Source of the DNA: an uncultured Actinomycetota bacterium
GTDB taxonomy: Bacteria; Actinomycetota; Actinomycetes; Streptosporangiales; Streptosporangiaceae
Direction of reading: 5' to 3'
NCBI GenBank assembly: GCA_963774385.1
Contig: CAVZEQ010000006.1
Coordinates: 226 to 64,225 of the forward strand
Length of the DNA stretch: 64,000 nt
This document shows positions 1 through 64,000 of this stretch, piece after piece. Each line of letters starts with the position of its first letter. Positions within the stretch are counted from its first letter, which is position 1. Under the pieces are notes generated by a model. That model saw only the letters and a program-made list of their open reading frames with translations. It searched no databases and was not told where the DNA came from. Made by a program: the position numbers and the translations under genes.

Positions 1-1
1 C

Positions 2-397
2 GATTTCCGCGGCGTCGGTGCATCCATCGCCTGGTCAGGCAAGGAGGCCGTCGAGATCAGGGCGAATAGCGAGGAGCGGGCCAGTGCCGTCCTCGATCTC
101 TTCAAGGACAAGCTGATCAAGCGCTCTGTGTCGCTGAAGGTCCTGGACGCTGACGAGCCGAAGCTTTCCGGCAAGGAATACCGGCTGCACGTCGGCCTGA
201 AGGAAGGCATCTCCCAGGACGACGCGCGAAAGATATCCAAGATCATCAGGGAAGAGGGGCCTAAAGGCGTCAGGGCCCAGGTGCAAGGCGACGAACTGCG
301 GGTGTCATCGAAGAAGAAGGACGAGCTTCAGGACGTTCAGGGCCTGCTTAAGGGCAAGGACCTGGAGATCGCAATCCAGTTCGTCAACTACCGGTAA
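2..397 (+). CDS. yajQ: YajQ-family (UPF0234) nucleotide/c-di-GMP-binding protein; 5' end lies outside the window
   Basis: Frame 2 is open from the window edge (DFRGVGASIAWSGKEAVEIRANSEE...). It continues into the listed ORF 128..397 (...KVLDADEPKLSGKEYRLHVGLKEGISQDDARKISKIIREEGPKGVRAQVQGDELRVSSKKKDELQDV...QFVNYR), which is typical of YajQ. Confidence 0.8.
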   Translation, partial: DFRGVGASIAWSGKEAVEIRANSEERASAVLDLFKDKLIKRSVSLKVLDADEPKLSGKEYRLHVGLKEGISQDDARKISKIIREEGPKGVRAQVQGDELRVSSKKKDELQDVQGLLKGKDLEIAIQFVNYR

Positions 398-457
398 GGG
401 CCGCGCGGTGGCGCCTCGGCCGGGATCGCAAGGCCGCCAGCTGCCGGACATGCCGTT

Positions 458-802
458 CTAATCGGATATCCGGTTAAACAATGCTAGATACTGACGACGC
501 AGCAGGTCGTTCTCCGGGTCGGCGCCGAGCATCTCGCTGCGGTAGGCATAGGCGTCCCCCAGAGCCCGGCGGACAAGCACGGCCTGGTCCTGCTCAAGTA
601 GCACACCACCATGGTCGATGATGTGGATCATGTCACCGAGCTTGCGAAGCTGGGACTGCACCCAGTCATGAATCGGCGAGCGATCGTCGGCAGCGCACTC
701 GGCTGGCAGCGGGCGCAGCGGTCGTTGCCTTGGTCTCGGCTTGCCCCGCTTCTCGCTTCTGGTGCCCGGCTTGGGCATGGGCCCGATGGCACGATTCGGC
801 AT
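458..802 (-). CDS. hypothetical protein (start uncertain)
   Basis: 114-aa ORF with mostly G/C third positions. It has a basic Pro/Arg-rich N-terminus followed by a helical-looking C-terminus (IHIIDHGGVLLEQDQAVLVRRALGDAYAYRSEML). No family recognised. It overlaps a second plausible frame at 803..908. Confidence 0.35.
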   Translation of the reverse strand: MPNRAIGPMPKPGTRSEKRGKPRPRQRPLRPLPAECAADDRSPIHDWVQSQLRKLGDMIHIIDHGGVLLEQDQAVLVRRALGDAYAYRSEMLGADPENDLLRRQYLALFNRISD

Positions 803-1044
803 AGGTCGCCTCCAGGAGGGCGATCAACGGCCGGTAACGGCGATTCCAGACTGTCCGGCCCAGTTGGATCGTGATCGCCAGGTTACTCTCAGTAGCCTCT
901 CCTGTCATTTCGCCCAGTCATGGCGCAGCACTCAGCCCGCTCTGGCAGCTAGCGAGCAGTCAGGGCGCACAGTCATGGCGCCGACCGCGCATCTGCGGGA
1001 GGGAAGGCCGGTGAAATGCGCGGCCGACGCAGCTGCGCCTGCTG

Positions 1045-2037
1045 CTATCCGTGAACGGGCACCTCGTGCCACACGCCGCCGTTCAGGTTGAGGTTGTTCC
1101 CGTGAGCCTGTCCAGGCCCGGTGTCCCCGACATAGGTGTAGAGCGGGTGCCCGTTGTAGGTCTCCTGAGCGGACCCGTCCGCCCGGCGAATGGTGCCGAG
1201 AGTCCCGGTGACGCCAGTTCCGGCGGTCAGTGGCCCCTTGACCGGTGGCCAGTACACCGCACACGAGCCGTTGCACACCGACTTGGTACTGGTGTCCGGA
1301 GCAAACCAGTACAGCGTGCGACCGCTGGCATTGGCCAGGACCGTGACGCCGCCGACCTGCTCGGTTTGCAATGCACCGCCGGCTACGGACTGACTTGCCT
1401 GACCGCTGCTCCCCGATCCGGCCAGGGCGCCGCCGAGCAGGCCGAGGGCCAGCAGCGAAACTCCGGCCACGCTCAGGCTTGCCTGAGCCATGCTGAGGCT
1501 GGGGAGGCTCCGGTCAGCCCGGCCAGACCAGCGGGGCCCCCCGGACCCGCTCGGTCGGCCGGGCTGACCTGGCGCATCACTGGGCTGCCGACCGGGCATC
1601 GCCGCGTAGACGGCGAGCGCCGCGAAGGCCGCGATCTCGGTGATCCCGGCCACGATTCCCGCAGTCGTGCGGACCTCCCGGAAGCCAAAGAGGCCGAATT
1701 GCACGGACAGCAGGTAACCACCCAGTGTGGACAGGGCAAAGCCGGCTCCGGCGGCCGCGACTAGCCGACTGCCGGTCACCAGCGCGAGCAGGCCGAGTGC
1801 CAGGCCGACGATCACCTGAAGCAGGAAAAGCCAGCCAATGACCGGAATCGTGCGATACCCGGTGAGATAAAGATCCAGGTGAATCCCGGCCGCCGCGAAC
1901 AGCAGGCCGGCCCCGCCAGCCGCAGCAGCAGACCCAGCTGCCAGGTCCCCTCCTGCTGGCGCGCGCCGGTCCCTGTCCTCACCCCTGTGTCCATGCCCAT
2001 TACTACGACCAGCGCATCCCAACGGTTCAGTGGTCAT
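1045..2037 (-). CDS. membrane protein fused to a COG4315-type domain (lipoprotein with Yx(FWY)xxD motif)
   Basis: The C-terminus ([28 protein letters not shown] ... [31 protein letters not shown]) carries the two COG4315 repeats. The N-terminal ~150 aa has about 4 hydrophobic helices. An internal ATG at 1491 followed by a signal-like segment is a possible alternative start. Confidence 0.7.
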
Positions 2038-2129
2038 TACTCGGGCCGGGGGTCACGAGACTGCCCCGCCGTGCTGGGATAGACCCTGCAGCCTCAGCCA
2101 GCACCTGGCCGCCCACCGAAGGAGACGAC

Positions 2130-3800
<1,671 letters not shown>

Positions 3801-3840
3801 AGCCGGCCACGTTCCCAGCAGAGAATGGAAGGCTAACGCG

Positions 3841-4872
3841 ATGCCAACAGATTCCCCGATGCAGCTCGGCATGATCGGGCTCGGCCGGATGGGCGCCAAC
3901 CTGGTGCGCCGGCTCATGCGCGACGGCCATCGCTGCGTCGCGTATGACCGGAGCCCCGATGTGGTCAAGCAACTCGAAGCGGACGGCGCCGACGGCGCCA
4001 CCAGCATCACCGAGTTCGTCAGGAAGCTCGAGCGGCCGCGCGCGATCTGGATCATGGTCCCGGCGGCAGTCGTCCAGTCCACCCTGGATCAGCTCCGGCC
4101 GCTGCTGGACGAAGGCGACATCGTGATCGACGGGGGCAACTCCTACTACCGCGACGATATCGACAGGGCGCGGCAGCTGAAGACGGACGGCGTCCATTAC
4201 CTGGACGTCGGCACCAGCGGCGGAGTGTGGGGTCTGGAGCGCGGCTACTGCCTGATGATCGGCGGCGAGAAAGGCCCGGTCGAGCACCTCGACCCGATTT
4301 TCAAGACGATCGCGCCCGGCGAGGGAAGCGCTGAGCCGACGCCAGGCCGCACCGCGGCCGCCAGCACGGCTGTGCACGGTTACCTGCACTGCGGGCCGAG
4401 CGGTGCCGGGCACTTCGTCAAGATGGTTCACAACGGCATCGAATACGGCATGATGGCCGCGATCGGAGAGGGCCTGAGCGTCATCAAGCACGCCGACGCT
4501 GGCCTGCACGAACAGGATGCCGACGCCGAGACCGCGCCGCTGCGGGACCCAGAGGCCTACCAGTACACCATCGACGTCGGCGAGGTCGCCGAGGTCTGGC
4601 GCCGGGGGTCGGTTGTCAGCTCCTGGCTGATCGACCTGATCGCCGCCGCCTTTGCCAGGTCGCCGGGGCTGGACGACTTCGCCGGGCGGGTGTCCGACTC
4701 CGGCGAGGGCCGGTGGACCGTGCTCGCCGCGGTCGAGGAGGGGGTGCCGGCCTCGATTATCACCGCCGCGCTGTACGAGCGCTTCGAGTCTCGTGGCCTT
4801 GGCGACTTCACCGACAAGGTGCTCTCGGCGATGCGCTCGGAATTCGGCGGCCACGCCGAGAAGAAGGCGTAG
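3841..4872 (+). CDS. gnd: 6-phosphogluconate dehydrogenase (decarboxylating), short Gnd/YqeC-like form
   Basis: 343 aa. Rossmann motif MIGLGRMGANLVRRL, plus GGNSYYRDD and HFVKMVHNGIEYGMM. Confidence 0.92.
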   Translation: MPTDSPMQLGMIGLGRMGANLVRRLMRDGHRCVAYDRSPDVVKQLEADGADGATSITEFVRKLERPRAIWIMVPAAVVQSTLDQLRPLLDEGDIVIDGGNSYYRDDIDRARQLKTDGVHYLDVGTSGGVWGLERGYCLMIGGEKGPVEHLDPIFKTIAPGEGSAEPTPGRTAAASTAVHGYLHCGPSGAGHFVKMVHNGIEYGMMAAIGEGLSVIKHADAGLHEQDADAETAPLRDPEAYQYTIDVGEVAEVWRRGSVVSSWLIDLIAAAFARSPGLDDFAGRVSDSGEGRWTVLAAVEEGVPASIITAALYERFESRGLGDFTDKVLSAMRSEFGGHAEKKA

Positions 4873-4875
4873 CCG

Positions 4876-5541
4876 GTGCAGCATGACCTAGAAATCTCCA
4901 CGGACGCCACCGCGGTAGCGAGCCGAGCCGCCAGCTACGTGGCACAGCAGGCGCGCGCCGCAGTGGCTGCCAGGGGGCGCTTCACCTTTGCGGTGAGCGG
5001 CGGCCGAACGCCGTGGGCCATGTTCGCCGAACTTGGCAGCGAAGACATGCCATGGGCCGACGTGGAGTTGTTCCAGGTCGACGAGCGGGTCGCGGCCGAC
5101 GGCGACCCGGACCGCAACCTGACCCAGCTGCGGGCGAGCCTGGGCCACGCCCCCGCCCGGGTGCATCCGATGCCGGTGACGGAGGCTGACCTGGACGCGG
5201 CAGCCGCCGGCTATGCCACTGTCCTGCCGCAGCAGTTCGACCTGGTGCACCTCGGCCTCGGCCCGGACGGCCATACGGCCTCGCTAGTTCCCGGCGATCC
5301 GGTCCTCGACGTCACTGACGCCCTGGTCGCGGTGACCCAGCCCTATCAAGGCCATCGCCGGATGACGCTCACCTATTCGGCGCTGGCCCGCGCCAACCAG
5401 CTGCTCTGGCTGGTGACCGGCGCTGACAAGCAGGATGCGCTGGCCCGGCTGCTGGCTGGTGATGAGTCGATCCCGGCCGGCCGGGTGCTGGCACTGCGCT
5501 CGCTGGTGCTGGCTGACGAGTCCGCGGTGAGGACCCCGTGA
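4876..5541 (+). CDS. pgl: 6-phosphogluconolactonase
   Basis: The GTG start follows the gnd stop after a 3-nt gap. Motifs FTFAVSGGRTP, FQVDERV and HLGLGPDGHTASL. Confidence 0.9.
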   Translation: MQHDLEISTDATAVASRAASYVAQQARAAVAARGRFTFAVSGGRTPWAMFAELGSEDMPWADVELFQVDERVAADGDPDRNLTQLRASLGHAPARVHPMPVTEADLDAAAAGYATVLPQQFDLVHLGLGPDGHTASLVPGDPVLDVTDALVAVTQPYQGHRRMTLTYSALARANQLLWLVTGADKQDALARLLAGDESIPAGRVLALRSLVLADESAVRTP

Positions 5542-7016
5542 CCTCCGCACCAGCCGGCACAGCGCCGGTACACGGCATCCCGCGACGGCCGGACAATCAT
5601 GTGATCGTGCTGTTCGGCGCTACCGGCGACCTGGCGAAGCGCAAGCTGCTGCCGGGCCTCTTCCACCTCGCGGTGGCGGGCTTGCTGCCGCCTAAATACC
5701 GGATCATCGGCAGCGCGCCTAAGAACTCCACGGTCAGCTCGGAGGAGTTCCGGCGGCACGCGCATGACGCCATCCAGGAGTTCGGAAGCAGCAAGCCCGT
5801 CGGCAAGTCCTGGCAGAACTTCGCCGAGTGCCTCAGCTTCGCCAGCGCGGATCCTGACGACGTGAGCCCGCTGCAGGAGGAACTTCACCAGGCCGAGACG
5901 GCCATCGGCGGCCAGGTCGGCCGGCTGTTTCACCTCGCAGTCCCGCCAGCCGCATTTACCTCCGTCGTCGGCATGCTGGGCTCGGCCGGCCTATCCGACG
6001 GTGCCCGGGTCATCATAGAGAAGCCCTTCGGCACTGACCTGGAGTCGGCTCGTGCGCTGAATAAGGCCCTGCATGAGGTCCTTGATGAGTCGCAGATCTT
6101 CCGGATCGACCACTTCCTTGGCAAGGAATCAGTCGACAACATCCTTGCCTTCCGGTTCGCCAACGGCCTGTTCGAGCCGGTCTGGAATCGGTCGCATATC
6201 AAGTACGTGCAGGTCGATGTGCCGGAGACGCTCTCGATCGAGGGCCGGGCGGATTTCTATGACAAGACCGGCGCCTTCCGCGACATGGTCGTGACGCACC
6301 TGCTCCAGGTGCTCGGTTTCGTGGCCATGGAGCCGCCGACCACCTTGAACGCACAGCAACTCAGGGCGGAGAAACTCAAGGTCTTTGACGCGCTGAAGCC
6401 GATTGACGTCCGGCATGTGGTGCGTGGCCAGTATGACGGATACCGCGCCGAGAAGGGCGTGGCGCCAGACTCGCAGACGGAGACCATGGTGGCGCTCCGC
6501 GTAGAGGTGGACAACTGGCGCTGGCACGGCGTGCCGTTCTACCTGCGGTCCGGGAAGACCCTCGGGGCCAGCCGCCAGGTCGTCACGCTTGGCTTCCACG
6601 AACCGCCGCTGCGCATGTTCACCACGCACAGAAAGTCGGTTCCGGACGGACGCCGGAACGAGATCATCATCGATTTCGCCGATCCGGGCTCCATCACCAC
6701 GAGGTTCCTGGCCAAGGAACCGGGCGCGGAAATGTGCCTGGCCGGAGCGAGCATGGTGTTCCGGTACTCGGAATCCTTCGCGACCGCGAACGCGCTGGAG
6801 GGCTACGAGCGGCTGATCCTGGACGCGATGATCGGCGATCAGGCGCTGTTCACCTCATCCGACGGCATCGAGCGGCTGTGGCAGGTCTCCGAGCCGCTGC
6901 TGGAGAACCCGCCGCCGGTGCAGCCGTACCAGCCGGGGTCATGGGGCCCGGATGCCGTGCACCGCCTCATCGCGCCATTCCGGTGGCATCTGCCAGACGC
7001 CGCGGGTACGCCATGA
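5538..7016 (+). CDS. zwf: glucose-6-phosphate 1-dehydrogenase
   Basis: The GTG start overlaps the pgl stop (GTGA). Dinucleotide motif LFGATGDLAKRKLLPGL and active-site motif RIDHFLGKE. Confidence 0.95.
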   Translation: MTSAPAGTAPVHGIPRRPDNHVIVLFGATGDLAKRKLLPGLFHLAVAGLLPPKYRIIGSAPKNSTVSSEEFRRHAHDAIQEFGSSKPVGKSWQNFAECLSFASADPDDVSPLQEELHQAETAIGGQVGRLFHLAVPPAAFTSVVGMLGSAGLSDGARVIIEKPFGTDLESARALNKALHEVLDESQIFRIDHFLGKESVDNILAFRFANGLFEPVWNRSHIKYVQVDVPETLSIEGRADFYDKTGAFRDMVVTHLLQVLGFVAMEPPTTLNAQQLRAEKLKVFDALKPIDVRHVVRGQYDGYRAEKGVAPDSQTETMVALRVEVDNWRWHGVPFYLRSGKTLGASRQVVTLGFHEPPLRMFTTHRKSVPDGRRNEIIIDFADPGSITTRFLAKEPGAEMCLAGASMVFRYSESFATANALEGYERLILDAMIGDQALFTSSDGIERLWQVSEPLLENPPPVQPYQPGSWGPDAVHRLIAPFRWHLPDAAGTP

Positions 7017-7822
7017 CCGGCACCTCGATCAAGCTGCTGCTCGCCGACGTCGACGGCACGCTGGTAACCCAGGATAAGGAGCTGACCGGCCCTGCCATCG
7101 ATGCGGTGCGCAGGCTCGGCGAAGCCGGCATCACATTCGCGGTCACCAGCGGCCGTCCCCCACGTGGCATGGCCATGCTGGTGGAGCCGCTCGACCTGCG
7201 GACTCCGATCGCCGCATTTAATGGCGGCCTCATCGTCGAGCCTGACATGTCGGTGCTCGAACAGCGCGTCCTGCCGCAGCCGCTGATCGAGCCGGTAGCA
7301 GCCAGGATGGCGTCGTTCTCGCTGGATGTGTGGCTGTACCGCGGAGCGGACTGGTACGTCCCGAAGGCCGACGGCCCGCACGTGGCCCGCGAGTCCTGGA
7401 CGGTGAAGTTCCAGCCGAAGGTCATGGCGGACGGCGTCCGCGGACTTACCGCCGACGTGGCCAAGCTGGTCGGCGTCAGCGACGATACCGATGCTGTGAC
7501 CAGGGCGACGTCGGCCGTCCACGACGAATTCGGCGACCATGTGACGGCGGCAGCCTCGCAGCCTTACTACCTCGACGTCACCCATCCGCAGGCCAACAAG
7601 GGAGCGGTGGCCAGGTACCTGGCTGCCAGATACGACATCGACCCTGAGGAGATCGCCACCATCGGCGACATGCCCAACGACGTGCTGATGTTCGCGCACT
7701 CGGGGCTCAGCATCGCGATGGGTAACGCGAGCGCCGAGGTGAAGCGGTGCGCCAGGCGGGTCACGACGTCGAACGCCGAGGACGGGTTCGCCAACGCCGT
7801 GGATAAGTTCATCCTCCGCTAG
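7013..7822 (+). CDS. Cof-type HAD-IIB family phosphatase
   Basis: The ATG at 7013 overlaps the zwf stop (ATGA). Motif I is LLLADVDGTLV; the distal motif is IGDMPNDVLMF...MGNA. The listed ORF 6734..7822 is an in-frame upstream extension that lies inside zwf. Confidence 0.85.
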   Translation: MTGTSIKLLLADVDGTLVTQDKELTGPAIDAVRRLGEAGITFAVTSGRPPRGMAMLVEPLDLRTPIAAFNGGLIVEPDMSVLEQRVLPQPLIEPVAARMASFSLDVWLYRGADWYVPKADGPHVARESWTVKFQPKVMADGVRGLTADVAKLVGVSDDTDAVTRATSAVHDEFGDHVTAAASQPYYLDVTHPQANKGAVARYLAARYDIDPEEIATIGDMPNDVLMFAHSGLSIAMGNASAEVKRCARRVTTSNAEDGFANAVDKFILR

Positions 7823-7860
7823 CGGCTAGCGGCGGACCGCAGCGCGCGGACTTGCGGAGG

Positions 7861-8379
7861 TTAGCTCGCCTCGGCTAGTTCCTTGACGCCCGCCAGCGTG
7901 GCAATCATGTTGGCGTGGTGCTCGCGCAGTCGCCGGTGCAGGATCCTTGATTCCTTGTCCGGCATCTGCGCGATCAGCGCACTGATCCCGCTCTCGCCCG
8001 GCCCGATCTGCATCCACTGCCGCAGCCTGGTGCCAGAACCCTCCGGCTGCAGCGAGAACCGCCAGCGCGCCGCGGGCACGGCAGGATCGCCGACAGCCCA
8101 GCCGAACAGCCGCTCAGGCTCGAACTCAGCGATGGTGGAGACTGTCTCCCAGGTACCGACGGCCTGGTGGAAGTTTCGCCCGCGGAACTGCGCGCCCAGC
8201 GCTGGCCCGGTCGTTCCGTCCAGCCACTCGCCGCCCTGAAACTCGCTGCTGAACCTGGCCGGCATGGCGATGTCGCATACCACCGGCCACACCACTGCCG
8301 GTGGTGCCGCGATGACGAGTTCAGCCTCCGTGCTCGGGCAGTCGGCGTACTTCAGGTCCGCAGTTTCCACGCTCGACAT
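7861..8379 (-). CDS. SRPBCC (polyketide cyclase/dehydrase-like) family protein
   Basis: 172 aa. The segment ELVIAAPPAVVWPVVCDIAMPARFSSEF... has the typical START/SRPBCC N-terminal pattern. Confidence 0.75.
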   Translation of the reverse strand: MSSVETADLKYADCPSTEAELVIAAPPAVVWPVVCDIAMPARFSSEFQGGEWLDGTTGPALGAQFRGRNFHQAVGTWETVSTIAEFEPERLFGWAVGDPAVPAARWRFSLQPEGSGTRLRQWMQIGPGESGISALIAQMPDKESRILHRRLREHHANMIATLAGVKELAEAS

Positions 8380-8443
8380 GGTACGCCGCAGGGTGTTTCG
8401 CTAGCAGGGCCAAGCCAGCTGAGGTGCAGGAAGCAGGTCAGGA

Positions 8444-9481
8444 ATGCAGGTGGGCATAGCAGCGCAGGTCGCCTCCGCGCAGGACGCCGATTTCGTCCGC
8501 GAAGCCGAGCGGCTCGGGGCGACCTCGGCCTGGGTAGCCGAGGCCTGGGGGCAGGATGCACTCACCCCGCTGGCCTACCTGGCTGCCAGGACCGGCCGGA
8601 TCAAGCTGGGCTCCGCGATAGCGCAGCTTGGTGCCCGCAGTCCGGCCATGCTCGCGATGTCAGCGATGTCGCTCCAGTTGCTGTCCGGCGGCCGGTTCCG
8701 GCTCGGTATCGGGACAAGCGGACCGCAGGTAATGGAGGGCTGGCACGGCGTCAGGTTCAGAACTCCGCTGGCCATCACGCGCGAGACCATCGAGATCATC
8801 AGAACTGTCGCGGCTGGCGAACGGCTGCGCCATGCCGGCCTGGTGTACCAGCTTCCGCTACCGGACGGGCCGGGCCGGGCGCTGCGGAGCATGCTGCCGC
8901 CTGCGCAGGTACCGATCTACGTCGCCGCGATGGGTCCGCGCAACCTTGAGCTGACCGGCGAACTGGCCGATGGCTGGATCGGCAATTCGTTCATGCCTGA
9001 GCATGCTGAGGTGTTCCTTGGCCCGCTGCGGGCGGGCGCTGCCAGGTCCGGCCGGACGCTAGCTGATCTGGACGTTGTCATTCCGGTGGGGGTGGAGATT
9101 ACTGACGACGCAGAGGCCGCCGCGCGGCGGCATGCTCGCGGCTATGCATTCACGATCGGCGCCATGGGCTCGCCCGACCAGAATTTCTACAACGCGGCAT
9201 TCACCCGGCAGGGCTATGGCGAGGACGTTCGGGCCGTTCAGTCCCTCTGGCTAGCGGGCAAGCGCGAGGAGGCCGCCAGCCGGATACCTGTCGAGCTCGG
9301 CAGCAGGACGAACCTGATCGGTACCCCGGCGATGATTCGCGACCGGCTGCGCCGTTATCGTGCCGCCGGAGTCAGCACACTTCAGGCCAAGCTGACCGGG
9401 GACCGCAATCAGCAGCTCGACACGCTGGGCCAGCTGGTCGAGCTGGCGGCCGATGTCAGTCGCGAGCAGCCTGGCCGCTGA
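8444..9481 (+). CDS. LLM-class (luciferase-like) F420-dependent oxidoreductase
   Basis: 345 aa. WVAEAWGQDALTPLAYLAARTGRIKLGSAIAQL and GRFRLGIGTSGPQVMEGWHGVRF match the TIM-barrel LLM pattern. Confidence 0.85.
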   Translation: MQVGIAAQVASAQDADFVREAERLGATSAWVAEAWGQDALTPLAYLAARTGRIKLGSAIAQLGARSPAMLAMSAMSLQLLSGGRFRLGIGTSGPQVMEGWHGVRFRTPLAITRETIEIIRTVAAGERLRHAGLVYQLPLPDGPGRALRSMLPPAQVPIYVAAMGPRNLELTGELADGWIGNSFMPEHAEVFLGPLRAGAARSGRTLADLDVVIPVGVEITDDAEAAARRHARGYAFTIGAMGSPDQNFYNAAFTRQGYGEDVRAVQSLWLAGKREEAASRIPVELGSRTNLIGTPAMIRDRLRRYRAAGVSTLQAKLTGDRNQQLDTLGQLVELAADVSREQPGR

Positions 9482-9494
9482 CCGGCAGCTGCGG

Positions 9495-10079
9495 CTAGGA
9501 GGCGACGGAGATGAGCAGCGCGGTGGCTGGCCCCGGGTCGCCGCCAGGAACCGGCGTGCTGACCGCCAGGGCACCGGCCAGCTCCGCGTAGGCGCGGGCG
9601 CGATCGTTGTCTCGCGCATGCTCGGCGCAGCGACCGCCCGGAACGATCTCGCAGTCCCAGCAGCCGGCCGCCGCCGTGCCTGACGCACGGTACAGGGCAG
9701 CGTCAGCGAGGGCGGCCCGCATGACCTCCAGCTGCCTCGGGGTCAGCGCGGTCTCGTCGCGGCCTGCCTGGCGGGCCCGCCAGAGTAGCGACGCGACACT
9801 GGCTGCATTGCGCTTGTCCCAGTGCACCAGCCGGCCGAGGAACTGCTTGTCTCGTTCGCTGAGCCGGACGCCGGCCAGTACGGCGGCCAGCGCTGCGCGG
9901 GCAGTGCCACGGCCTGAGCCTGTGCTGGCCAGCCCGATCGGACCAGCCTGCGCGTCCGCTGTGGCTGGCGCCGCGGCCAGCTGCTGAGCCGGGTCACGGG
10001 GCGGCTTTGCCCGCATGCACGACGGACTGGGAACTACCGCCCGCTGGGCTGCTGCCTGCCTGTGCCCGAGATCTGTCAT
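9495..10079 (-). CDS. hypothetical protein with a C-terminal Cys/His cluster
   Basis: The ATG at 10079 has GGAGGAGG 11 nt upstream, so the listed ORF start at 10148 is probably too long. Ala-rich N-terminus. Contains the motif CWDC-x8-CAEH. No family recognised. Confidence 0.5.
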   Translation of the reverse strand: MTDLGHRQAAAQRAVVPSPSCMRAKPPRDPAQQLAAAPATADAQAGPIGLASTGSGRGTARAALAAVLAGVRLSERDKQFLGRLVHWDKRNAASVASLLWRARQAGRDETALTPRQLEVMRAALADAALYRASGTAAAGCWDCEIVPGGRCAEHARDNDRARAYAELAGALAVSTPVPGGDPGPATALLISVAS

Positions 10080-10411
10080 CACGTGCTGGCCTCCTCCCCG
10101 GCGCCGGAGCCCCATCCGGTACCGGTATGCGCACCTGCCCCGGTCCACCGGTCTGGCGAGGGCAGGACTCGCGAGTTAGACGTGCCGGACCGCAGTCAGG
10201 TTGACACGCTGCGTAACTGAAGTAACTCAGAGTTCATCCAGCCAGCCACGTTCCGACGCGCCGTCAGGTGCCGCCGCGAGATCCGGTGAACCCGCACGTC
10301 GCGTCCGGCGTCGTACATCTAGGAGCACGTGTCCGGTCACATGCCTGTACTACAGTTAAGTCATAGCGGCAGGTAGGCATAACGACAGGCCCTAACCTGG
10401 CCGCTAGGTAG

Positions 10412-10439
10412 CCGCATCGCCGCAGACGCGGCGATGCGG
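10412..10439 (+). promoter_or_regulatory. perfect 12-bp GC-rich hairpin in the korA leader / divergent intergenic region
   Basis: CCGCATCGCCGC-AGAC-GCGGCGATGCGG, located 80 nt upstream of the korA GTG. There is no U-tract on either strand. Confidence 0.4.
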
Positions 10440-10519
10440 ACATTGGCAGAAAGCATAAGGATGCACGCCGTCACCGCGTTTTGCGCCCGGCCTCGGCGCG
10501 TGGAGGAGGCCGGGAGACT

Positions 10520-12388
10520 GTGACCAAGCAGGTCCAGAAGCTCGATCGTGTCATCATCAGGTTCGCTGGCGACTCCGGCGACGGCATGCAACTCGCCGGG
10601 GACAGGTTCACCCAGGAGACTGCGACATTCGGCAACGACCTCTCGACGCTGCCCAACTTCCCCGCGGAGATCAGAGCCCCGGCTGGCACGCTGCCGGGGG
10701 TCTCTAGCTTCCAGCTGCATTTCGCTGATCACGACATACTGACGCCCGGCGACGCGCCCGACGTACTGGTCGCGATGAACCCGGCCGCGCTGAAAGCCAA
10801 CCTGGAGGACGTGCCACGCGGCGGCGACATCATCGCCAACACCGATGAGTTCTCCAAGCGCAACCTGGCCAAGGTCGGCTATCAGTCGAATCCGCTGGAG
10901 GACGGCTCGCTCGACGCCTACCAGCTGCACGCCATCCCGATCACCTCGGTCACCGTGAAGGCGCTCGAGAGCTTCGACATCAGCCGCAAGGATGCCGAGC
11001 GGGCGAAGAACATGTTCGCCCTCGGGCTGCTGTCCTGGCTGTACAACCGGCCGGTCGATGGCACGATGAAGTTCCTCGACTCCAAGTTCGCCAGCAAGCC
11101 GGAGATCCTCGCTGCCAACAAGGCAGCGTTCCAGGCGGGCTGGAACTACGGCGAGACCACCGAGGCTTTCTCCGTTCAGTACGAGGTCAAGCCGGCCACC
11201 CTGACTCCCGGCACGTACCGGAACATCACCGGCAACAGTGCGCTGGCTTATGGCCTGGTGGCGGCCTCCCGCCGGTCCGGGCTTCCGCTGTTCCTGGGCT
11301 CCTACCCGATCACGCCGGCTTCTGACGTCCTGCATGAGCTGTCGAAGCTGAAGCGCTTCGGCGTGCGCACCATGCAGGCCGAAGACGAGATCAGCGGCGT
11401 CGGGGCAGCGCTCGGCGCTTCGTTCGGCGGCAGCCTCGGCGTGACGACGACGTCGGGTCCTGGCATGTGCCTGAAGGCAGAGACCATCGGGCTGGCAGTT
11501 TCCGTCGAGCTGCCGCTGATCATCTGCGATATCCAGCGAGCGGGCCCGTCCACCGGCATGCCGACCAAGACCGAGCAGGCGGACTTGCTGATGGCGCTCT
11601 TCGGCCGGAACGGCGAGTCGCCGGTCGCGGTGGTCGCCCCGGCCACCCCCTCCGACTGTTTCGATATCGCCATTGAAGCGGTTCGGATCGCGGTCAAGTA
11701 CCGGACTCCGGTGATCATCCTCTCGGATGGCTACCTGGCGAACGGCTCCGAACCCTGGCGGATCCCGAGCGTGGACGGACTGGCCCGGCTTCGGGACGAG
11801 TTCAAGTTCGCCAGCGGGAACGTGGTGGTAGACGGCGCTGCCGGTCCGCCATTCCTGCCGTTCCAGCGTGATCCGAAGACGCTCGCCAGGCCATGGGCGG
11901 TCCCTGGCACGCCTGGCCTCGAGCACCGGATCGGCGGGATCGAGAAGGCCGATGGCTCCGGCGCTATCTCCTACGATCCGGACAACCACGACAAGATGGT
12001 GCGCCTGCGGCAAGCGAAGATCGACGGCATCGCAGCGGATATCGCGCCGCTCGAAGTCGACGACCCGGACGGGAACGCCCGGGTCCTGGTGCTCGGCTGG
12101 GGCTCCACCTTTGGCTCCATCGGCGCCGCCGTGCGCCGGGTGCGGCTGGCTGGCGGCGCGATTGCCCAGGCTCATTTGCGGCATCTGTCCCCGTTCCCCG
12201 CAAACCTTGGCGAGGTCCTGCAGGCCTACGACAAGGTTCTGGTGCCAGAGATCAACCTCGGCCAGCTCGCGCTGTTGCTTCGCGGCCGCTACCTGGCCGA
12301 CGTGGTTTCCTACAACAGGGTGCGCGGACTCCCGTTCCGGGCGGCTGAGCTGGCCGATGTCATCCAGGATGTGATCATCAATGTCTGA
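10520..12388 (+). CDS. korA: 2-oxoglutarate:ferredoxin oxidoreductase subunit alpha
   Basis: The GTG at 10520 has GGAGGAGG 9 nt upstream. Motifs RFAGDSGDGMQLAGDRFT and GSYPITPASDVLHEL. Its size and pairing with the beta subunit match actinobacterial KorAB. Confidence 0.92.
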   Translation: MTKQVQKLDRVIIRFAGDSGDGMQLAGDRFTQETATFGNDLSTLPNFPAEIRAPAGTLPGVSSFQLHFADHDILTPGDAPDVLVAMNPAALKANLEDVPRGGDIIANTDEFSKRNLAKVGYQSNPLEDGSLDAYQLHAIPITSVTVKALESFDISRKDAERAKNMFALGLLSWLYNRPVDGTMKFLDSKFASKPEILAANKAAFQAGWNYGETTEAFSVQYEVKPATLTPGTYRNITGNSALAYGLVAASRRSGLPLFLGSYPITPASDVLHELSKLKRFGVRTMQAEDEISGVGAALGASFGGSLGVTTTSGPGMCLKAETIGLAVSVELPLIICDIQRAGPSTGMPTKTEQADLLMALFGRNGESPVAVVAPATPSDCFDIAIEAVRIAVKYRTPVIILSDGYLANGSEPWRIPSVDGLARLRDEFKFASGNVVVDGAAGPPFLPFQRDPKTLARPWAVPGTPGLEHRIGGIEKADGSGAISYDPDNHDKMVRLRQAKIDGIAADIAPLEVDDPDGNARVLVLGWGSTFGSIGAAVRRVRLAGGAIAQAHLRHLSPFPANLGEVLQAYDKVLVPEINLGQLALLLRGRYLADVVSYNRVRGLPFRAAELADVIQDVIINV

Positions 12389-13454
12389 CCCGGAGTTCCC
12401 CGAGCCGCAGCACCGGTTCGCGTCGCTGACGCTCGTGCCGAAGGCTGATGAGAAGCTCACCACCAAGGATTTCAAGTCCGATCAGGAAGTCCGGTGGTGC
12501 CCAGGCTGCGGTGACTACGCGATTCTGGCGGCCTTCCAGGCGTTCCTGCCTGAGCTGGAGATCCCCCGGGAGAACCTGGTCATCATCTCGGGCATCGGCT
12601 GCTCCTCGCGGCTGCCTTACTACGTGAACAGCTACGGGATGCACTCGATTCACGGCCGGGCACCGACCATCGCGTCCGGCCTGGCAGCGTCCCGGCCGGA
12701 CCTGTCCGTCTGGGTGATCACCGGCGACGGCGATGCGCTGTCGATTGGCGGGAACCACCTGATCCACGCGCTGCGCAGGAACGTGAACATCAAGATCCTG
12801 CTGTTCAACAACAGGATCTACGGGCTGACCAAGGGCCAGTACTCACCGACCTCCGAACAGGGCAAGGTCACCAAATCGACGCCCTACGGGTCGCTCGACA
12901 CGCCCTTCAACCCGGTGTCTCTGGCTCTCGGGGCCGAGGCCGGATTCGTAGCCAGGACGATCGACTCCGACCGCAAGCATCTGACGAGCGTGCTGCGCGC
13001 TGCCGCCGATCACAAGGGCACCGCGTTCGTTGAGATCTACCAGAACTGCCCGATCTTCAATGACGACGCCTTCCTGCCGCTGACCGAGCCAGGTGAGCGG
13101 GAGCAGCACCTTATCCGGCTGGAACATGACGAGCCGATCCGGTTCGGCGCGGACGGCGGCCAGGGGCTACGCTTCGGCCGCCGCGGCGGGCTGGAGGCGG
13201 TGCCCGTTGAGGGCACCGACCCCGACTCACTACTCGTCCACGATCAGCACGCGGCCGACCCGTCATATGCGTTCGCGCTCTCCCGGCTGGACAACTCCGA
13301 TTTCGCGCACACCCCGATCGGCGTCTTCAGGCAGGTCGAGCGGCCGAGTTACGACGACCTCATGTCGGCGCAGATCGACGCGGCGCGGCAGAAGCAGGGT
13401 GATGGTGAGCTAGCGGACCTGCTGGCAGGAACTGACACCTGGCAAGTGGGCTGA
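12381..13454 (+). CDS. korB: 2-oxoglutarate:ferredoxin oxidoreductase subunit beta (TPP-binding)
   Basis: The start overlaps the korA end by 8 nt. Motifs CPGCGDY and ITGDGDALSIGGNH. Confidence 0.92.
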   Translation: MSDPEFPEPQHRFASLTLVPKADEKLTTKDFKSDQEVRWCPGCGDYAILAAFQAFLPELEIPRENLVIISGIGCSSRLPYYVNSYGMHSIHGRAPTIASGLAASRPDLSVWVITGDGDALSIGGNHLIHALRRNVNIKILLFNNRIYGLTKGQYSPTSEQGKVTKSTPYGSLDTPFNPVSLALGAEAGFVARTIDSDRKHLTSVLRAAADHKGTAFVEIYQNCPIFNDDAFLPLTEPGEREQHLIRLEHDEPIRFGADGGQGLRFGRRGGLEAVPVEGTDPDSLLVHDQHAADPSYAFALSRLDNSDFAHTPIGVFRQVERPSYDDLMSAQIDAARQKQGDGELADLLAGTDTWQVG

Positions 13455-14218
13455 TGACCGTAACGGTGGACCGGTCCGGCCCGGTGACAACCGTCATACT
13501 GAATCGGCCCGAGGTGCGCAATGCTGTCGACGGGCCAACTGCTGCGGCGCTAGCCGAGGCGTTCGCCGACTTCGACGCCGACGCGGACGCCGCGGTAGCA
13601 GTGCTGTTCGGCGCGGGCGGGACCTTCTGCGCCGGCGCCGACCTGAAAGCGATGGGCAGCCAGCGGGCTAACCGGACCGCGCCCGATGGCGCCGGCCCGA
13701 TGGGTCCCACCAGGATGCGGTTGTCGAAGCCGGTCATCGCCGCAGTCGCCGGGCACGCGGTGGCAGGCGGACTCGAACTGGCGCTGTGGTGTGACCTGCG
13801 CGTCGCAGAGGAGACCGCCGTGTTCGGCGTGTTCTGCCGGCGCTGGGGGGTTCCGCTGATTGACGGCGGCACGGTTCGGCTGCCGCAGGTTGTCGGCCTC
13901 GGCCGGGCGATGGACATGATCTTGACCGGCCGTCCGGTACCAGCGGCGGAAGCCCTGGAAATAGGTCTGGCGAACAGGGTTGTCCGGGCCGGTATGGCCC
14001 GGGAAGCAGCCGAGCAGCTGGCCCTGCAGATCGCCGCGTTCCCGCAAGCCTGCATGCGCAGTGACCGGGCCGCAGCGCTCGACGGCCTCTCCCTCGGCAT
14101 TGCCGACGCCATGGCCAGCGAGTTCAGTCACGGCATGGCGACGCTCGCCGACCCCGGCGTCATCGAGGGCGTCTCCCGGTTCCGCGGCGGCGCGGGTCGC
14201 GGCGGCGCGCCCGCCTAG
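13454..14218 (+). CDS. enoyl-CoA hydratase/isomerase (crotonase) family protein
   Basis: The ATG shares one nucleotide with the korB stop (TGATG). Crotonase oxyanion motifs FCAGADLKA and AAVAGHAVAGGLELALWCDLRVA. Confidence 0.85.
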   Translation: MTVTVDRSGPVTTVILNRPEVRNAVDGPTAAALAEAFADFDADADAAVAVLFGAGGTFCAGADLKAMGSQRANRTAPDGAGPMGPTRMRLSKPVIAAVAGHAVAGGLELALWCDLRVAEETAVFGVFCRRWGVPLIDGGTVRLPQVVGLGRAMDMILTGRPVPAAEALEIGLANRVVRAGMAREAAEQLALQIAAFPQACMRSDRAAALDGLSLGIADAMASEFSHGMATLADPGVIEGVSRFRGGAGRGGAPA

Positions 14219-14221
14219 CTG

Positions 14222-15655
14222 TCAGCGTTTCGCCGCGAGCGGCACGCCTGCCGTGACCCGGCGGGAGGTCGAGCTGAATCCCGCTGCCGACACGTCCTCC
14301 AGGCTGTGCCCGGCCGGTTCGGGCAATGTCAGCGTGAGCAGGAAGCCAGCCACCGAGATCACGCCGGCCAGCAGGAGCGTCCCGCGCAGGCCGAAGGAGT
14401 CCTTGAGGATGGGGAACAGGAACACGCCCACGAAGGCGCCGAACTTCCCGATTCCGGCCGAGATGCCGTGACCGGTCGCCCGTACCGATACCGGGTAGAG
14501 CTCGCCGGGCAGCACGAACGTAGTCATGTTGGGGCCGAACTCAGTGAAGAAGTAGCTGATCCCGAACACCGCGAGGAACGGCAGCACTGTGGTCGTCATG
14601 CCCGGCACCAGGCCAATCACGATGAAGCAAAGTGCCATGACGGCGAACCCCAGCAACTGCAGCCGACGGTGCCCGATCTTGTCAATCCGCATGATGCCCA
14701 GGATGTAGCCGGGCACGGCCGCCACCACGAAAATCGCCAGCTGGATCGCGATCGTGGTCATGACCGACGCGGTCGGCGAGATCAGGCTGATGATCTGCGG
14801 AGTGGAGATCGTATTGCCGTAGTAGGCATAGTCGAGCAGGAACCAGGTCCCGGCGGTGCCGATAAGCAGCATGACGAACCGGCGGGTGGTCAGGAACTCC
14901 CGTAGTCCCATTGCCGGGGCCGGCCCCCCGGATGTGGCGGCGGTCACTGCGCCGTCGCTGAACCGGTGAAGTTGCTCGGCAGCCCGCGCGCCATGGCCCT
15001 GCACCTGAGCCTGATAGCGCGGTGACTCAGGCATCCGGCGGCGTAGATAGACGACGGCTGCGGCCGGCACGGCTCCGAGCCCCAGCAGCAACCTCCAGGT
15101 GATGCCCGTAGACAGGCCAGAGCCAAGCAGGGCAAGTGCGATGACCGGGCCGATCACAAGGCCAAGCGCCTGGGTGGAGAAGACAAGGCCGACCAGCTTG
15201 CCGCGATTCGTGCGGTTGGCGTATTCGGTCATCAGGACAGCGCTGACCGGGTAATCACCGCCAACGCCGACGCCGAGCAGGAACCGGAACCCGATCAGCA
15301 CCCAGAACGAGGGCGCCAGCGCCGAGCCGATCGCAGCAACCGCCATCACCGCTGCCACCAGCCAGTACACCCTCTTGCGGCCGACCAGATCGGCGATCCT
15401 GCCGAACGCGATGGCACCGAGGCACGCGGCACCCAGCATGGTGGCATTGAGCACGGCAAGCTTCCCGGTACCCAGATGCCATTCCTGCTTGATCAGCGTC
15501 GAGGCGATGCCGATGATGAAGAGGTCGTAAGCATCGGTGAAGAATCCCATGCCGGACACCACCGCGGCCCGCAGGTGGAACCTGCTGAGCTTGACCTCGT
15601 CGAGGGCGCCGATCAGGTCGCCGGACACAGCGTCCGCCACTGCGATCTCCTTCAT
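14222..15655 (-). CDS. MFS transporter (sugar-porter / PHS-like)
   Basis: 477 aa, about 12 hydrophobic helices. MFS motif A is GRIADLVGRKRVY. The N-terminus FFTDAYDLFIIGIA is typical of the metabolite/phosphate:H+ symporter subgroup. Confidence 0.87.
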   Translation of the reverse strand: MKEIAVADAVSGDLIGALDEVKLSRFHLRAAVVSGMGFFTDAYDLFIIGIASTLIKQEWHLGTGKLAVLNATMLGAACLGAIAFGRIADLVGRKRVYWLVAAVMAVAAIGSALAPSFWVLIGFRFLLGVGVGGDYPVSAVLMTEYANRTNRGKLVGLVFSTQALGLVIGPVIALALLGSGLSTGITWRLLLGLGAVPAAAVVYLRRRMPESPRYQAQVQGHGARAAEQLHRFSDGAVTAATSGGPAPAMGLREFLTTRRFVMLLIGTAGTWFLLDYAYYGNTISTPQIISLISPTASVMTTIAIQLAIFVVAAVPGYILGIMRIDKIGHRRLQLLGFAVMALCFIVIGLVPGMTTTVLPFLAVFGISYFFTEFGPNMTTFVLPGELYPVSVRATGHGISAGIGKFGAFVGVFLFPILKDSFGLRGTLLLAGVISVAGFLLTLTLPEPAGHSLEDVSAAGFSSTSRRVTAGVPLAAKR

Positions 15656-15738
15656 TCAGCTGGCGCAGTTCGGTTAACCGTCACCGACGAACGTACGGGT
15701 TCTAGGCGAATCATCCTCGACTGCCAGATGAACGACAG

Positions 15739-17037
15739 GTGAACGAGCTGCGTGAATCACAGCACGTCCGTCCTTCTCCGCCCGGGGACGCGGCCGTTTG
15801 CAAGACTGACGATGTGGATGCCGAGCAGCTCGAGCGGGCGTACCGGGACGAGGCGACGAAGCTGCGGGCTACCCTCGCCAGGCGCATCGGCGACGTCGGA
15901 CTGGCCGAGGAACTCGTCCAGGATGCGTTTGTCGAGGCACTCGTGCACTGGCGGGACGAGGGCGTCCCCGCCAATCCGGGCGGCTGGCTCACCACGACGG
16001 CCTGGCGCAAGGCCATTGACCGGCAGCGCCGGGCCCAGGCCGGCCGGGAGAAGCTCACTCTGCTAGCCATCACCCAGTCCCGTGCCGTTGTCCCCGACGT
16101 GCTGGCCGAGCCGGCCGCCGAGCAGGACGACGACATGCTGAGCCTGGTGTTCGCCTGCTGCCACCCGGCGCTGCCAGCCGACTCCCAGGTCGCGCTGACC
16201 TTGCGCACCGTGTGCGGCCTGACCACCCCGGAGATCGCGGCCGCGTTCCTGGCCAGCGAGCAGACCATGGGACAGCGGCTGTCCAGGGCGCGCCGGTCAT
16301 TGCGCGACGCTGGCGTCGTAGTCCGCGTGCCTGATCCGGACGAGCTTGGCGAGCGGCTTGCCGCCGTGCTCGAGGTTGTCTACCTGGTGTTCAACGAGGG
16401 CTACCTGGCCAGTGCGGGAGTCTCGCCGGCCAGGCGCGACCTGGCCGCTCAGGCGCTGTCGCTGGCCCGCCTGCTGCACCGGCTCATGCCCCGCGAGCCG
16501 GAGGTGCTGGGCTTGCTCGCCCTGCTGATGCTGCACGAGTCACGCGCCGCGGCCAGGTTCGACGGCTGGGGACGGCTCATCCAGCTGTCCGAGCAGGACC
16601 GGAGCCGGTGGGACCGGGACTCTGCGGCGGCGGCGACGCAGCTGCTCGATCGCGCCATCGCGTTGCGCCGACCCGGTCCGTACCAGGTTCAGGCCGCCAT
16701 CGCCGCGCTGCATGCCGCGGCGCCCGAATACGGCCAGACCGACTGGCGCCAGATCCGGCTCCTCTATGACCGGCTGAACACCATGACCCCGTCGCCGGTG
16801 ATCCGGCTGAACCGGGCGGTGGCCACGAGATTCGCGACCGGACCAGCTGCCGCGCTGGCTGAAGTCGAGCCGCTGGGAGCGGAGCTCGGTAACTACCGGC
16901 TGTTTCACGCGGTACGTGCCGAACTGCTGGCCGCGCTCGGCCGGACGGCCGAGGCGCGCGCCGCCAACGAGCGAGCGCTCGTGCTGGCCGCGAACCCGGC
17001 CGAGCGCGAGCTCATCGCTCGTCGGCTGTCGGGCTAG
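15739..17037 (+). CDS. ECF-type RNA polymerase sigma factor with a long C-terminal extension (COG4941-like)
   Basis: Sigma region 2 (LVQDAFVEALVHW...PGGWLTTTAWRKAIDRQRR), region 4 (LRTVCGLTTPEIAAAFLASEQTMGQRLSRARR), and a ~230-aa helical tail. Lies next to a YciI gene, which is the usual pairing. Confidence 0.85.
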   Translation: MNELRESQHVRPSPPGDAAVCKTDDVDAEQLERAYRDEATKLRATLARRIGDVGLAEELVQDAFVEALVHWRDEGVPANPGGWLTTTAWRKAIDRQRRAQAGREKLTLLAITQSRAVVPDVLAEPAAEQDDDMLSLVFACCHPALPADSQVALTLRTVCGLTTPEIAAAFLASEQTMGQRLSRARRSLRDAGVVVRVPDPDELGERLAAVLEVVYLVFNEGYLASAGVSPARRDLAAQALSLARLLHRLMPREPEVLGLLALLMLHESRAAARFDGWGRLIQLSEQDRSRWDRDSAAAATQLLDRAIALRRPGPYQVQAAIAALHAAAPEYGQTDWRQIRLLYDRLNTMTPSPVIRLNRAVATRFATGPAAALAEVEPLGAELGNYRLFHAVRAELLAALGRTAEARAANERALVLAANPAERELIARRLSG

Positions 17038-17040
17038 CGC

Positions 17041-17385
17041 TCAGAACTCGACAACAGGCCGGAGCTCGATGGTAATCAGGCCACGGTCAATGCCAGGCCA
17101 GGTCCTGGTGACCTCCACCGCCTCGTCATAGGAGCCTGCTTCCAGCACGGAGTACCCGCCAAGCACTTCCTTGGTCTCCATGAAGGGGCCATCGGTCACG
17201 CCGTTCGTGCGCACGGTCTTCGCAGTGTCCGGCGGCTGTAGCTGGTGGCCGGTATCGGCGAGCGCGCCGGAGCTTGCGTGCTTCTCATACCAGCTCATGA
17301 CTTCCGCGCCCCACGCCTGCTGCTCCTCCGCGTTCAGGCTGGCTACGGCTTCAGCGTTGTTCAAGATGAGCATGACGTACTTCAT
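17041..17385 (-). CDS. YciI-family protein
   Basis: 114 aa with the DGPFMETKEVLGGYSVLE motif. AGGAGGA lies upstream of the ATG. Confidence 0.85.
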   Translation of the reverse strand: MKYVMLILNNAEAVASLNAEEQQAWGAEVMSWYEKHASSGALADTGHQLQPPDTAKTVRTNGVTDGPFMETKEVLGGYSVLEAGSYDEAVEVTRTWPGIDRGLITIELRPVVEF

Positions 17386-17546
17386 CGCGCTGTCCTCCTG
17401 CTAGTAGGGCGGGTGCCTGCTGGCACCTCTCTACTCATGGCTACGAACGGCATCTCTGCGGTTTCGACATGGCCGGCTCGAATCTCAGCGCAACTCTCAC
17501 ACTGCTTGCGGCGTCATGGATGATAACGACGACCGGGGGTCATGTG

Positions 17547-18497
17547 ATGAGCCAAGCCCGCTACGCACCGCCTAAGGCCTTGACGTACCTAATGGCGACG
17601 ACGGCGACAACGGCGACGATTGCGGCACTGGTCTGGCCAGCGGCGGCCAGCGCCGCGCCGGCAGCCGCCCGGACGGCGCCGACGTCCCCGGCACAGGCCA
17701 TCTGCGTGTCCGCGACGAACCCCCGGCTAGCCGCGCGGATTAGTCGTGGCATCCTTGCGGCGCTCCGGCGGCGCGACTCGGTGGTCGGCCTCGCGGCCTC
17801 GGCCCCCCGATACAACCTGACCTGCAATTACCACGCCCGCCAGCATTTCGACGCGGCCAGCGTCATCAAGGCAACGATTATCAGTGCGCTGCTGCTGAAG
17901 GTGGGCGGACCGGCACGCCTGACGCACCAGCAGCGCAGGCTGGCCTGGCTGATGATCACTGAGTCCGACAACGACGCGGCCGAGGCGCTCTGGGACGAGG
18001 TCGGCATCCGGAGCATGCAGGCATTCCTCGACCGGGCAGGCATGCGGCAGACCGAACTGGCCCGTGCCTGGGGACTGTCGCTGCTCACCGCCCACGATGA
18101 GATGCTGCTGTTGCGCCTGCTCACCAGTCCCGGCAAGGTGCTGACTGCGAAGTCGCGGAGCTACGTGCTGTGGCTGATGGCCAACGTCGTCTCATTCGAG
18201 CGCTGGGGCGTGTCGGCCGGCGCGCCGGAGGATATTACGGTGCACCTCAAGAACGGCTGGCTGCCCTACCCGAGCGCGACTGACTGGCATATCAACAGCA
18301 TCGGTGCCTTCACCGGTCCCGGTGCCAGCTATCAGCTCGCGATCCTCACCAGCGGCAACCCGGCAGAGAGCTACGGCATCGAGACGGTGCAGGCGGCAGC
18401 GTACGTCATCAACAGGCAGCTAGCCGGCGAGCGCGGCGATGACTCGAGCAGGCTCGTGCCGCCAGGGGAGGCGTCGCTGACTGCACCCGGCGGCTGA
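17547..18497 (+). CDS. secreted class-A beta-lactamase-like serine hydrolase
   Basis: The ATG at 17547 gives a signal-like N-terminus (ATIAALVWPAAASAAPAAA). SxxK (ASVIKA), SDN (ESDNDAA) and KxG (LKNGW) motifs are present. Confidence 0.75.
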   Translation: MSQARYAPPKALTYLMATTATTATIAALVWPAAASAAPAAARTAPTSPAQAICVSATNPRLAARISRGILAALRRRDSVVGLAASAPRYNLTCNYHARQHFDAASVIKATIISALLLKVGGPARLTHQQRRLAWLMITESDNDAAEALWDEVGIRSMQAFLDRAGMRQTELARAWGLSLLTAHDEMLLLRLLTSPGKVLTAKSRSYVLWLMANVVSFERWGVSAGAPEDITVHLKNGWLPYPSATDWHINSIGAFTGPGASYQLAILTSGNPAESYGIETVQAAAYVINRQLAGERGDDSSRLVPPGEASLTAPGG

Positions 18498-18533
18498 TTG
18501 GCTGGGCACGGCCGCGACCGACGATAATGCGGC

Positions 18534-19250
18534 ATGACCGCAGTGGCCCCGTTTCCCGACTTCAGGTTCGCGCCGAATATCGGCGGGCAACCCGCTGCCT
18601 ATGAGGTTGAGAATCGGGCCGTAGACCACGCCGGGCACGTGCTCGAGGCAATGCGCGCGATCGCACCGTGGGCCGGGAAGACCATCATTGATCTGGGCTG
18701 CGGCACTGGCTACTGGCTGGCCAGGTACGCCGCCGAAGCGGCCTGGACGGTCGGCATCGAGCCCGCTCCCTCGTTGCGTGCAGTCGCCGCCCAAGCGGCC
18801 GGTCAGCTTCCGGGCACGGATGTGGTCGCCGGCTCTGCCGAGCACATCCCGCTGGCACGAGCCACCGCCGATGTCGTTCATGCCCGGTTCGCTTATTTCT
18901 TCCCGCCGGGCACGGACGCCGGGCTGGCTGAGGTACTCCGGGTGCTCAAGCCGGGCGGCCACCTCGTCGTGGTCGACAACGACTACCGGTGGGGTGAGTT
19001 CGCCGGCCTGCTCGCCGCGTCCGCGACCCGCCCGCCGGCGCAGACGGCGGCCACCGTGGACCGCTGGTGGATGGACCGGCAGGCCACCAGGCATGCAGTA
19101 AGGTCCGAGCTCAGCTTCGCCAGCCGTGCCGACCTAGCCGCTGTCTTGCGCATCGAGTTTCCCGCGGAGGTCGCTGATGACTGGCTCCGGCGCCATCCCG
19201 CCGCGACCGGCCTCAGTTACGGCTTCGTGCTGTTTGCCGTGCAAGCATGA
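18534..19250 (+). CDS. class I SAM-dependent methyltransferase
   Basis: SAM motif I IIDLGCGTGYWL, and the post-I/II segment VLKPGGHLVVVD. Confidence 0.8.
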   Translation: MTAVAPFPDFRFAPNIGGQPAAYEVENRAVDHAGHVLEAMRAIAPWAGKTIIDLGCGTGYWLARYAAEAAWTVGIEPAPSLRAVAAQAAGQLPGTDVVAGSAEHIPLARATADVVHARFAYFFPPGTDAGLAEVLRVLKPGGHLVVVDNDYRWGEFAGLLAASATRPPAQTAATVDRWWMDRQATRHAVRSELSFASRADLAAVLRIEFPAEVADDWLRRHPAATGLSYGFVLFAVQA

Positions 19251-19281
19251 CTTCGCCATGCTGAGCCGGACGGTTATCCGG

Positions 19282-19305
19282 CGGCCGGTTCCCTGGCACC
19301 GGCCG
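19282..19305. terminator. GC hairpin between convergent genes (weak terminator candidate)
   Basis: CGGCCGGT-(8 nt)-ACCGGCCG, lying between the methyltransferase stop and the DMT stop. No U-tract. Confidence 0.3.
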
Positions 19306-19306
19306 G

Positions 19307-20257
19307 CTAGCTGGCGGCGGCGGGCACCGTGGGCACTGGTGTCCGCGGCGCACCTTTCCGGGTGACGGCGAGCACCCCGAGACAGACCAGCAGGGCTCCG
19401 CTCACCTGGATCAGGGTCGGACGCTCGCCGAGCACGACATCAGCAAGGGCCAGTGCCAGCGCCGGCTGCAGCAGCAGCAACAGCGACGAGACCCGCGCCG
19501 GGAGCCTGGGCAGCGAGGAGGTGATCAGCAGCCAGCCGAGCGTCCCGCTCAGCAATGCCAGCGTCAGCAGCCAGAAGAACGACGGCCACGGGACGCTGAA
19601 CTGCAGGCCGCCGCCGATCAGGCCCAGCGCGATGGCTCCGGCCGCCGCCCCGGCGGTCGCGTCGGCGAGCTGACCAGCCACGTGCGGATTCTGCCCGGAC
19701 GTGCTGCGCAGGATGAGCAGGAAGCACGCGTAGGCCGCGGAGGTTGCGATGCCGTAACCGACGCCGGCGGCCGGGCGCAGTCCGGCAGCGTGCCCGCCGA
19801 GCAGGCCGGAGACCAGTACCACGCCGAGCAGCACCACCGGCAGCACCCCGAGGTAGCGGCGGTCCGGGCGCTCGCGCAGGGCCACCCAGGCGAACATGGC
19901 CACGAACAGGACCTGAAGATTGCCGAGCACGGTAGCGATGCCGGCTCCTACATCGGCGATGGCATGGTTCCAGAGCACCAGGTCGATGGCGAGGAACAGG
20001 CCAGCCAGCACCGCGTACATCCGGCTTGCGAGCGGCCGCGGTCCGTGCCGCCGCTGCTCGATTATGGCCAGCGGCACGAGTACCGGCAGGGCCAGCACGC
20101 ACCGGAACAAGGCCGTCGTGGCCGAGCCGACGTGCGCGAGCGTCACCAGGATGGCCGACGACGAGATGCAGGCAGCGCCGAGCGCCGCGGTCAGCATCGG
20201 GCGGCCCGCTGCGGGCTCACTAGCGGTCATGACCGTTTCGTCGTACGGTACTGACAT
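19307..20257 (-). CDS. DMT (EamA-type) family transporter
   Basis: 316 aa, about 10 hydrophobic helices in two EamA-like halves. An alternative ATG at 20230 is possible. Confidence 0.85.
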   Translation of the reverse strand: MSVPYDETVMTASEPAAGRPMLTAALGAACISSSAILVTLAHVGSATTALFRCVLALPVLVPLAIIEQRRHGPRPLASRMYAVLAGLFLAIDLVLWNHAIADVGAGIATVLGNLQVLFVAMFAWVALRERPDRRYLGVLPVVLLGVVLVSGLLGGHAAGLRPAAGVGYGIATSAAYACFLLILRSTSGQNPHVAGQLADATAGAAAGAIALGLIGGGLQFSVPWPSFFWLLTLALLSGTLGWLLITSSLPRLPARVSSLLLLLQPALALALADVVLGERPTLIQVSGALLVCLGVLAVTRKGAPRTPVPTVPAAAS

Positions 20258-20870
20258 GGGTACGACTCTAGACGGCCGAGCTGACAGCAGTCAAAGTCAT
20301 TTTGATGCTGACCAGCTGGAAGCGATGACCGGCTTCGTGGAGCTGATTAACACCGGACGGGCCACTGGCGGGGACGGCCTCCGCACGCTGTCAGATCTGC
20401 AGGCGATGGCCGACCGCTACGCGTTCACCGGCGCCGGCGCCAAGACAGACGACCTTGTCCGGGTCAGAGCGTACCGCGCGCGGCTCGACTCGATAGTGAT
20501 GGCGTGCGAGGCAGGCCTGGAGGATGCGGCCATCGACCAGATCAACGCGCTGCTGGCGGAGACTGGCGCCAGCCCGCAGATCGTGTCGCACCACGGGCGC
20601 GGCCCGCACTTGCACGTCTCCAGGCCTGCCTCGCCGGTCGCGGACCGGATGGCCGCGCATTTCGCCATGGGCCTGGCTTGGCTGGTGGTGGCCGGCGAAG
20701 CGGGCCGCGTCCGCAGCTGCGAGTCTCCGACCTGCCGCGAGGTCTTCGTCGACTTCTCCCGGAACAGGTCGCGACGGTACTGCGACAGCCGGACCTGCGG
20801 CAACCGGCTGCATGTTGCCGCTTACCGGGCCCGCAAGCTGGCCCCCGCCGACGGCCAGCCGGTCAGCTGA
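20256..20870 (+). CDS. CGNR zinc-finger (ABATE-domain) protein
   Basis: ATG at 20256. The C-terminus reads CESPTCREVFVDFSRNRSRRYCDSRTCGNRLHVAAYRAR. The listed ORF 19920..20870 extends antisense into the DMT gene. Confidence 0.85.
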   Translation: MGTTLDGRADSSQSHFDADQLEAMTGFVELINTGRATGGDGLRTLSDLQAMADRYAFTGAGAKTDDLVRVRAYRARLDSIVMACEAGLEDAAIDQINALLAETGASPQIVSHHGRGPHLHVSRPASPVADRMAAHFAMGLAWLVVAGEAGRVRSCESPTCREVFVDFSRNRSRRYCDSRTCGNRLHVAAYRARKLAPADGQPVS

Positions 20871-20911
20871 CCGAGCCAAGCATTCGGGCCAGATACCGGG
20901 CGGAGCGCCGC

Positions 20912-21352
20912 TCAGCCGCCCGACCTGGCGACCCGCCTGATCCGCACCATGAGGGCGGCCGAGGGCGCGACGCGACCGGAGATATAGGTAGACAGCCGCG
21001 AACGTGACGTGCCGATTCGCTCAGCGAACTCCTGCTGCGACCAGCCGGAGTCATTGACCAGCTTGCGGATCTCGGCGGCAACCTCCTGCCGCTCAGAATC
21101 AGCGGCTTCCTCCCTCGCCCGGCTTACCAGCCCTGCCAGCAGTTCGGCCGTGCCGTAGGGGCGGGAAAGGCTGAGTGCCTCGATGACTTGCTGTGCGACC
21201 GGCCCCCATGGATCGGCCTTGATCGCCTGAGCAAGTCGGCGCCAGTCGGGCAGAGTGCCGCGCTCAACCGCGGCGAGGATCCCCTCGAAGGGCCAGGTCT
21301 CAACGGGATCGTCCGGTGAGGCCCCGATATTGCGGAACTTCAGGGCCGTCAT
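20912..21352 (-). CDS. protein with a C-terminal XRE-type HTH; putative antitoxin/regulator of the upstream NTase
   Basis: 146 aa. The HTH is WSQQEFAERIGTSRSRLSTYISGRVAPS; the N-terminal ~95 aa is unassigned. Its ATG overlaps the NTase stop (ATGA). Confidence 0.7.
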   Translation of the reverse strand: MTALKFRNIGASPDDPVETWPFEGILAAVERGTLPDWRRLAQAIKADPWGPVAQQVIEALSLSRPYGTAELLAGLVSRAREEAADSERQEVAAEIRKLVNDSGWSQQEFAERIGTSRSRLSTYISGRVAPSAALMVRIRRVARSGG

Positions 21353-22086
21353 TGGACCATCTCCACGGCCACGGACCGGCAGACATCGGTCACGTTCTTC
21401 CAGTCAGTCCAGCGAGGGTCGAGTTGCTTGTACTGACCGAGTTGCTTGATCGTGCGAGTATCGGCGGGCCTAGGGTCGGCTAGCTGCCGCGCCAGTTGCG
21501 TCGCCACCCCCTGCGATTCGCTGGCTCGCTGATCGCCGTAGTAGTCGTCGATGCTTCGAAGGACCTCTGCAGCGTGTGCGATGCCTGCCCGATCTGACAG
21601 TGCAGCGACGTCGATGTAGTCCCGCACCTGGTTACGGCGAACAACTAGATAGCCCTTGATCCGCAATATCTCGTCTAGCGCTGGAACGCGCACCACATGC
21701 CCTGACGGCAGTTCTACCTCGACGACTTCCAAGGGAACGTTCCGAATGAGCTGCCGCACGCCAGCCTCGATGTCACCCAATTCGCCGAGGATGATTCTTC
21801 CGGGAGCGACCCTGTTAGTAACCCAGCCGTCGGTTGCTTCGATCGCGTCCAGCACGACATCGAATCGAGCGTTCAGATCTGCCAGCACGTGGTCATGATC
21901 AAGCGACGAGCGGTGATTAGCCCACAGCGCTGCCGCAGAGCCTCCGACCAGCACTGAATCTGGGACGACGTCTTGAAGGCGAGCCGCAGACTCAAGCACG
22001 CGAAGCAGGTCAGGGCGCCCGAGCCCAGCCGGGTCGCTGCCAGGCTGATTTTTATCTCGGACGGGTTCGGAAGGCACTTCGGCCAT
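21349..22086 (-). CDS. AbiEii/DUF1814-like nucleotidyltransferase (putative toxin)
   Basis: 245 aa. VLVGGSAAALWANHRSSLDHDHV gives the G-G-S/T ... HRxSxDxD NTase motifs. LRIKGYLVVRRNQVRDYIDVAAL gives the K...R...RDxxD motif III of the AbiEii family. Confidence 0.7.
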   Translation of the reverse strand: MAEVPSEPVRDKNQPGSDPAGLGRPDLLRVLESAARLQDVVPDSVLVGGSAAALWANHRSSLDHDHVLADLNARFDVVLDAIEATDGWVTNRVAPGRIILGELGDIEAGVRQLIRNVPLEVVEVELPSGHVVRVPALDEILRIKGYLVVRRNQVRDYIDVAALSDRAGIAHAAEVLRSIDDYYGDQRASESQGVATQLARQLADPRPADTRTIKQLGQYKQLDPRWTDWKNVTDVCRSVAVEMVQ

Positions 22087-22090
22087 ATTC

Positions 22091-22116
22091 GCAGTGTATC
22101 AGATCTGATACACTGC
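22091..22116 (-). promoter_or_regulatory. 26-bp perfect palindrome (operator) overlapping a -10-like hexamer immediately upstream of the NTase ATG
   Basis: GCAGTGTATCAGATCTGATACACTGC. On the gene strand it reads ...GATACACT-GCGAAT-ATG, placing TACACT 6 nt before the start codon. No SD sequence is present. Confidence 0.6.
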
Positions 22117-22153
22117 CTACGAACCAGTTCCCCTCACCTGACTGAAGCCTTAG

Positions 22154-22555
22154 TCAGTCGCGGGGGGAGAGCGTGGCCAGGCCGGCGTCGCCTGCGGCCC
22201 GCAAGAGCCGGTCATCGTAGGTGATCAGTCCGTCTAGCTCGGGTGCGAGGATTCGTGCGGTCGCTAGGTGGATCGCGTCGAGCGAGCGGAGGTTGCGGTC
22301 CGGCTCATTCATCGCGCCCTCGACAATGTCGTCGTCGATGGCGATCGAGGAGAAAGCGAGGAGCAAATCCCGTGCATCGGGAAGCAGCGCGGGAACCGCC
22401 CTGGTGACTGCGCGGGTGAGCTCGATCCGCAGCAGCGCAGAGCTCACCCACTCCGCTTCAGCCTGCGCATCGTAGAAGGCCGCGAACGCTTCGGAGTCTG
22501 TCTCCTCGACGAGCAGTTTGATGACTGCGGAGGTGTCGGCGTAGTAGAGGCTCAC
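22154..22555 (-). CDS. vapC: type II toxin VapC (PIN-domain ribonuclease)
   Basis: 133 aa. MSLYYADTSAVIKLL..., SLDAIHLATA and ITYDDRL supply the PIN acidic residues. It overlaps the upstream antitoxin gene by 4 nt. Confidence 0.9.
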   Translation of the reverse strand: MSLYYADTSAVIKLLVEETDSEAFAAFYDAQAEAEWVSSALLRIELTRAVTRAVPALLPDARDLLLAFSSIAIDDDIVEGAMNEPDRNLRSLDAIHLATARILAPELDGLITYDDRLLRAAGDAGLATLSPRD

Positions 22556-22845
22556 CAGCGTTCCTCATCGCGCAACGCCGCCAGCGCCTGCGAAAGGCTG
22601 TCAGTCCCGTCTCCTGAGCGCATCCGCGGACGGTAGCCTGGTCGACGCGCAAGAGTTGCGCGCCCAGAAGCCACCAGTCGCGCCAGTATCGGCGTCGGTT
22701 CGCGGTCTCCCGCCGGAACGATCCGAGCAATGAGTCGCCCGTGTTCGGTCACGTCGACCGTCTCACCGTGCCTGACCCGCGCCAGCACCTCACTGGTGTG
22801 GTGGCGCAGGTCTCTCAGGCCGACAACATGAGGGTCAGCAGTCAT
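22552..22845 (-). CDS. type II antitoxin, Phd/YefM family (VapB-type partner)
   Basis: 97 aa. VGLRDLRHHTSEVLARVRHGETVDVTEHGRLIARIVP is the Phd/YefM N-terminal fold pattern. Confidence 0.88.
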   Translation of the reverse strand: MTADPHVVGLRDLRHHTSEVLARVRHGETVDVTEHGRLIARIVPAGDREPTPILARLVASGRATLARRPGYRPRMRSGDGTDSLSQALAALRDEERW

Positions 22846-22853
22846 GAGCTGAA

Positions 22854-22876
22854 TGTATCACAATTTTGTGGATACA
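22854..22876 (-). promoter_or_regulatory. imperfect palindrome (operator) plus -10-like hexamer upstream of the antitoxin ATG
   Basis: The gene strand reads GTGTATC-CACAAAATTGT-GATACATT-CAGCTC-ATG. The half-sites are the same as at 22091..22116. TACATT lies 6 nt before the ATG. No SD sequence is present. Confidence 0.5.
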
Positions 22877-22898
22877 CGGTGCAGGGCGGGCTCGCAGC

Positions 22899-23591
<693 letters not shown>

Positions 23592-23645
23592 AGCACCCTC
23601 CTCGCGCCTCTACACCCGGCCCAACGATGCCGGCCGGCCCAAGAT

Positions 23646-23693
23646 TCCCTGACCGCCCGGACCGGATAACCGCCCAAACCGGACGGTCAGGGA
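23646..23693 (-). other. 10-bp-stem inverted repeat downstream of the lipoprotein gene (weak terminator candidate)
   Basis: TCCCTGACCG ... CGGTCAGGGA with a 28-nt interior. On the minus strand it is followed only by ATCTT. Confidence 0.25.
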
Positions 23694-23721
23694 CTTACGG
23701 GCTAGCCCGAGCAGATGCCGG

Positions 23722-24408
23722 TCAGCCGAGCTTGCTGAGGCTGATCACCTGGCTGGCCGCCGGAGCCGCGGGCATGGTGACGGAGTTCCAGTCGGTGAAC
23801 GCGATGTGCTGCCCGTGCGGACCGGTGAAGAACAGCAGGTAGGGCTTGCCGTGTGCGGCGACGTCGATCGTGTACAGGCCCTGGTGGCATTGCAGCACAG
23901 ACTGGCCGTTCACGGTGGCGGGCGTGAAATCGCACCCGCTAGCGGCGCCAGAGTTCACGTTCTTGTTGCTGAACACCTGGTTGACCAGCTGCTTCATGCT
24001 CAGCGAGCCAGTAATCTGGCTGGCGCTGGCAGCAGGCAGCTCGACGTACTTGCCGCAGATCGTGGCACAGGCGCTGGCCGGCGCCTTGGCGTACTTCAGG
24101 AACGCCGCGTCAAGCTTGATGTAGGTCTTGCCATTCAGCGACAGCAAGTTGAAGCTGGCGCCGTTCAGCCCGACGGTCCCAGCTACCGACGGTCCGCTGA
24201 AGCTCATGTCGATGGTTGCCTTCTGCGAGCCCTGGTTCACTGCGCCCGCCATATGGACACTGGTCGCAGCCTTCGCCGCAGCCTGTACCTCAGGCATCAG
24301 TTTCGCGGCTGGCTTGCTGCCCGCTGGCGACGAACTGCAACCCGCCGCCGCCAGGCCCGCTGCTAGCACAGCGGCTAGCGCAGCCCCCCGGATCAATCGC
24401 GTACTCAT
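23722..24408 (-). CDS. putative lipoprotein (paralogue 1)
   Basis: The ATG at 24408 gives MSTRLIRGAALAAVLAAGLAAAGCSS, with lipobox LAAAGC. No family recognised. Confidence 0.7.
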   Translation of the reverse strand: MSTRLIRGAALAAVLAAGLAAAGCSSSPAGSKPAAKLMPEVQAAAKAATSVHMAGAVNQGSQKATIDMSFSGPSVAGTVGLNGASFNLLSLNGKTYIKLDAAFLKYAKAPASACATICGKYVELPAASASQITGSLSMKQLVNQVFSNKNVNSGAASGCDFTPATVNGQSVLQCHQGLYTIDVAAHGKPYLLFFTGPHGQHIAFTDWNSVTMPAAPAASQVISLSKLG

Positions 24409-24553
24409 CGTGCCTCCCGTTTGGCTGGCGCGGGATCCGCGCACACAATGCCGCTGGCAGGCTATAGCGGGGCAGCCAGCCGCGCCCATACCGGATTTAT
24501 CTCGTTCGCGTCTCAATGGTCCTGGCCGAAAACAGCCAATTATCCTGCTTTCG

Positions 24554-25282
24554 TCAGCCGATTCCTTTCAGGTTGAGTACGTCGCTGGCGGGCGGTGCCG
24601 TCGGCGGCGGCACGGCGTTCCAGTGCGAGTAACTGATCTGCTGGCGCGGGTTCGTGCCGGTCACCGCCGCCAGCGGGTATGGCGGCCCGGCCGAGCGCAC
24701 ATCGAGTGAGCCGCCGCCGGGACCGCGCAGCACCCAGGCAGCCTGCCCGGCCACGGTCACAGTGCCGGCCTCGGTGAACTTAGGCAGCTTGGTCGTGACG
24801 AGCTGGCCGGTCATGCTTGCCATGCCAATGTCGCCGGTGATTTGCGTGGACTGCGGCGGATGCAGCTGGATCCACTTGCCGCACACCACGGCACATGCGT
24901 TAGCCGGGGCCTTGACCTGGCGCAGGAAGGCCGGCGTGGCCTTGACGAAGACGCTGCCGCCGACTCCGATGACCTGGAACGGCGCGCCGTTCTGGCTGAC
25001 GGTGCCGGCCATGTCCCCGTTCCGCTGCAGATCGAGGTTGATCGCAATCGGCACGCCCGCATTCGTCAGCCGTCCGGTGACGTGGACGCTGTTAGCAGTG
25101 CGCACCGACTGCTGCATCGAGGTCACCAGTGCCGCCTCGGCTGGCTCCTGGCGGCCGGCCGCCGTGGTGCTGCTGCTGGCGCTGGCATTGCCGCTGACGC
25201 TGTTGCTGCTGCCGCACCCGGCCGCAGCGAGCACCGCGCCTGCTGCCAGCCCGGTAGCCAGCAACCTGCCGGAAACGACCAT
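24554..25282 (-). CDS. putative lipoprotein (paralogue 2)
   Basis: The ATG at 25282 gives MVVSGRLLATGLAAGAVLAAAGCGSS. It shares AP-A-x-ACAxxCGK(Y/W) and QITG blocks with the neighbouring gene. Confidence 0.7.
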   Translation of the reverse strand: MVVSGRLLATGLAAGAVLAAAGCGSSNSVSGNASASSSTTAAGRQEPAEAALVTSMQQSVRTANSVHVTGRLTNAGVPIAINLDLQRNGDMAGTVSQNGAPFQVIGVGGSVFVKATPAFLRQVKAPANACAVVCGKWIQLHPPQSTQITGDIGMASMTGQLVTTKLPKFTEAGTVTVAGQAAWVLRGPGGGSLDVRSAGPPYPLAAVTGTNPRQQISYSHWNAVPPPTAPPASDVLNLKGIG

Positions 25283-25359
25283 CCAGCCCACTACCCCCCG
25301 AATAACCTGCGCACCTTGCAGTTCCGGCAGCCGCCCGCATGCCGTCTGCTGACACGTGC

Positions 25360-26355
25360 TTACCCGGTCCGCTCCACCACGAACTCGCACAGCGCTTCGA
25401 ATGCGGCCCGCGCCGGAACATCCGGCAGCTGCCGGATCTCCGTCCTGGCCTGCTCCGCCCAGCGCCTGGTGTCAGCCCTGGCCATGGCCATCGCCGGGTG
25501 AGCCCGCAGCAACTCGAGCGCCTCCGCGTGCAGCCCCGGATCAGTGAGCTCGCCCATGCTCAGCAGCTGGACAAGGCGGTCGTCCGCCGACCCGGCCGAG
25601 CGCAGCGCGTGCAGCATCGGCAGCGTCCGCACTCCTTCACGCAGGTCAGTCCCCGGCGTCTTACCGGACTGGGCCGACGCGCTGGCCACGTCCAGGATGT
25701 CATCGGATAGCTGGAATGCGACGCCCAGGGCTGCGCAGGCGGGCGTGATCCGGGCGGCTACGCTGGCCGGCGCGCCGGAGAACAACGCCCCGAACTGCCC
25801 TGCGGTCGCGATCAGCGAGGCTGTCTTCTCGGTAACGACGCTCAGGTAGTGCTCCAGCGGATCGGTGCCCGGTCGGCAGCCCACGGTCTCCGCGATCTGT
25901 CCCGTCACCAGCCTGCTGAAAGTCTCGGCCTGAATCCGGATCGCGTCCGGCCCGAGATCGGCCAGGATCTGCGAGGCCCTGGCGAACAGGAAGTCGCCGG
26001 TGAGTATCGCGACGGTGTTACCCCATCGCGAGTTGGCGCTGTCGCTGCCGCGCCGGACGACGGCCTCATCCATCACGTCATCGTGATAAAGAGTGGCAAG
26101 ATGGGTCAGCTCCACAGCCACCGCGGCCGGCACGATGCGGGCGTCTCTCGGATCGCCGAACTGCGCCGCCAGCAGGACGAGCGTCGGCCGGAACCGCTTG
26201 CCTCCAGCTTCGGTCAGGTGAGCGGACGCCTCCGCGAGCACGTCGTGCTGCGCCTGGGCGGCCGCCCGCAGCCCATCCTCGACCAGCGCTAGCCCGTCGA
26301 CTACCTCGGACGCGAGCGCGGCATCGGTGAGTTCCATCACTGCAGCGGCCATCAC
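25360..26355 (-). CDS. polyprenyl diphosphate synthase (trans-IPPS, menaquinone side chain type)
   Basis: 331 aa with the two Asp-rich motifs LYHDDVMDE and QLSDDILD. Confidence 0.9.
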   Translation of the reverse strand: MMAAAVMELTDAALASEVVDGLALVEDGLRAAAQAQHDVLAEASAHLTEAGGKRFRPTLVLLAAQFGDPRDARIVPAAVAVELTHLATLYHDDVMDEAVVRRGSDSANSRWGNTVAILTGDFLFARASQILADLGPDAIRIQAETFSRLVTGQIAETVGCRPGTDPLEHYLSVVTEKTASLIATAGQFGALFSGAPASVAARITPACAALGVAFQLSDDILDVASASAQSGKTPGTDLREGVRTLPMLHALRSAGSADDRLVQLLSMGELTDPGLHAEALELLRAHPAMAMARADTRRWAEQARTEIRQLPDVPARAAFEALCEFVVERTG

Positions 26356-26511
26356 ATGGGTCCCCTCACAGGCCCGCAGCGTCCGCGAGCTAATTATTGC
26401 TGAGGCTATCCTCTAGCCTTTCTCACGGTATGCGCACCGCCCGGTAATCGCGCTTTTCCGTACCGTGCACGGCTGGACGACACGCCGCCGCGGCACGCAA
26501 GCCGATCCCGG

Positions 26512-28098
26512 CTACCGCACGAACAGCTGGCTGGCGGCGTGGTTGGCCAGACTGAGCAGTGGCTGCGGGAGGATGCCCAGCACGACCGTCACGACCGCTC
26601 CGACGGCCACTGCCAGCGCGGTAAACGCGCTGGGCCGGACCACGACCGGGCCTTCGGGGGCCGGCTCGCTGAAGAACATGAGCACGATCACCCGGACATA
26701 CGGGAAAGCCAGGATGGCACTGCTGATCACGCCGACTATCACCAGCGGCAGGGCGCCGCCCTGGATCGCCGCTCTGAATACCGCGAACTTCCCGGTAAAC
26801 CCGCTGGTCAGCGGTATACCCGCGAACGCGATCAGGAACAGCGCGAACACTCCGGCAACGAGCGGGGACCGCTTGCCCAGGCCTGCCCAGCTGGACAGGT
26901 GAGCAGCCTCGCCGCCGCGGTCGCGGACCAGGGTCACGATCGCGAACGCGCCGATCGTGGCGAAGCCGTAGGCCGCCAGGTAGAACATGGTCCCGGAGAG
27001 GCCTGCCACGTTCGCCGCGATCACGCCGGTCAGCACGTACCCAGCCTGCGCGATGGAGGAATACGCCAGCAGCCGCTTGACGTCCGTCTGGGTAATCGCG
27101 ATCACCGAGCCGACGAGCATGGTCGCGATGGCGACGGCCCACATAGCCGGCCGCCAGTCCCAGGTCAGCTGGCCGAACGCCACATAGAACACGCGCAGCA
27201 GCGCACCGAAGGCCGCGACCAGCGTGCAGGAGGCCATCAGTGCCGTGATGGGAGTCGGCGAGCCCTGGTACACATCCGGCTTCCAGGCCTGGAAGGGAAC
27301 GGCACCGATCTTGAAGAGCAGCCCGAGTCCGAGCAGCGCGATACCGGCGTACAGCAGAGTGGCCGAGGCGACGCCCGTCTGGGCGGCGGACGCGATAGCG
27401 GCGAGCTTTACCGAACCGGAGTAGCCGTACAGCATCGCGACGCCGAACAGGAAGAACGCGGATGAGAACGCGCCTAGCAGGAAGTACTTCATGGCCGCTT
27501 CCTGCGAGAGCAGGCGGCGGCGCCTGGCCAGGCCGCAGAGCAGGTACAGCGGAAGCGACAGCACCTCAAGCGCCACGAACATGGTCAGCAGGTCGTTCGC
27601 CGCCGGGAAGAGCAGCATTCCGCCGACGGCAAACAGCGTCAGCGGGTACACCTCGGTGTGCGACAGTCCGGCGAGCAGGCCTTCGCGCTCCTCGGCGCTG
27701 CCGGGCACGGCAGCTGCCTGCGGCGTGAACGAGCTCACCTCATGTGAGGACTCCGCTATCAGCAGCACGCTGACGAACGCGAGTATCAGGATCGTCGCCT
27801 GAATGAACAGCGTCGGCCGGTCGACCCCGACCGTGCCGACCGCTACTACGCTGCCGACCTTACCGCCGGCGAAGATCTGGCTCTGCGCGGCAAGCACGAC
27901 GGTCAGGATGAACGCACCGGCCAGGCTGCCGAGTGCCAGCGCGATGTGCATCGCCCGGCGCAGATCGCGCGGCGCAAAGGCCTCGACGAGCACCCCGGCA
28001 AGCGCGGCCGCGAACACCAGCAGCATCGGGGAGAGCAGGCTCCACTCGATGTGCGGGGCGGTAATGGTCGGTGCGGCCGCGACGACGAACCTGGTCAC
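26512..28098 (-). CDS. nuoN: NADH-quinone oxidoreductase subunit N
   Basis: 528 aa, polytopic. Contains LLAYSSIAQAGY. It is the last gene of the nuo string. Confidence 0.93.
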   Translation of the reverse strand: MTRFVVAAAPTITAPHIEWSLLSPMLLVFAAALAGVLVEAFAPRDLRRAMHIALALGSLAGAFILTVVLAAQSQIFAGGKVGSVVAVGTVGVDRPTLFIQATILILAFVSVLLIAESSHEVSSFTPQAAAVPGSAEEREGLLAGLSHTEVYPLTLFAVGGMLLFPAANDLLTMFVALEVLSLPLYLLCGLARRRRLLSQEAAMKYFLLGAFSSAFFLFGVAMLYGYSGSVKLAAIASAAQTGVASATLLYAGIALLGLGLLFKIGAVPFQAWKPDVYQGSPTPITALMASCTLVAAFGALLRVFYVAFGQLTWDWRPAMWAVAIATMLVGSVIAITQTDVKRLLAYSSIAQAGYVLTGVIAANVAGLSGTMFYLAAYGFATIGAFAIVTLVRDRGGEAAHLSSWAGLGKRSPLVAGVFALFLIAFAGIPLTSGFTGKFAVFRAAIQGGALPLVIVGVISSAILAFPYVRVIVLMFFSEPAPEGPVVVRPSAFTALAVAVGAVVTVVLGILPQPLLSLANHAASQLFVR

Positions 28099-29873
28099 GC
28101 CGGGCTCCCTTGCTTCAGTGTTGCCGTGGGTGCGACTGCCTTAGCCGCGGCTGCCTGCTGGGCAGCAGCCCGCTGGGCAGCAGCCCGCTGCGCGGCCGCC
28201 TTTACTGCGGCCGGCGCTACCACCGGGTGCGGTGGCACCGGGTCTGTGCTGTGTGCCTGGACCAGGGTCTTATGCACGGCCGGGTTGATGATGTCGATGA
28301 CCGGCTTGGGGTACACGCCAAGCACGACGATCAGCGCGATCAGCGGAGCGACCGCCCACAGTTCTCGTGGTTTCAGGTCGGGCATAGAGGCCAGCTCAGC
28401 GCGCACCGGCCCGGTCATGGTCCGCTGGTACATCCACAGGATGTAGATGGCCGCCAGGATGATGCCCAGCGTGGCCAGGATGGCTGCCGCCTCATAGCGG
28501 GTGAACGTGCCGACCAGCACCAGGAACTCGCTGACGAAGGTGGAGAGGCCAGGTAGCGCCAGCCCGGCCAGGCCGGCGATCAGGAACGAGCCTGCCAGCA
28601 CCGGCGCCACCTTCTGCACGCCGCCGTAGTCGGAGATCAGGTGCGAGCCGCGCCGCGACACCAGGAACCCGGCCAGGATGAACAGCGCTCCGGTCGCGAA
28701 TCCGTGGTTGACCATGTACAGCGTCGCGCCAGTCTGGCCCTGGCTGGTCATGGCGAAAATGCCCAGCGTGATCAGGCCCATGTGGGAGACGGAGGTATAG
28801 GCGATCAGCCGCTTCATGTCCGCCTGGCCGATTGCGACGACGGCTCCGTAGAGCACGCCCACCACCGCGAGCGCGATGACGACCGGCGTGAAGTAATGCG
28901 CCGCGGCCGGGAACAGGTCGAGGCAGTACCTGATCATGCCGAACGTGCCGACCTTGTCGAGCACGCCGACAAGGAGCACGGCTGCGCCGGGCTGAGCAGA
29001 GGTCGCCGCGTCCGGAAGCCAGGTATGGAACGGCCACAGCGGCGCCTTGATGGCGAACGCGATGAAGAATCCGAGGAATAGCCACTTCTGCGTGGTCGGG
29101 CTCAGCGCCAGGTGAGTGAGCTGGCTGAACAGGAACGTGCCGTGGCTGCCGCCATGCAGCGAGTACACGTACAGCGCGATCACCGCCACCAGCATGAGCA
29201 GCCCGCCCAGCAAGCTGTACAGCAGGAACTTCACTGCCGCGTACTGCCGCTGGGCAACCCCGAAGCTGCCGATCATGAAGTACATCGGCACCAGCATGGC
29301 CTCGAAGAAGACATAGAACAGGAAGACATCGGTGGCGGCGAAGACACCGATCATCATGGTCTCGAGCACCAGCATCAGCTCGAAGTACGTCTTCGCGCTC
29401 CGCCTGCGTGCGGTGCCGCGATGCGCGGACTCGTCGCTGCCGGCCGGGCTGTCAGCCACCGCAGCGTCGCTGCCCGCCGCAGCGCCCGCTCCGGTGCCTG
29501 TGATGGCGGACCCGTCCTCGACATCGTTCCAGGAAGCCAGCACGACGACAGGCATCAAGATGACGGTCATGACGATCAGGACGAGCGCAATTCCATCCAC
29601 GCCGACTGCGTAGTGCACGCCGAATTGCGGGATCCACTGATAGATCTGCTGGAACTGGAACCTGGGTCCGCCGGGCTTGAACTGGACGGCCATCGCGATG
29701 GTGATGGCCAGCGTGGCCAGCGAGGCGACCAGGGCGATCCGCTTCACCAGCAGGTCGCGAGCACGCCGCTCGGCCAGGCTGCCAGGCGCCGACCTGCCGG
29801 GGGTCAGCGCGATTGCGACCGCGCCAACCAGCGGGATGGCGCCCGCTACGGTCAGCCAGGGAAAATTGCTCAT
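28095..29873 (-). CDS. nuoM: NADH-quinone oxidoreductase subunit M
   Basis: 592 aa. Motifs LIAYTSVSHMG and FHTWLPDA. Carries a low-complexity loop insertion and a repeat tail. Confidence 0.93.
   Translation of the reverse strand: MSNFPWLTVAGAIPLVGAVAIALTPGRSAPGSLAERRARDLLVKRIALVASLATLAITIAMAVQFKPGGPRFQFQQIYQWIPQFGVHYAVGVDGIALVLIVMTVILMPVVVLASWNDVEDGSAITGTGAGAAAGSDAAVADSPAGSDESAHRGTARRRSAKTYFELMLVLETMMIGVFAATDVFLFYVFFEAMLVPMYFMIGSFGVAQRQYAAVKFLLYSLLGGLLMLVAVIALYVYSLHGGSHGTFLFSQLTHLALSPTTQKWLFLGFFIAFAIKAPLWPFHTWLPDAATSAQPGAAVLLVGVLDKVGTFGMIRYCLDLFPAAAHYFTPVVIALAVVGVLYGAVVAIGQADMKRLIAYTSVSHMGLITLGIFAMTSQGQTGATLYMVNHGFATGALFILAGFLVSRRGSHLISDYGGVQKVAPVLAGSFLIAGLAGLALPGLSTFVSEFLVLVGTFTRYEAAAILATLGIILAAIYILWMYQRTMTGPVRAELASMPDLKPRELWAVAPLIALIVVLGVYPKPVIDIINPAVHKTLVQAHSTDPVPPHPVVAPAAVKAAAQRAAAQRAAAQQAAAAKAVAPTATLKQGSPA
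28158..28187. repeat. tandem 15-nt repeat (2 full copies plus a partial copy) in the nuoM 3' end
   Basis: CTGGGCAGCAGCCCG occurs twice, followed by CTGCGCGGCCGCC. It encodes AAQRA-type pentapeptide repeats. Confidence 0.8.
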
Positions 29874-29895
29874 CAGATCTGCAGCCTCACCAGCT

Positions 29896-31869
29896 CTAGA
29901 GTCTTACCAGCAGGAGCGCGCCGACCAGCAGCACCGCACCAAGCAGCATCGACAGCGCGTACGAGCGGACAAACCCCGATTGCAGCTTGCGCATCCGGCC
30001 GGATGTGCCGCCGAAAGTGGCTGCCACCGTATTCACCAGACCATCCACGCCCCGGTTGTCGAAGTACACCGACAGCCTGGTCAGCCACTGGCCAGGCCGC
30101 ATCAGCAGCGATTCGTTGATCGCGTCGCCGTACAGGTCCTTACGCGCGGCCACCGTGACCGGGCCTGCTGCCGGCGCGGTGACCGGCACCTCGCGGCGGC
30201 CGTACATCGCCCAGGCAATCGTTATCCCGATAGCAGCCAGTACCAGCGCAGCCACGCCCGCCCTGGTCCAGATGCCGTGCATGGTCGGCGGTACTCCCGT
30301 CACCGGGCCCAGGAAGTTCAGCAGCCGGTTGCCGAGGATCAGGAAGCCGCCGGCCGCGACTGAGCCGATCGCGAGGATGATCATGGGCGAGGTCATGATC
30401 GGCGGCGCTTCGTGCGGATGCACCTTGTCGTCCCAGCGCCGCTCGCCCAGGAAGGTCATGAACATCACCCGGGTCATGTAGAACGCGGTGATGCCTGCCC
30501 CGATCAGGGCAGCGCTGCCCAGCAGGGCTCCCTTGGTGCCACCCGCGGCGAATGCCGCGTCGATGATGGGATCCTTGGTGAAGAACCCGGATAGCGGTGG
30601 GACGCCGATAATAGCCAGGTAGCCGAGCCCGAACGTGACGAAGGTGATCGGCATCGCCCTGCCGAGGCCGCCGAAGCGGCGCATGTCGACCTCGTCGTCC
30701 ATCTCATGCTTGACCGAGCCGGCACCGAGGAACAGTCCCGCCTTGAAGAAACCGTGCGCGATCAGGTGCGCAATCGCGAAGACGTAGCCGGCGGGGCCGA
30801 GGCCGGCTGCCAGCATCATGTAGCCGATCTGGCTCATGGTGGAGCCAGCCAATGCCTTCTTGATGTCGTCCTTGGCGCAGCCGATAACCGCACCGAACAG
30901 CAGCGTGACGGCACCGACGATGGCCACCGCAAGCCGGGCATCGGCGGTCAGGTTGAAGATCGGCGCGGACCTGACGATCAGGTAGACGCCAGCCGTGACC
31001 ATCGTCGCGGCGTGAATCAGCGCGGACACCGGCGTCGGGCCTTCCATGGCGTCCAGCAGCCACGATTGCAACGGCACCTGAGCGGACTTGCCGCAGGCGC
31101 CAAGCAGCAGCAGCAATCCGATGGCCGTGACGACACCGTGGCTCGCGGCCGGCACGGCCTTGAAGACCCCGGTGAATGTCACGGTGCCGAACTGGGCGAA
31201 CATCAGCATGATGGCCAGCGACAGGCCGACGTCGCCCACCCGGTTCGCGATGAATGCCTTCTTGGCTGCCACCGCGGCGGCCGGCTTGTACTGCCAGAAG
31301 CCGATCAGCAGATAGGAAGCAAGGCCTACGCCTTCCCAGCCCGCGTACAGCACGAGATAGTTGCTGCCGAGCACCAGCAGCAGCATCGCCGCCAGGAACA
31401 GGTTCATGTAGCCGAAAAACCGCCGCCGGTCCGGGTCGTGAGACATGTAGCCGACGGCAAAGATATGAATGAGCGATCCGACGCCGGTGATGAGCAGCAC
31501 GAAGCAGATGGACAACTGGTCGAGCCGCAACCCGAGCGGGATCTGGAACCGGCCGACGTTGATGAACTGGTAGAGAACCAGCTCACGCGACCGCTGCGCG
31601 GCGGGGTAGCCCAGCATCTGGATATAGGCCGCCACCGCATAGCCGAATGCCAGCACCGGCATTGCCACGCCGATCAGGTGGCCGAATGAGTTAGTCCGCT
31701 TGCCGCCCAGCAGCAGGATGGTCGCGCCCGCTAGCGGCAATGCGAGTAGCAGCCAGGCGGCGTCCTGGATCCCGGTCGCGTGCAGGCTCGCCAGTGACTG
31801 CGACGACTGGGCCTGCGAAGACAACGCGGCCGTCGCAGACACGAGCGCACTGTGGACTGAGCCGGTCAT
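29896..31869 (-). CDS. nuoL: NADH-quinone oxidoreductase subunit L
   Basis: 657 aa. Motifs [15 protein letters not shown] and STMSQIGYM. Confidence 0.93.
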
Positions 31870-31882
31870 GGCTCCCTTTCGT

Positions 31883-32185
31883 TCAGTACTTCATCAGGTT
31901 CGCGTCGTCCACCGACGCGGACCTGCGGGCGCGGAAGATGGCGGTGAGGATCGCCAGGCCAACGACGACCTCGGCAGCGGCCACCACCATCACGAAAAAG
32001 GCGATGACCTGCCCGTCGAGCGAGTTATGCATCCGGGCGAAGGTGACGAACGCAAGGTTGGCCGCGTTGAGCATGAGCTCGACGCACATGAAGACCACGA
32101 TCGCGTTGCGCCGGACCAGGACGCCAACCGCACCGATCACGAACAAGATCACCGACAGTGCGATGAAGTGCGCCGGGCTCACCAT
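31883..32185 (-). CDS. nuoK: NADH-quinone oxidoreductase subunit K
   Basis: 100 aa with 3 TM helices. Position in the operon supports the call. Confidence 0.9.
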
Positions 32186-33015
32186 GACTGGTCACCTGCT
32201 TCCTGGCCGGGCGGCAATGCCGATTCCGTCCCGGCGGCTGGCTGGCTGGCGGCGGCTGGCGGCAGCGCGCTGCGAGCGGCCGGCTGGTCAGCAGGGACCG
32301 CTACGCCCGACAGCACCGGACTGACCGACAGCTCGGACTGGCTGCCATCGGGCAGCAGCGCGGGCATGTGCACCGCATTGTGCCTGGCGTAAGTGCCGGG
32401 CCCCGGCAACGGCGTGGGGTGGCCGCTGGCGACCCGCCGGGCGGCCAGCAGGCGCTGAGTTGCCTTGGGCCCGATGCGCTCCCGGTGCGCCAGCACCATC
32501 GCACCGAGGGCCGCGGTTATCAGCAGGGCGCTGGTGATCTCGAACGGGTACAGGTACCTGGTGAAGATGAGGTTGGCCAGCGCGGTCACGTTCGCGTTGC
32601 CGAACTTCGCCGAGACAGGCCGGGCGGGGCCGATGGCAGCATGGCCGACCACCAGTGCGAGCAGCACCAGCAGCCCGATGCCCCCGATTGCCGCCCACAG
32701 ACGCTGGCCCCTGATGGTCTCGATGACCGAGTCGGCCGCGCTGATGCCGACGATCATCAGCACGAACAGGAACAGCATCAGCACGGCGCCGGTGTAGACG
32801 ATGACCTGGACGAACGCCAGGAACGGCGCGCCGAGCATGGCGTACAGCACGGCCAGCGACAGCATCACGACGGCGAGCAGCATCGCGCAGTGCACCGCCT
32901 TGCGGGCGAGCACCATGCCCAGAGCGGCCGCCACCGAGATGATCGCAAGCACCCAGTAGGCCACCAGCCTCGTCGTCTCGGCCGCAGGCCCGGCCAGCAC
33001 GATGGGATGTGTCAC
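32179..33015 (-). CDS. nuoJ: NADH-quinone oxidoreductase subunit J
   Basis: 278 aa. TM core followed by a Pro/Ala-rich tail. Position in the operon supports the call. Confidence 0.88.
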
Positions 33016-33635
33016 TGCTCGTCTCCCGCCTGCGCTGGCTTCTCCGGCGCTGGCCCGTCTGCTGGCGGCCAGTCCTGCACGGGGCCTTCCTGCACCGGGT
33101 TGCGCGTGCTGGCCTCGGGCTCGCTTGCCGCGAGCATCGCGCCCAGCTGGTAATAATCCTCTTCGGTCTCGCCCAGCCGCATGGGATGCGGTGGCGACTC
33201 CATGCCTGGCTGCAGGGGAGCGACGAGCTGCTCCTTGGTCCAGATCAGGCTCTCCCGGCTGTCATCGGCCAGCTCGTACTCGTTGGTCATGGTGAGCGCC
33301 CTGGTGGGGCAGGCCTCGATGCAGAGCCCGCACAGGATGCAGCGCAGGTAGTTGATCTGGTAAACGCGCCCGTACCGCTCGCCTGGCGAGTAGCGCTCCT
33401 CCGCGGTGTTGTCCGCGCCCTCGACGTAGATCGCGTCGGCGGGGCAGGCCCAGGCGCACAGCTCGCAGCCGATGCACTTCTCCAGGCCGTCCGGCCATCT
33501 GTTCAGCTGGTGCCGGCCGTGGAAACGGGGCGCGGTGGGCAGCTTTTCCTCGGGGTACTGGACGGTGTCGACCTTCCGGAACATCTGCCGGAAGGTGACG
33601 CCGAAACCCTTGACGGAGTTGAGGAACTCAGGCAC
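33012..33635 (-). CDS. nuoI: NADH-quinone oxidoreductase subunit I
   Basis: Two 4Fe-4S motifs, [12 protein letters not shown] and [12 protein letters not shown]. Confidence 0.93.
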
Positions 33636-35064
33636 CAGTGCCCTCCTTCGGGTGCCCGCCCGGATGTCCGTTGCGAGCGCTGTCGTCGCCGCTGACCCCG
33701 GCCAGCACTGGCTGCCCGGCGCTCGCCAGGCCCACGCCGTGGTAGTGCGGCAAGTCCAGCGCCGGCGTCGGGAACGGAAGGCCCGCTTCCGCTGCCGGGG
33801 CCGGGGCGGCTTCCGCCGCCTCCTCCGCCAGCGCCGCCTGGCGCTCGGCGCGCTGCCCGGCCGACTCCCACCGCCACAGCAGCAGCAAGATCACCAGCAC
33901 GATAGCGCCCGCGACCAGGTAGACACCGGTGCTGCCGCCCTGCCGCCGGTACACCCTGGCGGTGGCGACCACCAGGGTCCAGCCGAGCGCTAGCGGGATG
34001 AGCACCTTCCAGCCCAGCTTCATCAGCTGGTCGTAGCGAATCCGGGGCAGCGATCCGCGCAGCCAGAAGAAGAAGAAAATGAACACGATCACCTTGCCGA
34101 GGAACCACAGCACCGGCCACCAGCCACTGTTCGCCCCGGGCCAGACCGACAGCGGCCATGGCGCTCGCCAGCCGCCGAGGAACAGCGTCGTAGCCAGCGC
34201 GGACACCGTGATCATGTTGACGTACTCGGCAAGCTGGCCGATCGCGAACTTCAGCGAGGAGTACTCGGTGTGGTAACCGCCGACGATCTCGCCCTCGCCC
34301 TCGGGCAGGTCGAACGGGAGCCGGTTGGTCTCGCCGACCATCGTGACGATGTAAATCAGGAACGAGGGAAGGAGCAGGATCGCGAACCACGAGGGCCAGT
34401 GCCAGATGACGCCGAACAGGTGGAACTCCGGACCATGTATCTGCGCGGCCACGATCTGCGAGGTCGACAGCGAGTGCGCGTACAGGAACACCGGCACGAA
34501 AGCCAGGCCCATCGCGATTTCGTAGCTGATCACCTGCGCGGACGAGCGCAGGCCGCCGAGCAGCGAGTAGGGCGACTGAGCCGACCAGCCGGCCAGCACG
34601 ATTCCGTACACGCCCAGCGAGCTCATCGCCAGCACCAGCAGAACCGCGACCGGCAGGTCGGTGAGCTGCAGCGGCGTCCTGACGCCGAAGATCGAGACGA
34701 TCGGTCCCCACGGGATGACCGCGAACGTGATAAACGCGGGAATGGCCGAGACCGCCGGGGCCACGAAGAACAGCACCCTGTCCACGCCGCGCGGGAAGAC
34801 GTCCTCTTTCAGCGCCAGCTTGATGCCGTCCATCAGCGACTGCAGCAGGCCGAACTTTCCGGCCCGGTTCGGACCGGGCCGCTGCTGCATCCGGCCGATG
34901 ATGCGGCGCTCGGCCCAGATCGCGATCAGGGTGCCGAGCATCAGGAACACGAAGATGATGAGGACCTTGAGGATCACGAGCCACCACGGATCATGACCGA
35001 AGCTGGCCAGCGTGGGTACGTTCGAGACCCCGGCGGGCGCCGGTGAGGAAGCCAGCCCCGTCAT
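33628..35064 (-). CDS. nuoH: NADH-quinone oxidoreductase subunit H
   Basis: 478 aa. Motifs [14 protein letters not shown] and [20 protein letters not shown]. Confidence 0.93.
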
Positions 35065-37553
35065 TCCGCGCTCCTCAGCGATACCTGGGTGCCGTGGCCG
35101 GCGCAGAGCTGGCGGCGAACGGAGCTGCCTGCTGAGTTGACAGGCAGCCAGACGACCCGGTCAGGCATATCGGCGATCTCCACGGGAACGGTTACTGCGC
35201 CGTGGCCGGTTGCCACGGTTACCTTGCCGCCGTCTGTCGTGCCGGCCTCGGCGGCAGTCGCCGCCGACATGCGCGCGACGGCTGCGCGCGCCGTACCCGC
35301 GAGATTAGGCTCGCCATCCTGCATCCGGCCGGCGTCGAGCAGATTATGCCAGGTAGCCAGGAGCGCATGGCCCGCGCCCGGATGCTGCAGCGCGTTGCCG
35401 CTACCAGTGGTGGGCGCGGCTGGTGCATCCGCCAGCGCGTGTTCCGGGCTGCCGGTGGCCGGCGACAAGGCTGCCGACTGGCCTAGCATGGTGAGCTCGC
35501 GGCGCGCCGACGCCGTGTCGGGCAGGCCCAGGTGCACGTCCATCTCGTCGGCAAGCGCGGCCAGCACGTCGAGGTCAGTGCGCGCGGCCGGCACCGCCAG
35601 CGCGGCGGTGAAAGAGCCCGGACGGCCTTCCCAGTTCACGAAGGTGCCCTGCTTTTCCGCCACAGCGGCGACCGGGAAGACGACGTCTGCCCGGTCGGTG
35701 ACGGTGCTCACCCGTAGTTCCAGGCTGACCACGAAACCGGCCGACTCGATCGCCGCGAGCGTGGCGGCCGGATCGGGCAGGTCGTCCGGGTCTACCGCGC
35801 CGATCAGCAGCGCCTCGATGTCGCCGCTAGCCGCCGCGGCCAGGATCTCGCTGGTACTGAAGCCGGGGTCGGCGGGGAGTGAGCTAACTCCCCAGGCCCG
35901 GGCCACCTCGCCGGTGACGTCGGGCTGGCCGATCCGGCGGCCGCCCGGCAGCAAGTTCGGCAGCGCGCCGGCCTCGATCGCGCCGCGCTCACCAGCCCGG
36001 CGCGGGATCCAGCCCAGCTTCGCGCCGGTCCGCGCGGCTAGCCTGGCCGCGGCGGACAGCGCGCCTGGCACCTCGGCCAGTCGTTCTCCGACGAGGATCA
36101 CGGCGCCCGGCTGCCGCAGCCCGCGAGCCGCGGCAACGCCGTCGTCGGCCTGGTCCGTCAGCGCCGTGAGTGCCGCAGCCTCGGCACCGGGCACGGTCGG
36201 CAGCAGCACCCCGGACAGCTTCCGCAGGCCGCTGCTGGCGAGGGCAGCCAGCGAGTAGACCGTCGTGGTGCCCGCCCGCGTCGCTTTGCGCAGCCGGAGG
36301 AACACGATCGGGCATTCCTCCTCGGGCTCGAACCCGGCGAGCAGCACCGCGGGTGCCCGGTCGAGCTCGGCATAGCTGACGCCTGGCCGCCCAGCCACCT
36401 GCCCGGCCAGGAACTGCAGTTCCTCTGCCGAGTGCGGCCTGGCTCGCATATCGATGTCGTTGCTGGCGAGGGCGACCCGGGCGAACTTGGCGTAGGCGTA
36501 GGCGTCTTCCAGCGTCAGCCGGCCACCGGGCAGCACGCCCGCGCGGCCGCGCGCCGCCAGCAATCCGCGCGCCGCGGCATCCAGGGCCTCCGGCCAGGAC
36601 GCCGGCTGCAGCACCCCGTCAGCGTCGCGGACCAGTGGTGACACCAGCCGGTCCGGCTCGGTGGCGTAGGTGAAGGCCCACCTGCCCTTGTCGCAGTTCC
36701 ACTCTTCGTTGACCTGGGGCTCGTTCCCGGCCAGCCGCCTGGTGACAGCGCCCCTTCGGTGGTCGGTGCGCTGGCGGCAGCCAGCCGCGCAGTGCTCGCA
36801 CACGCTCGGCGTCGACACGAGGTCGAATGGCCTGGCCCGGAACCGGTAGGACGCTCCGGTGAGCGCTCCGACCGGGCAGATCTGCACGGTGTTGCCGGAG
36901 AAGTAGGAGTCGAACGGCACGCCGTCGGCCACGCCGACCTGCTCCTGCGGCCCGCGCTGGATCAGCTCGATCTGCGGGTCGCCGGCGATCTGGTCCGCGA
37001 ACCGGGTGCACCGGGCGCACTGCACGCACCGCTCCCGGTCGAGCAGCACCTGGGCGGACAACGCGATCGGCTTGGGGAAGGTGCGCTTGGTGCCGGTGAA
37101 CCTGGTCTCGCCCTGGCCGGTAGACATGGCCTGGTTCTGCAGCGGGCACTCGCCGCCCTTGTCGCACATCGGGCAGTCGAGCGGGTGATTGACCAGCAGC
37201 AGTTCCATGATGCCGCGCTGCGCCTTCTCTGCCACTGGTGACGTCAGCTGGGTGCGCACCACCATGCCATCGGTGACCGTGGTCGTGCACGACGCTGGCG
37301 GCTTCGGCTGACCCTCGACGTGCACCAGGCACTGGCGGCAGGCACCGACGGGAGCCAGCAGCGGATGGTCACAGAACCTGGGGATCTGAATGCCGAGCTG
37401 CTCGGCGGCGCGGATGATCAGCGTGCCCTTGGGCACCATGATCTCGAAGCCGTCGATGGTCACGGTGACACCATCCGGCGGCTTGACCAGTTCGGCACCG
37501 GCTGACCCGGCAGCCGAAGGAACGGGTGCGGTTGCTGGCTGCTGCACTGTCAT
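35061..37553 (-). CDS. nuoG: NADH-quinone oxidoreductase subunit G
   Basis: 830 aa. N-terminal Fe-S clusters [17 protein letters not shown] and [13 protein letters not shown], followed by a molybdopterin-like domain. Confidence 0.93.
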
Positions 37554-38857
37554 CGGGCCGACTCCAGGGCAAACAGCGTCGATGCGGCCGGATCGAACGG
37601 GCAGCCGCCGATCCGCTGGTGCTCGAGGTACTCGCCCCGGAAGTACTTGATTGACGACGCGACCGGCGCCTGGATGGAATCGCCGAGTGCGCAGAACGAC
37701 CGGCCGGTGATGTTGTCGCAGATGTCGAGCAGCTTGTCCAGGTCGGCCTCGCTGCCCTGACCGCGCTCAAGCTGGTCCAGAATCTGTACCACCCACCAGC
37801 TGCCCTCGCGGCACGGTGTGCACTTGCCGCACGACTCGTGCTCGTAGAACTGGATCCAGCGCAGCACCACGCGAACTACGCAGGTGGTCTCGTCGAACAG
37901 CTGCAGGGACCTGGTCCCGAGCATCGATCCGGCCGCGGCCACCGACTCGTAGTCCAGCGGCACGTCCAGGTGCTCGTCAGTGAACAGCGGCGTGGATGAT
38001 CCGCCGGGCGTCCAGAACTTCAGCCGGTGCCCGGTGCGGATGCCGCCGGCCAGCTCCAGCAACTGCCGTAGCGTGGTGCCCAGCGGCGCCTCGTACTGGC
38101 CAGGTGTGGTCACATGACCAGACAGCGAGAAGATCCCGAAACCCTTGGACTTCTCGGTGCCGAAGGCGGCGAAGTCAGCGGCGCCGTGCCCGAGGATGTA
38201 CGGCACGGTCGCGATCGACTCGACGTTGTTGACCACGGTCGGGCAGGCGTACAGGCCGGCCACCGCCGGGAACGGGGGCTTGAGCCGCGGCTGGCCGCGC
38301 ATTCCCTCCAGCGAGTCAAGCAGCGCAGTCTCCTCGCCGCAGATGTAGGCGCCCGCGCCGGCATGCACGACGATATCGACGCTCAGATCGGAGCCGAGGA
38401 TCCTGGCACCCAGATAGCCAGCGTCTCGTGCCTCCGCGACGGCGTACTGCAACCGCCTGATCACGTGCAGGACCTCACCGCGAACATAGACGAAAGCCTT
38501 CTCTGCCCTGATCGCGTAGCAAGCGATGATCATGCCCTCGATCAGCGCCTGCGGATTGTTGAGCAGGGTCGGCATGTCCTTGCATGCGCCCGGCTCCGAC
38601 TCGTCGGCGTTGACCACCAGATAATGCGGCTTGCCGTCGCCCTGCGGGATGAAGCCCCACTTCAGCCCGGTCGGGAAGCCCGCGCCGCCGCGACCGCGCA
38701 GGGCCGAGTCTTTCATCGCCTGGATGACCTGATCGGGCGTCATGGCCAGCGCCCGCGGCAGCGCGCTATACCCGCCGGCCTGCTTGTACGCCGCCAGCGT
38801 GAAGGAGTCGGGTTCGTCCCAGTGCGCGGTGAGCTCGGGAGTCAGGATGGTTGTCAC
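37550..38857 (-). CDS. nuoF: NADH-quinone oxidoreductase subunit F
   Basis: 435 aa. Motifs [32 protein letters not shown] and [12 protein letters not shown]. Confidence 0.95.
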
Positions 38858-39537
38858 GGCCGCCTTCCCGCAGCGTCGCTGGTACCGCCTTCGGGGGTCC
38901 AGCCTTGTTCCCTGGCTTTCCGCAGGCCGGCCAGCGAGGGGTCACCCGCGGTGCGGCCGGCTGCGCCTTGCCCATCGGGGAAGCCAGCCAGGATCCGGCC
39001 TGCCTGGCGCCAGGTGCACAGCTCTGGCGCACCACGGGTTGGCGCCGCCGCTCCGCCCGAGCGCAGGTTGTCGACCAGATCCCTGGCCTTGGCCGGGGTC
39101 ATGTTGTCGAAGAACTCCCAGTTCACCATCACGACTGGGGCGTAATCGCACGCGGCGTTGCACTCCAGGTGCTCAAGGCTCACGGTGCCGTCGGGAGTGG
39201 TCTCGTCATTGCCGATGCCCAGGTGATCCTTCAGGTCAGCGAAGATCGCATCGCCGCCCATGACCGCGCAGAGCGCGTTCGTGCACACGCCCACGTGATA
39301 ATCGCCAACCGGCTTGCGCTTGTACATCGTGTAGAAGGACACGACGCCGGTGACATCGGCCTGGCTGAGGCCGAGCTGGCTAGCGCAGAACTCGATTCCG
39401 TCTTCCGACACATAGCCCTCTTCGGCCTGCACCAGGTGCAGCAGCGGCAGCAGGGCCGACCGCGTCCTGGGATATCTGCCGATGATCTCGGCGGCTCGGG
39501 GTGCAAGCCGGGCGCGTGCTTCCTCGCTCAGCGCCAT
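38854..39537 (-). CDS. nuoE: NADH-quinone oxidoreductase subunit E
   Basis: 227 aa. 2Fe-2S cysteines in VCTNALCAVMGG and ECNAACDYAPVV. Confidence 0.92.
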   Translation of the reverse strand: MALSEEARARLAPRAAEIIGRYPRTRSALLPLLHLVQAEEGYVSEDGIEFCASQLGLSQADVTGVVSFYTMYKRKPVGDYHVGVCTNALCAVMGGDAIFADLKDHLGIGNDETTPDGTVSLEHLECNAACDYAPVVMVNWEFFDNMTPAKARDLVDNLRSGGAAAPTRGAPELCTWRQAGRILAGFPDGQGAAGRTAGDPSLAGLRKAREQGWTPEGGTSDAAGRRP

Positions 39538-40916
39538 TACCTGTCCACGCCCCCCATCACGGGATCGATGCTGGCGACCGCGGCGATGATGTCGGCTACC
39601 AGGCCGCCCTCGCTCATCACGGACACCGACTGCAGGTTGGTAAAGGACGGGTCCCGGAAGTGGATCCGGTACGGCCGGGTGCCACCGTCACTGACGGCGT
39701 GGCAGCCAAGCTCGCCGCGCGGCGACTCGACGGCCGCGTATACCTGCCCGGCAGGCACCCGGAAACCCTCGGTGACCAGCTTGAAGTGGTGAATCAGCGC
39801 CTCCATCGACTGGCTCATGATGTGCGCGATGTGGTCAGGCGAGTTGCCCATCCCGTCCGGGCCGAGCGCCAGCTTGGCGGGCCAGCCGATCTTGGGGTCG
39901 CCGATCATGACCGGATCGGCGGGCCGCCGGGGCGTGGCGAGCCGGTCCACGCACTGGCCGATGATCCGCAATGACTGATCGAGCTCGTCCATCCGGACCA
40001 GGTACCTGCCATAGGCGTCCGCGCTGGTCTGCACTGGCACGTCGAACTCATAGCTGTCGTAGCCGCAGTACGGCTGACTTTTTCGCAGGTCCCACGGGAG
40101 CCCGGCGGCGCGCAGCATCGGCCCGGTCACGCCGAGCGACATGCAGCCAGTCACGTCCAGGTGAGCGATGTTCTTGGTCCTGGCGATAAAGATGGGGGCG
40201 GCGTCGAAAAGTGCCCGGATCTCGCCGAGGAGTCCCGGCATCACCCGCAGGTACTCGCGGAGCCGCTCGATCGCGCCGGACGGCAGGTCCATCGAGACGC
40301 CGCCGGGCCGGATGTACGCATGATTCATCCGCAGGCCGGTGATGAGCTCGAACAGGTCGAGCGTCTTCTCCCGCTCGCGCATCCCGTACAGGAAGACGCT
40401 CGTCGCGCCGAGCTCGAGGCCCATCGTGCCGACCGCGGTCAGATGCGAGGAGATCCGGTTCAGCTCCATCATCAGGACCCGGATGACGCTGGCCCGCTCG
40501 GGAATCTCCGCTTCGATGCCGAGCAGCTTCTCTACGGCGAGGCAGTAGGCGGTCTCGTTGAACAGCGGGGACAGGTAATCCATCCGGGTGCAGAACGTCG
40601 TCCCCTGAGTCCAGGTACGGAACTCCATGTTCTTCTCGATGCCGGTGTGCAGGTAGCCGATCACCGGCCGTAGCTCGGTGACGGTCTCGCCATCGAGAGT
40701 GAGAATCAGCCGCAGCACCCCGTGTGTTGACGGGTGCTGCGGGCCCATGTTGACGACCATGCGCTCGTCGCTGGACTGCTCTCCGGCCGCCGCGGCCGCG
40801 GCAACGACCTCATCCCAGTCCTCGCCGCCGACGTGGTAGACGCGGCCCTGGTCATACTCGTCCTGCGTACCCGAGGCAGTAGCGCCGCGGGCCTGATGGT
40901 CAGCCGGGGCGGTCAT
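39537..40916 (-). CDS. nuoD: NADH-quinone oxidoreductase subunit D
   Basis: 459 aa. Motifs [15 protein letters not shown] and [12 protein letters not shown]. Confidence 0.95.
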
Positions 40917-41647
40917 TCGTAAGACCTCCGCTCGTCCGGCGGCGGGATGGTCGCGCCGCGGTACTCGACTGGGATGCCACCGAGCGGGTAGTCCTTCCGC
41001 TGCGGGTGACCGCGCCAGTCATCGGGCATCTCGATCCTGGTCAGCGCCTGGTGCCCATCGAAGATCAGGCCGAAGAAGTCCCAGGTCTCGCGCTCGTGCC
41101 AGTCGCACGTAGGGTAAATGCCGGTGACGGACGGGATATGCGGATCGGCATCCGGGACAGTGACCTCGACCCGCAGCCGGCGGTTGTGAGTGATCGACAG
41201 CAAGTGGTACACCGCGTGCAGTTCTCCGCCGACCTCGGCCGGGTAGTGCACGCCGGAGACACCGAGGCACAGCTCAAACGCGAGCGACGGGTCGTCCCGC
41301 AGCCGCGACGCCACCGTCAGCAAGTGCTCTCTGCGCACATAGATGGTCAGGTCGCCGCTGCTGACCACAACCTGCTCCACCGCGTCGTCGAAACTCGCGC
41401 CCGCCCCGGCCAGCGCACTGGCCAGCGCATCGGCTACATCATCGAAATAGGAGCCGTACGGGCGCGGGCTAGCCAGCCGTGGCGCCCTGCGCACCTGGAG
41501 CCCGCCGTAACCGGAGGTGTCGCCGGTCGAGCCCGCGCCGAACATGCCGGTCCGGGCCACCGGCTCGGCCAGCCGGTCCCGGCCTGCTACCGCAGCCGGG
41601 TCAGGCACCGAACCCTGACCCTGAGCCGCCTTATCCTGTCCGGTCAC
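40913..41647 (-). CDS. nuoC: NADH-quinone oxidoreductase subunit C
   Basis: 244 aa. Contains [19 protein letters not shown]. Confidence 0.93.
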
Positions 41648-42228
41648 TGAGCCATCCCCTGCTGCGATGGGACGGCGCTGTCGTGCAGCAGCGGCAGGCG
41701 ACGGAGCCTGGCCTGCTCAAGCTCGGTGACCTCGCGCTCCCGGTTCACGCCCAGCTTCATGTTCTGGATCTTGTCGTGCAGCTTGACGATGGCGTCCAGC
41801 AGCATCTCCGGGCGCGGCGGGCAGCCCGGCAGGTAGATGTCAACCGGAACGATGTGGTCGACGCCCTGGACGATGGCGTAGTTGTTGAACATGCCGCCGC
41901 TGGATGCGCAGACGCCCATCGAGATGACCCACTTCGGGTCAGCCATCTGGTCGTAGATCTGCCGCAGCACCGGCGCCATCTTCTGGCTCACCCGCCCGGC
42001 CACGATCATCAGGTCCGCCTGGCGCGGTGTGTTCGAGGCCCGCTCCATGCCGAACCTGGCCAGGTCATGGCGCGGACCACCGGTGGCCATCAGCTCTATG
42101 GCGCAGCAGGCGAGTCCGAACGTGGCCGGCCACACTGAGCTCTTCCTGGCATACCCGGCAAGCTTCTCGACCGTCGTCAGCAGCACGCCGGCTGGCAGTT
42201 TTTCCTCTAGTCCCATGCCTAATCCCAC
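41644..42228 (-). CDS. nuoB: NADH-quinone oxidoreductase subunit B
   Basis: 194 aa. Motifs GLACCAIE and LPGCPPRPE. Confidence 0.95.
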
Positions 42229-42575
42229 TCCAGGCCGCCGCGCCGCCAGACGTAGACGTACGCGACCAGCACCGTGGCAATAAAGGTGACCATCTCCACC
42301 AGCCCGAAGGCCCCGAGCCGGTCAAAGTAGACCGCCCACGGGTACAAGAAGATGATCTCGATGTCAAAGACGATGAACAGCATCGCCGTCAGGTAGTACT
42401 TGACCGGGAACCGGATCCCGCTGGCCTGCCGAGTCGGCTCGATGCCGCACTCGTAGGCCTCGAGCTTCGCCCGGTTCCATCGTTTGGGACCGGAAACAGC
42501 GCCCAGGACCAGCGAGAAGACGGCGAACGCCGCCGCCAGCGCGCCGAGTACCAGAATCGGTACATAAAGGCTCAT
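42219..42575 (-). CDS. nuoA: NADH-quinone oxidoreductase subunit A
   Basis: 118 aa. Motifs YECGIEP and [12 protein letters not shown]. Confidence 0.93.
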
Positions 42576-42599
42576 CGCTCCGCCACTCCCCTATCTCGG

Positions 42600-44048
42600 C
42601 TATGCCGCCGGCGTCATCTTAGACACCGCATTGATCAGCCGATCCACAGCGTCGCCACCTTTGGTTTCGGTGAGGTTGCCGAGGAACTTCATGGTGAAGC
42701 GCATCACCCACGGGCGCTTCACGCCATGCCTGGTCGCGAACTGCATGAAGGATGGCTTACTGATCAGGTCGACGAAGACCCGGCCGAGCGTGTAATAGCC
42801 GCCATAGGCGTCCTTCAGCTGCGCCGGGTACGTCTGCAGCACCCGTTCGCGGCCGGCCGCGGTTGGCCGGGCCAGCGCCTGGGTGATCACCCGCGCCGCT
42901 ATCTCACCGGACTCCAGTGCGTAGGCAATGCCCTCGCCGTTGAACGGGTTCACCATCCCGCCGGCGTCGCCTGCCAGCAGCAGGCCCCGGGTGTAATGCG
43001 GTGTCCGGTTGAATCCCATCGGCAGCGCGGCACCCCGGACTGCCTGGGTCCTGTTCTCCTCGGTGAATCCCCACTCGGCGGGCATCGCCGCCAGCCACCG
43101 TCGCAACAGCGCCCGGTAGTCGATCTCCCCGAACCCGGTGGAGGAATTGAGCAGGCCAAGGCCGACGTTGGAGGTGCCGTCGCCCATGCCGAAGATCCAG
43201 CCATAGCCGGGCAGCAAGGTGGTGCCGTCCCACAGGTCAAGCCAGGCCTCAAGGTAATCGTCGTTGTGCCGCGGGGACTTGTAGTAAGTACGGACAGCCA
43301 CGCCTAGCGGCCGGTCATCGCGCTTGTGCAAGCCCATCGATACCGACAGCCGGGACGAGTTGCCGTCCGCGGCCACCACCAGCCGCCCGTGATACTGCTG
43401 GCCGGACTTGGTGGTCACCCCGGTGATGCGGCCGGTCCTGTCATCGAGCACCGGCCCGGTGACCGTGACGCCCTCGGACAGCCGGGCGCCTGCCTTCTCC
43501 GCATGCCTGGCCAGAATCTGGTCGAAGTCCGTTCGGGTCCGGACCAGGCCGTAGCCGGGGTAGCTGGACAGGTCGGGCCAGTCGAGCTCGATCCGGCCGC
43601 CGCCGCCGATGATCCGCAGGCCCTTGTTCCGCAGCCAGCCATCCCGCTCTGCTGTCGGAACGCCCATCGAGGTGAGCGCCTTGACCGCGCGCGGCGTCAG
43701 GCCATCGCCGCAGACCTTCTCACGCGGGTAGCTGGTCTTCTCCAGCACCACGACGTCCAGCCCAGCGCTCGCCAGGTAGTACGCGACAGCCGAGCCCGCG
43801 GGCCCGCCGCCGACGACGATGACGTCCGCGCTGTCGGCAGGCTGCGCGGCTGCTCCGGCGCGGCTGGCCTGCCGTCCGCCGGGACGCGGCACGCGAGTCC
43901 TGACTTCCCGAGGACCAGCGTCTCCGGCTCGCGCCAGCCCGGCGTCTGCGGGCTCAGCGCTTGCGGGCACCGTGGTGCCGCGCGCGGTATTAGTGCCGTC
44001 CTGGGGGGCCAAGTCTGGCGTGCCGGCTGGGGGTGATTGCTCGGTCAC
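42600..44048 (-). CDS. menJ: geranylgeranyl reductase family flavoprotein (menaquinone side-chain reductase, MenJ-like)
   Basis: FAD motif VIVVGGGPAGS, plus CGDGLTPR. Synteny with menG and the polyprenyl synthase supports the call. It has a ~75-aa low-complexity N-terminal extension. Confidence 0.78.
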   Translation of the reverse strand: MTEQSPPAGTPDLAPQDGTNTARGTTVPASAEPADAGLARAGDAGPREVRTRVPRPGGRQASRAGAAAQPADSADVIVVGGGPAGSAVAYYLASAGLDVVVLEKTSYPREKVCGDGLTPRAVKALTSMGVPTAERDGWLRNKGLRIIGGGGRIELDWPDLSSYPGYGLVRTRTDFDQILARHAEKAGARLSEGVTVTGPVLDDRTGRITGVTTKSGQQYHGRLVVAADGNSSRLSVSMGLHKRDDRPLGVAVRTYYKSPRHNDDYLEAWLDLWDGTTLLPGYGWIFGMGDGTSNVGLGLLNSSTGFGEIDYRALLRRWLAAMPAEWGFTEENRTQAVRGAALPMGFNRTPHYTRGLLLAGDAGGMVNPFNGEGIAYALESGEIAARVITQALARPTAAGRERVLQTYPAQLKDAYGGYYTLGRVFVDLISKPSFMQFATRHGVKRPWVMRFTMKFLGNLTETKGGDAVDRLINAVSKMTPAA

Positions 44049-44051
44049 GGA

Positions 44052-44133
44052 CCCGTCCTGACTGTCTTGTGAACCTCTTCACAAGAGCTTCCAAAGCTGC
44101 AGTCTAGTCCTGGCGAGTTCCCGTCAGGACGGG
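44052..44133 (-). other. nested inverted repeats in the menG-menJ spacer
   Basis: The outer 11-bp repeat is CCCGTCCTGAC (44052-62) pairing with GTCAGGACGGG (44123-33). The inner 9-bp hairpin is TCTTGTGAA-CCTC-TTCACAAGA (44065-86). Confidence 0.45.
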
Positions 44134-44154
44134 ACCCCGCGTGCGGACTCCGGC

Positions 44155-44853
44155 CTAGCCCGGACGCCGCGCTTCGTGCAGCGCGACGACGCCGAGGGTC
44201 AGGTTCCGCCAGCTCACTGCTGCCCAGCCGGCCGTGGCGATCTGACCCGCCAGGACGTGCTGAGGCGGCCAGTCCCTGATCGACTCGGCCAGGTACTCAT
44301 AGGCCTCGGCGTTGCCGGACAACCGCCGGGCGACAGCCGGCAATGCCCTGGTCAGGTACTGCTCGTACAGGGCGTTGAGCCTGGCCACCGGCAGATGGCT
44401 GAACTCGCAGATGACCAGGCGTCCGCCTGGCCGGGTTACCCGCAGCAGCTCGGTCAGCGCCTGGCCGGTATCAGCGACGTTCCGCAGCCCGAACGAGATC
44501 GTCACGGCGTCAAAGACTGAGTCGCGGAACGGCAGCGCAAGCGCATCGCCGGCCGCGAAGCTCAGCCCGCTGGCCGGCCTGGCCGCACCGACCGAGAGCA
44601 TGCCGAACGAGAAGTCACAGGCGACGCACCGCGCACCGGCCGACGTGAAGGTCCGTGACGACGTTCCGGTGCCAGCCGCCAGGTCCAGCACCAGCTGGCC
44701 CGGGCCTGCCCCGACAGCCTTGGCCACTACCTTGCGCCAGTACCGGTCCATGCCCAGCGACAGCGCATCGTTGAGCACGTCGTAGCGGTCGGCCACCTTG
44801 TCAAACATGGCCGAGACTTCGGCGGGCTTCTTATCGAGCTGGGCTCGCGTCAT
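44155..44853 (-). CDS. menG: demethylmenaquinone methyltransferase
   Basis: The ATG at 44853 overlaps the rfbB stop (ATGA). Motifs [25 protein letters not shown] and VLDLAAGTG. Confidence 0.9.
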
Positions 44854-45866
44854 ACGCCCAGCCTGGCATATCCGGCGGCCGCGGCTAGCGCGGGTGCGGC
44901 CACCCTGAGTGGCTCCCACCAGGCGCGGTTCGCGGCATACCAGCGCACCGTGTCCGCCAGCCCTGCTGAGAACCGGATCGCGGGCGCGTAGCCGAGCGCC
45001 CGCATCGCGGAGTCGTCCAGCGAGTACCTGCGGTCGTGGCCGTGGCGATCGGTGACATAATCCACCGCTTCCCAGCCGGCCCCGCAGGCCGCCAGCAGCA
45101 TGCTGGTCAGCTCGGAGTTGACGAGTTCCACATCACCGCCGATGTGATAGACGCGGCCCGGCGTGCCTCGCTCCGCCGCCAGCTGGATACCACGGCAGTG
45201 ATCATCGACATGCACCCACTCGCGGCTGGATCCGCCGTCGCCATAGAGCGGCACCCGCGCACCGTCCAGCAGGTTCGTGATGAACAGCGGGATTACCTTC
45301 TCTGGGTACTGATACCGGCCGTAGGTGTTGCAGCCGCGGGTGATGACCACGTCCAGGCCGTGGGTGCGGTGGTATGCGGCCGCGATCAGGTCACCGCCCG
45401 CCTTAGCCGCGGAGTACGGCGAGCTGGGCTGCACCAGCGCGTCCTCGGCCCATGATCCCTGCTCGATCGATCCGTAGACCTCATCGGTCGACACCTGGAC
45501 CACTCGCGGCACGGCCGCGTCCAGGCATGCCTGCATGAGCGTCTGCACTCCAGCCACGTTGGTCGCCACGAACGGTGCCGCGCTGGCGATAGACCGGTCC
45601 ACGTGGGTCTCGGCGGCGAAGTTGACGACCAGGTCGTGGCCGGGAACGAGGGCCGCCAGCAGCCCGGCATCGCAGATGTCGCCATGCACGAAGGTCAGGT
45701 CCGGATGGCCGGCGACCGGGCGCAGGTTCGCGAGATTGCCGGAGTACGTCAGCTTGTCCAGCACGGTGACGCGGGCGGCCGCGGTTCCCGGATATTCGCA
45801 TGACAGCAACGTGCGGACGTAATGCGAGCCGATGAACCCGGCTCCGCCGGTTACCAGAATCCTCAT
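44850..45866 (-). CDS. rfbB: dTDP-glucose 4,6-dehydratase
   Basis: The ATG at 45866 gives [16 protein letters not shown]. Other motifs: STDEVYG, YSAAKAG, DRRYSLD. Confidence 0.9.
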
Positions 45867-45918
45867 GCCGCCACCACCCTGTTGGTCCGCCGGAATCGGC
45901 GCGGGCGGCACCAGCCGC

Positions 45919-47229
45919 TCAGTTATCGGTGATCATCGCCGCGCCGACCGTCGCGCTGGTGCCCTCGTCTATCAGGATCAGGCCGCCGGTCAGCCGGTTA
46001 CGCGAGTAGGGGTCGCAGAACAGCGGCTGCGTTACCCGGAGCGTCACCCGGCCGATCTCGTTCAGCCGGAGTTCGCCAGCCTCCTCGTCGCGATGCAGCG
46101 TGTTGACGTCCAGTCGGTAATGCAGGTCGCGGACGATGGCCTTGACCGTCCTGGTCGTGTGCTTGACGATCACGCGGCTGCCGGGCGTCAGCGCCTTGGT
46201 GTCCGACATCCAGCACAGCATCGCCTCGATATCTTGCGTCGCGGTCGGCTGGTTGTGCGGCCGGCAGAACATGTCGCCCCGCGAGACATCCAGGTCGTCG
46301 GCAAGAAGCAACGTCACGGACATCGGCGGGAAAGCCTCGGCCACCGGTCCGCGGGCGGTGTCGATGCGGCTGATCGTCGTGGTCAGGCCCGACGGAAGGT
46401 GCATGATCTCGTCGCCGACCTTGAGCACTCCGCCCGCTATCTGGCCCGCATAGCCGCGGTAGTCGTGCAGTTCCGGGTCGGTGGCCTGGTGCGGCCTGAT
46501 GACGTACTGAACCGGGAACCGCACGTCGATGAGGTTGCGGTCGGAGGCGATATGCACATGCTCCAGGTGATGCAGCAGCGACGGGCCGTCATACCACTGC
46601 ATGTTGGCGGACCGCTGAACTACGTTGTCGCCGTGCAGCGCCGAGATGGGGATGAAGGTCAGGTCGCCGATCTCCAGTTTGGCCGCGAACGCGGTGAACT
46701 CCTCGACGATCCGGTCGAAGACCTCGGCGCTGTAATCGACAAGGTCCATCTTGTTGACCGCGAGCACCAGGTGCGGGACCCGGAGCAAGGTGGCCAGGAA
46801 CGCGTGCCTGCGGCTCTGCTCGGTCAGGCCGTTGCGCGCGTCGACCAGCACGATGGCCAGGTCGGCTGTGGAGGCGCCGGTGACCATGTTGCGGGTGTAC
46901 TGGATGTGGCCAGGCGTGTCGGCGATGATGAATTTGCGCCGCGGCGTGGCGAAGTAGCGGTAGGCCACGTCGATGGTGATGCCCTGCTCGCGCTCGGCAC
47001 GCAGCCCATCGGTGAGCAGCGCGAGGTTGGTGTACTCCTCGCCGCGTTCCTTGCTGGTCCGCTCGACGGCGGCCAGCTGGTCTTCGAAGATCGCCTTGGA
47101 GTCGAAGAGCAGGCGGCCGATGAGCGTGCTCTTGCCGTCGTCCACCGAACCCGCCGTGGCCAGGCGCAGGATGTCCATGTGCCGGGCAGCCTCGGCCGGG
47201 TTGCCGTGATCTGCGTGCGTGGCCGTCAT
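45919..47229 (-). CDS. cysN: sulfate adenylyltransferase subunit 1 (GTPase); no fused APS-kinase domain
   Basis: 436 aa. Motifs GSVDDGKSTLIGRLL, DTPGH and NKMD. Confidence 0.92.
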   Translation of the reverse strand: MTATHADHGNPAEAARHMDILRLATAGSVDDGKSTLIGRLLFDSKAIFEDQLAAVERTSKERGEEYTNLALLTDGLRAEREQGITIDVAYRYFATPRRKFIIADTPGHIQYTRNMVTGASTADLAIVLVDARNGLTEQSRRHAFLATLLRVPHLVLAVNKMDLVDYSAEVFDRIVEEFTAFAAKLEIGDLTFIPISALHGDNVVQRSANMQWYDGPSLLHHLEHVHIASDRNLIDVRFPVQYVIRPHQATDPELHDYRGYAGQIAGGVLKVGDEIMHLPSGLTTTISRIDTARGPVAEAFPPMSVTLLLADDLDVSRGDMFCRPHNQPTATQDIEAMLCWMSDTKALTPGSRVIVKHTTRTVKAIVRDLHYRLDVNTLHRDEEAGELRLNEIGRVTLRVTQPLFCDPYSRNRLTGGLILIDEGTSATVGAAMITDN

Positions 47230-48149
47230 CAGAAGTAGCCCTCCCGCTTGCGGTCTTCCATCGCCGAGTCGCTGGCCCGGTCATCGGCTCGGGTCTGGCC
47301 GCGTTCGGTGATCCTGGTAGCGGAGATCTCCGCGATCACGTCGTCCACCGTCGTGGCGGTGGACGCGACCGCTCCTGTGCACGTCATGTCGCCCACCGTC
47401 CGGTACCGGACTCTGGCCTCGAACAGCGGCTCGTCATCCAGCCGGGTGACGAACTCGTTGTCGGCGAGCAGGATGCCGTCGCGCTCGAAGACCAGGCGCG
47501 TGTGCGCGAAGTAGATGGACGGGATCTCCAGCTGTTCCCTGGCGATGTAGTGCCAGATGTCCAGCTCAGTCCAGTTCGACAGCGGGAAGACTCGGATGTG
47601 CTCGCCGCGCCTGATCCTGGTGTTGTAGATGTTCCACAGCTCCGGCCGCTGGTTCTTCGGGTCCCACTGGCCGAATTCGTCCCGGAAGGAGAACACCCGT
47701 TCCTTCGCCCTGGCCCGTTCCTCATCCCGGCGCGCCCCGCCGAAGGCGGCATCGAATCTGTGCTCGGCCAGTGCATCCAGCAGCGGAATGGTCTGCAGCT
47801 TGTTCCTGCTCGCCCACCGGCCGGTCTCCTCCACGACCTTGCCGGCGTCGATGGCGTCTTGCACCGATGCGACGACCAGCCGGACACCTAGCTCGGCCAC
47901 CCGCTGATCCCGGAACCCGAGCACCTCGGCGAAGTTGTGACCGGTGTCGACGTGCATGACCGGGAACGGGATCTTGGCCGGCCAGAACGCCCGCTCGGCG
48001 AGCGCCAGCATGACGATCGAGTCCTTGCCCCCGGAGAACAGCAGCACGGGCCGCTCGAACTCGGCGGCAACCTCGCGCATGATGTGGATCGACTCAGCCT
48101 CAAGGACATCCAGCTGAGACATCAGGTAGTCGGTGCGGCTCGGTGCCAT
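47229..48149 (-). CDS. cysD: sulfate adenylyltransferase subunit 2
   Basis: 306 aa. Motifs FSGGKDSIVML and TERGQTRADDR. Its stop shares 1 nt with the cysN ATG. Confidence 0.93.
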   Translation of the reverse strand: MAPSRTDYLMSQLDVLEAESIHIMREVAAEFERPVLLFSGGKDSIVMLALAERAFWPAKIPFPVMHVDTGHNFAEVLGFRDQRVAELGVRLVVASVQDAIDAGKVVEETGRWASRNKLQTIPLLDALAEHRFDAAFGGARRDEERARAKERVFSFRDEFGQWDPKNQRPELWNIYNTRIRRGEHIRVFPLSNWTELDIWHYIAREQLEIPSIYFAHTRLVFERDGILLADNEFVTRLDDEPLFEARVRYRTVGDMTCTGAVASTATTVDDVIAEISATRITERGQTRADDRASDSAMEDRKREGYF

Positions 48150-48215
48150 CAGGAAAGCTCCGGATCCCTGGCTCGGATAGTGTGCGGATTGGCTCGGGGC
48201 TGGCGGATTACGTAC

Positions 48216-49022
48216 CTACCCTGCCCGGCTATCGTGCTGTGCGCTGCCAATCGCAGACAGTAGCTGATCAGCGCACTCTACCGGACAAATGAGGATATCA
48301 GGTACCGACGGGTTCGGCTGGTTGTACCGCAGCGCTGAGCCGTCGATCCTGGACGCATGCAGTCCGGCTGCCCTGGCCACGGCTACCGGCGCCGCGGAGT
48401 CCCACTCGTACTGACCACCGCTGTGTACGTAGGCATCCGCCTGGCCGGTGATGACGGCTGCCGCCTTCGCCCCCGCTGACCCCATGGGGACCAGTTCAGC
48501 TCCCAGCTCGCCTGCCATCTTCTGTACGAACTCGGGCGGACGTGACCTGCTGACCAGCACCCGCATCGGTGCCTGCAGCTGGCGGTCCGGGCGGCTCGGC
48601 TCGGCGGTGCTCAGCACGCGGTCCTGGGCGGGCAGTGCAACCGCGCCCGCGACCAGGTCGCCGTCCTGCCAGAGGGCCACATGGACGGCCCAGTCGGCGC
48701 GGCCGCGCTCGCCGAACTCCCTGGTGCCGTCGAGCGGATCGATGATCCAGACCCGGCGTGCGGACAACCGGCCAGCGCTATCGGCCGCCTCCTCGGAGAG
48801 AACCGCGTCGCCGGGCCGGAGCCGCTGCAGCTCCGCAGCCAGGAACTCCTGCGACCGCAGATCGCCTTGCCGGCGTACCTCCGCGGCATCTGCGGACGCG
48901 GCAGCTAGCGCATCCCCGCTGCCCGCCGTCGCATAACCCGCGGCTGCCCGCAGGCTGAGCAACAACTGGCCAGCGGACGAGGCCAGGTCACGAGCCAGCA
49001 CGTCATCGCCGGGAAAGACCAC
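48216..49022 (-). CDS. cysQ: 3'(2'),5'-bisphosphate nucleotidase (inositol monophosphatase fold)
   Basis: 268 aa. Motifs WIIDPLDGTREF and EWDSAAPVAVA. Its context next to cysDN supports the call. Confidence 0.82.
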   Translation of the reverse strand: MVFPGDDVLARDLASSAGQLLLSLRAAAGYATAGSGDALAAASADAAEVRRQGDLRSQEFLAAELQRLRPGDAVLSEEAADSAGRLSARRVWIIDPLDGTREFGERGRADWAVHVALWQDGDLVAGAVALPAQDRVLSTAEPSRPDRQLQAPMRVLVSRSRPPEFVQKMAGELGAELVPMGSAGAKAAAVITGQADAYVHSGGQYEWDSAAPVAVARAAGLHASRIDGSALRYNQPNPSVPDILICPVECADQLLSAIGSAQHDSRAG

Positions 49023-49212
49023 GCACTCTCCATCCGGGAAGCGGCACCTTGGCCGCCAGCTCAGTAAGTGCGCGCCGCTTGCCCGCCGCGAACTGACGCT
49101 GCCACGACGTGGCAGCTGCCTGCGCGCCAGAGGTCATGATACCCGCTGTTCACGGCTCACCGCCGCGGCTGCCGATGAGCTCGCTGCGGCCGGGCAGCGC
49201 GACCGCGGCTGC

Positions 49213-49794
49213 CTAGTCACTGGCCGGGTGGAATTCGTTCTGCGCGGCGTCCAGGCCACGGGTTAGCAGCGTCACCGTCGCGTCAGCCGCCCTGGCCAGC
49301 ACGAACGGCAGTTCCTTCTGCTCGGCTGCGGAGAAGTTGCGCAGCACGTAGTCGGCCGGATCCATCCGGCCTGGCGGCCGTCCGATGCCGATCCTGACGC
49401 GGTGGTAGTCCCTGGTGCCGAGCGCTGCGGTTATCGAGCGCAGCCCGTTATGACCGTTGTCGCCGCCACCGAGCTTCAGCCGCACGGTGCCGAACGGAAG
49501 GTCGAGCTCGTCATGCACCACGACGATGCGGTCCGGCGCAATCTTGTAGAACGCGCGCACGGCCGCGACCGGACCGCCGGACACGTTCATGAAGCTGTTC
49601 GGCTTGGCGAGTACCGCCCGAACGCCAGATACCACCGCAGCCGCCGTCATGGCCCGCGACCTGTCCCGCCTGAAGCTTGCCCCGGCATCTGCCGCCAGCA
49701 CGTCGCAGCACATGAAGCCGACGTTGTGCCGGTTGCCCGCATACTGCGGGCCTGGATTACCCAGGCCAGCTATCAGCCAGCGATCGTCGGCCAC
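49213..49794 (-). CDS. pth: peptidyl-tRNA hydrolase
   Basis: 193 aa. Motifs [21 protein letters not shown] and [11 protein letters not shown]. Confidence 0.93.
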
Positions 49795-49865
49795 TGTCGG
49801 CAGGCTCGGCCATCACCGCGCACCGCACTGGCACGCAGGCTGCAGGCCAGGTTAGCGAGCACGAC

Positions 49866-50546
49866 TCAGGACGCATCCCCGGCTGGCTCAGCCGGTGCAC
49901 TGCCAGCGGCGGCCTCAGCCTCAGCAGGCTGCCCGGCCGCGGCCTCGGCGGTGGGCTCGGCGGCCTCAGCCTCGGGCAGGCCAAGGTCGGCCTCGAGCTG
50001 CTCAGCAGTCGGCGCAGCGAGCACGTGCACGACGAGCGTCTCGGGCTCGACAGCGAGCGATACGCCGCGTGGCAGCGTCAGGTCACCGGCATGCACCGAG
50101 TCGCCGATCCGCATGCCCGCAATGCTGACCTCGATGCCAGGCGGGATGTTGGTGGCCTCTGCCTCCACGGAAATCTGCACGAGCTGCTGGTCAAGCAAGC
50201 CGTCCGGGCCGATCTCACCGACCAGGGTCAGCGGCACATCGACGGTCACCTTCTCGCCGCGACGGACCAGCAGCAGGTCCACGTGCTCCACGTAGCCCCT
50301 GATCGGGTCCCGCTGGACCGCCTTCGGCAAGGCGAGCTCGGCCCCGCCGGGCAGGCCCTCGAGCCTGATCAGGACGTTGGCGGTGCGCAGCGCCAGCAGC
50401 ACGTCGTGGCCGGGCAGCGTGAGGTGCCGCGGCTCCGCATGGTGGCCGTACAGCACGGCGGGAACCCGGCCGGCGCTCCTGGTACGGCGAGCCGGACCTT
50501 TGCCGAACTCCGTCCGTGGCTGCGCGTCGATACGTACCTCAGGCAC
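49866..50546 (-). CDS. rplY: 50S ribosomal protein L25/Ctc
   Basis: GTG start with AAGGAG 8 nt upstream. Contains RSAGRVPAVLYGH and an acidic Ala/Glu tail. Confidence 0.9.
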   Translation of the reverse strand: MPEVRIDAQPRTEFGKGPARRTRSAGRVPAVLYGHHAEPRHLTLPGHDVLLALRTANVLIRLEGLPGGAELALPKAVQRDPIRGYVEHVDLLLVRRGEKVTVDVPLTLVGEIGPDGLLDQQLVQISVEAEATNIPPGIEVSIAGMRIGDSVHAGDLTLPRGVSLAVEPETLVVHVLAAPTAEQLEADLGLPEAEAAEPTAEAAAGQPAEAEAAAGSAPAEPAGDAS

Positions 50547-50640
50547 TGTGGCACTCCTTGAGATGACAGAAAATCCCTGCGCAGTCTACCCTGGCCCGCA
50601 GGCAGGCCGGGTCAGCGGCGCCGATCCTGGCCGGCACCGG

Positions 50641-51618
50641 TCAGCTCTGCCCGTCGAACAGGCTGGTGACCGACCCGTCGCTGAACACCTCGCTGATCGC
50701 GCGCGCGATCAGCGGGGCAATCGACAGCACCGTCAGCTTGTCGAATCGCTTCTCGTTCATGATCGGCAGGGTGTTGGTAACGACTACCTCGCTCACCCGC
50801 GAGTTCTTGAGCATGTCCACTGCCTGACCCGAGAGCACGCCATGGGTAGCAGTGACGATCACCTGCGCGGCACCCTGATCGAAAAGGATCTCGGCCGCTT
50901 TCACGATCGTCTGGCCCGTGTCGATCATGTCGTCGACGATGATGCAGGTGCGGCCGGCCACCTCACCGACGACTTCGAGGACCCGGGCCTGGTTGGCGAC
51001 GTCGGGATCGCGCCGCTTGTGGATGATGGCGAGCGGGCAGTCCAGCCGGTCTGTCCAGCGCTCGCAGACCCGCACCCGGCCAGCATCCGGCGCCACCACG
51101 GTCACCTGCGCGACGTCCAGCTTGCCCTCCAGGTAGGAGGCCAGGATCGGCAGCGCGAAAAGATGATCGACCGGGCCGTCGAAGAATCCCTGGATCTGCG
51201 CGGTGTGCAGGTCGACGGCCATCAGCCGGTCGGCGCCCGCGGTCTGGAAGAGGTCCGCCATCAGCCGGGCGGAGATCGGTTCCCGGCCGCGGCTCTTCTT
51301 GTCCTGCCGGGCGTAGCCGAAGAACGGCGCCACCACGGTAATCCGCTTGGCCGACGCGCGCTTGAGCGCGTCCACCATGATGAGCTGCTCCATGATCCAC
51401 TGATTGATCGGCGCGGTGTGGCTCTGCAGCACGAACGCGTCGCAGCCGCGCACTGACTCCAGGAAGCGCACGAAGATCTCGCCGTTGGCGAAGTCGTACG
51501 AGGTGGTCGGCGTCGGCTCGATGCCGAGGCAGCCGGCGATCTCCTGGCCGAGCTCGGGATAGCCGCGGCCCGAGAAGAGCATCATCTTCTTCTCGCCCGA
51601 CGCTTTAATGCCGGTCAC
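50641..51618 (-). CDS. prs: ribose-phosphate diphosphokinase
   Basis: The GTG at 51618 (VTGIKASGEKKMMLFSG) has AAGGAGAG upstream. Motifs DLHTAQIQGFF and IVDDMIDTGQT. Confidence 0.93.
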   Translation of the reverse strand: MTGIKASGEKKMMLFSGRGYPELGQEIAGCLGIEPTPTTSYDFANGEIFVRFLESVRGCDAFVLQSHTAPINQWIMEQLIMVDALKRASAKRITVVAPFFGYARQDKKSRGREPISARLMADLFQTAGADRLMAVDLHTAQIQGFFDGPVDHLFALPILASYLEGKLDVAQVTVVAPDAGRVRVCERWTDRLDCPLAIIHKRRDPDVANQARVLEVVGEVAGRTCIIVDDMIDTGQTIVKAAEILFDQGAAQVIVTATHGVLSGQAVDMLKNSRVSEVVVTNTLPIMNEKRFDKLTVLSIAPLIARAISEVFSDGSVTSLFDGQS

Positions 51619-51623
51619 CCTGG

Positions 51624-52745
51624 TCAACTCTCCTTGGATTGCCACGTGCTTGAACTGCCCTGCCGTGGCGGGTGACCGTACTGGCTGCCTCGTTCCCCGC
51701 CGTTATCCGGAGCCAGCCCGGGCGTCAGGTGCGCGAACGGGCCGACGGTTGCGCCCGGCTCTATTACCGCCGCTTCGCAGACCGCCTGCAGGATCGTGGC
51801 GCAGGCCCCGACCAGGGTGTCCCGCAGCAGGCAGCCGGGTCCGACGCTGGCACCAGCCCCGATGGCGGTCTTGCCCTCCAGCTGGGTACCGGGCCCGATC
51901 CGGGCGCCAGGCTCGATGCGCACGTCGACGTCGACCCAGGTAGTTGCCGGGTCCACGATCGTGACCCCGTCGGCCATCCAGCGGGCCAGCAGCCGCTCGT
52001 TGAGTACCCGCCTGGCCCGAGCGAGCTGTTCTTGATTGTTCACGCCCTGGATCTCGTCGAAATCCGGGCAGAACTCGCTGGCGACCAGATGCCCGTCGGC
52101 ACGCAGGATGGCGGGTACCTCGGTCAGGTACTCCTCACCGGTGGCTCTGGCCGCGGGCACGCGCTTGACGGCATCGGCGAGCAGGTTGCCGTCGAACGCG
52201 AACATGCCCGAGCTGATCTCGGTGACGGCCCGCTGCTCCTCGGTAGCGTCGGCCTCCTCCACGATGCCTGACACCAGGCCCGCCTCGTCACGCAGTATCC
52301 GCCCGTAGCCCGTCGGATCTGGCGCCTCCGCGGTCAGCACGGTTACTGCCGCGCCCGTCGTCTCGTGCTCGGCTGCCAGGCTGATCAGCGTCTGACCGCG
52401 CAGCATCGGGGTGTCGGAGAACAGCACCACGACGGTGCCGGGAATGACGCCGACGGACTCGATGACGGTGCGAACGGCATGTCCGGTCCCCCAGGATCCG
52501 TTGCGTTCCTGTACGACCAGCGTGGCATCCGGGCAGTGCTCGCGCGCATAGCCGGCGACCTGGCCATCGGCGTCACTGACCACCAGCAGGAGCCGTCGTG
52601 GCGAGAGTTCCCGCGCGGCCGCGACCACATGGCCGAGCATGGCCCGGCCACACACCTCGTTCAGCATCTTGGGGGTGGACGTCCGCATTCGGGTGCCCTC
52701 GCCAGCCGCGAGGATAATGACGGTGACCGGGCCGCTTGCAGTCAC
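51624..52745 (-). CDS. glmU: GlmU homologue: uridyltransferase domain plus only the first part of the LbetaH acetyltransferase domain (C-terminally truncated)
   Basis: 373 aa. LAAGEGTRM...PKMLNEV and WGTGHAV belong to the N-terminal domain. The hexapeptide repeats run only up to GPFAHLTPG, followed by a 31-aa unrelated tail. The stop lies 5 nt before the prs start. Confidence 0.8.
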   Translation of the reverse strand: MTASGPVTVIILAAGEGTRMRTSTPKMLNEVCGRAMLGHVVAAARELSPRRLLLVVSDADGQVAGYAREHCPDATLVVQERNGSWGTGHAVRTVIESVGVIPGTVVVLFSDTPMLRGQTLISLAAEHETTGAAVTVLTAEAPDPTGYGRILRDEAGLVSGIVEEADATEEQRAVTEISSGMFAFDGNLLADAVKRVPAARATGEEYLTEVPAILRADGHLVASEFCPDFDEIQGVNNQEQLARARRVLNERLLARWMADGVTIVDPATTWVDVDVRIEPGARIGPGTQLEGKTAIGAGASVGPGCLLRDTLVGACATILQAVCEAAVIEPGATVGPFAHLTPGLAPDNGGERGSQYGHPPRQGSSSTWQSKES

Positions 52746-53081
52746 TCGGCTTAGCTCCTCCGTGTCGCTGCAGGGTTGGCCGGTGCGGGCAACAGCAGCA
52801 CAGGCAAGATGTCATTCTCCCGACGTTCGCAGGATACCGGCCGTTTACCCGCGTTAGGCCGCCGTAGGCGGCCGTTAACTCCCGCGCGCTGCTTGGTCCG
52901 ATCGTCCCACAATGCAGCTAGCCCTGACCGGCCGCCCTGGGCTCTGCGGCCGGGCGCCGATTCTGCGCGCGGCTGCTGCGCCCGCACCGAGCCAGCGCGG
53001 TAGGCGTGACCGCGGAGAGTGCGGCTCTGACCCGCATCTGCTGGCTGGGATCCCGGTAGTCTTTCATCCGAGCTTCGCCCT

Positions 53082-53154
53082 TCCCGCGTCGTCTAACTCG
53101 GCAGGACATCCGGTTTTGGTCCGGACAATTGAGGTTCAAATCCTCACGCGGGAG
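53082..53154 (+). tRNA. tRNA-Gln (anticodon UUG)
   Basis: Hand-folded cloverleaf of 73 nt. Acceptor stem TCCCGCG/CGCGGGA; D stem GTCT/GGAC; anticodon stem TCCGG/CCGGA with loop TTTTGGT; T arm TGAGG-TTCAAAT-CCTCA; discriminator G. CCA is not fully encoded. Confidence 0.85.
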
Positions 53155-53251
53155 CACATCGCACTTAGCGCGTATTCGTCGGCCTCAGCCGGCACCGCCC
53201 GAGCGCCGCGACGGGCTCTGTGCGCGTGATTGCACCGGGTACCGTGGTCGT

Positions 53252-53340
53252 AACTAGCCGTTACTAGTTCATGGCACCGCCGCGAAATATTCGCTTGCCA
53301 GTTGTACAACTTACGGTCACGTAGGTTACGGTTACGTAAG
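53252..53340 (+). promoter_or_regulatory. A/T-rich repeat-dense region upstream of the desaturase gene (candidate TetR operator/promoter)
   Basis: Contains AACTAG-N6-CTAGTT (53252-69), the palindrome GTTGTACAAC (53301-10), tandem GGTTAC GGTTAC (53324-35), the palindrome TTACGTAA (53332-39), and three TTACG(G/T) copies. Confidence 0.45.
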
Positions 53341-53423
53341 CGTATTCTGCATCGGCCCTTGCCCACGGTATGTGCGGAGCGACGAACTCACAATCCACCG
53401 GTCTGAGTGTTAGGCGAGGATCC

Positions 53424-54479
53424 ATGAGCACTGCCACTGACACCACCAGCACCACTGAGCCGCGGCCAGCTCCAGCTGGTCCGAAGACACCGCTCAGCGA
53501 TCTTCAGGCCGAACCGAAGGGCGCTGGCGAGAAGGTACTCGTCGGCATTTTCGTGGCCGTCCCCATGCTCGCACTGATAGCGGCGATACCGCTGGCCTGG
53601 GGCTGGGGCCTCGGCTGGCATGACGTCATCATCGCCGTCAGCTTCTACCTGGTCACTGGCCTCGGCATCGCCATGGGCTTTCACCGCTACTTCACTCACA
53701 GCTCATTCAAGGCGGTCACCGGCCTTCGGGTGGCGCTGGCCATCGCCGGATCCCTGGCGATCGAAGGACCCGTGCTGACCTGGGTGGCCGACCACCGGCG
53801 GCACCACAAGTACAGCGACAAGGAAGGCGACCCGCACTCGCCCTGGCGGTTCGGCGACGACTGGAAGGCGCTCAGCAAGGGCCTGGCATGGGCGCACATA
53901 GGCTGGCTCTTTGACGGTAACCACACCTCACGGGAGAAGTTCTGCCCGGACCTGCTGGCTGACAAGAAGATCGCCCGGATCTCCCGCGGCTTCCCTGTCC
54001 TGGTGGCAGTCTCGCTGCTGGCGCCGGCCCTGATCGGCGGACTGTGGTCCTGGTCATGGCAAGGCGCGGTCACCGCGTTCTTCTGGGGCAGCCTTGTCCG
54101 CGTCGCCTTCCTGCACCACGTGACCTGGTCGATCAACTCCATCTGCCACACCTTCGGCAAGGAGGAGTTCGAGGTACGGGACAAGTCGCGCAACGTGAAC
54201 TGGCTGGCGGTGCTGTCCTTCGGTGAGTCCTGGCACAACCTGCATCACTCCGACCCGACCTGCGCCCGGCACGGCGCACTGCGCGGCCAGATTGACATCG
54301 CGGCGCGGATGATCTGGTGCTGCGAGAAGCTCGGCTGGGCTTATGACGTCAGGTGGCCGGACGAGGCCAGGCTGACCGCCAAGCGCACCGGCACCAGGCG
54401 GCTCGGCTCGATGACCCGGAGGGCTGCTCCGGATCCGATTGGCCCTCCGGGAGCTAATGCCACCATGATGGAGCAGTGA
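53424..54479 (+). CDS. membrane acyl-CoA/fatty-acid desaturase
   Basis: ATG at 53424. Histidine boxes HRYFTH, HRRHHKYSD and HNLHH. Confidence 0.9.
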   Translation: MSTATDTTSTTEPRPAPAGPKTPLSDLQAEPKGAGEKVLVGIFVAVPMLALIAAIPLAWGWGLGWHDVIIAVSFYLVTGLGIAMGFHRYFTHSSFKAVTGLRVALAIAGSLAIEGPVLTWVADHRRHHKYSDKEGDPHSPWRFGDDWKALSKGLAWAHIGWLFDGNHTSREKFCPDLLADKKIARISRGFPVLVAVSLLAPALIGGLWSWSWQGAVTAFFWGSLVRVAFLHHVTWSINSICHTFGKEEFEVRDKSRNVNWLAVLSFGESWHNLHHSDPTCARHGALRGQIDIAARMIWCCEKLGWAYDVRWPDEARLTAKRTGTRRLGSMTRRAAPDPIGPPGANATMMEQ

Positions 54480-55132
54480 CAAGTCCATCTTCCGCAGGCA
54501 GCCGTAAGCGCATGACCGGCAAGGAACGCCGGGAGCAGCTCCTGGACATAGGTCGGCGGCTATTCGCCGAGCGGGGCCTGGACGGCACTTCCATCGAGGA
54601 AATCGCCGCCCAGGCCGGGGTGTCCAAGCCGGTTGTGTACGAGCACTTCGGCGGCAAGGAAGGCCTGTACGCAGTCGTCGTGGACCGGGAGGTCGAGCGC
54701 TTCCTGACGATGGCGACCGGGCTGCTCGAGGGCGAGGACACCATGGCCAAGTTCGAAGTGGCCGCGGTGCAACTGCTGCGGTACATCCAGGAGAACTCCG
54801 ACGGCTTCCGCATCCTGGTCCGTGATTCGAATCCAACGTCCGGCTCCGGGACCTTCGCGAGCCTGATCAGCGACGTCGCTAGCCAGGTTGAGTACATTCT
54901 TGGCGACGTGCTCAAGGCCAGGGGCTATGACCCCAAACTCGCTCCGGTGTATGCGCAGATGCTGGTCGGCATGGTGGCCTCGGCCGGGCAGTGGTGGCTG
55001 GATGCCCGCAAGCCAAAGCTGGAGGAGATGGCCGCGCACCTGGTGAACCTGGCCTGGAACGGGCTGCGCGAGCTGGACCCCAAGCCGCGGATATCGGCCG
55101 AGGCAGTCGAGCGGCTGCGCCAGGGCGGCTAG
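54476..55132 (+). CDS. TetR/AcrR family transcriptional regulator
   Basis: The start overlaps the desaturase stop by 4 nt. The HTH is RREQLLDIGRRLFAERGLDGTSIEEIAAQAGVSKPVVYEHF. Confidence 0.9.
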   Translation: MTSPSSAGSRKRMTGKERREQLLDIGRRLFAERGLDGTSIEEIAAQAGVSKPVVYEHFGGKEGLYAVVVDREVERFLTMATGLLEGEDTMAKFEVAAVQLLRYIQENSDGFRILVRDSNPTSGSGTFASLISDVASQVEYILGDVLKARGYDPKLAPVYAQMLVGMVASAGQWWLDARKPKLEEMAAHLVNLAWNGLRELDPKPRISAEAVERLRQGG

Positions 55133-55173
55133 CCGCGATTCGCGCCCGGCTGGCCGCTGGCGCCACCCGGCCG

Positions 55174-55962
55174 CTAAGGCTTGTGCGCGACTACGAAGAC
55201 GCGCCGGAACGGTAGCACCGTGCCGTACGACGCGGCTGGATACGCGGTCCGCGCCCTGGCCCCGTAAGCGGCGAGGAACTCCGCCGCATCTGCCGGGGTC
55301 AGTCTGCTGAGCACCGGCCGCAGGCCGGTGCCCTTGTACCACTCCGTCACCGGGTCGGGCCCGGCGAGCACATGCAGGTAGGTCGTCTCCCAGGCGTCCA
55401 CCTCGAGCCCGTGGCCTGCCAGCAGATCGACATACCGACCGGGGTCTGCCGCCTGCCGGTTGAGCTGCACGTCGGCAAGCTCGTCCCGCCACCTCTCCGA
55501 GCTGGCCAGCTCCCGCAGGATGGCATGGCTCGGCTGGTCGAAGTTGCCGGGCAGCTGGAAGGCAAGCCAGCCAGCCGGCGCGAGGTCGCCGGCCCAGCGC
55601 GGGAGCAACTCCAGATGGCCGGGCACCCACTGCAGCACAGCGTTCGAGACGATGACGTCGGCTGGCCGGTCCGGCTGCCAGTCAGCGACGTCGCCGAGCC
55701 GGAATGCCAGCTGCCCGGCGCTGCCAGCGGCGGCCCGGTCCGTCAGCAGCCTGCCTGCTGACTCGATCATCTCCGCGGACGAGTCGATGCCAGCCACCTC
55801 GGCGTCCGGCCACCGGTCGGCCAGCGTGGCAGTGAGCTGTCCGGGCCCGCAGCCCAGGTCAACGACGTAGCCAGGAGCCTCCGCGCGAATCCTGGCCACC
55901 AGATCGAAGAACGGCCGTGACCGCTGATCCGCGAAATTCAGGTACTGAACCGGGTCCCACAT
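55174..55962 (-). CDS. tam: trans-aconitate 2-methyltransferase
   Basis: 262 aa. MWDPVQYLNFADQRSRPFFDLVARI and VVDLGCGPGQLT. Confidence 0.87.
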   Translation of the reverse strand: MWDPVQYLNFADQRSRPFFDLVARIRAEAPGYVVDLGCGPGQLTATLADRWPDAEVAGIDSSAEMIESAGRLLTDRAAAGSAGQLAFRLGDVADWQPDRPADVIVSNAVLQWVPGHLELLPRWAGDLAPAGWLAFQLPGNFDQPSHAILRELASSERWRDELADVQLNRQAADPGRYVDLLAGHGLEVDAWETTYLHVLAGPDPVTEWYKGTGLRPVLSRLTPADAAEFLAAYGARARTAYPAASYGTVLPFRRVFVVAHKP

Positions 55963-56005
55963 ACATGTCCTCAGGTAATTCTCTCGACATCAAGATAACT
56001 ACATC

Positions 56006-56599
56006 ATGAATACCGTGACTGAAGTCTCGATGTCAAGAGATATGCTCGCGGCTATGGCGCCACCGATCCAGCCAGAGAGCGACGAGGTCGACGACATCGT
56101 GCTGCGCTGGCAGGCCGAGCGCCCTGACCTCGACGTCACGCCGCTGCAGGTGCTCAGCCGGATCTCCCGGCTGGCCCGGCACCTCGACCGTGCCAGGCGC
56201 GCGGCCTTCGCAGCGCATGGCCTTGAGCCATGGGAATTCGATGTCCTGTCGGCACTGCGCCGCCAGGGACCGCCGTATCAGCTCAGCCCCGGCGCACTGT
56301 TGCGCGCCACCCTGGTCACCTCGGGCACCATGACCAACCGGATAGACCGGCTCGCCGCGGCGAGGCTGGTCAGGCGTCAGCGCGACAGCCAGGACAGGCG
56401 CGGCGTCCTGGTTCAGCTCTCCGGTAGCGGGCTGCGCACCGTCGACGGTGCCATGTCCGCGCTGCTGGCACAGGAGCGCGCATTGCTTACCCGACTCGAC
56501 GCTGGCCAGCAGCACGAGCTAGCCGGGCTGCTGCGGACCTTGCTGGCCCCCTATGACGCGGCCGAGCCAGCCGACGGCCGGGCCGATCAGGCGGGCTAG
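56006..56599 (+). CDS. MarR family transcriptional regulator
   Basis: Winged helix: LSPGALLRATLVTSGTMTNRIDRLAAARLVRRQRDSQDRRGVLV. Divergent from tam. The start may lie a few codons downstream. Confidence 0.85.
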   Translation: MNTVTEVSMSRDMLAAMAPPIQPESDEVDDIVLRWQAERPDLDVTPLQVLSRISRLARHLDRARRAAFAAHGLEPWEFDVLSALRRQGPPYQLSPGALLRATLVTSGTMTNRIDRLAAARLVRRQRDSQDRRGVLVQLSGSGLRTVDGAMSALLAQERALLTRLDAGQQHELAGLLRTLLAPYDAAEPADGRADQAG

Positions 56600-58422
56600 C
56601 CGAGCTGCTCGGCGACCTCCAGCCAGCGATCCTCCAGGCCGGCCCGTTCGAGCTCGACCGACCGCAGCTGCGCGCCGAGTTCCAGCAGCCTGGCGTAGTC
56701 ACTACCACTGTCCGCTAGCTCGCTGGCCAGGCGCGCCTCCGCGTCGGCCAGCCGGGCAATCTGCCGCTCGAGTCTGGCCAGCTCCTTCTGGCCAGCGCGC
56801 AGCTGCGCTGCGGTGGGACCGGCCGCGCCGGCGCCATCGACCGGCTGGCCCGCCGAAAGCTGGCCCGCCCGCAGCTGGCCCGCCAGTGGCTGATCTGCCG
56901 ATGGCAGGCTGATCGCCTGTGCTCGGCGGCTCAGGTACTCATCGACCCCGCCCGGCAGGTAGGCGAGTTTGCCGCCGATGAGCCCTAGCACATGGTCGGT
57001 CACCCGCTCGAGGAAGTACCTGTCGTGGCTGACCACCACCACGGACCCGGGAAAGCCATCCAGCAAGTCCTCAAGCTCCGTGAGGGTCTCGATGTCCAGG
57101 TCATTGGTCGGCTCGTCGAGCAGCAGCACATTCGGCTCGGCCAGCAGCATCAGGAGCAGCTGAAGGCGCCGCCGCTCGCCGCCGGACAGCTCGCCAACTC
57201 GGGTCCACTGCCGGTCACCGCGCAGCCCGAGCCTGTCGAGCAGCTGGCTGACCGAGATCTCGCGCTTACCGATCACCGCGGCGCCGCGGATCTGCTCCGC
57301 CGCCTCCAGGACCCGCAGATCCTCAGGTACCGGCACCGGTTCCTGGGTGAGGTAGCCGAGCTGCACGGTGCTGCCCGTCGTCAGCTCTCCGCTGACCTGC
57401 ACTGCGCCGTTCGACGACGGCACCGCTACGATCCCGGACAGCAGCCGCAGCAAGGTTGTCTTGCCGGTGCCGTTGACGCCCACGATGCCCACCCGGTCAC
57501 CCGGCCCGAGCTGCCAGCTGACGTCGTCCAGCAACGTGCGTCCGGCCGCGGCGACGGTCACGTCCGTGAGGTCGATGACGGTCTTGCCCAGCCGCGCGGC
57601 GGCCAGCCGCGACAGCTCCACGCCGTCGCGCGGCGGCGGCTCGTCTGCGATCAGGGCGGACGCGGCCTCGATCCGGAACTTCGGCTTGCTGGTCCGGGCC
57701 GGCGGCCCACGGCGCAGCCAGGCTAGTTCCTTGCGAAGCAGGTTCCGGCGCCGCTGGTCGATCGCCGCGGCCAGCCGGGCGCGCTCGGCCCTGGCGAGCA
57801 CGTAAGCGGAATATCCGCCGTCATAGGTGTGCAGCTGACCGTCGGCGAGCTCCCAGGTCTGCTCCGTCACCGCATCCAGGAACCAGCGGTCGTGGGTAAC
57901 GACCACATAGCTGATGGCGAACTCGCGCAGGTAGCCGGCCAGCCAGGTGATCGCCTCGATGTCGAGGTGGTTCGTCGGCTCATCCAGCAGCAGCAGGTCA
58001 TAACTGCGTCGCAGCAGCGCGGCCAGGGCAGTCCGGCGGCGCTCGCCGCCCGACAGCATCCGGACGTCCGCCGTCACGTCCAGTCCGCCCAGCAGGGCCT
58101 CGATAACCGCCCGGCTGCGCGGCTCGGCCGCCCACTCGTGCTCGGCCAGCGAGCCGAAGACGACCTCAGCGACCGAGCCGGCCAGCTGCTCGGCCTGCGG
58201 CAGGTAGCCGATCGTGACATCCCTGGCGCGGGTAGTGCGGCCGGAGTCTAGCTCGGCAGTGCCAGCGAGGGCGGCAAGCAGCGTGGTCTTGCCGGCCCCG
58301 TTCCGGCCTACCACGCCGATCCGCTGGCCCGCTGAGACGCCCAGCGATAGCCGGTCCAGCAAGATCCGCTCGTGATAAGCCTTAGCTGCCTGCTCAAGGT
58401 TGACGAGGTTCGTGCCGGTCAC
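56596..58422 (-). CDS. ABC-F family ATPase (two ABC cassettes, no membrane domain)
   Basis: Walker A motifs GRNGAGKTT and GVNGTGKTT; signature LSGGERRR occurs twice; coiled-coil C-terminus. Confidence 0.9.
   Translation of the reverse strand: MTGTNLVNLEQAAKAYHERILLDRLSLGVSAGQRIGVVGRNGAGKTTLLAALAGTAELDSGRTTRARDVTIGYLPQAEQLAGSVAEVVFGSLAEHEWAAEPRSRAVIEALLGGLDVTADVRMLSGGERRRTALAALLRRSYDLLLLDEPTNHLDIEAITWLAGYLREFAISYVVVTHDRWFLDAVTEQTWELADGQLHTYDGGYSAYVLARAERARLAAAIDQRRRNLLRKELAWLRRGPPARTSKPKFRIEAASALIADEPPPRDGVELSRLAAARLGKTVIDLTDVTVAAAGRTLLDDVSWQLGPGDRVGIVGVNGTGKTTLLRLLSGIVAVPSSNGAVQVSGELTTGSTVQLGYLTQEPVPVPEDLRVLEAAEQIRGAAVIGKREISVSQLLDRLGLRGDRQWTRVGELSGGERRRLQLLLMLLAEPNVLLLDEPTNDLDIETLTELEDLLDGFPGSVVVVSHDRYFLERVTDHVLGLIGGKLAYLPGGVDEYLSRRAQAISLPSADQPLAGQLRAGQLSAGQPVDGAGAAGPTAAQLRAGQKELARLERQIARLADAEARLASELADSGSDYARLLELGAQLRSVELERAGLEDRWLEVAEQLG
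56844..56888. repeat. tandem 15-nt repeat (3 copies plus a degenerate fourth) in the ABC-F 3' region
   Basis: GCTGGCCCGCC followed by 4 variable nt, repeated three times. It encodes xAGQL pentapeptide repeats. Confidence 0.75.
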
Positions 58423-59378
58423 GAGATAGCGCCTGCTCTGACCACGGAGGCTCCGGCCGCCGGGCCGCTGGCCCGCACCACCGCCCGGCAGGCGCCCGAG
58501 CTGGTCAGCGCCACCGCGATGTCCCGTGCGTGCGCCGCGCTCTTCGCGAGGAAGGCGCAGGTGGGCCCGGAACCGGACACGATGGCGCCGAGCGCACCGT
58601 GATCGCGGCCCTCGGCCAGCGCCCTGCGCAGCTCCGGCTGCATCGACAGGGCGGCCGGCTGAAGATCATTGGACAGTTGCGGGCCGACCTTAGCGGGATC
58701 GCCGGACCGGAGCGCCGTCATCAGCGGCGCACTGAGTTCTGGCTCGGCCTGCGCCGGCAAGCCGCTCGCCGCGGCGCGGGCGCGCAACCGGTCGCAGGTC
58801 GCGTAGACCTGCGCGGTTGACAGGCCAGCGTGGCCAAACGCCAGCGCCCAGTGATAGCTGCCGGCCGCCAGCGCCGCTGTCAGCACTTCGCCGCGGCCGC
58901 GCCCGACCGCGATCCCGCCCGCCACGGCGAACGGAACGTCGCTGCCTAGGCCCGCGCCCAGCTCGCACAGGTCGGCTTGCGACAACCCGGTCTGCCAGAG
59001 CTCGTTGCAGGCCACCAGGGTTGCGGCCGCATCTGCGCTGCCGCCGGCCAGCCCGGCTGCGACTGGGATCCGCTTGCGGATCTCGATCTGCACACCCGCG
59101 TCTGGCACGCTCGCCGCAGCCGCCAGGACACTGGCGGCCTGCCAGGCGAGGTTGGACTCATCGGCCGGCACCAGGGCCGCGTCCTCGCCCGCGATCGCGA
59201 TCGATGTCTGCCGGGCTGGCCGAACGGTGACCTCGTCCAGTAGTGACACAGCGTGAAACACAGTGACCAGGCTGTGATAGCCGTCGGGTCTGGCTGGCCC
59301 GACCGCGAGCTGCAGGTTGATCTTGGCCGGCGCGGTGACGGTGACGGCGGCGGGAGCCGGCCTGATTACGGAGATCAC
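58419..59378 (-). CDS. ispE: 4-(cytidine 5'-diphospho)-2-C-methyl-D-erythritol kinase
   Basis: GTG at 59378. Motifs APAKINLQLAV and the GHMP motif IPVAAGLAGGSADAAA. The listed 476-aa ORF is an Arg/Gly-rich upstream extension that overlaps rsmA. Confidence 0.9.
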   Translation of the reverse strand: MISVIRPAPAAVTVTAPAKINLQLAVGPARPDGYHSLVTVFHAVSLLDEVTVRPARQTSIAIAGEDAALVPADESNLAWQAASVLAAAASVPDAGVQIEIRKRIPVAAGLAGGSADAAATLVACNELWQTGLSQADLCELGAGLGSDVPFAVAGGIAVGRGRGEVLTAALAAGSYHWALAFGHAGLSTAQVYATCDRLRARAAASGLPAQAEPELSAPLMTALRSGDPAKVGPQLSNDLQPAALSMQPELRRALAEGRDHGALGAIVSGSGPTCAFLAKSAAHARDIAVALTSSGACRAVVRASGPAAGASVVRAGAIS

Positions 59379-59452
59379 GACGTGATGATCGTATCCGGAT
59401 CCAGCGCTCACCCTCTGCGTCCGCCCTCGATAGCACTCCTTCGATGGCCGCC

Positions 59453-60412
59453 TCAGCGACCGGCGTCGGCTCCGCCGGCATCGGCGATCCGGACGAAATC
59501 GGCGATCCCTAGAGCCTCGCCGCGTAGCGCAGGATCGACTCCGGCAGCGCGCAGCGTCGTCTCGGCCGCTGCCGCCGAACCTGCCCAGGCCGCGAGGGCC
59601 GACCGCAAGGTCTTCCGGCGCTGCGAGAATGCGGCGTCCACCACGGCGAACACTGCTGCCCTGGAGACTGTCCCGTGCAGCTGCGCGGCCTCTTCTGGCC
59701 GATGACGTACCAGCTCCACCAGGCCGGAGTCCACCCGCGGCACGGGCCAGAACACGGCCCGGCCGACCGACCCGGCCCGGCGAGCCGTCGCAAACCAGGC
59801 CAGCTTGGCCGACGGCACTCCGTACGTGCGGCTGCCCGGCGGCGCGCACATCCGGTCGGCGACCTCCGCCTGCACCATCACCAGGCCCCGGCGCAGTGAC
59901 GGCACGGTGGCCAGCAAATGCAGGACGACCGGGACCGAGACGTTGTAGGGCAGGTTGGCGACCAGCACAGTCGGCGGGTCGCCGGGTAGCGCACCGATCC
60001 GCGCAGCGTCAGCGAGCACGACCTCCAGGCGGTCCGATAGCTGCGGTGCCCTGGCCGCGACCGTCACCGGGAGCTGGCCGGCCAGCGCCCGGTCTATCTC
60101 GATCGCGAGCACCCGGCGCGCCGCAGCCAGCAGCGGCAGCGTCAGCGAGCCGAAGCCCGGTCCGACCTCCAGCACCACGTCCGAGGCGGTCAGCTCCGCC
60201 ATCGCGGTGATCCTCATGACGGTGCCCGCGTCGACGACGAAGTTCTGGCCAAGCCGCCTCGATGGCTCGATGCCGAGGTCGGCCGCGAGCATCCGCACAT
60301 CGGTCGGGCCAAGGAGATCTGCGGGCCGGAGCTGCCCGCTGCCATCGGACTCTGGGCCTATCGCTGCCACGGGCCGAAGATACGCTCCCCGGTCGAGTCC
60401 AGGACCGAGCAC
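59453..60412 (-). CDS. rsmA: 16S rRNA (adenine1518/1519-N6)-dimethyltransferase
   Basis: Motifs [18 protein letters not shown] and NLPYNVS. The exact start is uncertain because it overlaps the tatD end. Confidence 0.9.
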
Positions 60413-61242
60413 AGCTTCGCCACGTCCATCTGCTTGGCCGCAGCGAGCGCCCTGATGGTGTGCGCGACCTGGGCCGGCGCATTCGACTTGCCGCGGTTAG
60501 GCGCGGGGGTCAGGAACGGCGAGTCGGTCTCCGCCAGGATCAGCTCGGCCGGGGTAACTGCCGCGGCGGCCCGCAGGCCGGCCGCGTTACCGAAGGTCAC
60601 AGTGCCAGCAAAGCTCAGCACATAACCGGCCTCAGCACAGCGGGCGGCCAGCTCCGCATCGCCTGAGTAGCAGTGGAAGATCACTCGTTCCGGTGCGCCG
60701 TCAGCCGCCAGGATTGACAGGACGTCCTCGTGCGCATCCCGGTCGTGGATCATCAGCGCCTTGCCGACCTGCTTGGCAATGTCGATGTGCGCCCGGAACC
60801 ACTCGCGCTGCAGCTCGGCCGCGGCGCTGTCGCGGTAGTAATCGAGCCCGCTCTCGCCGACTGCCCGCACCTGGGGCAACGCCGCCAGCCGGGCTATCTC
60901 GGCCAGCACGGCCTCCCGCTCAGCCGCCGTTGCGGCGGCGGCCGCAGTCTCATTCGGGTGGATGGCGACAGCTGCGGACACGGCCGGGAACGAGGCCGCG
61001 CAATCGGCTGCCCACTGTGCGGACGCGACGTCGCAACCAACAGTGATGACCCGGCTGACACCAGCCGCGGCAGCCTGCGCGAGGACGTCTGATACCGCCA
61101 GATCGATCATGTCGAGGTGGCAGTGACTATCGAACGCCGCCACCGGCAGCGGCTCGGGGGCCGGTGCCTGGGGTCGCCCGATCCCGTGGCCCGGGCCGAA
61201 ACCGCGGTCAGGAGCAGGCCGGCCGGCGTCCGGCTCGGTCAC
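60358..61242 (-). CDS. tatD: TatD-family metal-dependent hydrolase
   Basis: The GTG at 61242 overlaps the metG stop (GTGA). Motifs [24 protein letters not shown] and ETDSPFLTP. Confidence 0.88.
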
Positions 61243-63029
61243 TTGCTCTCCAGCCTGGCCAGTTCCTCGTCGACGACAGACGGGTCCAGCTTCGCGAACA
61301 GTGGCACTGGCGGTGCCACCGGCGTACCGGGCCTGATCGGCTCCGATCCCCAGCGCGCCGCGGTCCGGTAGTCGCCGGTGACCACCGGATAGGTCGGCCC
61401 GCCATCCTCGTCTACCTCCTCGAGCCGAGGCATTCCTGACCATGGCTGGCCGCTGCCCAGCATCTCCGCCACCTTCTGCGATGACCTGGGCAGGAACGGC
61501 GTCAGCAGCGTCTTGCCATCGTCGACGAGCTGCAGCGCCACATGGCAGATGGTGCGCATGCGGTCCGGGTCGGTCTCCCGGAGCTTCCACGGCGCCTGAT
61601 CCGACAGGTACTTGTTGGCCTCGCTCAGGGTCCGCATCGTCTCGGTGATTGCTGCCTTGAACCGGCACCTGGCCAGCGCATCTCCGACCGTCGCGAATGC
61701 AGCCCGCGATCCGGCCAGCAGTCGCGAGTCGTCCTCGGTCAGCTGACCTGGTGCGGGTATCTCGCCGATGTTGCGCGCGGCAAAGGAGAGGCTCCGGTTA
61801 ACCAGATTGCCCCAGTTGGCGACTAGCTCGTCATTGTTGCGCCGGACGAACTCGGTCCAGGTGAAGTCGGTGTCCTGATTCTCCGGTCCGGCCACGGCGA
61901 CGTAATAGCGGAGCGCGTCGACGTCGTAACGGGCCAGGAAGTCACGAACGTAGATGACCACCGAGCGGGACGACGAGAACTTCTTGCCTTCCATCGTCAG
62001 GTACTCGCTGGAGACGACCTCAGTCGGCAGGTCAAGCTCGCCCAACGGGCCTGGCCTGCCGGCGCGGGCACCCTTGCCGGCGTAACCGAGCAGCATCGCC
62101 GGCCAGATCTCGGCATGGAAGACGATGTTGTCCTTGCCCATGAAGTAATAGGACTCGGCGTCCGGCGACTGCCAGAACGGGCGCCAGGCATCCGGATCGC
62201 CCGACCGCCTGGCCCATTCCACCGACGCAGAGAGATACCCGATCACCGCGTCGAACCACACATAGATCCGCTTGTCGGGTCGATCGCGCCAGCCGTCGAG
62301 CGGGATCGGCACCCCCCAGTCCAGATCTCTGGTAATGGCACGCGGCTGCAGGTCGCCGAGCAGGTTGAGGGAGAACTTCAGCACATTCGGCCGCCATTGC
62401 CCGCTCTTGCCCTGGAGCCAGCTGCCCAGCGCATCGGCGAACGCGGGCAGGTCCAGGAAGAACTGCTCGGTCTCCACGAAAGCCGGCGTCTCGCCGTTGA
62501 TCTTCGACCGAGGATTGATGAGGTCGATCGGATCGAGCTGGTTCCCGCAGTTGTCGCACTGGTCGCCGCGTGCGCTGTCGTACCCGCAGATCGGGCACGT
62601 TCCCTCGATATAGCGGTCCGGCAGGGTTCGGCCGGTCGACGGCGACACCGCGCCCATCGACTTTCGCGGGAAGATGTAGCCGTTCTTGTAGAGCGCGAGG
62701 AATATGTCCTGCACCACGGCGTAGTGGTTGCGCGTGGTCGTCCGGGTGAACAGGTCATACGACATGTCCAGGCCGGTCAGGTCCTCCGCGATAATGCGGT
62801 TGTAGCGGTCGGCGAGCTGCCGCTCAGTCACGCCCTCGGCGTCGGCCTGTACCTGGATGGGAGTTCCGTGCTCGTCCGTGCCGCTGACCATCAGCACCCG
62901 GTTGCCGGCCATCCGCTGGTACCGGGCGAACATGTCGCAGGGCAGCCCGAATCCGGAAACGTGGCCGATGTGCCGCGGCCCGTTGGCATACGGCCATGCG
63001 GGGGCGGCAAGAATGTGGCGGCTGGTCAT
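61239..63029 (-). CDS. metG: methionine--tRNA ligase
   Basis: 596 aa. HIGH motif in [14 protein letters not shown], zinc knuckles CPICG...CDNCG, and KMSKS-type KFSSSRS. Confidence 0.95.
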
Positions 63030-63080
63030 TGGTAGTCAGGGGCGCAGTTCCCAATGGGCCTGTTTCCCCATCCCCCTTTC

Positions 63081-63113
63081 AATCCGTACGTGCGGTTTTC
63101 CCGCATACGGCTT
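63081..63113 (-). ncRNA. group II intron domain V
   Basis: The minus strand reads AAGCCGTATGCGGGAAAACCGCACGTACGGATT. Lower helix CCGUAU/GUACGG, AC bulge, upper helix GCGG/CCGC, purine-rich apical loop, AGC triad. Confidence 0.8.
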
Positions 63114-63135
63114 ACCGATGATCTTCTTGACATGG

Positions 63136-64000
63136 TTACGCTGCCGTCGGATAGCGGATGGTGCCGCGCAGCCGGTACAGGCCGTGCCCGTTAAACCAGT
63201 CCTCATCCCACGCCAGCCACTGACCTGGCCGCAGGTTGCGGCCCCGCTTGCGGATCATGATCTTGCGGAGCCGTTTCACTGTGTAGTCATCGACCTGGCG
63301 GAACTTGGCGGCAGCGTTCCCGGTGCGGAAGTAGCTTCCCCAGCCGCGCAGCACCGGGTTGATGTCCGCGATCACGTCACGGATATCGGTTCCGGCCCGG
63401 TTGCGGCCGGTCTGATCCCGGATCCTGGCCCGGAGCCGGTTCATCGCCCGCTGCGAGGGCCATCGGTGCAGGTAGTAGCGGACGACCCGCTTCTGCTCCC
63501 ACAGCCGGCCCGACATGCGAGCGCGGAAATGGCATCCGAGGAAGTCCAGTCCCGCCCGGCCCTGCCTGAGGTCAACTACTTTCGTCTTATCCGGGTGCAG
63601 CTGAAGCCCCAGCCCGGCCAGGATGTCCCTGACCGCGTCCAGGGCCGCCCCGGCCTGCGCCGCACTACGGCACAGCACCACGCCGTCGTCGGCATAGCGC
63701 ACCAGCTCCCCCAGCCCGCGCCGGGAGAACTCGGTGTCCAGGACGTGCAGGTAGATGTTGGCCAGCAGCGGGGAGATGACCCCGCCCTGCGGCGTTCCCG
63801 CGACCGTCCGCGAGAACTCGCCTTCTGCCATCACCCCTGCCTGCAGCCACAAGCGGACCAGCTTCAGCACCCGCCGGTCCGACACCCTCCGGCTGACCTC
63901 CGCGAGCAGCCGCCCGTGATCGATCTCGCCGAAGAAGTTGCGGATGTCGAACTCCGCCGCGAACTGATAGCCCTCGATGAACCCGGTGCGCAGCCGCTCC
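63136..64000 (-). CDS. group II intron reverse transcriptase/maturase (N-terminus outside the window)
   Basis: The frame stays open to the window edge (ERLRTGFIEGYQFAAEFDIRNFFGEIDHGRLL...). Motifs GTPQGGVISPLLANIYL and YADD; maturase X-domain RGWGSYFRTGNAAAKF. No HNH endonuclease domain is seen. Confidence 0.9.
   Translation of the reverse strand, partial: ERLRTGFIEGYQFAAEFDIRNFFGEIDHGRLLAEVSRRVSDRRVLKLVRLWLQAGVMAEGEFSRTVAGTPQGGVISPLLANIYLHVLDTEFSRRGLGELVRYADDGVVLCRSAAQAGAALDAVRDILAGLGLQLHPDKTKVVDLRQGRAGLDFLGCHFRARMSGRLWEQKRVVRYYLHRWPSQRAMNRLRARIRDQTGRNRAGTDIRDVIADINPVLRGWGSYFRTGNAAAKFRQVDDYTVKRLRKIMIRKRGRNLRPGQWLAWDEDWFNGHGLYRLRGTIRYPTAA

What the first reader, a model, noticed from the sequence alone, without database searches (positions are those of the whole stretch)
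20912..22880. Four-gene minus-strand TA/abortive-infection-like islet: AbiEii-like nucleotidyltransferase paired, toxin-first, with a non-canonical C-terminal-HTH protein next to Phd/YefM-VapC
Seen in sequence: there are four co-directional ORFs. The Phd/YefM and PIN genes overlap by 4 nt. A 67-nt spacer follows. Next comes a 245-aa ORF with NTase motifs (GGSAAALWANHRSSLDHD and RDYIDV). Its stop overlaps (ATGA) the start of a 146-aa ORF whose only recognisable part is a C-terminal XRE HTH. The stretch looks more A/T-rich than both flanks by eye (not computed). It sits between the housekeeping gene msrA and a CGNR/DMT pair. Established knowledge: in AbiE/MenAT systems the AbiEii (DUF1814, PF08843) toxin lies downstream of a COG5340/AbiEi winged-helix antitoxin. 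Here the partner belongs to a different family and lies downstream, a HigBA-like order. Inference: this may be an undescribed AbiEii-family TA or defence variant, possibly co-regulated with the adjacent VapBC.
Basis: partly seen in the sequence, partly recalled or inferred. Interest (0 to 1): 0.72.

Follow-up and report, generated by a model that had tools for sequence, protein, structure and literature searches.

The report
Reversed-order MenT-like toxin–antitoxin module
Two overlapping genes encode a MenT/AbiEii-type nucleotidyltransferase followed by an unnamed helical domain fused to a DNA-binding domain, behind a conserved operator; this pair recurs in hundreds of bacterial species, is probably an uncharacterised toxin–antitoxin variant, and is independent of the ordinary VapBC pair next to it.

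Summary
The four minus-strand ORFs, both 4-nt overlaps, the 67-nt spacer and the GC dip are all confirmed. However, they form two separate modules, not one islet.

**Module 1:** an ordinary Phd–VapC(PIN) pair.

**Module 2:**
- The 245-aa NTase is a divergent PF08843 (AbiEii/MenT) relative. Its model is closest to MenT1, and it keeps every MenT1 catalytic residue at the same spacing.
- Its 146-aa partner has a conserved three-helix N-domain with no Pfam or PDB match, a long helix, and an XRE HTH.
- In 79 of 80 species genomes the partner lies directly downstream. The distance is −4 nt in 48 of 76 and never exceeds 14 nt of overlap or a 4-nt gap. Flanking genes vary widely.
- VapBC is adjacent in only 2 of those 80 genomes.
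- A palindrome, TATCA-N4-TGATA, precedes the NTase in 63 of 80 loci exactly and in 77 of 80 with up to 2 mismatches. It occurs nowhere else in 612 kb. It overlaps a TAnnnT −10 box placed 6 nt before the start codon, which suggests a leaderless transcript.
- N-domain-only partners exist.

**Most likely reading (0.6):** a toxin-first, autorepressed MenT-like toxin–antitoxin module. Toxicity is untested. I rate it a new variant of a known kind, of moderate interest.

The parts
21349..22086 (-). NTase gene (245 aa), a divergent AbiEii/MenT (DUF1814, PF08843) family member and the presumed toxin. Catalytic and regulatory residues are R59, S61, D63, D65, K144, D156 and D159.
   Evidence: ORF. Pfam AbiEii 22.2 bits against a gathering score of 22.5; 33 of 54 diverse relatives hit AbiEii, best 4.4e-11. 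Conserved columns. AF2 model pLDDT 93.3. Best PDB folds are MenT1 8an5/8an4, JHP933 4ok0 and 5uvd. The residue pattern and spacing equal MenT1 R37/T39/D41/D43/K137/D149/D152 (PMC11375011).
20912..21352 (-). Partner gene (146 aa), the presumed antitoxin and autorepressor. Its start overlaps the NTase stop (ATGA).
   Evidence: ORF. Present directly downstream of the NTase in 79 of 80 genomes. Stop-to-start distance is -4 nt in 48 of 76 loci and within -14..+4 in all. AF2 model pLDDT 92.7.
21098..21352 (-). N-terminal domain of the partner (aa 1-85): three short helices plus the start of a long connecting helix. It is strongly conserved (F6 R7 N8 P16 W20 P21 E23 E30 R31 G32 W37 R39 P48 W49 G50 P65 Y66 G67 R80) and is the inferred NTase-binding and neutralising domain.
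   Evidence: Conservation. No Pfam hit and no PDB sequence or fold hit. Occurs as a stand-alone 87-aa protein downstream of an NTase on an Arthrobacter plasmid (hhalign E = 5e-26). Weaker stand-alone candidates lie downstream in Deferribacter and upstream in Acidiphilium and P. putida.
20912..21091 (-). C-terminal XRE/Cro-type helix-turn-helix domain of the partner (aa ~88-146), the inferred operator-binding domain.
   Evidence: Pfam HTH_3 6.8e-10 and HTH_31 9e-9. Fold matches to HipB, C.AhdI, C.BclI, ClgR and HigA2 over about 55-60 residues.
22091..22116 (.). Perfect 26-nt palindrome GCAGTGTATCAGATCTGATACACTGC. Its conserved core TATCA-N4-TGATA (22097-22110) is the inferred operator of the NTase-partner operon.
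   Evidence: Palindrome. It occurs once in the 64-kb window even when one mismatch is allowed. The exact core lies within 260 nt upstream of the NTase in 63 of 80 genomes and nowhere else in 612 kb of those loci. Of the other 17 loci, 14 carry a variant with 1-2 mismatches.
22093..22098 (-). -10-like hexamer TACACT (TAnnnT). It overlaps the right half of the operator and ends 6 nt before the NTase ATG at 22086, which implies a leaderless bicistronic mRNA.
   Evidence: Sequence. The same geometry, with a start codon 10-11 nt after the motif, holds in 39 of the 63 sequences tabulated, which are 62 loci plus the window itself. Most others have the start 21-39 nt downstream, many behind an AGGAGG-like Shine-Dalgarno. 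The consensus after the motif is TGATA..aT. Inference only; the sigma-70 consensus scan found nothing.
22552..22845 (-). Phd/YefM-type antitoxin gene of a separate, ordinary VapBC module.
   Evidence: Pfam PhdYeFM 4.7e-6. TIGR01552 9e-9, above its cut-off.
22154..22555 (-). VapC (PIN-domain) toxin gene of the separate VapBC module. It overlaps phd by 4 nt.
   Evidence: Pfam PIN 5.1e-12. Adjacent to the NTase pair in only 2 of the 80 genome-scan loci (L005, L029) plus L004.
22852..22876 (-). phd-vapC promoter region. It holds an imperfect palindrome TGTATC(C)ACAA-AA-TTGTGATACA and a -10-like TACATT that ends 6 nt before the phd ATG, so this transcript is also probably leaderless.
   Evidence: Read directly from the sequence. 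Not tested further. It does not match TATCA-N4-TGATA.

Best explanation
The region holds two independent modules. One is an ordinary Phd-VapC pair. The other is a two-gene operon that most likely works as a toxin-antitoxin (TA) system built on a MenT/AbiEii-type nucleotidyltransferase.

**Proposed mechanism**
1. A promoter whose -10 box (TACACT) overlaps the right half of the palindrome TATCA-N4-TGATA starts a leaderless mRNA at the NTase ATG.
2. The NTase is translated first. The partner is translated by coupling through the ATGA overlap.
3. By analogy with MenT1, MenT3 and AbiEii, the free NTase adds nucleotides to tRNA 3' ends and blocks translation.
4. The partner's conserved N-terminal helical domain binds the NTase. 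It neutralises it either by sequestration or by inducing auto-phosphorylation of the conserved Ser61.
5. The partner's C-terminal XRE HTH, as a dimer, binds the palindrome and represses the operon.

**Shown here**
- Family and fold of the NTase, with intact catalytic residues.
- Conservation of the pair, its order and the tight coupling distance.
- Conservation and position of the palindrome relative to the start codon.
- Variable genomic context.
- Existence of partners made of the N-domain alone.

**Inferred**
- Toxicity and the tRNA target.
- Neutralisation by the N-domain.
- DNA binding by the HTH.
- Leaderless transcription.
For: **NTase family**
- Pfam AbiEii is the only hit. 33 of 54 diverse relatives hit it, best 4.4e-11, and several pass the gathering score.
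- The AF2 model (pLDDT 93.3) is closest to MenT1, JHP933 and 5uvd.
- R59-x-S61-x-D63-x-D65, K144, D156 and D159 reproduce MenT1 R37-x-T39-x-D41-x-D43, K137, D149 and D152, including the +12 and +15 spacings (PMC11375011).
- PGAP names an orthologue an AbiEii/AbiGii toxin family protein.

**Module behaviour**
- The partner is directly downstream in 79 of 80 species genomes from Actinomycetota, Deinococcota (Trueperaceae) and Chloroflexota.
- The distance is -4 nt in 48 of 76 loci and within -14..+4 in all.
- About 390 distinct flanking-gene clusters occur around 80 loci. Relatives sit on plasmids. Local GC is the lowest in the window.
- The one locus without a partner (L082) has a frameshifted NTase.

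**Regulation**
- TATCA-N4-TGATA is exact in 63 of 80 loci, or 77 of 80 allowing up to 2 mismatches. It has zero occurrences elsewhere in 612 kb and a single occurrence in the window.
- The TAnnnT box and the start codon sit at a fixed 10-11 nt after the motif in 39 of 63 sequences.

**Partner**
- The HTH fold resembles the TA antitoxins HipB and HigA2.
- An N-domain-only partner is found on an Arthrobacter plasmid.
Against: - No toxicity, binding or DNA-binding data exist for any member of this family.
- The window protein itself falls 0.3 bits below Pfam's gathering score.
- It has no NCBIfam, PADLOC or PDB sequence hit, even when searched with a profile.
- Fold scores to the antibiotic NTases ANT(2'')-Ia and LnuA (TMt 0.59-0.62) are close to those for MenT1 (0.65).
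- Both proteins are unusually well conserved for a TA pair: the partner is 50-85% identical across phyla. Some lineages keep the module at a syntenic site. Both facts would also fit a housekeeping or regulatory role.
- The L082 anecdote and the truncated partners come from MAGs and may be assembly errors.
- Toxin-first order on a leaderless mRNA gives no obvious route to antitoxin excess.
Confidence: 0.6

Rival explanations
1. The NTase is not a toxin. It is a conserved enzyme acting on a small molecule (for example an antibiotic or metabolite, as ANT(2'')-Ia and LnuA do) or on an RNA or protein in normal physiology. The partner is its dedicated repressor, and its N-terminal domain senses a ligand or the enzyme's state.
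For: - Fold similarity to ANT(2'')-Ia and LnuA is nearly as good as to MenT1.
- Sequence conservation of both proteins across phyla is high.
- Some lineages keep the module at a syntenic site.
- No PADLOC hit for the NTase, and only weak generic HTH matches for the partner.
- The conserved operator shows regulation but not toxicity.
Against: - The residues that are conserved are the DUF1814-specific set, including the MenT phospho-acceptor position and K..RDxxD.
- Pfam sees only AbiEii.
- A 4-nt translational coupling with the regulator placed downstream is typical of TA pairs.
- HTH-less, N-domain-only partners argue for a protein-protein role of the N-domain, not a repressor's sensor.
- Flanks are highly variable and some relatives are plasmid-borne.
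- The only locus lacking a partner has a broken NTase.
Confidence: 0.22
2. The roles are reversed, or the partner is the substrate. The NTase nucleotidylates or phosphorylates the HTH protein, as the MNT antitoxin AMPylates HEPN in type VII systems. This would switch the HTH protein's DNA binding, making the pair a regulatory switch rather than a toxin and its antidote.
For: - NTase-fold proteins act as modifying antitoxins in HEPN-MNT systems (established knowledge).
- The N-domain has many invariant polar and aromatic residues, including Y66, R31 and R39, that could form a modification or docking site.
- Tight stoichiometric coupling.
Against: - All characterised DUF1814 members (AbiEii, MenT1, MenT3, MenT4) are the toxic component (PMC3985639, PMC10435456, PMC11375011).
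- N-domain-only partners have no DNA-binding output to switch.
- No homology of the partner to any known toxin.
Confidence: 0.08
3. The four genes form one co-regulated TA/abortive-infection islet, with cross-talk between VapBC and the NTase pair.
For: - The genes are co-directional, only 67 nt apart, and no terminator was detected between them.
- Both promoters contain TGTATC...GATACA arms.
- The same four-gene order occurs in L004, L005 and L029.
Against: - Of the 80 genome-scan loci, 78 have the NTase pair without VapBC next to it.
- The NTase pair has its own conserved operator and -10 box directly at its start codon.
- The phd promoter does not contain TATCA-N4-TGATA, even with one mismatch allowed.
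- The shared GATACA is largely the -10 box.
Confidence: 0.05

Closest known systems
MenAT1 (Rv0078B-Rv0078A) of Mycobacterium tuberculosis
   Same: The toxin's predicted fold is closest to MenT1 (8an5_B, E = 2e-5, TMt 0.65). The pattern R-x-(S/T)-x-D-x-D ... K-x11-D-x2-D is identical, including the phospho-acceptor position. The partner is not a COG5340 protein.
   Different: - No detectable sequence similarity to MenT1, even with a family profile.
- MenA1 is a 68-aa protein without a DNA-binding domain, encoded upstream (PMC10435456).
- Here the partner is 146 aa with a different helical N-domain plus an XRE HTH, and it is encoded downstream.
AbiE (AbiEi-AbiEii) and MenAT3/MenAT4, i.e. COG5340-COG2253 systems
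   Same: Same Pfam family for the NTase (PF08843). A bicistronic, overlapping operon. The antitoxin has two parts, one DNA-binding and one neutralising, and autorepresses through inverted repeats in the promoter (PMC3985639).
   Different: - In AbiE the regulator precedes the NTase. It has an N-terminal winged HTH and a C-terminal neutralising domain (COG5340).
- Here the order of the genes and the order of the domains are both inverted. The HTH is XRE-type and the neutralising domain is unrelated.
- The AbiE operator is two 23-bp repeats. Here it is a single 14-bp core palindrome over the -10 box.
HigBA2 (and HigBA generally)
   Same: Toxin-first gene order. The antitoxin has an N-terminal toxin-binding part and a C-terminal XRE-type HTH that binds a palindromic operator. 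The HTH fold matches HigA2 (5jaa, 8a0x).
   Different: The toxin is a RelE-fold ribonuclease unrelated to NTases. The HigA2 N-terminal part is intrinsically disordered, whereas this N-domain is predicted with high confidence to be folded.
In-silico 'abiEii-HTH_XRE' and 'abiEii-higA' modules reported in Pseudomonas aeruginosa genomes (PMC9424990)
   Same: An AbiEii-type NTase is paired with an XRE/HigA-type HTH protein instead of AbiEi. These modules are uncharacterised.
   Different: They are known only as domain-pair counts from a TADB-based pipeline. No partner N-domain, operator or gene-order analysis was given. Homology to the present family was not tested here.

Membership tests
AbiEii / DUF1814 nucleotidyltransferase (Pfam PF08843) | Scores above the Pfam gathering threshold | tested here: inconclusive
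   The window protein scores 22.2 bits against a cut-off of 22.5, E = 1.6e-4. 33 of 54 diverse relatives match at E <= 0.01, best 4.4e-11, and several exceed the cut-off at 24.6-33 bits.
AbiEii / DUF1814 nucleotidyltransferase (Pfam PF08843) | Pol-beta motifs I and II: hG[GS] followed after roughly 9-15 residues by DhD | tested here: met
   V47-G48-G49-S50, then 12 residues, then D63-H64-D65. G48, G49, D63 and D65 are conserved in at least 90% of 54 diverse sequences. Motif definition from PMC3985639.
AbiEii / DUF1814 nucleotidyltransferase (Pfam PF08843) | Family-specific C-terminal motifs: the catalytic Lys (motif III) and the downstream acidic residues (MenT1 K137, D149, D152) | tested here: met
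   K144 is at least 90% conserved. R151, R155, D156 and D159 are invariant. The K-to-D spacings of +12 and +15 are identical to MenT1.
AbiEii / DUF1814 nucleotidyltransferase (Pfam PF08843) | Bi-lobed MenT/JHP933-type fold | tested here: met
   AF2 model pLDDT 93.3. The top PDB matches are MenT1 8an5/8an4, JHP933 4ok0 and 5uvd, probability 1.00, TMt 0.52-0.65.
AbiEii / DUF1814 nucleotidyltransferase (Pfam PF08843) | Nucleotidyl transfer to tRNA 3' ends, and growth inhibition | not testable with these tools
   Requires expression and in-vitro assays.
AbiE / MenAT3-type system (COG5340-COG2253) | Antitoxin is a COG5340 (AbiEi) protein with an N-terminal winged HTH and a C-terminal neutralising domain | tested here: not met
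   The partner has no AbiEi, COG5340 or any other Pfam hit in aa 1-85. Its HTH is XRE-type and C-terminal.
AbiE / MenAT3-type system (COG5340-COG2253) | The regulator/antitoxin gene precedes the NTase gene | tested here: not met
   The partner is downstream in the window and in 79 of 80 genomes. The rule is stated in PMC3985639.
MenAT1-type system | Small (about 68 aa) MenA1 antitoxin without a DNA-binding domain, encoded upstream | tested here: not met
   The partner is 146 aa, has an HTH and is downstream. Searches of PDB chain sequences with the partner, with its N-domain profile and with a distant 75-aa N-domain-like protein returned no MenAT1 (8an5) chain. I did not confirm that a MenA1 chain is in that library. 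A direct MenA1 alignment was not possible.
Type II-like toxin-antitoxin module (generic) | Two small adjacent co-directional genes, translationally coupled, conserved as a pair in variable genomic contexts | tested here: met
Type II-like toxin-antitoxin module (generic) | Palindromic operator in the promoter, available for a DNA-binding antitoxin | tested here: met
   The sequence feature is conserved. Binding itself was not testable.
Type II-like toxin-antitoxin module (generic) | The toxin arrests growth and the antitoxin neutralises it | not testable with these tools
   Only indirect hints. The single locus without a partner has a frameshifted NTase.
Known anti-phage defence systems (PADLOC-DB v2) | A match to a defence-system model | tested here: not met
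   The NTase has no hit. The partner has only weak generic HTH hits, E >= 9e-5. No homologue in 50,697 phage records.
VapBC (Phd/YefM antitoxin + PIN toxin), neighbouring module | A Phd/YefM-family gene overlapping a downstream PIN-domain gene | tested here: met
   Pfam PIN 5.1e-12. TIGR01552 34.5 bits, above its cut-off of 20.8. 4-nt overlap.

The most novel reading that the evidence does not exclude
The roughly 85-aa helical N-domain (signature FRN...WP.E....ERG.L.DW.RL....PWG....PYG) is a new, portable antitoxin domain dedicated to a large MenT1-like NTase clade. It can work alone or fused to an XRE HTH, and from either side of the toxin gene. It neutralises not by simple sequestration but by pushing the conserved Ser61 loop into the active site, so that the toxin auto-phosphorylates. 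That would be the mechanism recently shown for MenA1 and MenA3, reached here by a third, unrelated protein fold.
Probability: 0.3. Interest if true: 0.7.

Novelty: new variant of a known kind. Interest (0 to 1): 0.55.

Why it matters
MenT/AbiEii nucleotidyltransferases are a major class of tRNA-targeting toxins. They are studied in M. tuberculosis persistence and in phage abortive infection. Every characterised example uses an upstream antitoxin, either a COG5340 protein or the small MenA1.

This family is large but has no family-specific name:
- At least 556 species genomes carry a relative.
- There are about 1,170 NTase clusters at 50% identity and about 2,000 partner proteins.
- Members are labelled 'hypothetical' or given only a generic family name.

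It has a different antitoxin domain, inverted gene and domain order, and an unusually clear, conserved operator and leaderless-promoter architecture.

If confirmed, it would:
- add a third antitoxin solution for one toxin fold;
- test whether antitoxin-induced auto-phosphorylation is general;
- give annotation pipelines a pair rule (NTase + N-domain) and an operator motif;
- provide a simple system for studying toxin-first, leaderless TA regulation in Actinomycetota.

Tried and rejected
- **Sequence searches of the NTase against PDB.** Neither the single sequence nor the 54-sequence profile gave a meaningful hit. MenT1, MenT3 and MenT4 were not recovered, so the link to MenT rests on Pfam, motifs and fold.
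- **NCBIfam and PADLOC.** Nothing for the NTase.
- **Phage genomes.** No homologue.
- **Rfam on 20700-23100.** Nothing.
- **Generic sigma-70 promoter and terminator scan.** Zero sites. The -10 assignment comes instead from cross-locus conservation.
- **Partner N-domain.** No Pfam hit, no PDB sequence hit, and no PDB or BFVD fold match beyond the HTH.
- **Homology of the N-domain to MenA1.** Could not be tested directly because no MenA1 sequence was at hand. PDB sequence searches with N-domain queries returned no MenAT1 (8an5) chain.
- **Genome scan with the 54-sequence alignment.** Failed for lack of a conserved stretch. It was repeated with 14 sequences.
- **Structure prediction with locus-derived partner sequences.** It was redone with database sequences.
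- **Complex prediction.** Not possible with the tools.
- **Short partner proteins of 90-113 aa in the database.** They look like frameshift truncations, not genuine N-domain-only genes. Only the Arthrobacter plasmid case is used as solid evidence.
- **One TA/Abi islet with VapBC.** Rejected on the context survey.


Full report
**1. Observation**

All four minus-strand ORFs exist as described:
- HTH protein, 20912-21352, 146 aa
- NTase, 21349-22086, 245 aa
- PIN, 22154-22555, 133 aa
- Phd, 22552-22845, 97 aa

The sequence confirms the other details. phd and vapC overlap by 4 nt (GTGA). The NTase and HTH genes overlap by 4 nt (ATGA). The spacer between vapC and the NTase is 67 nt.

Family scans gave these results:
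- Pfam: PIN at 5e-12, PhdYeFM at 4.7e-6, and HTH_3 at 6.8e-10 covering only aa 95-139 of the 146-aa protein.
- TIGR01552 supports the Phd assignment at 9e-9.
- AbiEii is the only hit for the 245-aa protein, at 22.2 bits against a gathering score of 22.5.
- The flanks are msrA on one side and a CGNR/ABATE regulator plus an EamA transporter on the other.

At GC 0.634, the islet is the lowest of all equally sized sliding windows in the 64 kb (mean 0.677, sd 0.018). The NTase gene (0.610) and the spacer (0.493) drive the dip.

**2. The NTase**

The protein belongs to a large family:
- 4,247 clusters at 90% identity.
- 1,170 clusters at 50% identity with E <= 1e-3, of which 718 have E <= 1e-10.
- Nearly all members are labelled 'hypothetical protein'.

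The link to AbiEii/DUF1814 rests on several lines:
- Of 54 diverse members, 33 match Pfam AbiEii, best 4.4e-11. Some pass the gathering score.
- In the 54-sequence alignment, R59, R151, R155, D156 and D159 are invariant. G48, G49, H58, S61, D63, D65 and K144 are at least 90% conserved.
- These residues reproduce the set defined experimentally in MenT1: R37-x-T39-x-D41-x-D43, K137, D149 and D152 (PMC11375011). The window protein has R59-x-S61-x-D63-x-D65, K144, D156 and D159, with the same K-to-D spacings of +12 and +15.
- S61 sits at the MenT1 T39 / MenT3 S78 position, which is the auto-phosphorylation site.
- An AlphaFold2 model (pLDDT 93.3, pTM 0.88) is most similar to MenT1 (8an5, 8an4), H. 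pylori JHP933 (4ok0) and 5uvd. ANT(2'')-Ia and LnuA follow.

Some searches found nothing. Sequence searches against PDB failed to recover the MenTs, even with a profile. NCBIfam and PADLOC have no model for this protein. PGAP already names a 62%-identical plasmid orthologue 'nucleotidyl transferase AbiEii/AbiGii toxin family protein'.

I conclude that this is a divergent but genuine DUF1814/MenT-type NTase with an apparently intact active site.

**3. The partner**

The 146-aa protein has 1,458 relatives when searched full-length. A profile of aa 1-85 alone finds 1,992. Full-length hits are about 145-150 aa, and most carry a precomputed XRE-type HTH assignment.

The AF2 model (pLDDT 92.7) shows three short helices (22-31, 34-46, 51-62), a long helix (68-102) and a three-helix HTH (106-144).

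The N-domain is more conserved than the HTH. Invariant residues include F6, R7, N8, P16, W20, P21, E23, E30, R31, G32, W37, R39, P48, W49, G50, P65, Y66, G67 and R80.

It has no Pfam match and no PDB sequence or fold match. The fold hits (HipB, C-proteins, ClgR, HigA2, phage repressors) cover only the HTH.

**4. The pair is a module, and VapBC is not part of it**

A scan of one genome per GTDB species found at least 556 species that encode an NTase relative. I examined the best 80 loci. They come from many Actinomycetota families, from Trueperaceae (Deinococcota) and from Limnocylindrales (Chloroflexota).

- **Partner presence.** In 79 of 80 loci the partner, including its N-domain, lies directly downstream on the same strand.
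- **Coupling distance.** The NTase-stop to partner-start distance is -4 nt in 48 of 76 loci and within -14..+4 nt in all.
- **The exception.** L082 has a frameshifted NTase and no partner.
- **Flanking genes.** Crude gene calling gave about 390 distinct neighbour clusters. Only a few small syntenic groups appeared.
- **Other contexts.** Metagenomic contigs L001-L003 show the pair between an ABC transporter and a DUF899 gene.
- **Plasmids.** Relatives occur on eight plasmid records from Pseudonocardia, Pseudarthrobacter, Arthrobacter, Acidiphilium, Pseudomonas and Deferribacter.
- **VapBC.** It is adjacent only in L005 and L029 among the 80, and in the near-identical metagenomic locus L004.

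The 'four-gene islet' is therefore two modules that happen to be neighbours.

**5. A conserved operator and promoter**

Seven nt upstream of the NTase ATG lies a perfect 26-nt palindrome, GCAGTGTATCAGATCTGATACACTGC, at 22091-22116.

Its core, TATCA-N4-TGATA, is strikingly specific:
- It is present within 260 nt upstream of the NTase in 63 of 80 genomes.
- It occurs nowhere else in the 612 kb of those loci.
- Of the remaining 17 loci, 14 have a variant with 1-2 mismatches.
- In the 64-kb window it occurs once, even with one mismatch allowed (0.15 expected by chance).

The last two bases of the motif start a TAnnnT hexamer; the consensus is TGATA..aT. In 39 of the 63 sequences tabulated (62 loci plus the window), an in-frame ATG or GTG begins 10-11 nt after the motif. 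That is 6-7 nt after the hexamer.

This is the geometry expected for actinobacterial leaderless mRNAs, a point that rests on established knowledge. In most of the other sequences the start codon is 21-39 nt downstream, many behind an AGGAGG-like Shine-Dalgarno.

In the window the sequence reads TGATACACT-gcgaat-ATG. The inferred picture is that an HTH dimer bound to the palindrome would occlude the -10 box.

**6. Wider family**

More distant NTase relatives on plasmids point to the N-domain as the constant partner:
- **Arthrobacter caoxuetaonis plasmid.** An 87-aa protein directly downstream of the NTase is the N-domain alone (hhalign E = 5e-26, probability 99.7%).
- **Deferribacter.** A weaker candidate lies downstream (112 aa, E = 5.8e-4).
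- **Acidiphilium and P. putida pKF715A.** Candidates lie upstream (96 aa, E = 3.6e-4, and 75 aa, E = 0.022). They share the '(E/S)RG.(L/W).DW..L' signature.

If these weak matches are real, both gene order and HTH fusion vary across the clade, and the HTH is a later addition. Only the Arthrobacter case is solid.

**7. Comparison with known systems**

- Dy et al. (PMC3985639) defined the COG5340-COG2253 and COG4861-COG4849 pairs. They state that in each case the regulator precedes the NTase.
- MenA1 is a 68-aa upstream protein without a DNA-binding domain (PMC10435456).
- The present pair inverts both gene order and domain order, and it uses an XRE HTH plus an unrelated helical domain.
- In architecture it resembles HigBA2: toxin first, with an antitoxin made of an N-terminal binding part and a C-terminal HTH.
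- An in-silico survey of P. aeruginosa counted 'abiEii-HTH_XRE' and 'abiEii-higA' modules without characterising them (PMC9424990). The general combination is therefore not unheard of.
- Literature searches turned up no description of this family, its N-domain or its operator.

**8. Verdict**

The most likely explanation (about 0.6) is a toxin-first, translationally coupled, autorepressed MenT-like TA module. Its antitoxin neutralises through a new N-terminal domain and represses through its XRE HTH.

The rivals are:
- a non-toxic regulated NTase (about 0.22);
- an NTase that modifies its partner (about 0.08);
- a co-regulated four-gene islet (about 0.05).

No functional property has been tested. 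I rate this a new variant of a known kind. Interest is moderate (0.55): the family is large, clean and experimentally tractable, but it extends an established paradigm rather than breaking it.

Noticed in passing
window 22852-22876 (minus strand): The phd-vapC promoter region has an imperfect palindrome, TGTATC(C)ACAA-AA-TTGTGATACA. A -10-like TACATT ends 6 nt before the phd ATG, so this neighbouring module also looks leaderless. It shares the GATACA/TGTATC arms with the NTase operator but not the TATCA-N4-TGATA spacing.
   Followed up: partly
L082:3962-4693 and 5461-6553: This is the only one of the 80 genomes without the partner. Here the NTase is split by a frameshift into 105-aa and 133-aa ORFs. 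Downstream lies a separate pair: a short ORF whose sequence looks like an XRE-type HTH, followed by a 247-aa ORF containing an HELGH motif (judged by eye as ImmA/IrrE-like; no family search was run). The source is a MAG, so an assembly error cannot be excluded.
   Followed up: partly
L001:6702-6962 (= L006) versus L003:6702-7184: In one MAG the partner gene has a premature stop after about 86 codons, which keeps the N-domain and loses the HTH. A sister assembly has the intact 160-aa gene. Several database partners of 90-113 aa look like similar frameshift truncations. These are possibly long-read assembly errors.
   Followed up: partly
L087 (Deferribacter pDF308) and L088 (Acidiphilium plasmid): Distant NTase relatives on these plasmids sit next to CRISPR-Cas genes (cas6 and a TIGR02556 family protein; cas3'). 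This hints at a defence-island context for part of the family.
   Followed up: no
P0312, P0302 (relatives): Some family members are fusions. P0312 (406 aa) carries C-terminal ankyrin repeats. P0302 (424 aa) has an N-terminal DUF6036-type NTase domain in front of the AbiEii-like domain.
   Followed up: no
window 19920-20870 (+) versus 19307-20257 (-): The longest CGNR/ABATE reading frame (316 aa from TTG at 19920) overlaps the convergent-looking EamA gene by about 340 nt. The Pfam domains start at aa 140, and the orthologue in L004 is called at 181 aa. The real start is probably near 20330.
   Followed up: no
window 23722-24516 (-) and 24554-25390 (-): Two tandem ORFs (264 and 278 aa). By eye they look paralogous and carry lipoprotein-like signal sequences (...AAGCSS / ...AAGCGSS), directly beyond msrA.
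   Followed up: no

Follow-up and report, generated by a model that had tools for sequence, protein, structure and literature searches.

The window analysed here, a stretch of 64,000 nucleotides from an uncultured Actinomycetota bacterium, ends inside a group II intron whose 3′ side adjoins metG. This raises the question of where exactly the intron ends, and how MetRS can be produced from a gene with an intron at its apparent start codon.

The intron at the window end

Positions 63027–64000 are the 3′ half of a group II intron with RT, domain V and domain VI (Table 1), and are 88.4–88.9% identical in nucleotide sequence, over the entire visible length, to positions 1022–1996 of a full-length relative, L109. 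As extrapolated from the relatives, the remaining 5′ half (~1,020 nt) would fall past the window end. The RT/maturase ORF runs off the window edge (codons 63999–63139, TAA at 63138–63136, minus strand), and its translation contains the DIRNFFGEIDH and YADD motifs, with Pfam matches to RVT_1 (E = 4.2e-22) and to GIIM, the maturase/X domain (E = 1.2e-16). The endonuclease domain is absent, the ORF stopping ~35 aa past GIIM with no HNH match in Pfam. The RTs of ~60 full-length relatives are 78–89% identical to the window RT, a comparison made for the visible C-terminal part gave 82–89%, one of these proteins (P0001) matches TIGR04416 at 408.9 bits, and a search of solved structures returned group IIC RTs as the best matches to the window-type RT (GsI-IIC, E = 1.8e-64).

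Table 1. Features at the junction of the intron and metG, in window coordinates
Feature	Position	Strand	Basis
Group II intron, 3′ part, 974 nt (~49% of ~2.0 kb)	63027..64000	minus	similarity to full-length relative L109
RT/maturase C-terminus, 287 codons + TAA stop	63136..64000	minus	open translation, Pfam, relatives
Linker, 22 nt, 3′ side of domain IV, from ORF stop to domain V	63114..63135	minus	sequence; kept in all relatives
Domain V, AAGCCGUAUGCGGGAAAACCGCACGUACGGAUU	63081..63113	minus	Rfam RF00029 alignment; consensus helix
Domain VI, distal hairpin variable	63031..63076	minus	consensus structure from 40 copies
Bulged A of domain VI, predicted branch point	63033	minus	seventh base from intron 3′ end
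Intron-borne AUG, last three intron bases	63027..63029	minus	conserved 3′ end; EBS3 covariation
Exon 2, base 1: the A of ACC, codon 2 (IBS3)	63026	minus	EBS3 pairing in relatives
metG exon 2, codons 2–596 + stop	61239..63026	minus	ORF list; Pfam; L001 similarity

In an alignment of 40 copies, the domain V helix shows a compensatory AU/GC change at pair 9–27, and pair 55–74 of domain VI is likewise compensatory (GC in 23, CG in 14, AU in 3), with the window carrying the AU variant (CAG...CUG). The bulged A of domain VI (column 87), flanked by pairs 42–86 and 41–88, is unpaired in 40/40 sequences. Rfam Intron_gpII (RF00029) matched 63035–63115 on the minus strand with 38.1 bits (E = 1.2e-5), slightly short of the gathering score (40); the match was found by an E-value scan, and the default Rfam threshold passes over it. 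The relative L081 reaches 42.4 bits with the same model.

The initial annotation, made from the letters alone, had described an intron 3′ end meeting metG, and this was borne out by the RT, domain V and domain VI. The RT/maturase ORF with both motifs and the X domain is present, position counts agree with a domain V (63113–63081) that follows the RT stop after 22 nt and with 51 nt between domain V and the ATG at 63029, and the covariance check that it had proposed gave the Intron_gpII match above.

Bacterial group II intron copies are mostly truncated or inactivated (review, PMC4424553), and a quite unlikely reading of the locus is that of a dead, 5′-truncated fragment, in which read-through or some unknown promoter supplies metG transcripts and the ATG derived from the intron starts translation. 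Besides the usual fate of such introns, the position of the 5′ half outside view and the presence of an internal fragment of a family member in L002 would be consistent with it. Against it, conservation is even across the 974 nt in view, the RT has an open frame, domains V and VI are intact with compensatory changes, and the same-site relative L109 is full length; moreover, a non-splicing insertion would sever an essential, single-copy-looking gene from its promoter and start context, and neither a promoter consensus (62900–64000) nor an SD (13 nt before the ATG) was found.

The metG start in intron-free relatives

The gene itself is intact (596 aa; Pfam tRNA-synt_1g, E = 6e-143, plus Anticodon_3), and the closest metG relatives of the host belong to Streptosporangiaceae and other Actinomycetota. 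The MetRS of the window is 98% identical at the amino acid level to that of the intron-free locus L001, and the DNA alignment of the two (95.9% nucleotide identity over 11.8 kb) begins exactly at window position 63029, around which L001 reads TAAGCT-GAGGCC-ATG|ACC. A −10-type hexamer (mostly TAGGCT) lies 6–7 nt upstream of the ATG in 18/18 directly inspected loci, the closest among the intron-free metG relatives, and a TAGGCT-like box was found at this distance in at least 62 of the 80 intron-free metG relatives overall. Because the −10 box stands only 6–7 nt before the ATG in these relatives, metG is probably leaderless by nature, so that the intron would have had neither UTR nor RBS to displace, and the absence of an SD would therefore be native.

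No SD-like run is present in the 13 nt before the window ATG (CCCCTGACTACCA), as the initial annotation had stated, and no match to the sigma-70-type promoter consensus was found in 62900–64000, so that an intron-internal promoter or SD driving metG was rejected for these intervals. The annotation had further inferred, as probable, that a native 5′ UTR with its RBS was displaced by the full intron length; displacement of the expression signals by the whole intron still stands, while the UTR and RBS were probably never there. The comparison with intron-free upstream regions, which it had suggested, thus revealed −10 boxes 6–7 nt before the ATG with no room for a UTR. Of the two other routes to metG expression that it had named, a leaderless mRNA is favoured by this −10 layout, and an intron-internal promoter is not.

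Splice boundaries and target rule of the intron family

The window itself shows only IBS3 (A, 63026), and the pairings of EBS1 and EBS3 were assessed on relatives, using a comparison set of about 60 full-length copies at about 60 different sites. The family has a length of 1975–2005 nt, with an ORF of at least 1.2 kb and a 107-nt 3′ tail, and full-length members match Rfam group-II-D1D4-4 (RF02003) at 90–96 bits against a gathering score of 49, with the match beginning ~25 nt from the intron 5′ end. Two further loci were seen, L002, where only an internal family fragment lies near metG and is uninformative, and L177, which has a truncated RT and junctions that are not recognisable.

All copies begin with [G/U]UG[C/U]GUCCUG and end with ...CUACCA[A/G]UG. 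The first intron base is near-universally G in group II introns, and its identity as U in 40/60 copies is non-canonical. The base that follows the terminal [A/G]UG pairs with EBS3 (ribozyme alignment column 281) in 57/60 copies (A-U 27, G-C 22, C-G 8; 3/60 exceptions), with a mutual information of 1.18 bits for this column versus at most 0.31 for every other column, and the pairing is valid for copies beginning with G as well as with U. The covariation in relatives places the 3′ splice site between 63027 and 63026 (CCAATG|ACC). Since the base after [A/G]UG is the one that pairs with EBS3, the apparent metG ATG is, on this comparative evidence, the last three bases of the intron, which splits the ORF between codons 1 and 2, and gene finders take this intron-borne ATG for the metG start codon. 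The final intron G is proposed to be the γ′ partner of the C in J2/3, where CGA was read from the consensus fold.

The initial annotation had offered CTAC|C and CCAAT|G as junctions, both ending before the ATG is complete, and EBS3 covariation moved the boundary to CCAATG|ACC. CTAC|C was also discarded, since ligation at that point would yield ATG-CAA-TGA. The three other registers allowed by the 3-nt repeat (a start at the upstream [A/G]UG, or shifts of 1–2 nt, including CCAAT|G) were rejected because EBS3 pairs past the AUG and the partner of EBS1 is the upstream codon together with the C before it. IBS1 canonically abuts the 5′ splice site, and together with the EBS1 pairing this rule sets the 5′ splice site directly after the upstream codon. 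Long-read contigs carry the same junctions, including one with an upstream GTG and an intron-end ATG (L176, 1.1 Mb); some of the contigs from metagenomes may be chimeras joined at the intron repeat.

An intron ending ahead of the native metG ATG, with a normal 5′ UTR and its ribosome-binding site as exon 1, is very improbable. It would account for an ATG preceded by no SD and for the Rfam alignment stopping at 63035, six bases before the ATG, but that end point reflects a low-confidence alignment of the variable domain VI and was rejected as the 3′ splice site. The −10 boxes described above leave no room for a UTR, similarity to L001 begins at the ATG itself, EBS3 pairs past the ATG, and EBS1 pairs with the upstream start codon.

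The 5′ and 3′ start codons combine as ATG/ATG in 45, GTG/ATG in 10, GTG/GTG in 3, and ATG/GTG in 2 of 60 copies. The same triplet thus stands at both ends in 48/60, as would be seen if the two codons were a 3-bp target-site duplication, the downstream ATG being native and the intron ending in ...CUACCA. This explanation, which is scarcely credible, was rejected on the 12/60 copies with unequal triplets, one of them on the 1.1-Mb long-read contig; in addition, the EBS3 partner is the base that follows the downstream triplet, not the triplet's first base, and reverse splicing is not expected to produce a duplication.

On the 5′ side, exon 1 ends in TANNNT-N6/7-[A/G]TG in 56/59 distinct 5′ flanks, and position −1 before the start codon is C in 54/59. 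The EBS1 loop CAUG, whose CAU is the anticodon sequence of initiator tRNA, pairs in the relatives with C[A/G]UG, that is C plus start codon, and variants of the loop fit their own flanks (CACG-CGUG, CACA-UGUG, CACU-GGUG). When EBS1 columns 210–213 were compared with the flank, the two variable positions were paired in 59/60 and 60/60 copies. Covariation of EBS2 with the target was seen at hexamer positions 4 and 5 and at the base that follows the hexamer, which were paired in 46/51, 43/51, and 39/51 copies, respectively, against shuffle means of 34.9, 20.9, and 21.6, and 0/3000 shuffles reached the observed values. Hexamer position 6 (T) faces an invariant A of EBS2 and forms a pair in 51/51, which leaves no room for covariation, and extra EBS2 pairing with hexamer position 3 or with TA was not significant or absent, leaving the invariant TA of the hexamer unexplained by any pairing.

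Nearly all of the 66 distinct 3′ flanks run on as long in-frame ORFs, apparently encoding, by N-terminal sequence, YchF, MetRS, GatC, Rpe, FolP, KsgA, and TetR-type regulators, among others. Insertion directly after the start codon is seen at the window metG and, in the relatives, at about 60 other genes; the intron had initially been regarded as a rarity at a housekeeping gene, and its insertion instead follows a systematic family rule (56/59 flanks, about 60 genes). L109, the closest relative, also lies at metG and satisfies 9/9 pairings with its own flanks, and by the same pairings an L109-type intron would find a perfect target in the intron-free metG start of L001.

Proposed mechanism and comparison with known retroelements

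The preferred reading, to which a probability of roughly 75% is assigned, is that a mobile, endonuclease-less group II intron has separated codon 1 from codon 2 of a metG that is natively leaderless, in keeping with the family pairing rule, and that splicing would restore the metG mRNA. Under this rule, as read from the relatives, IBS2 is made up of the 3′ half of the −10 hexamer and one further base, pairing with EBS2, and, after 4–5 unpaired bases, IBS1 is C-R-U-G (the base before the start codon and the start codon), pairing with the EBS1 loop CAUG, with IBS3, the first base of codon 2, pairing with EBS3. Integration takes place right behind the start codon, by an intron terminating in its own AUG or GUG. 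For this host, the sequence about 1 kb past the window end would be expected to hold the remainder of the intron together with the native ATG and a −10 box resembling TAAGCT, the native promoter and ATG thus lying ~2 kb upstream of metG exon 2. Transcription from the native ATG or an adjacent base would give a pre-mRNA with a 3-nt 5′ exon, and lariat splicing via the bulged A at 63033 would join AUG to ACC (63026), restoring a leaderless metG mRNA. MetRS output would then depend on ribozyme splicing, a dependence that the initial annotation had raised as a possibility and that may hold here. Exon ligation could be inefficient, since a 3-bp EBS1–IBS1 helix on RNA is weak. The intron-borne AUG (63029–63027) would keep the ORF apparently intact in the DNA, and may be a fallback start on unspliced RNA or an EBS1 partner.

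An unlikely variant retains an intact intron but has MetRS produced mainly from unspliced RNA via the intron-borne AUG, for example by ribosomes ending the RT ORF 107 nt upstream, with splicing dispensable. All family members retain an in-frame AUG or GUG at the 3′ end, which the needs of the ribozyme would hardly account for by themselves and which speaks for such translation; however, an SD is absent, the pairing of domain VI extends to within two bases of the AUG, and the intron-end triplet tracks EBS1 (Fisher p = 0.0011), arguing for an RNA-level rather than a purely translational role.

Beyond metG, the pairings somewhat favour a wider form of the splicing-dependent reading, in which an actinobacterial intron lineage uses EBS/IBS pairing to detect leaderless gene starts (EBS2 the −10 hexamer, EBS1 the start codon, EBS3 codon 2), and would thereby capture the host promoter and possibly the start codon to express the intron itself, leaving a 3-nt 5′ exon and a spare start codon and making essential MetRS synthesis conditional on a ribozyme.

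Introns specialised for start and stop codons have been known since 2007. The IIB1 start/stop-codon clade of Michel 2007 (Biochimie 89:542), as described in Gomes et al. 2025 (PMC12584367), includes Avi.groEL and EcKTE56.groEL, and in that description its members resemble the window family in inserting in or next to the initiation or termination codon of a housekeeping gene (here after the metG start) and in re-creating the junction codon (UAA to UAG for the groEL intron, a supplied AUG here). They are described there as proteobacterial, with a CL1-type RT that includes an endonuclease, whereas the window family is actinobacterial, ~2.0 kb long, and endonuclease-less. How the proteobacterial clade finds its sites is stated to be unknown (PMC12584367), in contrast to the concrete target rule given for the window family by EBS/IBS covariation.

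Group IIC introns, besides providing the best solved-structure RT matches, likewise have no endonuclease domain, aim at a class of gene-boundary signal and not at one homing sequence, and use a very short IBS1 (3–4 nt; here 4 nt) and a single IBS3 pair. They differ in recognising a DNA hairpin (a Rho-independent terminator or attC) and sitting outside genes, whereas the window family has a −10 box as its 5′ flank and requires no hairpin (TANNNT-N6/7-start codon in 56/59, no hairpin plus T-run); the window family also has a larger ribozyme, an insertion inside the ORF, and an EBS2-like segment covarying with the target, where IIC introns have no EBS2. RmInt1, a canonical IIB intron without endonuclease (PMC5010178), is similar in size (~1.9–2.0 kb), in its endonuclease-less RT-X protein, in the usual arrangement of EBS1, EBS2, and EBS3 along domain I, and in the bulged A of domain VI. 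Canonical homing of this type is directed to one long contiguous IBS2–IBS1 sequence, usually in mobile DNA, whereas in the window family IBS2 and IBS1 are 4 nt each with 4–5 unpaired bases between them, and EBS2 and EBS3 vary per copy, fitting about 60 host promoters. The Ty3 retrotransposon, which integrates beside transcription start sites (an analogy in PMC7306698), is also a retroelement at the transcription start of host genes that secures its own transcription, but it uses host transcription factors, while the evidence for the window family points to direct RNA–DNA base pairing; a protein may contribute to targeting at the invariant TA.

New for start-codon introns is a testable base-pairing target rule that includes a promoter element, and a literature search found no paper tying group II introns to leaderless genes. 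About 60 genes, metG among them, are split right after the first codon, counter to the picture of introns avoiding housekeeping genes. The ATG at the intron end makes the gene look intact to gene callers, which place an 'RT gene' upstream of it, and the interruption stays hidden in annotation. Should the 5′ exon of 3 nt and the spare AUG act in the proposed way, the family would offer a natural system for minimal exon recognition, leaderless translation, and intron-gated expression, and the EBS2/EBS3 code could guide retargeting to promoters.

The host AUG opens a frame of ~125 codons that ends beside the AUG where gene callers begin the RT ORF. This frame may be a by-product of high G+C, an estimated ~5% of such frames being open by chance, and the RT frame too is open far upstream.

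Intron 3' half and the family to which it belongs

The intron 3' half that precedes metG (methionyl-tRNA synthetase, MetRS) in the window is intact. Its reverse transcriptase (RT)/maturase ORF matches Pfam RVT_1 (E 4.2e-22) and GIIM (E 1.2e-16), and the same Pfam search found no endonuclease domain in the part of the ORF within the window. A covariance search with Rfam Intron_gpII gave a match at 63035-63115 (38.1 bits, E 1.2e-5), slightly below the gathering score, so that a default Rfam scan returned tRNA only (tRNA-Gln, anticodon UUG, 53082-53155, plus strand, the sole gathering-level match in the window). The initial annotation's figures for the RT ORF, domain V and the spacing to the ATG all hold.

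Intron and metG features in the window
Feature	Position	Strand	Remarks
RT/maturase ORF, cut by the window end	63999-63139 (stop 63138-63136)	-	stop-free translation; DIRNFFGEIDH and YADD present
Domain V	63113-63081	-	begins 22 nt past the RT stop
ATG opening the MetRS ORF (596 aa)	63029	-	51 nt beyond domain V

In the basal AGC triad of domain V, G opposes A (or a one-base bulge is needed) instead of forming the usual G-U pair, an oddity kept in all family members. Directly 3' of metG, on the same strand, lie genes for a TatD-like hydrolase, an RsmA/KsgA rRNA dimethylase, a GHMP-kinase (IspE-like) and an ABC-F ATPase (56596-61248, minus strand), with adjacent ORFs tightly spaced or overlapping. 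Since metG is the first gene of this cluster, the intron may stand at the head of an operon.

RT fragment homologues number in the thousands, the best 120 being 82-89% identical, and about 100 loci bearing them were retrieved for comparison. The window intron, of which the last 974 nt are present, is one member of a specialised family, represented among these loci by 61 distinct full-length copies of 1975-2005 nt each. Full-length copies match Rfam group-II-D1D4-4 at 90-96 bits, their RT scores 408.9 bits against TIGR04416, and its best relatives of solved structure are IIC-type RTs. The closest copy, L109 (88.9% nt identity), is likewise at metG in another organism; intron plus exon (L109:1-2622) are 86.9% identical to the window at the same metG position, which either shared ancestry or independent homing could explain. 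The start codon ahead of the L109 intron is GTG, and the intron itself ends in ATG. In one further copy, L107, domain VI is swapped for unrelated sequence (end ...GGTCCCAATG), and this 3' end is rearranged or degenerate. The contig pairs L116/L117 and L172/L173 each have a common 5' flank and differing 3' flanks, which suggests that assembly joined separate loci across the repeated intron or that the promoters are closely alike.

Insertion rule and splice boundaries

All copies begin with [G/U]UG[C/U]GUCCUG, preceded by a further start codon, and end in ...GCGCCCCUGACUACCA[A/G]UG, beyond which the sequence differs by copy. Nearly all of 66 distinct 3' flanks are long ORFs in frame with the intron-end triplet, and the interrupted genes, from their N-terminal sequences, apparently include YchF, MetRS, GatC, Rpe, FolP, KsgA/RsmA, ThiI-like and many regulators. 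Across 59 distinct 5' flanks, the upstream start codon is ATG (44) or GTG (15), directly preceded by C in 54, with TANNNT 6 or 7 nt before it in 56. We place high confidence in this insertion rule.

Because a start codon flanks both intron ends, four splice registers are formally possible, and these were resolved by covariation of the exon-binding segments (EBS). EBS3 (ribozyme alignment column 281, GGGGUA[N]GGAGG) pairs with the base right after the 3' triplet (60 copies: A-U 27, G-C 22, C-G 8, exceptions 3), at a mutual information of 1.18 bits against 0.31 for the next best column, and the pairing is valid in G-starting and U-starting copies alike. EBS1 is CAUG in the hairpin loop CUCAUGUCA, facing C[A/G]UG, and its rare variants fit their own flanks (CACG/CGUG, CACA/UGUG, CACU/GGUG). 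Since EBS1 and EBS3 by the standard rule flank the group II intron insertion point, the intron is placed with high confidence directly after the native start codon and ahead of codon 2, [A/G]UG being its last three bases. The domain VI bulged A is the seventh base from the terminus so defined. J2/3 is CGA in the relatives, and its C can be proposed to pair with the terminal intron G as gamma-gamma', a pair at which covariation is impossible.

For the window, this covariation argues strongly for a 3' splice site between 63027 and 63026 and for the apparent metG ATG being intron sequence; the initial annotation had the intron's 3' end abut that ATG, with CTAC|C and CCAAT|G as candidate junctions. 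Upstream and intron-end triplets are ATG/ATG in 45 of 60 copies, GTG/ATG in 10 (a pair also found on a 1.1-Mb long-read contig), GTG/GTG in 3 and ATG/GTG in 2; the unequal combinations rule out a duplication as the origin of the two start codons.

Probably leaderless metG and proposed recognition of the -10 box

A MetRS query against the genome collection gave 80 actinobacterial loci. The best relative, L001, has no intron and is 95.9% identical to the window over 11.8 kb, the alignment beginning precisely at window 63029, and its metG start reads ...GTAAGCTGAGGCC|ATG. Other close relatives have TAGGCT, 6-7 nt, then ATG; TANNNT stands 6-7 nt ahead of an in-frame start in at least 62 of the 80 loci, and most of the remainder have the same box at slightly different spacing. 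Actinobacterial genes whose -10 hexamer stops 6-7 nt short of the start codon are characteristically leaderless. Because intron-free relatives carry such a box, metG is probably natively leaderless, and on this reading its lack of a Shine-Dalgarno sequence, correctly observed in the initial annotation, is probably native as well, not the result of a UTR and ribosome-binding site displaced by the intron, as had been proposed there. In L002 (MetRS 93% identical), an internal fragment of a family member (intron nt 483-1501, L002:19967-20991) lies about 8 kb downstream of an intron-free metG.

A single-stranded domain I segment upstream of the EBS1 hairpin, GUCA-N-A-NNN-ACA, covaries with the -10 hexamer, as scored with flanks aligned on the hexamer (51 flanks, 3000 shuffles).

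Pairing of the domain I segment with the -10 hexamer
Segment base	Target	Flanks paired	Mean in shuffles
Invariant A	Hexamer position 6 (T)	51/51	invariant
Next base 3' of A	Hexamer position 5	43/51	20.9
Second base 3' of A	Hexamer position 4	46/51	34.9
Base 5' of A	Base after hexamer	39/51	21.6

At each of the three variable positions the observed pairing was reached by 0 of 3000 shuffles, and in the same test no pairing accounted for hexamer position 3 or the invariant TA. The predicted target is thus TAN[NNTN]-N4-5-[CRTG]|[N], recognised through three blocks that total nine RNA-DNA pairs. With its own flanks L109 forms nine of nine, and it would find a perfect match in the vacant L001 site (GCTG...CATG|A).

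From the visible 3' half, the insertion rule, the intron-free allele and the leaderless-type layout of metG in relatives, we would expect a TAAGCT-like box, the native ATG and the missing part of the intron about 1 kb past the window end. Transcription would begin at that upstream ATG, leaving a 5' exon of three nucleotides, and splicing would regenerate pppAUG-ACC..., the native leaderless metG mRNA. Confidence that the window copy is complete and functional is moderate because its 5' half is off-window. An intron at metG, as first noticed, is confirmed, its interpretation in part.

Comparison with known introns and features of the intron ends

Short IBS1 and an endonuclease-less RT are shared with IIC introns, whose hairpin targeting is absent here. 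A proteobacterial IIB1/CL1 clade with a 300-700 nt domain-I insertion sits at start or stop codons, by means stated to be unknown (Gomes et al. 2025, PMC12584367, citing Michel et al. 2007); the present family has the same habit without the defining features given there. Reviews and surveys, mainly in open-access coverage, mention neither leaderless genes nor -10 boxes as intron targets, and the targeting rule appears not to have been described before, though an earlier description is possible.

Where EBS1 position 3 is C, the intron ends in GUG in 3 of 4 copies, and where it is U, in AUG in 54 of 56 (Fisher p 0.0011); since the triplet tracks EBS1, an RNA-level role is suggested for it, besides or in place of that of a fallback start codon. 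G is near-universal as the first base of group II introns, whereas here 40 of 60 copies (e.g. L082:2306, L095:2632) start with U, and base 1 is never G with EBS3 C (0/24), that is, where codon 2 begins with G. With both, the occupied 5' junction would resemble a fresh target or ligated-exon junction, and the bias reads as avoidance of EBS3 pairing with intron base 1.

Read from the host start codon, about 125 codons stay open across domains I-II, the first ~375 nt of the intron, in 51 of 61 copies (e.g. L081, L095); the other two frames there end after a median of 11-17 codons. This long frame could mean that the RT is translated by ribosomes that initiate on the host codon, or it could be a by-product of G+C content. 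The UGA of the host-opened frame overlaps the gene-caller AUG of the RT ORF (AUGGUGA), and in L095 the two are fused into 623 codons.
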